The translations under genes were made by a program, and so were the position numbers. DNA of 63,741 nucleotides, counting the filler, from Octopus bimaculoides (lineage: Eukaryota): the NCBI RefSeq assembly GCF_001194135.2. It is 6 parts of 6 records of this genome, joined end to end, with 100 filler letters (N's around TTAATTAATTAA, not from the genome) between each part and the next. Parts side by side here need not be neighbours in the genome. Positions count along the whole stretch, not along the records: positions 41,920 to 62,288 come from NC_069006.1; 5 more parts are not named here. One strand, written 5' to 3'. This document shows, piece by piece, positions 1-63,741 of the stretch (its first letter is position 1; every line of letters begins with the position of its first letter). Below the pieces are notes generated by a model. The model did no database searches and was not told the DNA's origin. It saw nothing but the letters and a program-made list of their open reading frames with translations.

Positions 1-27
1 TTATCCCTCTCACCTCGGCCAGCAGCA

Positions 28-72
28 CGAACGTATCCGGATTTCAGGGTTATTTCCCTTCGTCGGCGTTCG
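28..72 (-). ncRNA. Minimal type I hammerhead ribozyme-like motif (Penelope-associated type), U4C core variant
   Basis: Minus strand reads CGAACG-CCGACGA-AGGG aaataa CCCT-GAAA-TCCGGA-TA-CGTTCG: perfect 6-bp stem I, 4-bp stem II, GAAA, palindromic stem III (ATCCGGAT), AUA cleavage triplet. Core is CCGACGA instead of CUGANGA. Confidence 0.65.
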
Positions 73-906
73 ACAGCTGATGACCTTGGTGAGAGAGAAA
101 AACCTGGCAGACCTTATATCTTCTTTTCCAGTGACATTCTTCACTGATATTGAAAAGGTGAAAACAAGCAATGTTAATTCTCTAAATGAAGTATTAACAG
201 TAACTGCACGATAAAGTGTAGTATATTGCCACTTAAGTGTGGCTGACCCCTAGGGGGTCAGCCACAAAAAAGAATGTGAAATCCTCCAAACAAAGTTTTT
301 TACTCTCTTTTCTTTCCTTTTCATTTCAACTGTTTCAAGTATACTTATTTTTAAATGAGTCTAGTTTTATACTTTTTATCTCTTTCATCTTTGAATGGGT
401 GCTGTTATTCCAAAAATTGGGTCATGTGACATTAACGGGTAAATTTTCATACATTTAGAAACGTATGAATATATCTCTTCACAGAAACACATACTGAAAT
501 TAGAGATTTTGCTCAATTCTATTGTTAAGGCAGTCTTTGTGCTCACAGGTGTCTAATCTTTCAGTTTTACGGCTAAACTTTATTTGATTTTTATTTAGGT
601 TTATGAATCACCTTCTAACGATTATTAAAGATATTTTTCTTCTTTCCAATGTCTTGTGTAACATATGACTCAGCACAAAAGAAAAGGTATGAAATTACAA
701 ATTTTCAGTCAAAAAAGCCTCCAACATAATATACTTTGACTCATCATTTTATAACAATCCTATGGTAATGGAATGTAAAGGATAGCTAACATGCTATGTA
801 ACTCCTGTAACAATATTTAATGCAGAGCTACACAGTTTTAAATTGATACCTCTCCAGGTTTAATCTTGTTTTCATACCTCTAGGTGCCAATACTATAATA
901 AAAATG

Positions 907-1120
907 AGGGCAGTGAACTGGAGGAACTGTTAGCATAGTGGGCAAAATGCTTAGGGGCATTTCCTCTGTCTTTTCATCCTGAGTTCAAATTCTGCTGAGA
1001 TCAACTTTGCCTTTCATCCTTTCGAGGTTAATAAAATAAGTACTTGTTGAGCACTGGGGTTGATGTAATTGACTTACTCCCTCCCTTGGAATTGCTGGCC
1101 TTGTGCCAACATTTGAAACC
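907..1120 (+). mobile_element. tRNA-derived SINE, family X (degenerate copy)
   Basis: Shares GTTCAAATTC B-box and tail ctttgcctttcatcctttcg...aaaataagtac with copies at 7664, 13400, 20690, 32115, 61605. Confidence 0.75.
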
Positions 1121-1490
1121 AGCATTATTATAAGAATGAAGGTAATTAATTCAATCTCTACTCTCTGCAAGTTTGCCTTTATGCTTAATAGAAACCTTTA
1201 AACTAATCTCTGCCACCATTAAACATTAGTATAATAGATTTGCATAGCCCATTAAGTTCTAGAGTGTAACTGGAATAAGTTAGCTTGATAGAGCTATAAC
1301 AACAATCAGGTGCAAGCTATATTCACAGTAGGAGAAATACTCAGCACTAGCATTTGCCAATTATTCATCGTAATAATAAACAGAACTGCAAGGGATACTG
1401 GGAGTTAAAGAGATGAAAACTGAGTAGTCTTTTTGATACTGACTAATTTCAGACTGCCCTAGGCTCTATGATACAATCTTCCAGTTTTAA

Positions 1491-1965
1491 CCCTTTAGCA
1501 TTTAAACCAGCCATATCCAGCCCAAATATTCTACATGTGTTATTTTCAAACCAGCTAGATTTTGCCTCTCACATCTGCTTTACAATATCATTCTAAAACT
1601 ATACAATCACATAATCTAAATAAAAGCACATCCATTTTGGTGGCTGGTTTTTCATCGTTGGTATTTATCAAGTTATATATGATATAGGCATCCACAACTG
1701 CCATGTCCACAATTCGAATGAATATAGGCCAATACCACTTTTTAGCTCTGATTGTTGTTGCATATTTGCTGATCCACCAATCATGCTTATCGACACCTCC
1801 CATATATGTGTTGTAATTTTTGAACACATGAGGTTGAGAAACTGAATCCTTTGCTTTGCATTCCTTCAGCCAACGTTGCACTTTTTGAAGAGGTTCCACT
1901 GTATCATAATTAGTTCCAATAGTGACGCATGTATTATCAAGCCATTTTACAAAAAGAATTTCTTC
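1491..1965 (-). mobile_element. piggyBac transposase remnant joined to a TTAA-CCCTTTAGCA terminus
   Basis: ORF 1588-1899 contains YNTYMGGVDKHDWWISKYATTIRAKKWYWPIFIRIVDMAVVDAYIIY, the YN..MGGVD and KWYW motifs of piggyBac DDD transposases. TTAA at 1487-1490 is followed by CCCTTTAGCA. Confidence 0.9.
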
Positions 1966-1967
1966 AT

Positions 1968-2152
1968 TGGCGCAGGAGTGGCTGTGTGGTAAGTAGCTTG
2001 CTTACCAACCACATGGTTCCGGGTTCAGTCCCACTGCGTGGCACCTTGGGCAAGTGTCTTCTACTATAGCCTCAGGCTGACCAAAGCCTTGTGAGTAGAT
2101 TTGGTAAACGGAAACTGAAAGAAGCCCATTGTATATATATATATATATATAT
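1968..2152 (+). mobile_element. tRNA-derived SINE, family Y (5' part, runs into gap)
   Basis: ggcgcaggagtggctgtgtggtaag...gggttcagtccc head and gaaactgaaagaagccc core, repeated many times in the window. Confidence 0.85.
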
Positions 2153-2617
2153 NNNNNNNNNNNNNNNNNNNNNNNNNNNNNNNNNNNNNNNNNNNNNNNN
2201 NNNNNNNNNNNNNNNNNNNNNNNNNNNNNNNNNNNNNNNNNNNNNNNNNNNNNNNNNNNNNNNNNNNNNNNNNNNNNNNNNNNNNNNNNNNNNNNNNNNN
2301 NNNNNNNNNNNNNNNNNNNNNNNNNNNNNNNNNNNNNNNNNNNNNNNNNNNNNNNNNNNNNNNNNNNNNNNNNNNNNNNNNNNNNNNNNNNNNNNNNNTC
2401 CCATAGGAATTAGTTTATCGGTTATTTCCATTCATTGATTGTTTTTTTTTTTAAGTTACATTAGAGATCTGCAAAGGAGGAGGTTGATCTGAAGGTTTGC
2501 ATTGGGGATCTAGATTGGAGTAACTTAGGAAAACTTACCAACAGCCTTAACCAGAAAATAAGGGGCCTGTCCCTTGTAGGTTAATTTCAGTTATCTCTCT
2601 CTCTCTCTTTCTTTCTT

Positions 2618-2650
<33 letters not shown>

Positions 2651-3576
2651 TACACACACCAGCAACATTACACACACACACACACACACACATGCCAACT
2701 TCAAAATAAATCGCGCTTTCTCTATCTCTTTCGCTTTTACGACATTGTTTCCCTTTTTCCTTCGAACACTTTTTACGGAAAAGACCGATGTGATGTAAAT
2801 AAACACACGTGGGTCAAGTGACAGCTTTGGCACTGGTATCATAAGATCACCTTTTACCCATTTATATTGTGTAATTCACTGACAAATTGTTACATACCTC
2901 TTTGTTTCATTGTTGTTAAATAAATGGATTGTCAATAAAGTTTTTACATCGACGTGAAATATAAACAAAACTCTTTCGCTCCCAAAGTAGTATCTGTGTG
3001 TGTGTGTGTGTGTGTGTGTGTGAGTGAGAGGGGGAGAAAGATGAACGATTTAAAATAAATATATTTTAATTGTTGTGTGAGAAAGTATATATAATCTCAT
3101 TATAAAATATAGTGTCTTTCAAAAACATCCTATATTTGAAACTATATCTCATGTTTAAGAAAAAAAAAAAGCATTTTNNNNNNNNNNNNNACTCTGTCTT
3201 CCTTACCTACCTTTTCTTTCTCTCTCTCCTACTTTTTCTTTACTATTTTTTGCTAGACGCTGGCAAACAATCTCTATCTCTCCTTCACTCACTCTCTCTC
3301 ACACACACATACATCAACACACAATTTCCCTCTCTCTCTCTCACACGCATACTTTCACCATGGTTAGCAAACTTCAAAATTGGTAAAAGTTATGGTTGAA
3401 AATCGATTTTTACAGCTATAATGTGGGTGCCTCTGAGAGAAAAAGTTGACGAAAATGCAGATAAGGTCATGATGAATGTCCTCCTAAAATTGGAGTGACA
3501 TGCTTGCTAATTTGTGGACATGCATAAATTACATTCACGTACACACACACACACATCCTGCCTCTTATATAAACAG

Positions 3577-3611
<35 letters not shown>

Positions 3612-3665
3612 TACACACAGACAGCTTTGCACAAACACACACACACATGTCTATCTATCTATCTA

Positions 3666-3754
<89 letters not shown>

Positions 3755-3829
3755 ATGTATATATATAAGACTGATTGAAAGAGCTCATCCATGAAGATCC
3801 GTACTAATCTAAAAGGGAATTAGCCCAGC

Positions 3830-4570
3830 AGATGGGATGCTCTTATGATATTATTGTCTATTACCTTCATTCAAGAGATAAAGTCCCAAAACTTAGTGAG
3901 TGGATGTTAGACACTCTGAAAAAAAATAACAAGCTCCAGCACTCCTTTATGCCATTGGCTTGCTTGCTTGATACCAGGTTCCTCATGGATGCTAACAGAG
4001 ATTTCTTTATTACATCATTAGCAACAATGAAAAATGGCGTCTTTATATCATTATGAAGCAGTCAAAAGAATAGCTAAGTTCTGGCAAGCAAGTAACACCT
4101 TGAGTCAAGCTAGAGGTGCATCCATGCAAAACAATGATTTATGTTTGACAGGACTGGGAAGGGCTAACCCACTATGAAATGCTTGAAATCAATCACATGG
4201 TCTATGCAAAGATTTACATTCAGTAAATGCACTAGCTCAACAAGGCAGACCCTCTGAAACAACCAAAACTGTGACATGGCATGCTTCTTCAATACAACAG
4301 CACTTTCCCCCACGTTGTTGATTTGACCAAAAAAAGGTTTTTAATAGTTCAGTTGAGAAATTCTACCACACCCACCATATTCTCTTTATATGGTGCCTTC
4401 AGATTGTCTTTTTCTTCTTGGTTGCTCTCCAACAGTCTGTGAGATGTTTTGTTCAGTGTTGACCTGGGGCTGAAGATATGGCTTGATGAATTCTTATTCA
4501 AGCCAAGACCTGGTCATTTGAAAAGCTAGTGGAACAAGGGTAAGCAAGCAAGGATATTGAAGGAGAATAT
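3830..4570 (+). mobile_element. Decayed mariner (Tc1/mariner) transposase
   Basis: Interrupted translation gives KVPKLSEWM (WVPHEL region) and ILPHPPYSLYMVPSDCLF (YSPDLAPSD motif), with many stops and frameshifts. Confidence 0.8.
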
Positions 4571-4673
4571 ATTACTGGAGCTTGGTGCAGTCACTGGCTC
4601 TCTAGACCTCAGTCAAACCATCCAACCTATGCCAGCATGGAGAACAGACGCTAAACGATTATGATGATACACA

Positions 4674-4776
<103 letters not shown>

Positions 4777-5059
4777 AGATATTACAACAAAAATTTTATA
4801 TCTTCGACCAGGCCTGCAATGTTACCCATAGTTTCGCATCCACAAAGCAAAGCCTTATATCAGACTCGATATAAATACAATATTTAAAATATCTACATTG
4901 CAGATGTGAGGAAATGCTCAGAACTTGATGAATACATCTTAACAACAAAAAAAAAAAACGTTAATGAAGACGAGTTATCTCCCCTGAATCAGATGGGGTG
5001 AAAAACCTTTATAGACCTGAAGTGGCCTAACTAGCAAACAGCATAATCCAATTTTCCAG

Positions 5060-6050
5060 TAAATAGTGCCTGAAGTGGATACATTTAGAAAACACTTCTT
5101 TATGGCTGTTTAATGCACCAGGTTTCTTATAGTCCTTAAGAATTTTGGCTCTCTCCACAATGCAGATCTTGTAATGGCAACTTCCATTAATCTACGGGCC
5201 TGGATGATCAATTAATTTCCACCTGATGTCACACAGGGTCACTTGATCTTTGAGGTGCCATACATTGTGGGCCAGGTATGTGACAGACCATCTTTCTGGG
5301 ACTCTGAAGGATGACTGGTGGTTAAGAAAACGTTTCTTTAATGAAGTACTCACAAAACCAATATATTTACACACTTGGGATGCGGCCCTATCTGCCCCCC
5401 CCCTGGTAACATATGGTGTGGGGCTGGTCATCCCATCAATGTCAAAGACAAATATTTGGTCACCTTCTGAGGTGGCGGAACTGGGAATCATGGATACCTC
5501 CTCCAAGTCGTTGTTCCTGGATAGGTTATTATTTCTAGGTGCCGTATTTGTACTGGTGGTAACATACATTGCAGGCCTGGTCACTCTATGGTTTGTTCAT
5601 TATCCGTGACGGTGGTACCAGGGTCTTCCGTGATGCTCTCTCTGATGCTGGTCCTGAACTAGTTATTATAAAATGAGCAATAGGAGAATAAAGCATTGTG
5701 AATGAAGCAAGTCAACATCTTGGTGGAAGATCAGGTAATGGATTTTTCGCAGTTATTTTCTGTAATGTCTTTCATAACTTCAGTGAAGTCATATTTTCTT
5801 GTGTAGACTCAGGTGCTGTTTTATAACTGAATATTGTCTTCTGTTTTGCTCATACTACATATGAAGGTGTTTCCTAGAAAATATTGTATAAGTTGCCAAC
5901 CAAATGGACTTGAGAGTAAGATAGGGATGTAGACAGAAACAAAGGAATTGCTACAGTCACAGATCAAAGCCACGACTCAGATATGGCTCTCCAGAAGTTT
6001 TCCACCAGCTTATGGCCCAAGTATTTAAGACAAAAAAAGCCAGGAACTAA
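5060..6050 (-). mobile_element. Penelope-like element remnant (GIY-YIG endonuclease C-terminal half plus upstream linker)
   Basis: ORF 5192-5584 ends YIGFVSTSLKKRFLNHQSSFR...LAHNVWHLKD...IRWKLID. Reading through one stop gives INGSCHYKICIVERAKIL...ALNS, matching the PLE GIY-YIG C-terminus. Upstream limit is uncertain. Confidence 0.75.
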
Positions 6051-6122
6051 GCAATATTGTAAATTTTATTACAATAAATGTAAACAAACTAATGTTTGTT
6101 TCAGAAGCGTTGAAATGTGTAT

Positions 6123-6312
6123 TGTGACATACAAATAAGATGATAAATTATTTTCAAACACATAAATGCTGATAGAACAGCAAAGATTGGATAAAATATC
6201 CATACAAAGTGGAAAATTTTTTCAGCTTTGTATGGATATCTTATCCAATCCCTGCAGTTCTATCAGCATTTATGTGTTTGAAAATAAATTATCATCTTAT
6301 TTGTATCTCACA
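6123..6312. repeat. Long inverted repeat / foldback (87-bp arms, 16-nt loop)
   Basis: 6123-6209 is the reverse complement of 6226-6312 with 6 mismatches by hand alignment. Confidence 0.95.
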
Positions 6313-6426
6313 GTATTGTAAATATTTCTTCATCTGCTATTAAAAGAATCAGTTAAAAATGTGGTAAATATATATTCATTTTCAAGGATTCACAAATTTA
6401 TTGCTGTAACTCACAATAGAATTTAA

Positions 6427-6639
6427 CCCTTTAGCAAATTATTCTGCCAAATGTATTGCTTATTTATTCACATTGTTTTCAATTAAACATGCATTATCTT
6501 GTAGCTTTCAGATTTCAATATGATTGTTTATTTTTAGAATGACATTATAGGGTAGGTGTGAGAGACCAGATCTGGCCAGTTTGAACATAAAACATGTAGA
6601 GTATTTTGGCTGGATATAGCCAGTTTAAATGCTAAAGGG
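6427..6639. mobile_element. TTAA-flanked MITE, family 1 (CCCTTTAGCA...TGCTAAAGGG)
   Basis: 10-bp TIR, TTAA on the left, internal sequence shared with copies at 12989, 36931, 48575, 56671. Confidence 0.8.
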
Positions 6640-7663
6640 TTAGAGAATGGTTTCTCACCAGAAGAACCTTTTGAGACTTTCAGAACATTGAATCATACTG
6701 TCTTTCTCAGTGGCCTACATTTACCCATAGTCAGAACAGCTCCAGTTTACATACCCTTAAAACAAGGACTCATATACACTGTCACATTTTTATGCCTTTT
6801 TTCAGATCTATTGTATTTCTTTACAAAGTGGAGATAATCTCTTCTTACAACAATTGTCATTTTCATTTTTAAGAACAGTACCAATAAGGATGCACTCCTG
6901 GATACTAACATAACAAGTGAATGGATACATTTTGTCAATGTTAGATCCTTCAATGGCTTCTTTTGGGGTTTTGAAACCAAGTACAGTTCATACATATCTT
7001 ATAGATTTCTCCTGCTTTTAGTAGTTTTAAGCATTTCTTTTTATGTTGAAGCATACTGTTGGCTGCTTTTGAAATGATCTTTCAGTCTGATTGGCCATTA
7101 TTGCAGTTTACCATATTTGATAGAGCAAAAGACCCATAAAAGACTGTCAAGCATATTTGATGCACTACAATTTCAGCAACGCTTAATTAGGGAAAATGAT
7201 TTCAACCCTTTTGTTACTATATTTCTATTGAACTACATTCTCTTTATTTCAATTAATTTTGAATATAATAAAGAATTTACTAAAATATCTCAGTCATTAC
7301 TAAACTGGTAATTGGAACAAAAATGGAATTTGAATGAGTAAGTTTAATTTAGGTCACTTTATATAGAAAGTTTGTATCAAAGAAGCAGGAATAGTTGGGT
7401 GAGATGGAGACAACTTTGCATATAAAATCCAAGATGATTTTTTGAAGACAATTTTTTTTTTTTTTTTTTTTTGTAGAAAAATGCATCTTATATGTCAAGA
7501 AATGTGATATTATTTACAAAATTATGGACTGATAAATGTTACAATTTCTAATTGTAGTTGATAGGATCCATTAGTGGCCGAGTTTTTCTTTTCTTTTGTA
7601 TCAAGTTAGTGATTCTAATAATATCTAATATTGTTAATCAATATGTAATGCATGTTCAGGATA

Positions 7664-7870
7664 GTAAGCTGGCAGAATCGTTAGCATGCTGGGCAAAATG
7701 CTTAGTGGCATATTGTCCATCTTTACGTTCTGAGTTCAAATGCCGCTGAGGGTGATTTCACCTTTCATCCTTTCGGGATCAATAAAATATGTACTAGCTG
7801 GACACTGGGGTCAATGTAATCAACATTCACCTCCCCCAAACTCGCTGGCATTGTGACAAAATTTGAAACT
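7664..7870 (+). mobile_element. SINE family X
   Basis: gtaagctggcagaatcgttagca head, gagttcaaat B-box, family tail. Confidence 0.8.
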
Positions 7871-8234
7871 AATTTATAATGCTTATTGGAAAACCATGAA
7901 TAAACACCCATTGCACTTCACTCTGCTAACAAAAGAGAGATATATCTTTAATTTAATGCCTGGATTATTGTTGTAGTTCAGGCCCAGGTCAACGCTAATC
8001 AAGAAGCCCTAAGATCAGAAACATTCCAGCCTTGATCATCTTGTTTCTTGCCCTTCCTTTTTTTAGACAGTAGGCTGTGATTTGAGGGATTTGGCTGCTA
8101 TTTCTAGCAAAACAAGAACCTACAGAGACCCTCTTTGGCTTGCTTGGGTCATTATTATTGCTAGATATGTTTAGTAAACAGTGAGATAATAATAATAATG
8201 TCAAATTACTTGTTAGACACACACACACAGACAC

Positions 8235-8307
<73 letters not shown>

Positions 8308-8623
8308 GACATAGACACAGACATACATGCATATAACATACACTCTCACAAACACAAATATGGAACATAAACAGCATATTTAATATAACATATATAACAT
8401 ATACAACATATGCATACACACACACACATCATCATCATCATCATCAACATCACTGTTTCAATGTCCACATTTCCATTCTTATATGGGATCTGCCCAGATA
8501 ACTCAAGGCAGTAGAATATCAAACTTTAAAAGCTAATATCTGTCTCTCTCTTTCTGTCTATCTGTCTCTCTCTTTCTCTCTCTCTGTCTATCTGTCTATC
8601 TATCTATCTATATAGATATTGAA

Positions 8624-8669
<46 letters not shown>

Positions 8670-8950
8670 ACTTGGGGATGGTCATATTGCCAGTTTAGCC
8701 AATAAAAACACACGCACTGTATATTTGGTGTTAATTTGCTTCAGCTTTATATTACATTAATCTTAATTTTATTTCGGTCAGAGTTCTTTCGTCACACTTC
8801 TGTGACCCCATCAGTGGTCCTTTGTTTCCTTCCTTCGTATTCCTATTGTATGTGTCTACGCATGCGTGTCTTTCAATGTGTCTGTGTGTGTGTTTGTTTG
8901 TTTTTTTTGTTGTTTTTTTTTGTTTAATTAAACTTTGTTAACGTATGTAG

Positions 8951-9004
<54 letters not shown>

Positions 9005-9529
9005 TGGACACACACACATACAGTACAACATATACATATATGTATGCGTACCACATACATGTACGCCCAAACAAAAACATTCAGATGATGTTACTTACAT
9101 GTAGCTATATCAACAGGCAAATGAAAACGACAGCGACCTCTTACTTCTATGCTCTGGCACACACAGTTGTCAGCAGCTGAATGACATTCAGTGAGCAAAA
9201 CATGTGACTGCTGCTACATAGGTAAAACCTGATTGGTTTGTCCTGTGACTATTTATAGCAAAATAAACCTGACTGTGCTGCCCTTTTTTTCGCTGTAGTA
9301 GGGACAGGTTTAGGTGGTAGAAGTTGCGTTGGAGATGTTTGTATTAGGAACGGCTAATGGTATGGATAATGATTATCGGTGGTAGTTATTGATATTGTGC
9401 ATATGGATTACAGGGAGTGGTGAGGTACTGGTGGTGGTGTTGGTAGTGCTGGTGCTGGTGTGTGTGTGTGAGGAGGGTGGGTGGTCATAGGGATGTTTAT
9501 TTCAAACGTAGAAGTATTGACTATTGATT

Positions 9530-10025
9530 TTTAACTGGTTTCAGTCATTTGACTGTGGCCATGCTGGGGCACTACCTTGAAGAGTTTTTAGTTGAACAGA
9601 GTTATTTCTTTTAAAGCTTGGTACTTATTCTATCGGTCTCTTTTGCTAAACTGTTAAGTTACGGGGGGCATACACATGCCAACACTGGTTGTCAAGCGGT
9701 GGGGCAGGAAGACAAACACAGAAACAAACATACACACACACACAAACATACACACACACACAAACATACATACACACACAAACATACACACACACACAAA
9801 CATACACACACACAAACATACACACACACACAAACATACACACAAATACAAACATACACACACACACACTGAGCTTCTTTCAGTTTTCATCTACCAAATC
9901 CACTCACAAGGATTTGTTTGGCCCAAGGCTATAGTAGAAGACACTTGCCCAAGGTGTCATGCAGTGGGACTGAACCTGGAACCATGTACTTGGGAAGCAA
10001 GCTTTTTACCACACAGCCATGCCTG
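9530..10025 (-). mobile_element. SINE family Y with internal (CACACAAACATA)n expansion
   Basis: Family Y head at the right end, tail cagtcatttgactg at the left, CA-rich microsatellite between them. Source of the spurious HTHT/CVCV ORFs. Confidence 0.8.
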
Positions 10026-10184
10026 ATTCATTTCAGTTCATTCATGTTAAAATGTATTAACAGATAAAGCAATGATTCTGCCTAACATTACTCTTGGTTC
10101 TACGACACAATCTTACCGTTTTAAAGTTATCAAAATTAAAACTTCCAATAAATTTTAGGTCAAGTATCACTCCAAATTGTGAAG

Positions 10185-10525
10185 GTGCATTGATCAGTGG
10201 TTAGAACAATGGACTCACAATCATGAGGTAGTGAGTTTGACTTCCAGACCGGGCTGTGTGTTGCGTTCTTCTGCAAAACACTTTATTTCAAGTTGCTCCA
10301 GTTCACGCAACTGTAAAAATGAGTTGCGATGTCACTGGTGCCAAGCTGTATTGGCCTTTACTTTTCCCTTGGATAAAATCAGTAGCATGGAGAGCGGAGT
10401 CTGATATACATGGGCAACTGTTGGTCTTCTATGAACAACCTTATCTGGTATCTGGGCTTGTGCCTTGGAGGGAAACTTTCTGGGTTCAGTCCCATGGTCA
10501 TTCATGACCGAAGGGGGTCTTTACC
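10185..10525 (+). mobile_element. Degenerate SINE related to family Z
   Basis: tcagtggttagaacaatggactc...gtttgacttccagaccggg head. Related tails at 51995-52180 and 53900-54090 on the minus strand. Confidence 0.6.
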
Positions 10526-10759
10526 CCTTACTTTTATTGCTCCAAATACCAGCTTAATAATGACAGTTATTTAACTGAATTCTTTGTAATTTTCAAAATC
10601 AACTGAAACGAAGACAGTGTAGTTCAACAGAAATATGGTGATAAAAGGATTAAACATTTCTGTTTGAGGTTATGTGACAAAAGACCAAATTTGGCTGCAG
10701 ATATCAAGAACCACTTGTGGCTTTTGTAGCTGAAACAACATAACAAAAACAATAACAGC

Positions 10760-11370
10760 AAAATAGCTGTGGGGTAAGAAGCTGACTTCACAACCACATG
10801 GTTTCAGGTTCAGTCCCAATGCATGGTATCTTGGACAAGTGTCTTCCACTATAGCCATGGGACAACCAAAGTCTTGTGAGTAGATTTGGTAGGTGGAAAC
10901 TGAAAGAAGCCTATTGTGTGTGTGTATGTGTGTGTGTGCATGCTTCTATGTCTGTGTTTGGGTTTGTGCCCCACCACCACTAAGTAAAAGGTGTTGGTTT
11001 GTTTACATCCCTGTAATTTAGTGGTTCTGCAAAAAGATCCTGATAAAATAAGTGCCTCCTATGTATCAAAGGACCCACAAGTCCTTTCACACACACATAT
11101 CCACACAACAGTAGTTCTACCAACCAAATTCACTCACAAGGCATTGGTTGACCTAAGGCTGTGTAGCAGAAGACACTTGCCCAAGACACCATGCAGTGGG
11201 ACTGAACCTAAAGCCATGTGATTGAGAACGAAGCCTCCTATCTATATAGCTATGCCTGCAAGGCTTAAAAATAAGTACTGGGGTTGATTTGTTCAAGTAA
11301 ACCCTTCAAGGTGGTGCTCCAGCATGGTCACAGTCCAATGACTGAAACAAGTAAAAGATAAAAGACAAAG
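10760..11370. mobile_element. Cluster of family Y SINE pieces in both orientations
   Basis: Plus head at about 10765, minus head at about 11110-11235, tail at 11260-11370. Confidence 0.7.
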
Positions 11371-11376
11371 ATAATC

Positions 11377-11935
11377 TTACTATAATGGGCATTACGTCCG
11401 TCTGTCCGTCTGTCTGTCTGTTCCCTCTTCATGGTCAAATGGCTGAACCGATGGTCATGATGTTTTTCAGGATAACAAAGGAGGTAATCAGGAAGGTTTT
11501 TAGGGGAAAAAATGCGGAAAAGTATGATTATTGAGTTTTGTATTAATAAATCACCTTTGATTTTTTTGGTTAAAATTCCGCCAACAAGGATTAACGTTGG
11601 ATTTCCCCCTTGTATAGTTTGTGAATTTAGAGGGTTTAGATTTGCGATACTATCCCTTTATTTTGCATCGTAGATGGGCAAATTTGTTATCTTACTATAA
11701 TGGATGTTATGTCTATCTGTCTGTCTGTCGCATTTTTATTAAAAATTCATCAACCTCAAGTAACTCTGAATTTTCGTCATATAGTTTGTGGCCCCATCAT
11801 AGGTACGAAGGGGATCACAAGAACAATTAATAGCAAAAATAAAATGGTAAAAATGTGTGTCAGTATATAGAGTATATAGTATGTTTGATTATTGAAGCGT
11901 GTCAGTCTTGAGCAGGATTTGAAATGACTAATTAA
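11377..11935 (+). mobile_element. Probable Helentron-associated non-autonomous element (HINE/DINE-1-like)
   Basis: Two starts cttactataatgg (11377, 11690), each followed by a GTCT/GTCC microsatellite, which is the HINE/DINE-1 hallmark. 3' hairpin not clearly preserved. Confidence 0.45.
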
Positions 11936-26250: not shown

Positions 26251-27019
26251 TTAATGAGCATCCATTATACATTGCACATTCTATTTGTGGTACAAATTTG
26301 ACAGCAAATTTTTCTGAGAATGGAGGAGGAGCAGATTCGTAGAGTGAGTTATTTACGTCTCTTTACATTCTATGTACACTTTTCGCTGTGGTTGATAAAA
26401 TCTCCCCAAATCATGCAATAAGTTTTCAGCTAGGAACTGTGATGTACTGAACTTGATTAAATTCACTTCCTTTCTTCTCCATTATGTGTGGAAGAAAATT
26501 GTAAATTTTGTTGTTAGGTTGGTGAGTTCGAATCTGCTTAAATGTAACTTCATATTTTTCTCTCAACGCATAATAGAAAAACAAGCCCTATGGGTAATAT
26601 AACCGAATGCTATCATAGACCTAAATGTACCTTGGTTGGACATGCTTCACATGTACTGTATCATCTAACCGTATACATACATACATCTTACATAAATACA
26701 CACATACATACGTACCTACGTACATACATCTCACAACATACATCTCACAACATACATCTTACATACATACATCTTACTTGTCGGCAGCGAGCTCCTCAGG
26801 GAACACTCTCTTCCTGATGACCTCCCATACAACCCCCAAACATCCGGAATAACATATCTCAAAGAAGACCTGGACGTGAAACACTCAGCATACCAAACCA
26901 AAAAAAAAACCCCCCAAAAAAACATGCATAGGTATGTCTCCCGAAGACTTGAAGAACACAGCAATATTGATATGAAGCGAAGCCTCTCTTGAACTCATGA
27001 CCATTACATCACATCACAC

Positions 27020-27590
27020 ATGGAAGGCTAAGCATTTGCAATCCAAGAACAAGAGATTGCTGCTAAATACCTAATCAACAAAAGAGACAGTGAAGCTCTT
27101 TGAGTTCCAAGATGCGACCAAAAATGTAGATTATGTCATATGTCTGTGGAAGACAACACATATGTGATTCGCAGCTGCCCGAAAATGTCATCAAGGCACT
27201 ACTGCCCTCATGCGACATGATGTTGTTGCAAAAACATTATACAATGATATTCAGAAAAAAGACTATCCTGGAACAAATATAGAGAATCTCCTATGATTGA
27301 ATACGTACACAAACATCAGCATAAAGAACTAGTGGAACATTTCTATCAAAACATTGGTCAAGTGTAAGCATAACAGGCCGGATATAGTTGTTTGGGACAG
27401 ACATGACAAAGTATGTACGTTGTAGAAGTCAGCTGTCATGCTGATGTGAATATCACTTCGGAAAAAAAAAATTAAATAAAGAGGATAACTATGGAATACT
27501 GTTTCGAAATCTTCAGCTTCGATATCCAGATTACAAGTTTTCATTTATACCAATAATAATTGGTACACTTGGTTTTGTAAAGACTGCCTA
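27020..27590 (+). mobile_element. RLE-type non-LTR retrotransposon 3' fragment (R2/R4/NeSL-like)
   Basis: AIQEQEIA, CRLCHMSVEDNTYVIRSC zinc knuckle, frameshifted RHD, NRPDIVVWD...VEVSC and FIPIIIGTLG endonuclease motifs. Confidence 0.85.
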
Positions 27591-28259
27591 TATCGTTCAT
27601 TGGGAGGCCACAAAGAAAGTACCCATAGTTTTGTGAATGTACAAGTAAGTCTGCTTTTTACATTCTACTGTATGTTCGACATTTTGGGGCAAAACCCGCT
27701 TGTTTTGGGGGTAAATAATGCTGCTATGCATTTTCTGTTTTGTTCAGATGTTGCATGACTAGTTCTACTTGAAGTTGTGGGTAAACGAGAAAATTTTTAC
27801 TTTATTAAAATTTCTTTCGTGATTTTCATGTAGCAAAGCTTGTGTGTATAAGTCAGTATTGATTTCATTGTTGCTGTTTTGCCTAGTGATTTTCTAGGAC
27901 TCTTCCCGACAGTGTTATTCTGTAGAGAAAAATTTTTTGTTTACTAAAGTCATGTATTTTGTTGCGAAATATTTCTCTGCGCGTTTTGTTTTTTGCAATT
28001 AAATGCATTCATTTTATTGAAAAGGCAATTGTCTCTACAGCTCTTGATCTCATGGGCGCTATTCGTCACCATGTTATACATGCGTGTACTCAAAACAAAG
28101 AAAAATGACATAAAATCTAAAAAGAGATGTCTTTCGTCTAGACTCTGTATGGGCAAAATCCCAAGTATTTTCGCATGTAGTTTCTTTGGTAAATCCATAG
28201 TCTTTACGAACGATAAGAAAACAATCAGAGTAGTCAAGCAGTAAATAATAATAATAATA

Positions 28260-28306
<47 letters not shown>

Positions 28307-28402
28307 CATAATAATCGTCATGATTCAATAAGAGCGGATTTTATTAAAGGGCTTTGTGTTATTTTTTTACAATCCAGGTGAAAGAGAAACAGGTTGTTTT
28401 CA

Positions 28403-28481
<79 letters not shown>

Positions 28482-29229
28482 TAAATAGCTAGCTGAGAAA
28501 ATACATACAAATGTATTTGAAAAGCAGAAAGGGAATAGAATCTTCAGTCTCCGGTTTCAGTTTCCATCAGAATAAGTTATTTTGCTTTATTTTCTTTTTC
28601 TTCTTACGTTAATCTGCATAGATTAAAAATTGTCAATCGGATTTTATAGTTTGACTGCGTCATGCAACAACCAGTACCGGCACAGTTACCAACAACATCA
28701 AAACAACAAGCACTGCAACCAGAGTAGCACCAGCTGCATCCATTTTTCTCTAACATCTACACAAATCCTACATGGATTGTATTACTACAAACCTAAGTGT
28801 TTCAATGGTTGTAGACAGCAGTGACTATAATTCACAAGTGTCTCATTTGTGTAGGTTGTTTGAGAAATTTTTATAATTGAGAAACTTTTCATAGGTGTAG
28901 ACTGTAGAAGCACCATATAATTCACGAGTGTTTCATTCGTAAGTTATACGGTAGCCAACAAGGGAGAGAGTATGTGTGCAGTCCAGGTGTGTTTCACTGG
29001 TGTAGGTAGTAGCAGAAAATCTATATAATTTACGAGTATTTCATTACTGCAGTGAGTAGACGAGGGAGTGTATAATTAATCTGTGATTCAGTGGTGTAGG
29101 CTGCAGTAGAAATATTATATAATTCACGAGTGTCTCTCTAGTGCAGCCAACAGACGAGGAGTCACACTGATGTTGTAGGATCAGATTAAATTTTGTAGTA
29201 GACGCCGCCAATGCCAGAAGGATACAGTG

Positions 29230-29800
29230 TCAGGATATGAATACGCATATTTTCTGTTAATCAATTCCAAATTAACGGTTCCAAATTCAACCGTCTCTTT
29301 TAACAGCAAAAACACTCAAGCGCTACTCACATCAAGAAAACACCCTTCTACACAAGTTTTAAACATGATTAATACTCAGCTAGTACCCTCACAAGCGCTC
29401 CAATTGTTGGGTGTTACTATCACCGAACATCTCTCCTGGTGAAGGCGAATCCTTACCATGTCTAGGACCGTATCTCAATGACTAGCACGTCTCTCAATGC
29501 TCCGAAAACATTTCAACTCCGAACTGCTGTTAACACACTACAAAATACATGTGAATCTACAATGGAATACGGTTTCCACATCTGGGACGATGCAGTGGCT
29601 ATGCAAACTGATATTCTGCATCGTATCCAGAGTAGGGCCATTCATCTGATTAGCACTCAGGGCACTAGCGGACACACAAGCGTTTGGCCTCCAGGTGCAC
29701 TGTCTTCCTTTTCTGTCTTTCCTGTCATTGCCATAATGGCCTCAGCTTCTCGGGACTGGTTGGGCTTACACCTCCACCACTCACTCACACCACCCAACTC
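29230..29800 (+). mobile_element. CR1/L2/Jockey-group LINE RT C-terminal remnant
   Basis: LQLLGVTITEHLSW, TMEYGFHIWDDA, LHRIQSRAIHLI. Confidence 0.75.
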
Positions 29801-30277
29801 ATCTCTCCACCTCTTAGCTCCCTTGATGCGTGCAATAAACTTTAAGAAACTCAGGGACACATACATACATATGCGCGTGTGTAGCTTTTGTTGGATATTT
29901 ATTATTATCATTATTGTTAATATTATTGCTATTATTAACATTATCACTATACTTTTTTATCGTTCTTATTCCTGCCTCTTTTACTATTGTTACCACCACT
30001 ATCATTATGCGCACATTTTTTTCGCCCGGCCTCGACCATCAGTGTGATGTAAAGGGTCTTTTATCCAAGTTAGACATGTTCGAAGAAATGACTGCTCGCC
30101 GTGGAAACTCCAGAGTAATAGGTCCTTGGACGTAAATATACTCTATACGTTTATATAGAGTACTCCTTCTCCAGAATGTTACCAAAAAATATACATACGT
30201 ACATGGATAATATATCCTATTTATTAGAGCCGAAAAATCATCACAGAGCTTCATGTGACCGTTCGACGGACACGTAA

Positions 30278-30315
30278 CTGTCCAATGAACGATAACGTGA
30301 AACTCTGAGTAAGAG
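30278..30315 (+). ncRNA. Decayed minimal hammerhead-like motif
   Basis: ctgt-CCAATGA-ACG ataa CGT-GAAA-CTCTGAG-TA-agag. Stems II and III are perfect but the core has two substitutions. Confidence 0.35.
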
Positions 30316-30455
30316 ACTGAGGAGATTTTTTTCGACTTTAATAAATAGTATGTTACTCTACCTTTGCTAATCGAGTTCTATTTTTACCACCTTGCTTTGC
30401 ATTTATGTACTTACTTGTGTGTGTATGTATACATACATATACACATACAAATATA

Positions 30456-30525
<70 letters not shown>

Positions 30526-31503
30526 CACACACACCTATATAATTATACGCGCACGCACGCGCACACACACACACACACACACATACACACACACACACAC
30601 ACATTCTTTGTTTACGTCTTGTTGATGTTGATTTTGTCAGTGTTGTTGCGAATGTTGTGAATGGGCAACAACTGTCTTGGATTGCGTTCCGTGCTTAAAA
30701 GACTTAATAATCCTCGATGTTAAAGATCAATACAGATGAATAATGGCTAAAGGTTAGCCAGATTGCAGCTATCCACTTCCTATAATCTGTAACATATAGC
30801 CTCAGATAAACTTGCCTGTTTCCAGAGTGCTTCGTTCCAAAGGATTAATTAGCTTTATCCGATAGATTTCAAATTAAGAGAAAAAAAGACAAAGAAAACA
30901 CGTGTACAGTCATAAACACATATTCACATACACGCGTATACGCACATACACAGATACACATACATATGTGTAACATTAGTTTAACTGAACGAACAGCAAA
31001 CAAAGAGGATGAGAGGGATAGGATTACGATAAACACACTACTACACATACACACAAAAGCACATACATTCATATAAGAATGACGATGGAGTTAGATGTTT
31101 CGTTTCGTAACTATGTTGGTAGGTGTTCATTTCTGCTGTGTAGTACCTTGGGGTTGCACCTTCGGCAGTAACCTCAACTTCACCAGTATATCACGAGTGC
31201 AATTTGTTTACTGGGAACTATATATAACCCCTGCGTATGTATCTGTGAGTGTATATAACGGCATGTATGTAGAATTCTTTCCATGTTTCATGCAACAGTA
31301 GATAAAAAACAACAAAACCTCAGTTTTGAGACAAAATAGTGAGTTTGAAGTTCGGCAGAAAGAGATGTAATTTCGTCAACATTTGATTACTATTTCTTGC
31401 GGTTCGTTTAGCTCTGTGGAGGTTACCTGATTGGTTCTTTATGGCTACATTTAAGTATTAATTTCTGTGTAATGCACATGCATACAGACATACATACATA
31501 CTT

Positions 31504-31538
<35 letters not shown>

Positions 31539-31636
31539 CATATTCGTACATTGACTTACATCGAACGAATAAGATAGGGGCTCTCATTAAATGATGTAGA
31601 GGATAAGGTTATTTATATTGAAACTATAACTGAGGT

Positions 31637-31681
31637 GTCTCGCGACTCAAGTTTCACGCCTCTGCGATCTTCAGGTCAGAA
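31637..31681 (-). ncRNA. Minimal type I hammerhead-like motif, intact core
   Basis: Minus strand ttctgac-CTGAAGA-tCGC agag GCGt-GAAA-CTTGAG-TC-gcgagac: GUC triplet, near-palindromic stem III (ACTTGAGT), stem I 4 of 7 pairs. Confidence 0.5.
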
Positions 31682-32067
31682 CTGTCGCAACTCGATTTTG
31701 TTGGTGTACGTGTATCTCTTGTGTGTGTGTATGTGTGTGTGAGTGTGGTTTGTGTGTGGTCTAGCACTCTAGTACTTCTGCTTGTTCATTGCTTGGCTTT
31801 TCGTGTTTATTGGTTGGGCGGTGTTTTTTAATGTGTATTAGAGCACATGAAAAAATTCAAGAACACTAGGCCTCAACAAAAGAAATGATTACATTATGTA
31901 AAGTATATATTTATTCATTGTTTAATATATACGCATGTATATATATATATATATATATATNNNNNNNNNNNNNNNNNNNNNNNNNNNNNNNNNNNNNNNN
32001 NNNNTTAATTAATTAANNNNNNNNNNNNNNNNNNNNNNNNNNNNNNNNNNNNNNNNNNNNTTGAAGC

Positions 32068-32101
<34 letters not shown>

Positions 32102-32114
32102 GAGGTTTAAGGTG

Positions 32115-32270
32115 GTGAGCTGGCAGAACCGTTAGCACACCAGGGAAAAATGCTTAGCAGTATTTCGTCTGCCGTTACGTTTCTGAGTTCAAATTCCGCC
32201 GAGGTCAACTTTGCCTTTCATCCTTTCGGTGTCGATAAAATAAGTACCAGTTATGTACTGGGGGCCCCCG
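32115..32270 (+). mobile_element. SINE family X
   Basis: gtgagctggcagaaccgttagcac...gagttcaaattccgccgagg. Confidence 0.85.
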
Positions 32271-32529
32271 ATGGACTTGGCTAATTGCTGAATCCATTTG
32301 TGCACGAGGCCACAGCTTTTTGGCAAAAGTCCATGAGTTAACGAAGCTCAGACGCTGCAGTGCATATTTGTGGAGCAGTTACATCATATTTGTGGAGCAG
32401 TTACATCATACAGCATGAATTTCACACTGGCCTGGCTTGTGCTGCTGCCAGGCTTATGAAGTTTATCATGAAATAGCAATGCCCTCTGCTAGCATTGCGA
32501 GGTCAGGAATTTCTGGAAGTTATCCATAG

Positions 32530-32990
32530 GCGTAGGTGTGGCTGTGTGGTAAGAAGCTTGCTTCCCCAACCTCATGGGTCCAGGTTCAATCTCACTGATA
32601 GAATAAGTACCAGGATTTTGATATCTTTCTCCCTATAAATACATTTAATGGTCCATTGCGTGTCACCTTCAGCAAGTGTCTTCTACTAAAGCCTTGGGCC
32701 GACCAAAACCTTGTGAGGGCACTTATTCTATCGATATCCTTTGCCAAACCACTAGGTTACAGGAACATAAACATACCAGCATCAGTTATCAAGTGGTGCT
32801 TGGGGACAAACCCCACCCACACACACACACACATGATGGGCTTCTTTCAGTTTCCATCTATCAGATCCACTCAAGGCTTTGGTTGCCCCAAGGCTATTTA
32901 GAAGATACTTTCCCAAGGTGTCACACAGTAGTACTGAACCCAGAACCATTTGGTTGGGAAGCAAAATTCTTACCACACAGCCATGCCTGT
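32530..32990. mobile_element. Family Y SINE pieces (plus head, minus copy)
   Basis: Family heads at 32530 (+) and about 32985 (-). Confidence 0.7.
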
Positions 32991-33219
32991 ACCTATATAA
33001 TTTATTCAGTACCAAATGATCCCTGGCCTTGCTCTGGTCTGTGGTACAGCAGTTGGGGTCTGGGGTCCCTTGTATTAAATGCAAAGCTTGAGGTACCACC
33101 ATCCAAATACTAGGTCATTGGCTACAAATCTTATCAAGGAAAATAGATCAGGTCAATCCCCTAGTGCATAACTGGTATTTTATTTTATTGATCCAAAACT
33201 GGGAGGATAAAAGGCTCAG

Positions 33220-33500
33220 TAAACTGACACTTGCTTCATGCTCTTGCTTGATGAGGCTGGGGTCATTGCAGGTCCCAGTGATGAGGCTGGGGTCATAGTG
33301 GTCCCAGAGCCAACCAGAACTCTCCATCGCTGGCGTCTTTGTGCCAACCTCTCTGCATCTTGCAAAATGGCGTCAAGCCTCTGCAGATCTTCTTTAATCG
33401 TGTCCAGCCATCTGTTGCGGAACCTGCCACAAGGCCTGGTAGGATGGTCTTGGTGGAAGACAGAGGACATGTCCGTACCAGCACATGTGACGGATAGCTG
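33220..33500 (-). mobile_element. RTE-clade LINE extreme 3' fragment with short tandem tail
   Basis: RPCGRFRNRWLDTIKEDL...AERLAQRRQRWRVLV matches the GRPR.RW.D.I..D...A.DR..WR end of RTE ORFs. Confidence 0.75.
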
Positions 33501-34048
33501 TGAGGTAGGAGGCTGCAGCTGATGGACTAAATACCACAATATTTTATTTTGTCAGTTCATAAATTGATGGATAAAACACCTGCTCAGAGCAGTTACTCTC
33601 TTACCTATCAGCATCTGCACATATACAGCCATGTGCAATCATTCATGTGTGCTCGTTCATTCACTCTGTTACTTGCATATGCATATGCTCGCTCACTCAA
33701 TTACACATTCACTCAAGCATAGACAGTCATAAACACAAGTGGCCATCCTGCCTTCATTCAAACAGGTTCCTTACACTTACGTTTTGCAATATTTATTACT
33801 TACCATTATCCTCATAATAAAAATACAAAAACAAAGCATCCAGTGGCTTTGCTCTTTCAAGGACATATGAAATAAGAGACCCCCCCCCCCTACCTGAAAA
33901 ACAGTTAAGGGCTGGTGACAGGAAGGGAAGGGTATCCAGCCATTGGAAAACATGCCAAAACTGACAGTGGCGCTTAGCACAGCTCTGCAGCTTGCCAGAT
34001 CCTATCAAACCATTCCAACACGTGCCAACATAGAAAAACGAACATTAA

Positions 34049-34270
34049 CCCTTTCGTTACCAACGCGGCTGAAACCGGCTCTGACTCTGTAGTACAAATG
34101 TCTGGTTTTCAAAAATTCTGAATTAAAATCTTCCACCAAACCTTAGTCGCAATTCATGTTCCTAACACTAGCTGAATGTTAACTAAGTTATTTTACTAAA
34201 TTCTTTGTTATATTTAACATTATTTGAAAGAAACACAGAACATCTCAACAGAAATATGGCAACAAAAGGG
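34049..34270. mobile_element. TTAA MITE family 2, copy 1
   Basis: TTAA 34045-34048, CCCTTTCGTTACC...GGCAACAAAAGGG, TTAA 34271-34274. Confidence 0.85.
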
Positions 34271-34301
34271 TTAAAATATATAATAGAGAAACAATTCTTA
34301 A

Positions 34302-34511
34302 CCCTTTCGTTACCAACCTGGCTGAAACCAGCTCTGGCTCTGTCTTGTTTCCATAAGTCTTGAATTAAAATCTTCCACCAAACCTTAGTCACAATTTATG
34401 TTCCTAACACTAGCTTAATGATAACTAAGTTATTTTACTAAATTCTTTGTTATATTTAAAGTAATTGAAAGAAACACAGAGCATCTCAAAATAAATACAG
34501 TAACAAAAGGG
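34302..34511. mobile_element. TTAA MITE family 2, copy 2
   Basis: TTAA 34298-34301, same TIR and body, TTAA 34512-34515. Confidence 0.85.
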
Positions 34512-34612
34512 TTAAATGACAGTGATTTTGAGAAGGACTCATTCTCACACATCATCCTGAGAAACTCATTCTTACACTCTCTCTCTCTCTCTCTCTCTTT
34601 TTCTTCTTGCAG

Positions 34613-34753
34613 GCAATTCCTATCCTGCTTGGTGTTGGTGTTGTTGTCATGACGGCAATCCTGGCCAAACACTTGTTCTCAGGCAGCAAGAAACCCAAGG
34701 TGACGCTTGAGAACAAAGACGTAAAGTATGCCTTGAGGTTGGTTGACAAAGAG
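34613..34753 (+). CDS. CYB5R3: NADH-cytochrome b5 reductase, internal exon (membrane anchor plus start of FAD-binding domain)
   Basis: Pyrimidine tract...ttgcag acceptor, GAG|gtaaga donor, 141 nt, phase 0/0: AIPILLGVGVVVMTAILAKHLFSGSKKPKVTLENKDVKYALRLVDKE, resembling CYB5R TLE.PD.KYPLRL.D.E. Confidence 0.93.
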
Positions 34754-36014
34754 GTAAGAAAAACCTTTCATTTTCCTTCCATTTCTTCTATCATTTATAT
34801 ATACATGTGTGTGTGTGTGTGTGTATTTTTTAATTTGTTTCGGTTTTCTGACTGCAACCATGCTGGGGCACTACTTTGAAGGGTTTAGTCAAGGGAATCT
34901 AGCACCCCCACTCCTTTTCAAAAATATACGGACACAGATCGTGTCGTGTAGCCAGCTGGAGACGAGGTCTCCTGGGGCTAAATTACAGCAACATTCGTCC
35001 TAAACCAGGACTGCCATGTTACGTTGGCAAACAATCTTCACTCCAAAGTACTGTTGCTGAATAACTCTCGTTGCGAGATTTACAAATAGTAATTATCATC
35101 ATTTAACGACTGTTGTCCTTGCTGGCATCAGTTGGATGGTTTGACCAGAGCTGATGTGCCACAGAGCTGCACCAGGCTCCAGTCTGATTTGACATGGTTT
35201 CTACAGCTGGATGCCATTCCTAACGCCAGCCACTTTACAGAGTGTGCTGGGTGCTTTTAATGTGGCACCATAAGTGCTTTTTACATGGCACCTCAAAGGT
35301 GCTTTTACATGACACCGCAAGGGCATTTTCATGTGGCACTGCTACGAGTGCTTTTTATGTGGCACTGGAACAGAACCCTTACAGGTCAATCCTCTCCACC
35401 AGGGAGACAGGGCTTAACTTAACCCTTCTGCTGTGCAGCGTGGGTCTTCTTGAGCACAACAAGGCACCAGACATCTCAGTCCTTTGTCCTCCTAACTTTC
35501 TCATTATTACGCTGGGGTCTTGAATAAATTAGCATAAAACTTTGATTGAAGATTATAATGCAGATGATTCTCAAACAGTAAGTTTGTGTCATAAGACCTG
35601 GGTCAGTCTCAGTTGGGTTGCTATTAAAAAGGGTTAAAATAAATGTCATGCTTGGTTTACTCCAACAGAGAAAAATATAAGCCTGAGAGGAATATTCCTT
35701 TTGCCCTTCCCTAATTATGAGTTTTCACTTTCTCTCTATTTTTCTATATTTGGAACATGACCTTTGGCATTGTTTCAACAATTATGTCATTTAGATTTAT
35801 GACAGCATGACACCTCTGATTAATGTCTCCAAAACTATTCAGGTGTCATGACACTCAAAATGAAAACTAAGTAGACATTTGTTTTTAACGTATGGCATAT
35901 AATCCCTCTTAACTTTTTTATTTCTTGGAATTTTTTTAGAAGACTTTTTGTGAATTTGGATTCTATATGCAGGAATTTACAAGACTAGGGTGCTTAAAGC
36001 AGAACTCCACTCTC

Positions 36015-36375
36015 TTTTACTTGTCTCAGTCATTTGACTGCGGCCATGCTGGAGCACCGCCTTTAGTCGAGCAAATCGACCCCAGGACTTATTCTTTGTA
36101 AGCCTAGTACTTATTCTATCGATCTCTAAGTTACGGAGACATAAACACACCAGCATCGGTTGTCAAGCGATATTGGGGGGACAAACACAAATACACACAT
36201 ATATATATATATACATATACATATATATACGATGGGCTTCTTTCAGTTTTTGTCTACCAAATCCACTCACAAGGCTTTGGTTGGCCCGAGGCTATAGTAG
36301 AAAACACTTGTTGCCCATGGTGCCACACATGTGGTTGGGAAGCAAGCTTCTTACCACACAGCCACGCCTGCGCCT
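36015..36375 (-). mobile_element. SINE family Y
   Basis: ttactcttttacttg...cagtcatttgactgcggccatgctggagcac tail and family head. Confidence 0.85.
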
Positions 36376-36844
36376 ATGTGCTGCCTAAATCTGTATTTGT
36401 CCTATGTATGTGCTGCAGATGTTACACAACTTTGTCACGTCTCAGTGTCATTGTGAGGGTGTGGTGGTCATGTTAGTGACACTGGCTTGGTTGTGGTTGC
36501 GGTTGCAGTAGTGGAATGGAGTGAACATGAAGGAGATCTGGTTTCATTTTCAATATGCCACACCTCCATGATAGCAAACCGTGCTTTGCAAAAGGTGCCC
36601 AACCCCACAAAAATCGCACTGCACTACCATCACATCAACATCGAGTGTGGGGCAACCTTTACTGAGAAGTGGGCTGCATGAGATATGGCTCCTCATCGAG
36701 GGAAGGGGACACACTTCTAAAAGCAATTCAAGGGTATTTATTCTTTAACTTGTCTCATTCATTAGACTGTGGCTATGCTGGGGCACAGCTTTGAGGAATT
36801 TTAGTCAAAATAATCATCCCCCGTGCTTATTTTGAAGCCTGGTA

Positions 36845-37324
36845 CTTTCTGTATTGGGTAGGTGTGAGAAGCCTGACTCGGTCAGTTTAAACATAAAACA
36901 GAATATTTGGGTCAGATATGGTCAGTTTAACCCTTTAGCATTCAGATTATTCTATCAAATGTAATCCTTGTTGATTCACATTGTTTTCGGTTAATCATGC
37001 ATTTTATCTCTAAGCTTCAGAATTTCATTGATGTGATTCTTTACATTTAAGATGACATTGTAGGGTAGGTGTGAGAAGCTGGATCTGGCTAGTTTGAACA
37101 TAGAGTTGAGTAGTTGGGCAGGATATGACTGATTTAAGTCCTAAAAGCTTAACCCTTTAGCATTTAATCCGGCCATATTCAGCGCAAATATTCTACCTGT
37201 TTTATGTTAAAACTGCCCAGATCCAGCCTCTTACACCTACTCTACAATGTCATTCTAAAAACATCCAAACACACCATTGAAATCATGAAGCTACGAGATA
37301 ACACATGCAGTCCTAAAGGCTTAA
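36845..37324. mobile_element. Chain of family 1 TTAA MITEs sharing TTAA sites
   Basis: Partial copy, TTAA 36927-36930, copy 36931-37148, TTAA 37149-37152, copy 37153-37320, TTAA 37321-37324. Confidence 0.7.
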
Positions 37325-37904
37325 ACAAACTCCCTGCACAAGTCATCGGTCATCCTTAAAGATGACTAGATGGTCCTCATCACAGATGGACAAACGTGGA
37401 GCCCTGAGTAAGCCAACAGGATGGCCATGGATGGCATACCTTTCATCATATACCTTCACAGATAGAGCTGGCATGATGACTAGTCAGAAATAGACTGCGC
37501 TTTTCATTCACTCTAGAGACCGACAAACACCGTCGTGATTTCTTTAACCAACTGTGACCCGCCCACCCACNNNNNNNNNNNNNNNNNNNNNNNNNNNNNN
37601 NNNNNNNNNNNNNNNNNNNNNNNNNNNNNNNNNNNNNNNNNNNNNNNNNNNNNNNNNNNNNNNNNNNNNNNNNNNNNNNNNNNNNNNNNNNNNNNNNNNN
37701 NNNNNNNNNNNNNNNNNNNNNNNNNNNNNNNNNNNNNNNNNNNNNNNNNNNNNNNNNNNNNNNNNNNNNNNNNNNNNNNNNNNNNNNNNNNNNNNNNNNN
37801 NNNNNNNNNNNNNNNNNNNNNNNNNNNNNNNNNNNNNNNNNNNNNNNNNNTTTGTTGTGGCTGAGAAAACCTGTATTATATCTGTATTGAAATGTTAAAT
37901 AGGT

Positions 37905-37954
<50 letters not shown>

Positions 37955-38283
37955 ATATCTGTGTGTGTGTGTGTGTGTATAAAGACCACATATGCAATAG
38001 CTGTGTGTATTTGTATGTATTTTTATGTGTCTGTGTTGAAATGGTAAGTTGGTGCATATATATATATATATTTATATATAGTGTGTGTGTGGTGTCAGTG
38101 TGCATTGAAATGTTATGTAGATATATTTATATATAATAACCAAGCTGAAGAGCAAATATGTGTGTGTGTATGTGTATATATATATATGTTTGAATGTGTG
38201 TATACATGTACGAATATGTGCGTGTATACATGAATGTATTTGTGTAGATGTAAATGTATGATGTATTTGTGTACGTGTGGGTA

Positions 38284-38323
<40 letters not shown>

Positions 38324-39149
38324 TACATGCATGCATGCATACATATACATTTGTAGTATGTGTAATGCTGTTTGGTTTGAACAAATGAACAAAAATATAT
38401 GTCCTTCCCAAGGGCAGTCAACCATGGAAACTTTTCTCCTTGCTCACAAAGCTTTCTCTTTTCGTCATGAATAGCTTAACATATTTTACTATTTCTCTCC
38501 TCTTTTATTCACCTGAGGCTGATCGTCACAAATGACTGAGCAATAGGTTATTGTCAGGACTTGGACTTTATTTTTTTTGTTTTACTTGATATTGATGTGC
38601 AGAGGAGGAGGAGGTGGTGGTGGAGTTGGGGGGCTTTATGCATATTTTACACCTGTTACGGGCAAACTGAATCTCATGAGATTTTCAGAATGGCCACGCC
38701 TAACGAAAAATCATCTTGAATTGTTTTATTAGTGAGGCTTACCTGATGATGGGCCATGTCTCACATGGGGCCCACGTCTTGATTAAAAATAGGCTCCTGT
38801 CTGTGACTTGACCTTTTCCCAACGTACACAGCTTCTTTCACTGTCATATCTCTAAAGACCAATTCCACAGAGCAAGTGCTGTTACTGTTTGTTGCAAGTC
38901 AACTAAGCAGCTGAATGATTCATAGGGTCAGTTTGTATCTGCTCTGTTTCTGACTTGCAGGTGCACCCAAGGCCAATGTACCATATAGTCAAGGGCTCCT
39001 TACCTAACAAAAAATTACCTTCTCATGCACCCCACTTCTCGTGAAATGTCATCCATGTGTGTAACTAAACCTTCCCCCCACATATACAACTATTTCGCTA
39101 TTGGGTCTCAAAGGACCAGTTCCGCAGTTCTGTTGTTAAAGGACCAGTT

Positions 39150-39357
39150 CTGTTACTCTTTTACTTGTTTCAGTCATTTGACTGCGGCTATGCTGGAGAA
39201 CCGCCTTTAGTCTAGCAAATCGACCCCAGGACTTATTCTTTGTAAGCCTAGTACTTATTCTATTGGTCTCTTTTTGCCGAACCACTAAGTTACGGGGACG
39301 TAAACACACCAGCATCGGTTGTCAAGCGATGATGGGGGGACAAACACAAACACACAA

Positions 39358-39390
<33 letters not shown>

Positions 39391-39572
39391 NNNNNNNNNN
39401 NNNNNNNNNNNNNNNNNNNNNNNNNNNNNNNNNNNNNNNNNNNNNNNNNNNNNNNNNNNNNNNNNNNNNNNNNNNNNNNNNNNNNNNNNNNNNNNNNNNN
39501 NNNNNNNNNNNNNNNNNNNNNNNNNNNNNNNNNNNNNNNNNNNNNNNNNNNNNNNNNNNNNNNNNNNNNNNN

Positions 39573-39613
<41 letters not shown>

Positions 39614-39780
39614 TACAACGGGCTTCTTTCAGTTTCCGTCTACCAAATCCACTCACAAGACTTTGGTCAGCCCGAGGCTATAGTAGAAGACACTTGCCCA
39701 AGGTTCCACACAGTGGGACTGAGCCCGGAACCATGTGGTTGGTAAGCAAGCTACTTACCACACAGCCACTTCTACGCCTA
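39150..39780 (-). mobile_element. SINE family Y spanning a gap in its (TA)n tract
   Basis: Family tail and head on either side of the N run. Confidence 0.85.
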
Positions 39781-41420
39781 TTGTTAACATTTGTTGTATG
39801 TCACCTGGTAGTTGAATGATTCCTTGTTTGCTTCGTACCTGGTTTGTGTTACTGCCCAGCAGTGATTGCAAGGATATTCAAGGCCAAGATGCTACATAAT
39901 CTTGAATATCTTTAATAATGTAACCTGCTTGATGCTTGGTGAGGTCTCATGCAGCCCACTTTTCATAAAAAGTTGCTCATGTCTGTCACTAGATCTTTCC
40001 CCAATATACACAACTTTTGTGCTGTTGGATCTCAATAGACCAGTTCCACAGAACAAACACTGTTATAATTTATCGCATGTCTCCTAGTAGTTGAGCAATT
40101 GATAAGTTGATTCATACTGGGTCTGTGGGTTAAAAAGGTAAACCAGTCCAAATATTCTCTTTTTTTATGTTTAAACTGGCCAAATCCAGCCTCTTACACC
40201 TTCCCTACAATGTCATTCTGAGAATAAACAATCACATCATTGAAATCCTGAAGTTATGAGATGATGCATAATTAATTCAAAACAATGTGAATAAATAAGC
40301 ACGTTACATTTGACGGAGTGAGTAATCTGAATGCTAAGAGGATAAATATTGAAACCTCAAAGCTATGAGATGATGTGTGATTAATACAAAATGATATGAA
40401 ATAAACAAGCCTAACATTTAACTGAGTAATCTGAACAGTAAAGGCTTAAGATTATAGGGGTTGATTTAAAACCCTTTCACCATCATTTAACATCTGTTTT
40501 TCCATGCTGGTATGGGTTGGATGGTTCGGCAGGAGCTGGCTAACTGGAGTGCTGCATCAGGCCCCAATTGTCTGTTTTGGAATGGTTTCTACAGTTTGGT
40601 GCCCTCCCTTATGCCAACCGCTCTACAGAGTGTACTGGGCGCTTTTTACTTGGCACCACTGAAAAATAAAATAGCATGGTTATTCCAGTAATTATGGTAA
40701 ATATTTACCAAATATTAGAATTGGTATTTTCTGCAAGTCCTGTTGCCTCAATAAACTTGACATGTCTCAAGAGAAAATAGTTTCAAACATGAGATTCTTC
40801 AACAAAAGATAGATTGGGATATAAAACTGCTTTCTGCAATTAAGGGTAATTAAATTTTGATTGGTTATATCTGATTTTCTGCAATAAAAGGATTAACCAA
40901 TGATAGCAACAATGATGAGGCTGATTACACTAACGAAGTTGATTATGATATTGATGACATTCCTTATTCTCTTTATATTCTAATTAACTAATATTAACCC
41001 TTTGACAGCGAAATTAATTTTCATGGTTATTCCAGTATTTATGGCAAATATCTACCAAAAAAATATGGAATTGGTATTTTCTGCAAATCCTCAGAAAACT
41101 TGACATTCTACAACAAAAAAATACATTGGTATAAAACTGCTTTCTGCAGTTTAGAGTAATGAAATTTGGAGTGGGTATATTGAATATTTGCCGTAAAATG
41201 AGTTAAGGGAGATGTGGCTGTTATGTCTGACAATTCCATAACGGTACTCTTTGTTGGTGATTTGGTCTACATTTGAAGCTAAGTTACCATGTTTACAATA
41301 GACGCTGCCTCCACCATCACCACCCATTCCGTTTCAGTTTGTAGTCTAACTCTAATGGTATTTCTTCTTCTCTGTTTTCTCCTCCAACCACCACCATTGC
41401 TGCTGCTACCACCTCTGTAG

Positions 41421-41493
41421 GAAATCAGCCATGACACCCGTCGATTCAGGTTTGCATTAACGTCTCCCGAACACATATTGGGTCTACCTGTAG
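41421..41493 (+). CDS. CYB5R3: NADH-cytochrome b5 reductase, next exon (FAD-binding domain)
   Basis: ctctgtag acceptor, TAG|gtaagt donor, 73 nt, phase 0/1: [24 protein letters not shown](G). In frame with the previous exon; 73 nt matches my recollection of human CYB5R3 exon 3. Confidence 0.96.
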
Positions 41494-41524
41494 GTAAGTG
41501 GCAGAAGATATTGCCATATATTTT

Positions 41525-41713
41525 CTACCCCCCCCCTCTCTCTCTCTCATGCTCTCTCACCTTTCTTGCACTCTCTCTCTCTTCCTTCAATCTCTCTGTT
41601 CTGCTGTCTCTCTCTTTCTCTCTCTCTCTCTCTCATGCTCTCTCACCTTTCTTGCACTCTCTCTCTCTCTTCCTTCATTCTCTCTGTTCTGCTGTCTCTC
41701 GTGCTATCTCTCC

Positions 41714-41755
<42 letters not shown>

Positions 41756-41818
41756 TTTCTTGCACTCACTCTCTCTTCCTTCAATCTCTCTGTTCTGCTG
41801 TCTCTCACGCTATCTCTC
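41525..41818. repeat. Three copies of a ~100-115 bp CT-rich unit
   Basis: ctctcacctttcttgcactc...cttccttca.tctctctgttctgctgtctctc occurs three times. Confidence 0.85.
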
Positions 41819-42689
41819 CNNNNNNNNNNNNNNNNNNNNNNNNNNNNNNNNNNNNNNNNNNNNTTAATTAATTAANNNNNNNNNNNNNNNNNNNNNNNNN
41901 NNNNNNNNNNNNNNNNNNNCCACATAGTAACCAGATCTCCCTCATATATTTATAGTAAATACAATATTTGAAGTAAATTTAAATATCTTAATTTTCTCAT
42001 AAAAATTGTTGCTGCTTTGGTGGCCCAGTAGGTAAGGGTGTTTAAAAGTAGTAACAAGACACAAGCAGAGGTTTCTAATCCCTGCCAGGAATTACAGGGT
42101 GGTCTTATTAAACATTTTCATTTTTTATCTCTAGAGATAATTAAAAAAATGAAAAATTTTAGTAAGACCCCTTAGTGCAGGCCCTGGGTAGGATTGAACC
42201 TGCCCAGGATGTTCAATGTGGCTGTCTAATTATGTCTCTACCCACAAGACCACCAAGACACCCAACATTACTGTAGTAAATTAAGGGATATTTAAATCTA
42301 TCATAACTAAAGATAAAAAACAAAACTATCTCATCACAGCTGTAGCTCAGTAATTAATTCCAAATTGGGGACCTGCTTAGATGCCTTTGTAGGTAAGGAC
42401 ATTGATTAGTAAGTAGTGATTTAATATACAGGGAGAGGGTTTCAACCTGTAACTCTCTCAAGGAATTACAAGAGCAGTGGAGTACGGGGAGTAAATATTT
42501 TATTTTAAAAAAAATTTCAAATTTTTATGAACACCAAGGATAGTGCTCTTGAAAGGGATTGAACCTTGCTCAGGATGTGTAATACAGTGTATGCACTTAC
42601 CCATATGGCCACAAAGACAACAACACTGAAAGCAGGCAAAAAAGAAGCTATTTAAATTGATTTATATATCATATATTTTTTCTTTTACT

Positions 42690-43100
42690 ACCAAGGTCTG
42701 CTCCTGCGGTCAGATTTTATTACTAAATTGTTTCCAGTTCTATATTTAAGAGATGAGGAATTATTTACATTATTTACATTTGACAGACACCCATCCCCAT
42801 CCTGCTTGTTGCCAACACAATGCTCCGGCCGATACACCCTCCAGCCCCCATCAGGTGTCCTGGGGAAACCTCGAACCCGAGTTCCCATTCCTAAGGTATT
42901 CCTCGATATTATTATTGTTATTATTATTATTATTATTTAGGTCACTGCCTGGAATCGAACTCTGAATCTTTGTAAAAACTCGCATATGGCATAGTGGTTA
43001 AGAGCACGGGCTACTAACCCCAAGATTCCAAGTTCAATTCCAGGCAATGACCCGAATAATAATAACATTGAAAAACACCCCCGAAATGAGAACCCAGGCT
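42690..43100. mobile_element. tRNA-headed repeat with (AAT)n linker and hammerhead-like tail, as a head-to-head inverted pair
   Basis: Plus copy 42984-43100 has A-box TGGCATAGTGG and B-box GTTCAATTCC. Minus copy 42970-42690 starts at the same aagatt and carries a decayed hammerhead-like motif at 42815-42858. Confidence 0.65.
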
Positions 43101-45492
43101 CATATACACATTAATGTATTTTTGTATGTTTGTCATATGATTTAATAACACCAATTTCTCTATTCCAGGACCCTCTTCAATTAGATGACGCCTTCTTACT
43201 GGCTTCCAAAAACGGAGTCTGGGTGAAGTTTGAACGAAGATTAAAAAAATAACTTGAAATACTGCACTATTAAATCAGACTTTTGTGAAATTATGTACGA
43301 TTTAATCATAGATTGAAAAAGTAAAGTTATACAAAACAAAAATTGTTATTATAAAACTAGAAAATATGAAGATAATTTTTTAATAAATGCTTCCCTTTCA
43401 TCTAACCAACATCTTTTTCTATATATATTTTATTGGTCATTAAAAATAAATCTCATACAGATTTTCTCAGAGAGCTATAATTCTACAGTTAACATGTGAA
43501 TAAATTTGTATTTTTATTAGTTGTTCTTAACATTTCTGTTTCAAGTCTTTTACTATTTTCTTCTTGTCTTCCTTATATTTTCTACTTCAAACATCATTAT
43601 TTCTCATCTCTAACACACACTCTCCCTCTCTGTCTGTCTCTCTTTCCCAGAAAAACAAAAGAATAACAGAAAATACAAGAAGGCCTTCTTTATAGAAATC
43701 GTAGTAATGACACAAATATTACAAAGTTTTCAAATTTCTAATACCTTTCTTAAGTCTCAAATTGAAATATTCTTAAATGTCTCCACATGAATAATTACAT
43801 GTTAGCCAACTGGAAAGTGCAGCCTTTGAACCACATTTTTTTGGAAATTATCTTACTGTACAGGTCTTCTACTTTGATGTTTTCTTTTGTTTATATCATT
43901 TTTATTTCTTAATTTTTTTATTTTATCTACTTTTGCTATATTTTTCTTCTAAACACTTTCCCTATTCTTTTTCTTTTTATATTTGTGTATACATGGTCAA
44001 AATCATCTTTCTACAGACTATGAGCTTAAGTGCACAGTTTGGCTGCATATCCTCATATTGTTATTACTATTCAATATATTCTACCAAATGTGCTTCCTTT
44101 AATGTTTCTTCTTACAAAGCATAACCAAGGGAGAGAATCAGTGATTGTAACACATAAGCCATACATCTATTCTTCTCTGAAATAAAATTGATATCATTTC
44201 TGATTTTCTCATTGATCATGAAATTTCATTAAGTGGCTGTCTTCCATAGTTCATTTGCTATTCAAAGCATTCAAACTAGAAATAACAACATTCAGGTAAC
44301 AACAGGTCGTGTGAAGGGCTTGTTTCTTACAAGAATCCACCATTTGCATGTGTAAAGGTAATTGTATTACACTAGATATAAAGTAAATATTTCATTCTTT
44401 ATCTAAATTGAGCTTTTCAAATTGACTGCTGATGTATACAATACACTCGAGAAGGTGTGCACCTTTTGTGACAGACCATGCCTTCCTTTTGCTGGGCTCA
44501 AATCTCATTTGTGGACCCATGAAAAACAACCTCCACCAACTATTCTGTCTATATATGTGCACACCTTTCAATGCCGTGTGCGCCATAAGGTCTGAAAATC
44601 TCACAGAGGCCTCAAAAGACATTTTAAGATCCATAAATATCAGAACTTATCTGCAGCTCTTGGTGGTCCAAATCAGAGGTGCAATCTGTGTGGGTGTCTT
44701 TGCGAAACATTGTCTGGTTTAAAAAGCTACATCAGATGCCATGATGCTTCTAAGGTGTAGGTACAGGAGGGGGTCAGACTCTGCATAAGGAGTAGGCATT
44801 CACCATATATACATACATATTAGTTTCATTTTCCTAGTTTATCATTGTATATACACACACATGGAAGGCACACGGCTTAGTGGTTAGGGTATTTGGCTCA
44901 CAATCATAAGGTTGTGAGTTCAATTCCCGTCAACTGATTGTGTCCTTGAGCGAGACACTTTATTTCATATTGTTCCAGTCCATTCAGCTGGCAAAAATGA
45001 GTAGTACCTGTATTTCAAAAGACCTTCCTTGTCACACTCTGTGTTGCGCTGAAGCTTCCTGAAGACTATGTTAAGGGTACGTGTATCTGTGGAGTACTCA
45101 GCCACTTACATGTTAATTCCATGAGCAGACACATGTGGATGATGTTAGTTAATCAAATCCTACTTGAACGCATTTTCAGATTTTATTTTTATAAGTTTAC
45201 AAGTATTTCTGTTTTATATCTCTACAGAGTAACAATAACTACATCTAGCTGAATAGATTGTAACAAAGTGGTAGTAACCAGGTGAAGTTGATGTATTGTT
45301 AAAAGGAGATAATCTAAAAAATGCTTTCGGAATTACATTTTATTAATGAATCTTATTTTCTAATTCAAATTAATATTATTGAACTAATTTCAATATCTCA
45401 GCAATTTTTTTTCTTTTTTTTTTTTCATTTGAATTATAAAGTTTATAAAATGTAAATATTTTTTTTAAAATGTATTACATTACTTTTCAACA

Positions 45493-45618
45493 TGTAAATA
45501 CTAAACAGTATATATAAAGGACAAAATCCTTTTAAGAGCAGAAAATTTTGCTGGCAACCAGCCATTTTTCTGCTCTTAAAAGGACTTTGTCTTTTATATA
45601 TACTGTTCAGTATTTACA
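45493..45618. repeat. Near-perfect hairpin (~54-bp arms plus inner GCTGG-caa-CCAGC)
   Basis: Arms 45493-45546 and 45564-45618 differ by 3 substitutions and one indel. Confidence 0.93.
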
Positions 45619-45989
45619 AGTTAAAAAATATATCTTTCTACTTGTTCTACAATACATTTCAACGCTTCAAAAACAAACTTATGTTTGTTTACATATGACG
45701 TAATCTGTATTACAGTACGTCCGTTTCAAAATAACAACTTCTTGGAACCTCTTTGACATCAGAGTTCCTCCGATGCTGCTTTTAAATTCATGTGTGTTTT
45801 GATGATAAATTTCTACCCTGGTCAAGACTATTCCTTCACATTTCAGAAAATAAAAACTTATTCAGATACCATGGTTGATGATGCACAGATATGTGAACAG
45901 GTGTGGACTTCACTCACTAAGTCGACGTTTCCCAAATTCATACAATTTTGTGGACTGAAATCCTGGGTCTATCATAGATCTAAGTTGGG

Positions 45990-47019
45990 TACCTAATACA
46001 GTGAGTGCCAAAAGACTCTCGTACTTTTCTATCGTTTGGCCAATGCCAGCGGTGGTGGTTCAACTGCGTCATTCTATAGAGGGTCGGTAGAGTCAAAGTG
46101 TGACGATACCTTAGGGAAGACTATGAGCTTAAGAAAATGACCATCTCACCAGCCTATTCTGAAGAACATTCGGGCTGAGGTCCCTAGGTAATTTCCAGAA
46201 ATCCTTGTTCTGGCAGTGTTACCGAGGAGCCTTACCTGTTCGAGATAAGCTCACAAGGCATGGCTGACCCATGTGGAGGCGCAATGGCCCAGTGGTTAGG
46301 GCAGCGGACTCACGGTCATAGGATCGCGGTTTCGATTCCTAGACCGGGCGTTGTGAGTGTTTATTGAGCGAAAACACCTAAAGCTCCACTAGGCTCTGGC
46401 AGGGGATGATGGTGAACCCTGCTGTACTCTTCCACCACAACTTTCTCTCACTCTTACTTCCAGTTCCTGTTGTACCTGTAATTCAAAGGGTCAGCCTTGT
46501 CACACTGTGTCACGCTGAGTATCCCCAAGAACTATGTTAAGGGTACACGTGTCTGTGGAGTGCTCAGCCACTTGTATGTTAAGTTCACGAGCAGGCTGTT
46601 CCGTTGATCGGGTCAACTGGAACCCTCGACGTCGTAAACGACGGAGTGCCAACAAAAAATGGCTGACCCAGCTCACTGACTTGCCTAAGATGCGTACGGG
46701 ATAAGGAAACTGTCCTGCATGCAATTGTGCAATGTTTGGGTGTGTTGGATCTGTGGACTTATGTCGAACAACTGTTGTCAAGTATTGGAAGAGTACAGCT
46801 GTCCGCTGAGTCAATTGTAAAAACTGACACACTTGCCACCTTGAATAAAGAAGGTAAGATTTGTTTTCTCATAGAGGTTATATGGAAGATCAGAATGAAA
46901 GGATTTGTGACCGGCAACTTCATTTCTGGCCCTGTACTGGTGACATTTTTTCACTTTTCATCTGAAAAGGAAAATAGGGCTGGAAAGGAGATGCCTTTCG
47001 GCTGTTGCGTTCTGGAAAA
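45990..47019 (+). mobile_element. Tx1/L1-like LINE 3' region (zf-RVT), split by a SINE
   Basis: Removing the SINE restores KSLFWQCYRGALPVRDKLTRHG*PSSLTCLRCVRDKETVLHAIVQC...LWTYVEQLL, the C..C...ET..H....C motif. Confidence 0.8.
46272..46658 (+). mobile_element. SINE family Z, full length, 12-bp TSD
   Basis: TSD ATGGCTGACCCA at 46260-46271 and 46659-46670; A and B boxes present. Confidence 0.95.
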
Positions 47020-47799
47020 NNNNNNNNNNNNNNNNNNNNNNNNNNNNNNNNNNNNNNNNNNNNNNNNNNNNNNNNNNNNNNNNNNNNNNNNNNNNNNNNN
47101 NNNNNNNNNNNNNNNNNNNNNNNNNNNNNNNNNNNNNNNNNNNNNNNNNNNNNNNNNNNNNNNNNNNNNNNNNNNNNNNNNNNNNNNNNNNNNNNNNNNN
47201 NNNNNNNNNNNNNNNNNNNNNNNNNNNNNNNNNNNNNNNNNNNNNNNNNNNNNNNNNNNNNNNNNNNNNNNNNNNNNNNNNNNNNNNNNNNNNNNNNNNN
47301 NNNNNNNNNNNNNNNNNNNNNNNNNNNNNNNNNNNNNNNNNNNNNNNNNNNNNNNNNNNNNNNNNNNNNNNNNNNNNNNNNNNNNNNNNNNNNNNNNNNN
47401 NNNNNNNNNNNNNNNNNNNNNNNNNNNNNNNNNNNNNNNNNNNNNNNNNNNNNNNNNNNNNNNNNNNNNNNNNNNNNNNNNNNNNNNNNNNNNNNNNNNN
47501 NNNNNNNNNNNNNNNNNNNNNNNNNNNNNNNNNNNNNNNNNNNNNNNNNNNNNNNNNNNNNNNNNNNNNNNNNNNNNNNNNNNNNNNNNNNNNNNNNNNN
47601 NNNNNNNNNNNNNNNNNNNNNNNNNNNNNNNNNNNNNNNNNNNNNNNNNNNNNNNNNNNNNNNNNNNNNNNNNNNNNNNNNNNNNNNNNNNNNNNNNNNN
47701 NNNNNNNNNNNNNNNNNNNNNNNNNNNNNNNNNNNNNNNNNNNNNNNNNNNNNNNNNNNNNNNNNNNNNNNNNNNNNNNNNNNNNNNNNNNNNNNNNNN

Positions 47800-48132
47800 C
47801 TTATTCTTTGTAAGCCTAATACTTATTCTATCAGTCTCTTTTTGCTGAACCGCTAAGTGACGGGAACATAAACACACCAGCATCGGTTGTCAAGCAATGC
47901 TAGGGGGACAAACACAGACACACAAACATACACACACACATACATACATATATATATATACATATATACGACGGGCTTCTTTCAGTTTCTGTCTACCAAA
48001 TCCACTCACAAGGCTTTGGTCGGTCCAGGGCTATAGTAGAAGACACTTGCCCAAGGTGCCACCCAGTGGGACTGAACCCGGAACCATGTGGCTGGTAAGC
48101 AAGCTACTTACCACACAGCCACTCCTGCGCCT
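47800..48132 (-). mobile_element. SINE family Y
   Basis: Family body, with head ...accacacagccactcctgcgcc. Confidence 0.88.
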
Positions 48133-48574
48133 ATATATTTTTAATATATTGATTATTCTTTATATTTTTGATATGTTTGATGTATTGAATATACTTTTGG
48201 AGAAATCCATACATGTTGGGTGATAGGCTGAGTAAATATAAATGTAGATGTGAATTTTATTTGCTTAAATTTGATTCTTAATTTCTACATTATATTTTAG
48301 AGAAGAAATATATATACACAGAAATGATAAAATAAGCATTTGATGTCTAAAAACGTTAAAAAAATCAGATGGAATAGTCATGACAGGAACTCACTTTGTT
48401 CAATCATAATGGTGCTCACTCAGAGATGGCTGGGGTCTTAAAAACAACAACAACAACAAAAAACATATATTTAGTTTTTTTTCCAATTTAATCCAGAGAT
48501 TAAAGAGAATTACCAAAAAAAAAAGTTTATTTATGTTTAAAAAAAAGAAATTTTCAGTATATCAGACATTTGTC

Positions 48575-48755
48575 CCCTTTAGCATTCAAATTACTCTGTT
48601 CTAAATTAATTATGCATCATCACATAGCTTTGACAGTGACTGCATAGTTTCAGAATGGCATTATAGGGTAAGTGTGAGAGACAGGATCTGGCTGGTTTTA
48701 ATATAAAACAGGTAGAATATTCAGGTGAGATTAGGCTGATTTGAATGCTAAAGGG
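48575..48755. mobile_element. TTAA MITE family 1
   Basis: CCCTTTAGCA...TGCTAAAGGG followed by TTAA. Confidence 0.7.
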
Positions 48756-51107
48756 TTAATGGTGGAGAAGATGGTTGTTAACAAGATTACTGTGTTTAGG
48801 TTTGAGCTTTAGAAATAGCTTAAGTCAAACAAAAATAAGGCAAAAGCAGTGAAAAAGAAAAAAAAAGTTGAAATACAGGTTTTCACAAAATCTCAGCAAC
48901 ATACACAAAAAGTGCCAGAAGAAGTAAAGAAAAGCTGAATGTAATTCGAGTCCCAAAATCACCTGAAAAGATTAGAAAAAAAAAAACAAAATTAAATTAA
49001 CCTTTCAGCATTGAGATTATGGTGCTACTTTGTCATGTGATCCACAATTTAAAGGGAGATTACTTTAGGATACTTTTTAGCTTACTTTTCAATTTTTTAA
49101 ATCCCTTAAGATGTTAGCTAAAAAATTTTGCAATGAGATCAGCAACGAGATGAAGACAGTTACATTTTTAGTAAAAAAAAATGATCATTTGGATAATGAA
49201 GAAAATGTTGCACCATGTCATCGGTGGAGAAATGAAGGAAGCTTGAAGAGAAGGGAAAAATAGTGAAATTTTGTCAACTTTACATTGCAAAACTCGCAGC
49301 TGCCAAACTTGTGTGGTGTAGGAAATTATTATTTTAATTATTATATTGTTTATTCTTGATTTCTTATTATCATTTACTATGACATAAATGAAACAAGGTT
49401 TTATTATTAAAATAGAAAGAATTTAGAAAAAAATATATTTACAATAATTATATACAAAAGAATTAATAAAAACATTTAGAAACTGAAAAGTAAACTAAAA
49501 ATTAACCTAAAGTAATCTCCCTTTAAATTGTAGATCTCCTGCCAAAGTAGCACCCAGATTATTCAGTAAAATGTAATGCTTATTTATTCACAGTTTTGAA
49601 TTAATGATGTATTACTTTGTAGTTTGGAGATTTTAATGATGTGATTGTCTAGTTTTAGAATGACATTGTAGAGTATGCATAAGAGGCCAGATCTGGCTGG
49701 TTTGAACAGAAAACAAATAGAATATTTGGGCCTGATAAGGTTGGTTTGAATGGGCCGTGACTGCTGAGGACATGCGTAAGCTTGCAAGGAACGAAGCCAG
49801 TATGCTCCGCTGGATGTCTAATGTCAGTGTGCATACACAACAGAGTGTAAGCGCCTTGAGAGAATTAATCGAACAAAATTCAAAATTTTAAATCCATACC
49901 GCATTCCCAGCATTAACCGGTCTAATATAATTTTTCTCTTTTTATAACTAATTCCAATAGGGGAGGTAACTCCTTGCCATATTCTATGACTATTACAATT
50001 ATTACTGAAATTTCTAATATTAATTATTCAAAGCACATAAATTATATTATCCTAGGAGCCACTGCAAAGCCCACAATTACTATTGGCAAACCGTGCATTG
50101 ATATGCCTGCCTTAAAGTCCAATATTATACTACATAGTACTATAAAATATGAACCATAAATAAATTATAAATAATAAATAATGTTCTATTGCAATAGGAA
50201 TAATTATTTCTAGGAGTTTTTTCCAAAACCCACATGTGTTATATTTAAGTTATATATTAATACATTAATATTGCCTGCTTTAGGACCTAATATTATATTC
50301 TATGCACTCCATGTTATAAATTATAAACAATCCTCACCAGAATGGAGATCCATAGTGTGCCATCCTACCTCTAGGATTTTATTCAAAACTGACAATTGCT
50401 ATTGTCAAGTTATACACTTATATAGCCTGCTTTAAGGTCTAATAACACACTATATTGTACTACAAGTTATAATTAACTCTCCATTATAATTTAATCCATA
50501 CTAAATTGTGCCTAGATGTTAATGGCAAAATTCCAGCCACTACTTGTAACTTTAATATTTTAATATGGCCTGCCTTAATATCCAATATTATATATCATTA
50601 TTATTATTATTATTATTATTATTAATATTATACTACAACCAGATTCAATATAGTAAACCTTCTCTTATAAACTGCCCAAATTTTATGCCGAAATATAGAA
50701 TTGAGCTCCATTATTAAAGATCCTATTATTAGTAGATAATCTGGAGAGTCTAAATGAAATATTTTAAACTAAATTATCAATAATACGCCTAAATTGTTAC
50801 TACAATGTACTACAGGTTATAGTCAATTCTCTATTATAATTGAACTCAATCCTCAAATGTCACTAAAATTCTAGTAAAGCCCACAACTGCTATTGGTACA
50901 TTATATACTAATGTGGCCTACTTAAAGACCTAAACTTAATTCATTATGTGTTTTTTGGGGGTTTTTTTGTTCTAAAGAAAGTTATTCCTGATGAAGTGTA
51001 TGGCAACNNNNNNNNNNNNNNNNNNNNNNNNNNNNNNNNNNNNNNNNNNNNNNNNNNNNNNNNNNNNNNNNNNNNNNNNNNNNNNNNNNNNNNNNNNNNN
51101 NNNNNNN

Positions 51108-51340
51108 CACAAACAATCTATTTCTCTATACAGTACAATGATCTCTCTGACTCACAAGCAATCTATTTCTCTATACAGTACAATGATCTCTCTGATTCAC
51201 AAACAATCTATTTCCCTATACAGTACAATGATCTCTCTGACTCACAAACAATCTATTTCCCTATAGAGTACAATGATCTCTCTGACTCACAAACAATCTA
51301 TTTCCCTATACAGTACAATGATCTCTCTGACTCACAAACA
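51108..51340. repeat. 45-bp minisatellite, 5 copies plus a partial copy (left end in gap)
   Basis: Unit cacaaacaatctattt(c/t)..tatacagtacaatgatctctctgact, nearly identical copies. Confidence 0.97.
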
Positions 51341-54300
51341 TGCGCTACATTCCATCTCAAATATCTAATCATCATCATTATTATCATCCTCATTTAACGT
51401 TCATGTTCCTATGTCGGTATGGGTTAGATACATACATATGTATCAGAGGCAATGTGTCTGAAACTTTTGGTGATATACTATAACTGAGGAGACCCATCAA
51501 GCAAGGTGAAATCGTAGTCATGGCCAATGTTGGTGTCATGTAACTGACACCCATGGCAGGTCGCACGTAAAAAGCACCTTTCAAGTGTTGGGCCTCATGG
51601 AGGCAAAGAGACAGATGTGCCAGTGGCATGTGTGAAGCTCTTTTCGAGTGTTGGGCTTCATGAAGGCAATGACGAATGATTGAGACCTTTGACATTATGT
51701 CGTGCTTGAGAAGATTCATCGAGCCAAGTAAAATCACTGTCATCGCAGATACTGGCGTCATGCCAATGGCACCCGTGCCAGTGGCACATACAAGCACTCA
51801 TTATACTCTTGGAGTGGTTGACGTTAGGAAGGGCATCCAGCCGTAGAAAACCACGCCAAATCAGACTGGAGTCTGGTGCAGCCTTCCAGCTTACCAGCCC
51901 TGGTCAAACCATCCAACCCATGCCAGCATGGACAACAGACATTAAATGGTGATGATGATGATATACATATATATATATGCATATCATCATCATCATCATT
52001 TAACTGGTGTCAAGTTGTATTGGCACCTTTGCCTTTCCCTTGGATAACATCGGTGGCGTGGAGAGGGGACACCGGTATACATGGATGACTGCTGGTCTTC
52101 CATAAACAACCCTGCCTGGACTTGTGCCTTGGAGGGGAACATCTAGGTGCAATCCCATGGTCATTCATGACCAAAGCAGATCTTTACCTCTTTCCCTTTA
52201 TCATAGCTTCTTTGTTCAGCTCAATTAAGGGGTTTTATTTTACAGGTACTTGGCAAACCTCACCTGCGCTGGTGCCATGTAAAAAGCACCCTATACACAG
52301 TTTAGTGGTTGGCATTAGGAAGGGCATCCAGCTGTAAAAACCATACCAAAGTAGACAGTTAGATTGCCAAGTAACCTTCAAGGCAAGAAAATAAGGGAAG
52401 AGGAAGAAATTAAAAAGGGGAAAATTATAAGGGAGAGAAAGGAAAAAGAAAGGAGTAAAGTCACCTCAGCTAAACAGAGGGGGGTAGTATTGAAGAGGAG
52501 GAGGGGCAATTGTGATGGTGCTAAGCCAGGCAATGAGAGGCTAGATTGTAAAGGAAGAACAAGCCCAGATGTTTTTTAATAGAAATACAAGACTACTCTG
52601 TATTATATAAGGGAGGGTGAGAATGAGCTTATTAAGTTGATAGGGACATTTAGATAATGCAAGCCTTCGTTGAAAATATCCAAATGAAAAAATAGTCAAA
52701 ACAGCCACGTTTGGAATGTCTGTGATCTGGAGCCTGACAGATCAAAGTTACAACTTTTTTTATGTGAACTATGTTCATTCATCCTTTTTCTTTTTTTTCT
52801 TTCTTTCTTTCTTCATCTTTGGTTTGCAGGAAGGACCCATGCAACTATGCCCCTGGCCTTCACAGCCCCTATACTATCAACTGTAGATAAACATAGTCTT
52901 CCCTTTCTCTAAGTTTCCATTGTGGTTCTGTCAATAATGGTAATTACATTCTATGGTGGTATGATTTCTCTTCCCAAACTCTAAACCAGTGGTATATAAC
53001 AATTTTTTGTAACTTCCAATTTTAAGTAGTTGTTATGCCTAACGCCCACCTAAGTGGTGAGTGGGGTATCATGAATAAACAAACTTTAAATGGATGATAA
53101 TTTATAAATTTTACTCTCAAAATGGATTGTATAATCTTTTAATATTGAAATGATAAGAAATACAGAGAAGGGCTTTCACCAAATAAAATTACCCCAGGAC
53201 TTATTTCTTAAGCCTAGTAATTATTCTATTGGTCCCTATTGCCAAATCTCTGATTACAGGGATGCAAGCACACCAACATCAGTTGTCCAACGATGATGGG
53301 GCGACAAACACAGACACATTAACAAAGCCTTTGAAATTCTATTTGTAAGTTGTCATTATCATTTGTATATACATAAGTATGATAACGCATGTACAAAAGT
53401 ATGTATGAAATTATACATACGTACGTACGTGCGTGCATACATACATACATACATACATACATATTACACACATCAAATACACTCAAAAGGCTTTGTTTCA
53501 GCCCAGGGCTAGAGTAGAAGACACTAATTCATCTTGACACACAGTGGGACTGAACCCAGAACTAAGTGGTTAGGAAACAAACATTATTATCATGTCGCCA
53601 TGCCTTGGCTATATGATAACAATGATGATGATTATGACAATGAAGATAACGACGACAATAACAAAAGTGATGACAGTAAGAGGATTTCAAACACTAACAC
53701 TCTTTTTCTGTACCTTTCTTCACATATTTTTATATATATATATATGACAGGCTTCTTTTAGTTTCTGTCCATCAAACACACTCAAAGGATCTTGTTTCAG
53801 CCCAGGGCTAGAGTAGAAGACAGTCATCCACTTTGTCACACAGTGAGACTGAACCCAGGACCAAGTGGTTAGGAAGGAAGTTTCTTAACCGCACAGTTAC
53901 ACAATTGCCAGTTGAGAGACCCCCTTCGGTCATGACTGACCATGGGATTGCACTTAGAAAGTTCCCCTCTGAGGCATAAGTCCAGACAAGGTTGTTTATG
54001 GAAGACCAGCAGTCGCCCATGCATACCAGCCTCCCTTCTCCATACCACCGATGTTATCCAAGGGAAAGGCAAAGGGGCCGATACACAATTGCTAGTAATA
54101 ATAACAATAATAATGATTACCCTGTCTAACACAATTTTTGCCCTTGGGTAGCAACTGTTGTTTCCTATTTGCTTTCCCCTAGAAAGTATGAAAAATGGTT
54201 AATATTTCCTTCAAACTTTGCTTGTGTTACAATATTTATTCAAAGCCCAAAGAATCCCTTTCAACCATATGGCTACTACACAAATCTTGCTCATGATCAG

Positions 54301-54583
54301 AGACACACATGCTCAAGCGGTTATGGTCAAGCAACTGACAAGCAAATCTGTGGTATTGAGCAGATTATTTGCTATAACGATATTTCTGCTTCAGCAACTC
54401 CATGGTGAATCTGTCAGAAATGTAATGGAAAACAGATCAGTTTCAAAATACTGTTGTCCAAGTTGTGATCTCCTTTGATTTCTAGATAGGAGCAAATAGG
54501 AAATAACACTTACTGATCATAGACCAAAAAAGTAAAAATTTTGTTACACAAAACTGATGACATTAAGACAATTAAAAACAATG

Positions 54584-54707
54584 TTACTTACAAGAATCGA
54601 CATCTTTCTTCATATCTGTCCACCTTGTCTCAAGAGTTTTTCCTGTTGCTTCTGGACAGTATTTCAGATTTTCAGTTACACATTTCTTATCTGATCCATA
54701 TATTTTC
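54584..54707 (-). CDS. Probable terminal exon of an uncharacterised six-cysteine protein
   Basis: ttgtttttcag acceptor, phase 2 start: KIYGSDKKCVTENLKYCPEATGKTLETRWTDMKKDVDSCK*. AATAAA on the minus strand at 54235-54240. A GTAAGT at 54591-54586 could instead be a donor. Confidence 0.72.
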
Positions 54708-56670
54708 CTGAAAAACAAGTAAATAAACATGAGATCCATAAAGTTTGCAATATTATATTGGAGATGCATAGGGAATAAAAAGAAGAAGAAAAAAAAACAT
54801 GTAAAAAGTTTAACATTCATATTCCAATATCTCAAATGAAATGCTTTACTAATGTGGCTGGTCCCAACTGAGCAACACCTTGGGCTAGTGTCTTCTAGTA
54901 TTGCTTTGAGCCAGCCTTGTCAGTGGATTTAGTAGACAGAAACTGAAAGAAGCTTATCACCATCATCATTTAACATCTGTTTTACATGCTGGCATGAGTT
55001 GGATAGCTTGACAAGATTTGGCCACCTGACTAAGAACTAAGCTGATTAAGAACTAACTGTTCTTAAGCTGTTCAGGCTCCATGTCTGTTTTTGCATGGTT
55101 CCTATGGCTGCTGCTGCTGGTGTGATGGTGGCAGTGGTGGTGCCGGTGGCAGTGGTGGTGCCGGTGGCAGTGGTGGCAGTTGCAATGGTGGTGGTAGTGG
55201 TGGTCACTGAATTTAGTTTTGTTTTTATTGTTTTATTTTAGTTTCTATTTGTCAACATAACAAGGTTGATATATTGAGGCAAAATATAGAATTAGAAAGG
55301 AGAATTGCAATCATTAGAATTCCACTACAAAATATTTTAGTTCAATGCTTTCCAGATTCTGCTACCACAAATCCACCCCACCAACCAGTCCACAGTGAGG
55401 GTACCATGATAAAACCCTAACCCTAGTAAACTCTGACCCTCTGCCCCAATCTTCTGCTACTTAATTTCCTCCACCTTTTTTTTTAATCCTTTTTTGTTAC
55501 CTTGATCAGGTAGTTATGGGGTCTTTTTTTCTTGATAATTTGATCTTTTATACATTTTGGGGTTTTTCTTTTTCATTTTTTTCTTCTTTCGATATTAAAT
55601 TAGATAAAAAGAAAAACTGTAAAATGGTTTGGCAAATGAGTAGAAAAGAAATGTAGGGCCAATAGAACCCAGCCTTTCTGATCTCAGTGCTTATGATAAA
55701 ATGGCCCCAACATGTTCCATATAATACTTGCTGAAAGGAAGGGCATCCAGCAGTAAACAACAACATGAAAGTGAACAAACAATACATAATCCTCCAACCT
55801 ATTTCAGGGGACCGTAACCAGCGCTAGATTAACCATTCAGCAAAATAAGCACATGCTTAGGGCTTCAAGAGATGGAGGCACCACAGAAATGGTAAATGGT
55901 TTATGGCACAAAAGAAATCACTTTAAATTTGCTAAATTAATATTCGTAATGCCTTATCTCAACTAAGTATAGAAGCAGAAGTTTTACGTAAAATTAATTT
56001 TAACGAGATCATCAAAAACTTTGCAATTAAATTTTTAAAAAAAACAAAAGAGAAAATTTTTCAAATATAAATAAAGTGGAGGTATACAAAAATAAACATT
56101 ATTTTCCATCTTTTTGTTAGTTTTGTTTCATTTTGGAAAGTAAAAATACATTTTAGATTTTGAACCATTTACATATACTTGAGGGCACCAACACTTTTTA
56201 AGTGCTTAGGGCCTCTATGGGTTTTAATCCAACTTTGACTGTACCAATGATTAAGAACTTGGACAGTGATGACAATGCCAAGCCATGCTTTCACATCTGC
56301 TCGCTATGCCAACGTTGAAAGTAAACATAATATAAGGATGAGGATGTAAATGATGACGATGATGAATAAGTGCAAAAATTAAGTTAAAAATTTAGCATTT
56401 AAACTGTCCATATCATGTTTTATGTTCAAACCAGCCAGATCCAGAATATCACACCTACCCTACAATGAAATTCTAAAAATACACAATCACATCATCAAAA
56501 TCTTGAAACTACAAGCTAATGATTATTTCAAAACAATGTGAATAAATAAGCATAACTTTTGACAGAATGACCTCCCATAATTCTATTAACTGGAATTTTT
56601 TTATGAAACTTTGATTTCTAGCATAAAACAGCCTTAGAAACACACTGGAATGATCAAAATAACATTTTAA

Positions 56671-56890
56671 CCCTTTGGTGTTTAAACCGGCTGTATCCGG
56701 CCCAAATATTCAACACATTTTATGCTCAAACTGGCCAGAGCCAGCTTCTCACACCTACCCTGCAATGTCATTCTAAAAATAAGCAATTACATCTTTCCTA
56801 TCTTGAAGCTACAAAATAATATCAGATAAATTTTTTGAAATGTGAATAAATAAGGATTACTTTTGACAAATTAATCTGAACACTAAAGGG
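56671..56890. mobile_element. TTAA MITE family 1
   Basis: TTAA-CCCTTTGGTG...CACTAAAGGG-TTAA. Partial copies at about 56390-56560 and 57065-57265. Confidence 0.8.
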
Positions 56891-57907
56891 TTAAATAGAA
56901 ATAAGCGAGATATTGGGTGAAAAATTTGCAAACCTCATTTGAATATCAGAGAAATATACCTAGTAGATATAGCAAAAAGGTTAGATATGTGTAAATATTG
57001 ACAGATAATTACGAAATTTGTAATTTTTAAGTGATCTCATATGAGATCACTGATAGGTAATGGGTTAAACCAGACATATCCAGCTCAAATATTCTGCTTG
57101 TTTTATGTCCAAATTGACCAGATCTGGCCTTTTACACCCACCCTGTAATGCCATTCTAAAAATAAACAATCATATCATCAATATCTCCAAGCTACAAGAT
57201 AATGCCGGATTTATTCAAAACCATCTGAACAAATAAGTATTACATTTCGACAGAATAATCTGACCATCAACGCCATCTATGTTTCATGCTGGAATGGGTT
57301 AGATAATTTGGCAGGATTTCATAGGTCCAAGGACTGTATCATTCTTCGTTGCCTACTTTGGCATACTTTTTACAGCAGGATGCCCTTCTTGGTGCCCTTC
57401 TCAACCACTTCATAGTATGTATTAGGTACTTCTTTTTTCCATGGTGCCAGCACTAGTGGGCACTATACAGCTTGCAAGGCTATGAACCCAGAGGGCAAGA
57501 ATTAAGCTGAGGATGGGAAAAGGGTTCTGGGCTCAGTCCCACTGCATGACACCTTAGGCAAGTGTCTTCTACTATAACCTTGAGTCAATCAAAGCTTTGC
57601 GAGTGGATTTGATAGATGGAAACTGAAAGAGGCCTGTCGTATGTGTCCCACCACCGTTTGACAACCAGTGTGGTGTGTTAACGTCCCCATATCTTAGCTT
57701 TTTGGCAAAAGGGGCCAATAGAATAAGTATCAGCCTTAAAAGAATAAGTACAGGGGTTCATTCATTCGACTAAAAATTCTTCAAGGTGGTGCCCCAGCAT
57801 GGCCACAGTCTAATGACTGAACCAAGTAAAAGATACAAGAAGAAACACTTGCAGAAGACCATATTAATCTTGTCTGTATCATTCCAATTTGTAGTAGGAA
57901 AGCAAGT

Positions 57908-58295
57908 TGTTGTTGTTGGCACTCCGTCGCTTACGACATCGAGGGTTCCACTTGATCCGATCAACAGAACATCCTGCTCGTGAAATTAACGTGAAAGTGG
58001 CTGAGCACTCCACAGACACGTGTACCCTTAACGTAGTTCTCGGGGATATTCAGCGTGATACAGTGTTACAAGGCTGACCCTTTGCATTACAGGCACAACA
58101 GAAACAGGAAGTAAGAGTGAGAGAAAGTTGTGGTGAAAGAGTACAGCAGAGTTCGCCACCATCCCCTGCCGGAGCCTCGTGGAGCTTTAGGTGTTTTCGC
58201 TCAATAAACACTCACAACGCCCAGTCTGGGAATCGAAACCGTGATTCTATGACCGCGAGTCCGCTGCCCTAACCACTGGGCCGTTGCGCCTCAAC
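57908..58295 (-). mobile_element. SINE family Z, full length, 12-bp TSD
   Basis: TSD AGGAAAGCAAGT at 57896-57907 and 58296-58307. Confidence 0.93.
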
Positions 58296-58361
58296 AGGAA
58301 AGCAAGTAAATGTTTAATAAAATGAAGAAGAAAAAAAAACAAACAGAAGAGAATAACTTAC

Positions 58362-58473
58362 AATTTACATTCTGTATGACCCTTTTCAGCTTTAAGACGG
58401 TCGGAACGATATTTGTCATATCTAAATTGGATTTTACTTATGCATTCTTTGCCCCTGTTACATTTTCTATGAT
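58362..58473 (-). CDS. Internal exon of the six-cysteine protein gene
   Basis: ttctccttttcttacag acceptor, TT|gtaagt donor, 112 nt, phase 1/2: HRKCNRGKECISKIQFRYDKYRSDRLKAEKGHTECK(L). Joins in frame to 54707. Confidence 0.75.
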
Positions 58474-59459
58474 CTGTAAGAAAAGGAGAACAAAATGTTT
58501 TTTCTTAAAAATGAACAGAATATGTTGCTGTTGGCGATGGCGTTGACTATCCCGTCAGCAAGGTGTGGATGGTTTAACATGAACAGATGATGTAGAGGAA
58601 TGAGTCAAGTCCAAATGTCTGCTTTTACAGGATCTCTACAGCTGGATGCTCTACCTAATGCCAACCACTTCACTGAATATAAGAAGTACTCTTTTTACAT
58701 CAGCACTTGATAAGCTCACCATTTGTTGTTGTTGTTGTTGGCACTCCGTCGCTTACGACGTCGAGGGTTCCAGTTGATCCGATCAACGGAACAGCCTGCT
58801 CGTGAAATTAACGTGCAAGTGACTGAGCACTCCACAGACTCATTAGATAGCTAGTTAGTTATGTACTGATGCAAGTCATAATAACAAACTTTTATTGGTG
58901 GTAATATGATGTAATGGTCATGTTGCCCGAATACATATAATTGTTAGTTTCCCATTGGTTAAAATTACTGCCAATATTTGAATTCTAAACATTCGTCAAA
59001 GAGAAATCTTTCAGGAAACACGGTTCTTAGAATCCAGGTATGAGCAGTTATAAAAACACTGATTTTTAGGAAATTAATCAGTGATCGTTGGTTGCCACTT
59101 GACTCCACAACACCTCACTCTCAGTGTCCGCTTTTTGTCAGTTGACCCCACAACACTCACAGTCAGTGTTCATTGGTTGTCATTCATTTCCACGACACTC
59201 TTTTGAGATATTGGCTATTTCTATGCCATGTCTATTAATTCACCAAGACTATTTTGAATTGTTGTGTAACACTAGTTTCTTAGTATGGAAGAATTAGTAA
59301 TATAAATTTTATGTCGTAACTCTCTACAATAATCTTCTTTGACTTATAAATATACTGTAAATATTAAATGTATATAAATAAACTAATTTAGTAAATACTT
59401 TCTCTTTTTTCATTTTCTTCAACCTGTTAATGAGATTTATTTCTGTAACTATGAAAATA

Positions 59460-59775
59460 ACTAACTTGCTAGATAGCTAGTTAGCTAAATAACTAACTCA
59501 CTATAGATAGCTAGCTAGTTAATAGCTAGCTCACTAGTTAGTTAACAAGCTAGCTAGCTAGTTAGTTAACAAGCCAGCTAGCTAGTTAACAAGCCAGCTA
59601 GCTAGTTAACTAACTAGCTAGCTAGCAAACTAATTAGCTAGATAGATAGTTAACAAACTCGCTAACTATCTAACAAGCTAGTTAACTAGCTAACTAACTA
59701 AGTAGCTATCTAGCTAACAAGCTAGTAAACGAACTAGTTAACTAACCAACCAGCCAACCAACTAGGTAGGTAGAT
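59460..59775. repeat. Low-complexity (TAGC/TAAC/TAGT)n satellite-like tract
   Basis: Directly visible; a similar short stretch lies at about 58843-58862. Confidence 0.9.
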
Positions 59776-60065
59776 AGATTTTTATGTGAGTGTGTCTTTA
59801 TGCCTGTCTTTGCCCCTCACCACCACCCATCACCACTGGACAACTGGTGTTGGTGTTCTTAGATCTCCATAACTTAGCGGTTCAGCAAAAGACATTCATA
59901 CAATAAGTACTAGCCTTAAAAATAAGTCTTGGGGCTGATTTATTTGGCCAAAGAAACCTTTGTAGGTGGTGCTCCAGCACGGTCACAAACAAATGACTGA
60001 AACCAGTAAAAGAATAAAATAATTTTTCTGGAAGTTATGAGGCAACAAATTCAGAGGGGACTCAC

Positions 60066-60131
60066 GATGCAGAGGCAGACCCCAAAATTTCACGGGTTTT
60101 AAGAAGGTACAACATAATTCCCAGCGCTATT
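60066..60131 (-). other. Candidate 5' exon (66 nt) of the minus-strand gene
   Basis: ttctctctatacctgtag acceptor and ATC|gtgagt donor. Longest open frame is IALGIMLYLLKTREILGSASA, but its phase does not fit the canonical acceptor at 58473. Confidence 0.4.
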
Positions 60132-60609
60132 CTACAGGTATAGAGAGAATATTTTTGAGAACGTGTAGATAATGTATATCCCTACTATCCAGTCCTTTTA
60201 ATCCCCTGTTAATTTATTTCAAAAACTGCCTTCAAATTTTAATGGTTGGAACAGCAGGGATTCTGATGAAACAAAACAGCAAAAAAGAAAACGTAGAAAA
60301 ATACACTCTCTCTCACATACATTTTCATTAGGTCACCCTGACACAACAGAATATTGGCTACCAGAGCACATGAATAAGTGTCTATTTGCAGAAGTCATCT
60401 TATGTAACAAACTAGGCCATAACCTATCTTAAATGTCAGCTGGTGTACCATAAAAAATAAATAAAACAAAGGCGCCAGCGTGTAGCTGTGTGGTAAGAAG
60501 TTTGCTTCCCAACAAAGGCACCTTAGGCAAGTGTCTTCTACTATAGCCCTGAGCTAACTAAAGCTTCGTTAGTGGATTGGTAGATGGAGATGAAAGGCCG
60601 CCATGTAAC

Positions 60610-60750
60610 ACACACACACTCCCGGCCGACAGCGCTTTCGATCGCAAACTCACGGGTACGGTACCGGCCGCGTGGCTCGTATCGCAGCCGACACGTCGGC
60701 CTTTCCATCACAAGATCCGATTCTTGCGTCATAACTTCCGGTAAAATGGA
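60610..60750. promoter_or_regulatory. CpG-rich promoter-like island with ETS motif
   Basis: Sharp local CpG enrichment, CCGGAAGT (minus) at 60734-60741, several palindromes, strong minus donor CCC|gtgagt at 60654/60653. Confidence 0.55.
60654..60732 (-). CDS. Candidate first exon of the minus-strand gene (coding status uncertain)
   Basis: ATG at 60732 gives MTQESDLVMERPTCRLRYEPRGRYRT with a phase 1 gtgagt donor, compatible with the phase 1 acceptor at 58473. No signal peptide. Confidence 0.4.
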
Positions 60751-61604
60751 TACATATATATATATATATNNNNNNNNNNNNNNNNNNNNNNNNNNNNNNN
60801 NNNNNNNNNNNNNNNNNNNNNNNNNNNNNNNNNNNNNNNNNNNNNNNNNNNNNNNNNNNNNNNNNNNNNNNNNNNNNNNNNNNNNNNNNNNNNNNNNNNN
60901 NNNNNNNNNNNNNNNNNNTTTTTGCGAAATGCATTAAAAAAATACGAAGATTACAATTCTGAAAAAATTAGATTTAAATTTTTTGTTTATTTTCCCCATA
61001 TTCTTAATCACCGTATTTTCCCACGTAGATTGATAGAAATTGTAGCATATTAGGAGGTAACGAAAAAAAAAAATTTCCAATGATTCCGGGATGGGGGGGG
61101 TCTTGTCCCCCGCCTTTCCGAACCAAAATAAGGGATTTGCAGTATATTAGGAGGTCAGGGTACTTGATTCCACGCAAAAAATCCGAGTTTTTTTTGTTTC
61201 TTAGTGAAAATCGTGCGGGTGTTAATACAGAAATTTACCGAAATTAACTCTTTGTGGATGTTAACCATACATAGTATCGAATTTCTGTTGCGCTTGCCAG
61301 GAAAAGAGAAAGATAAAAACATGACAGAAAAACAGATTAGTAATTAGATTGTAATGTAGAGATACGTAGATGTAACGTAAATGGATACGCCTTGTTGGCA
61401 TTAAAAGCCTAACAGCGATATTTAGACGAACCCAAATTTGTTGAAGCGCATATTCAAAAGAAAGTGAAAGTCAAAAATATAATTCACATATGGGAGGCTC
61501 AACTTCGCTTATAGGACCCAGGAGTAATTTTTTCGAGGCCATTTTTTTTTTACAAAAAAGGCGCATCTAACAAATATGGTGTGTATGTATATTTGTGTGT
61601 GTGT

Positions 61605-61810
61605 GTGTGTGTTATTTCTTTACTACCCACAAGGGGCTACACACAGAGGGGACAAACAAGGACAGACAAACGGATTAACTGGTACTTATTTAATCGACCC
61701 CGAAAGGATGAAAGGCAAAGTCGACCTCGGCGGAATTTGAACTCAGAACGTAGCGGGCAGACGAAATACCGCTAAGCATTTCGCCCGGTGTGCTAACGGT
61801 TCTGCCAGTG
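61605..61810 (-). mobile_element. SINE family X, well preserved
   Basis: gaccccgaaaggatgaaaggcaaagtcgacctcggcggaatttgaactcagaacg...gctaacggttctgccag. Confidence 0.9.
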
Positions 61811-62949
61811 TGTGTGTGTGTGTGTGTGTACATACCTTTTATTAAAGCTGCAAATTTATCGCAGAACTGTTACTCGTAGTTTAACATTCCTGTTCCTCGG
61901 ACAGATAAATAACTGAATCAAAATCGTAATTGTACATATGATGTTATGACAGTTCTGTGATAGTTTTGCAGCTTTAGCAAAAAATATGTGACTCTACCCT
62001 CAGTATTCGAGTACTGCTTTGCGCCTATGTGCTTACCTGTGCTTATATTCGTTCTTTATTCGTGTATAATTATCCGGAAATCTTTTGTCATACATCTGTG
62101 GCCTTATCAGACTGGACTAAACGGAGCAGGTGCTCAGACGAGGACGGAAAGTGTCGCTGAAGAGGCCACTGGTGTGTGACGAAGATTTCCGGACAATGGA
62201 CACGAGTTAGAATAAGAAGAGTAATGAACAAGTGAAGAACGAATATATAGTGGGTGTGTTTATTTGGTAAAAAAAAAAAAAAAAAAAANNNNNNNNNNNN
62301 NNNNNNNNNNNNNNNNNNNNNNNNNNNNNNNNTTAATTAATTAANNNNNNNNNNNNNNNNNNNNNNNNNNNNNNNNNNNNNNNNNNNNCAGAATAATTGA
62401 TAGTCAGATGTGGGAATGTCCGGCAAATATGGTGTGTGAGACGTTGTTTCCTATTCAGTCTGGTCTAGCCTTTGGAATGTCTTCCTCGCTGTATGCGGCC
62501 GAGTAGTATACTGAAGGTTGAACGCCTTTCGTTTTGATTAGAAAGATGTTCGTTTTTCTTTTAGAGCTGACGTAAGCCACTCAAGCTGCTCGCAATAGAT
62601 AGTCTTCGTGATTGTTTGGCTTGAGTTTAAATGTTCAAAGTGGACTAGACAAATCATATTCCACCAAACAAATAGAAACTCCTTAAATGGGGGAAGTTCG
62701 TCCTTAGCCTGAGGATTAAATGTTTAGAATTATATTGTCAATAAAAGAAAATAAAAAAACTAATCCTACTTACAGAAACGCTAAACTGGGAAGGTTTTGA
62801 AAAGATCCAACTTCTAATTCATTGATATTATTATCCATCAAATTTCTGTAACAAAAAAAAAGTGAGCCGTGAAAAGCTGTACAGAGGTTCGTAATGAAAT
62901 CGAAAATATAATGCCTAAAAATTTAGGAAAGTATACGGTGACGATGACA

Positions 62950-63330
62950 TGGTAGATGATGATGATGATGATGATGGTGATGTTTGTGATGGTGGTGATG
63001 GATATGTTGACATTTCGGAGGACGCTGATGATGGTGATAATATTCATTTTGATGATGATGCTGGTCCTGCTTGTGCTGACGGTGGTGGCGGTGATGATGA
63101 TGATGATGATGATGAAGATGTTGATAATGATGTTGATGATGATGATTTTCATGATCCTGATCCTGATCCTGATGATATTGATGATGAGGCTGCTGAGCAT
63201 GATGGTGATGATGATGTAGCTGCTGATCATGATGATGGTTGTGATGGTGGTGGTATTTATGATAATGATGTTGATGAGGAAAGTTATGGCAATAATGGTT
63301 TTGATGATGGTGATGGTGAAGTTATTGTGT
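62950..63330. repeat. Degenerate (GAT/GGT)n tract
   Basis: Directly visible; explains the poly-D/M/I ORFs. Confidence 0.92.
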
Positions 63331-63707
63331 AGCTGGAAATATTTCCAGAGAAATAACGAAAATAAATGCTTAAGAGTTGGAAGTTTACATATATTTATAT
63401 ATGAGTAAAGTTGATTTTAAAATACAATTACAAGATTGATGTGTGATATTCAACGTCCATCCAGAGCTGAATGCAGTAAATATTATACATACATGAATAC
63501 AAGTTGATACACTAGTATTGAATTATCCAGCCATAAAACATACAAATGCATACACATACATAAAATGTGCTGCTTGAACAATCATACACGCATATGTACT
63601 AACACACACACACCTAAGGACACATAAATACACACGCACACACACACATTTACATTGACAGATATTAAAACCAATCACATACAGCTCTGGAGGTGGTATG
63701 AAAATGC

Positions 63708-63741
<34 letters not shown>

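Follow-up and report, generated by a model that had tools for sequence, protein, structure and literature searches.

A four-exon Octopus bimaculoides gene for a probably GPI-anchored surface protein with a predicted three-helix, six-cysteine domain

A spliced minus-strand gene found in a window of 63,741 nucleotides of Octopus bimaculoides DNA (six genomic parts joined end to end) is LOC106873900, a single-copy gene of four exons whose coding sequence extends across 16.4 kb of chromosome CM046626.1. We regard it as probable that its product is a GPI-anchored, three-helix, three-disulfide surface protein, restricted to octopods and with no characterised role. The 125-aa precursor consists of an N-terminal signal peptide, a six-cysteine domain of about 77 residues and a 25-residue C-terminal segment that is hydrophobic to its last residue. 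The piece of the window taken from NC_069006.1 is 100% identical to GCA_001194135.2 CM046626.1:3021920-3058336. In the databases LOC106873900 is labelled "uncharacterized protein", without function, and the literature searched held no expression or functional data on it.

The two exons from which the gene was recognised are coding exons 2 and 3, that is, the middle of the annotated gene (Table 1). Direct reading of the sequence gave their coordinates, splice sites, phases and translation exactly as first described, and the list of open reading frames indeed misses exon 2 and contains only 54584..54835, which buries exon 3. Exon 2 starts in phase 1, ends with two nucleotides of a split codon, carries Cys1–3 and encodes (D)HRKCNRGKECISKIQFRYDKYRSDRLKAEKGHTECK(L), identical to residues 24-61 of both Octopus models. 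Exon 3 carries Cys4 and Cys5 and encodes (L)KIYGSDKKCVTENLKYCPEATGKTLETRWTDMKKDVDS followed by the T that opens the Cys6 codon. The joined frame reads HRKCNRGKECISKIQFRYDKYRSDRLKAEKGHTECKLKIYGSDKKCVTENLKYCPEATGKTLETRWTDMKKDVDS(CK-stop). This peptide matches residues 25-101 of UniProt A0A0L8GZ38 / XP_014776917.1 (101 aa) with 100% identity, and consists of residues 25-99 of the 101-aa and 125-aa models plus a read-through CK. In RefSeq, XP_014776917.1 has been replaced by XP_052832927.1 (125 aa) under the same LOC106873900, and the new product is exactly the signal peptide followed by the products of exons 2, 3 and 4.

The 58362/54707 junction is present in both public protein models, and the spliced gene proposed in the earlier note is real, far beyond chance. 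It is neither hidden nor new: since LOC106873900 is already in UniProt (A0A0L8GZ38) and RefSeq (XP_014776917.1, XP_052832927.1), nothing is discovered at the gene level, and what was achieved is that a real gene was recovered from raw sequence, its frame and junction being correctly read. Both exons of the original model stand, but the model was incomplete at each end, exons 1 and 4 being absent from it. Likewise, the range 54584-60732 assigned to the gene does contain the two exons, but its part 58474..60732 is only intron 1, and the true first exon lies outside the piece. Within the piece, tblastn found no signal-peptide exon.

Table 1. Features of LOC106873900, in positions of the window unless stated otherwise; slashes mark exon-intron borders.
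Feature	Position	Strand	Description
Coding exon 1 (signal-peptide exon)	L002 10001..10070, ~2.9-3.0 kb beyond 62288	-	ATG...MKVLLIISSLFLCYVAVTSVNNA + G; donor G/gtaaat
Intron 1, 3' part	58474..62288, to piece edge	-	includes gap 60770..60918
Coding exon 2 ("first exon" of the earlier note)	58362..58473	-	112 nt; acceptor cttacag/AT, donor TT/gtaagtt
Intron 2	54708..58361	-	3,654 nt
Coding exon 3 (former "second exon" minus its last 8 nt)	54592..54707	-	116 nt; acceptor tttttcag/GA at 54707
Intron 3	48963..54591	-	5,629 nt
Intron 3, 5' end, GTAAGTAA	54584..54591	-	read through gives ...C K stop
Coding exon 4	48883..48962	-	80 nt including TGA stop 48885..48883; acceptor ttttttttttttctaatcttttcag
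Candidate polyadenylation signals, 3' UTR	48531..48707	-	ATTAAA at 48702 (183 nt past stop), AATAAA at 48531 (354 nt past stop)

One correction concerns the 3' end of the coding sequence. The sixth cysteine had been placed one residue before a stop codon, whereas its codon is in fact split by intron 3 and followed by the 25-residue hydrophobic tail. The TGT AAG TAA of the original model is the donor T/GTAAGTAA of the third intron, with the TAA at 54586..54584, and the ...DSCK-stop ending, shared by the old 101-aa models, is read-through into intron 3. In XP_052832927.1 the donor T/gtaagt at 54592/54591 is used and spliced from 54592 to 48962. The earlier note had foreseen that use of this gtaagt might place the exons inside a longer known protein; the donor is used, but what follows is a short tail exon instead of a long known protein. 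Exon 4 opens with the GT that completes Cys6 and continues as DFGTRITFSFSLLLLALFVYVAEIL up to the stop. It was predicted independently by a scan for acceptor, phase and hydrophobicity, and its product is identical to the C-terminus of XP_052832927.1. In a six-frame comparison of the whole piece with the tail of the Argonauta homologue described below, exon 4 was the top match (score 40; next 32, mean 15.7, sd 3.5). The RefSeq model and this conservation together point to the use of the 54592 to 48962 junction.

An exhaustive phmmer search over 1.84 billion representative proteins yielded a sole relative, GAB1609545.1 of Argonauta hians (133 aa, E 6.6e-4, 31% identity). All six cysteines are retained in this only detected relative, from another octopod, with the spacing 5/25/8/7/21 against 5/24/10/7/21 in Octopus; the latter agrees with the original count, as do the 21 K/R against 12 D/E. 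The Argonauta gene also has four exons with intron phases 1, 2, 1, the Cys6 codon is split T/GT in both species, and exactly 25 residues follow the last cysteine in each. Thus both genes show every feature looked for in an orthologue group: the six-cysteine pattern, the signal peptide, the 25-residue tail and three introns at matching positions and phases. The proteins are 31-33% identical, and that of Argonauta is far less basic, with a net charge of about +2.5 compared with about +6 to +9 in Octopus; judging from these two sequences, a strongly positive charge has not been conserved. No common neighbours of the Octopus and Argonauta genes were found within +/-10 kb.

Argonauta hians has two copies of the gene, Ahia01_001240300 (GAB1609545.1) and Ahia01_000660000 (GAB1603787.1), both encoding 133 aa and located on different contigs with 87-99% local DNA identity. 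The copies differ at 4 of the 402 CDS positions, with no amino-acid changes in the mature domain, while the divergence of the 400-nt intron flanks (approximately 3.9%) is above that of the CDS. The comparison of CDS and intron-flank divergence indicates purifying selection on the Argonauta gene.

The extracellular location proposed originally agrees with the full model, which carries an N-terminal signal peptide. The N-terminal sequences, MKVLLIISSLFLCYVAVTSVNNA in Octopus and MKSGLVILSCTLVLFCCYECALVGAS in Argonauta, are probably cleavable signals, and neither protein has another hydrophobic segment at its N-terminus. The only hydrophobic segments in both species are this signal and the C-terminal tail, which reads FSLLLLALFVYVAEIL in Octopus (mean Kyte-Doolittle value 2.46, with a Glu three residues from the end) and MPSLTTIVLALVAYIF in Argonauta (2.0). 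In both species the hydrophobic stretch extends to the last residue, with no basic residues after it and no cytoplasmic tail. By inspection, putative omega sites were assigned at D101-F-G in Octopus and N112-F-G in Argonauta, so that [D/N]-F-G is conserved, with an atypical F at omega+1. After omega come F, G at omega+2, a spacer of about six residues and a hydrophobic end of 13-16 residues. A layout of small omega and omega+2 residues, spacer and hydrophobic end is typical of a GPI proprotein, and by this rule of thumb the tail is probably a GPI-attachment signal. Since Cys6 is followed by the 25-residue hydrophobic tail, we take the most likely product to be one anchored in the membrane, in place of the free cationic toxin, antimicrobial or signalling peptide considered at first.

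The same gene structure could also yield a type I protein which the hydrophobic segment would anchor permanently across the membrane, leaving essentially no cytoplasmic tail. A stretch of 16-20 hydrophobic residues can span the bilayer, and AlphaFold2 (AF2) models it as a helix; nevertheless, we hold this reading to be unlikely, given that neither species has basic stop-transfer or cytoplasmic residues past the stretch and that the small omega and omega+2 residues ([D/N]-F-G) are conserved about nine residues ahead of the hydrophobic core. With GPI anchoring, the preferred reading, the precursor would enter the endoplasmic reticulum, where the signal peptide and the C-terminal propeptide would be cut off, and the GPI anchor would then hold the disulfide-stapled helical module at the outer leaflet of the plasma membrane. 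There it may act as a membrane-tethered binding module (an accessory subunit, a co-receptor or a recognition tag), and a phospholipase could release it from the surface.

An unlikely explanation as well is that the main or an alternative product is the soluble secreted 77-aa cationic six-cysteine peptide ending in ...DSCK-stop, acting as a free toxin, antimicrobial or signalling peptide and made if intron 3 is retained or if polyadenylation occurs inside it. Two earlier models (A0A0L8GZ38 and XP_014776917.1, 101 aa) do end in DSCK, read-through still gives a Cys codon with a stop one residue later, and the Octopus domain is strongly basic (pI 9.4). However, the stop is merely the donor consensus GTAAGTAA, the 101-aa RefSeq model has been superseded by the 125-aa one at the same LOC, and the two species differ in net charge. 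Nor is the K-stop ending conserved, because the Argonauta read-through past the donor continues as LLHFLYCLYLHF... and meets no stop within the translated stretch, whereas position, phase, length and sequence of the tail exon are all conserved. The AATAAA reported about 345 nt downstream was found 344 nt after the TAA; it would fit a transcript ending inside the intron, but it carries no weight, since AATAAA or ATTAAA occurs by chance on the minus strand approximately once per 407 nt. The frequency of these hexamers likewise makes the candidates in the 3' UTR (Table 1) weak evidence.

The fold of the six-cysteine domain was modelled with AF2 from alignments of 2-3 sequences, with a mean pLDDT of 69. 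In both species three helices are predicted, with a core pLDDT of approximately 75-90, which supports the helical domain proposed in the earlier note. The domain of about 77 residues is predicted to be an up-down-up three-helix bundle; the likely disulfides, guessed from helix positions only, are C1-C5, C2-C4 and C3-C6. As suggested originally, no family can be assigned by Pfam, PDB sequence or Foldseek-against-PDB searches. Hmmscan against Pfam-A with three queries (the 77-aa peptide, the 125-aa protein and the Argonauta protein) gave no match to DUF19, SapB_1/SapB_2, UPAR_LY6 or PF02351 at E up to 10. Phmmer and profile searches of all PDB sequences gave nothing below E 0.1, and Foldseek searches of the PDB with both models gave nothing below E 0.5, with only generic helical bundles listed.

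It therefore seems quite improbable that the protein belongs, in highly diverged form, to a known helical Cys-rich family (saposin-like, DUF19, GDNF-receptor/GAS1 or insect OBP-like) and shares its function, given the outcome of the Pfam searches with all three queries and of the two PDB searches. Such membership would be in line with general likenesses. Saposin-like domains (SapB; NK-lysin, granulysin, amoebapores) are close in size (about 80 aa), six-cysteine content, helicity and three disulfides, and some members are cationic. Their cysteine pattern is approximately 2/27/10/24/5, unlike the 5/24/10/7/21 of the octopus domain, which has three predicted helices instead of four or five and is followed by a C-terminal membrane-anchor signal; membership was rejected, with no SapB_1/SapB_2, PDB sequence or Foldseek-listed saposin match. 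Helices, a high cysteine content and a GPI anchor make GFRalpha and GAS1 similar to the proposed protein, but the GDNF-receptor/GAS1 domain (PF02351) has ten cysteines against six here, and it was rejected on this count and by the Pfam search. DUF19 (PF01579) shares with the octopus domain the character of a Cys-rich, helical, extracellular domain of invertebrates. Its domains contain about 12 cysteines in about 130 aa, and the likeness to DUF19 drawn in the earlier note was abandoned, the Pfam search having given no hit at the gathering score or at E up to 10.

A parallel in layout is the Ly6/uPAR group (such as CD59, Lynx1 and Sleepless): as proposed for LOC106873900, a signal peptide precedes a single small disulfide-rich ectodomain (about 70-80 aa), and the GPI signal starts shortly after the last cysteine. 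Ly6/uPAR domains have a beta-rich three-finger fold with 8-10 cysteines; membership was rejected, as the octopus domain is predicted to be all-helical, has six cysteines and does not match UPAR_LY6 in Pfam. By analogy, the protein probably works in a Ly6/uPAR-like manner, as a binding or modulator module tethered to the membrane.

The view that no gene exists here, and that two open frames with splice-like edges were paired by chance, has only the general abundance of AG and GT dinucleotides in AT-rich DNA in its favour. It can be practically dismissed in view of the independent public gene models, the Argonauta homologue with the same six cysteines, three intron positions and phases and tail, and the higher conservation of exons than of introns between the two Argonauta copies.

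In the corrected model an intron donor takes the place of the apparent stop, and both a signal peptide and a conserved hydrophobic tail are part of the product; hence the expected biology is that of a probable lipid-anchored surface protein and no longer that of a diffusible cationic peptide, either toxin or antimicrobial. With no Pfam family, no relative of solved structure and one detectable homologue, from an octopod, LOC106873900 is one of many uncharacterised lineage-restricted cephalopod genes, and it would be of wider interest only if expression or binding data linked the protein to a cephalopod-specific trait. More speculatively, and with only a modest chance of being right, the gene may represent an octopod-restricted, fast-evolving GPI-anchored family whose ectodomain is an undescribed three-disulfide three-helix bundle, serving in lineage-specific recognition or receptor modulation, for example on gamete, neuronal or chemotactile cell surfaces. 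In that case a soluble form might also arise, via anchor cleavage or intron-3 read-through.

Two of the introns contain repeats. A SINE-like repeat of 387 bp, tRNA-like at its head, is located inside intron 2 (57910..58296), and intron 3 holds an assembly gap (51008..51107) and a 45-bp tandem repeat (51108..51340).

The two minus-strand exons that the earlier note had joined into a hidden gene for a short cationic six-cysteine peptide were re-read from the sequence. Joined in their phases they translate to HRKCNRGKECISKIQFRYDKYRSDRLKAEKGHTECKLKIYGSDKKCVTENLKYCPEATGKTLETRWTDMKKDVDS, with the genomic continuation TGT AAG TAA. Both exons, their frame and junction, the cysteine spacing (5/24/10/7/21) and the charge count (21 K/R vs 12 D/E) were confirmed, so that the hand reading was accurate; the ORF list indeed shows only 54584..54835, in which the second exon is buried, and lacks the first exon. 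Hence, the feature is real and correctly read, but the gene had been annotated before. Over its full length the joined peptide shows 100% identity with a public 101-aa protein from Octopus bimaculoides (A0A0L8GZ38 / XP_014776917.1, 'uncharacterized protein LOC106873900'), which extends it by an N-terminal signal peptide, MKVLLIISSLFLCYVAVTSVNNA. XP_052832927.1 (125 aa), which RefSeq currently gives as the product of LOC106873900, belongs to the same 90% cluster. An exact look-up of the 101-aa model recorded it on no contig. Literature searches by accessions and LOC numbers gave no match, and a general query for octopus GPI-anchored cysteine-rich proteins returned nothing relevant.

The part of the window that carries the exons (41920..62288) matches GCA_001194135.2 CM046626.1:3021920-3058336 with 100% identity, gaps included. 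The exon encoding the signal peptide was not found within this part by tblastn; it lies further along the chromosome (stretch L002 of CM046626.1), and its phase-1 donor fits the phase-1 start of the next exon. Given that this exon sits past 62288, the region from 58474 to 60732, included in the range given by the earlier note, is intron 1. Coordinates of the exons and of the surrounding features are listed in the table.

Features of the LOC106873900 locus and its surroundings (window coordinates unless L002 is indicated; a slash marks the splice junction)
Feature	Position	Strand	Details
Exon 1 (signal peptide)	L002 10001..10070		~2.9-3.0 kb past window 62288; donor G/gtaaat, phase 1
Exon 2 (first exon of the earlier note)	58473..58362	minus	112 nt; acceptor cttacag/AT, donor TT/gtaagtt
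Exon 3 (second exon of the earlier note)	start 54707	minus	preceded by tttttcag/GA
Exon 4	48962-48883	minus	
Cytochrome P450 gene, end of last coding exon	43115-43252	+	neighbour gene; ends ...ASKNGVWVKFERRLKK-stop
Interspersed repeat, 387 bp	57910-58296 and 46272-46658		inverted copies, 91.5% identity
Tandem repeat, 45 bp	51108-51340		intron 3; 5.2 copies, 96% matches
Degenerate (GCTA)n / TAGCTAGCTAGTTAAC-type microsatellite block	59455-59746		intron 1; ~290 bp
Repeat of ~150-200 bp	56416-57266, 49555-49750		several copies, 73-80% identical; self-BLAST
Assembly gaps (runs of N), n=3	47020-47799, 51008-51107, 60770-60918		inside the genuine piece

The TAA taken for the end of the gene proved to lie in an intron donor. 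Exon 3 ends with GAT TCT T/GTAAGTAA; reading through gives C-K-stop, and used as a splice donor it leaves a T in phase 1. All AG acceptors downstream of 54592 were scanned for a phase-1 open frame with a hydrophobic stretch. One candidate emerged, at 48962, located behind a long polypyrimidine tract, where the bases (T)GT GAT TTT GGG... encode C-DFGTRITFSFSLLLLALFVYVAEIL-stop. The protein of Argonauta hians (GAB1609545.1) continues past the sixth cysteine with GPLNFGIQIMPSLTTIVLALVAYIF. When this tail was aligned to the six frames of the 20-kb piece, the best match fell exactly at the 48962 exon with a score of 40 (runner-up 32, background mean 15.7, sd 3.5). The reconstructed four-exon product coincides with XP_052832927.1 residue for residue. 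In the Argonauta genome the gene is likewise divided into four exons; its introns, of phases 1, 2, 1, correspond in position to the Octopus ones, and the codon of the sixth cysteine is split T/GT in both. Thus, the two exons of the earlier model stand, while the model was truncated at both ends, lacking exons 1 and 4. We consider the four-exon structure very probable; judging from these sequence comparisons, it is the 125-aa protein that has been conserved.

Reading through intron 3 may still yield a minor isoform. However, reading through the Argonauta donor gives LLHFLYCLYLHF, stop-free over the stretch translated, and hence the K-stop ending is not conserved. The AATAAA cited in favor of this ending is present, 344 nt downstream of the TAA; since AATAAA or ATTAAA occurs about once per 407 nt on the minus strand, hexamers are too common for this argument to have any force and it was dropped.

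When 1.84 billion representative proteins were searched exhaustively with HMMER, the sole relative detected was the 133-aa Argonauta protein (E 6.6e-4, 31% identity). Word-indexed searches with the mature peptide and with the Argonauta protein as queries each matched the query alone. The two species share all six cysteines, one tryptophan and several charged positions, along with the tail and the positions of all three introns. With 31–33% identity and saturated synonymous sites, this pair is unsuited to dN/dS estimation. Repeats were the only sequence shared by the Octopus and Argonauta loci in a tblastx synteny comparison. In Argonauta the gene occurs twice, on the separate contigs BAAFZT010000085.1 (L001) and BAAFZT010000035.1 (L003). 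The two copies are colinear through introns and flanks with roughly 87–99% DNA identity, and only 2 residues out of 133 distinguish their proteins; the pair represents either uncollapsed haplotypes (haplotigs) or a recent segmental duplication. Their coding sequences differ at four of 402 positions: two differences are synonymous and fall in the mature domain, and the signal peptide and the tail have one amino-acid change each. Intron flanks (400 nt) differ by ~3.9%, a rate that predicts about 16 coding differences instead of the four seen, which indicates conservation of the exons. Next to the L003 copy lies a major-facilitator sugar-transporter gene. In L001, the start of exon 2 is partially duplicated (SDEDKCGRAKNC) at 22322-22357, ~220 nt upstream of the genuine exon. 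This copy could have arisen by local duplication, or could represent a decoy or an alternative acceptor.

In both species the protein has exactly two hydrophobic segments, the N-terminal signal peptide and a C-terminal stretch running to the final residue. Exactly 25 residues follow the last cysteine in Octopus and Argonauta alike: a conserved [D/N]-F-G is followed by approximately six mixed residues and then by 13–16 hydrophobic ones. The classical GPI-attachment signal has small residues at omega and omega+2, then a spacer, then a hydrophobic end, and from this established layout we infer that the tail matches such a signal. Neither basic stop-transfer residues nor a cytoplasmic tail follows the hydrophobic stretch in either species. 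On balance, a GPI anchor seems the likelier outcome compared to a transmembrane anchor or secretion. A free cationic peptide, as implied by the earlier note, is unlikely given the predicted anchor tail and the much weaker charge of the Argonauta protein (net +2.5); for the latter reason positive charge is probably not central to the function.

AlphaFold2, run on shallow alignments, predicts a core of three helices in both proteins. In Argonauta these are residues 33–59, 65–85 and 90–108 (core pLDDT ~77–90); in Octopus the first helix extends to residue 51, followed by 65–75 and 80–100+, with pLDDT of ~73–84 in the helical blocks and ~55 in the loop 51–60. Positions of the cysteines on the predicted helices suggest a disulfide ladder C1-C5, C2-C4, C3-C6. 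The precursor would enter the ER, lose the signal peptide and the C-terminal propeptide, and be transferred to a GPI anchor at the putative sites D101 (Octopus) and N112 (Argonauta). A compact disulfide-stapled three-helix module would then be displayed on the outer leaflet close to the membrane, from which a phospholipase could release it. It might serve as a tethered binding partner, e.g. an accessory subunit, co-receptor or recognition tag, although our confidence in this specific role is low.

The proposed resemblance to DUF19 found no support: Pfam hmmscan with E up to 10 assigned no family to the 77-aa peptide, the 125-aa protein or the Argonauta protein. DUF19, saposin, UPAR_LY6, GDNF/GAS1 and PBP_GOBP matched none of the three queries, and membership in the saposin-like and DUF19 families was not supported; the noise matches (PRO8NT, DUF4321, DUF4736) were all far below the cut-offs. 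Searches of all PDB chain sequences, both single-sequence and profile, gave no match below E 0.1, and the best Foldseek matches of the two models against PDB (E 2.4 and 0.55) were generic helical bundles. In layout the protein resembles the small GPI-anchored proteins of the Ly6/uPAR type, combining a signal peptide with a single small disulfide-rich domain whose last cysteine is directly followed by an anchor signal. However, its domain is predicted to be helical with six cysteines, whereas Ly6/uPAR domains are beta three-finger structures with 8–10; it is therefore placed outside that family. The LOC106873900 product is thus an uncharacterised, apparently octopod-restricted and probably GPI-anchored small helical protein without a known family. 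A more novel reading, tenable but rather unlikely, is that it belongs to a structurally new class of surface proteins specific to its lineage.

The neighboring P450 gene (public gene call at L002 32048-36417, 458-aa product, Pfam p450) is encoded on the strand opposite to LOC106873900; the two genes are convergent, with stop codons ~5.6 kb apart. GCA_001194135.2 contains the three runs of N as well; the sequences of intron 1, intron 3 and the 3' flank are therefore incomplete. The 100-N gap at 51008-51107, in intron 3, directly adjoins the 45-bp tandem repeat, the true length of which may exceed the array seen. Intron 2 contains copies of the ~150–200-bp repeat, and others lie downstream of exon 4. 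Scans of the piece for tRNAs (ARAGORN) and against Rfam were empty. The 387-bp repeat has a tRNA-like head (GGCGCAACGGCCCAGTGGTTAGGGCAGCGGACTCGCGG...) and is probably a tRNA-derived SINE; one copy begins just 66 nt past the exon 2 donor, and weaker fragments of it are observed at 45001-45128.
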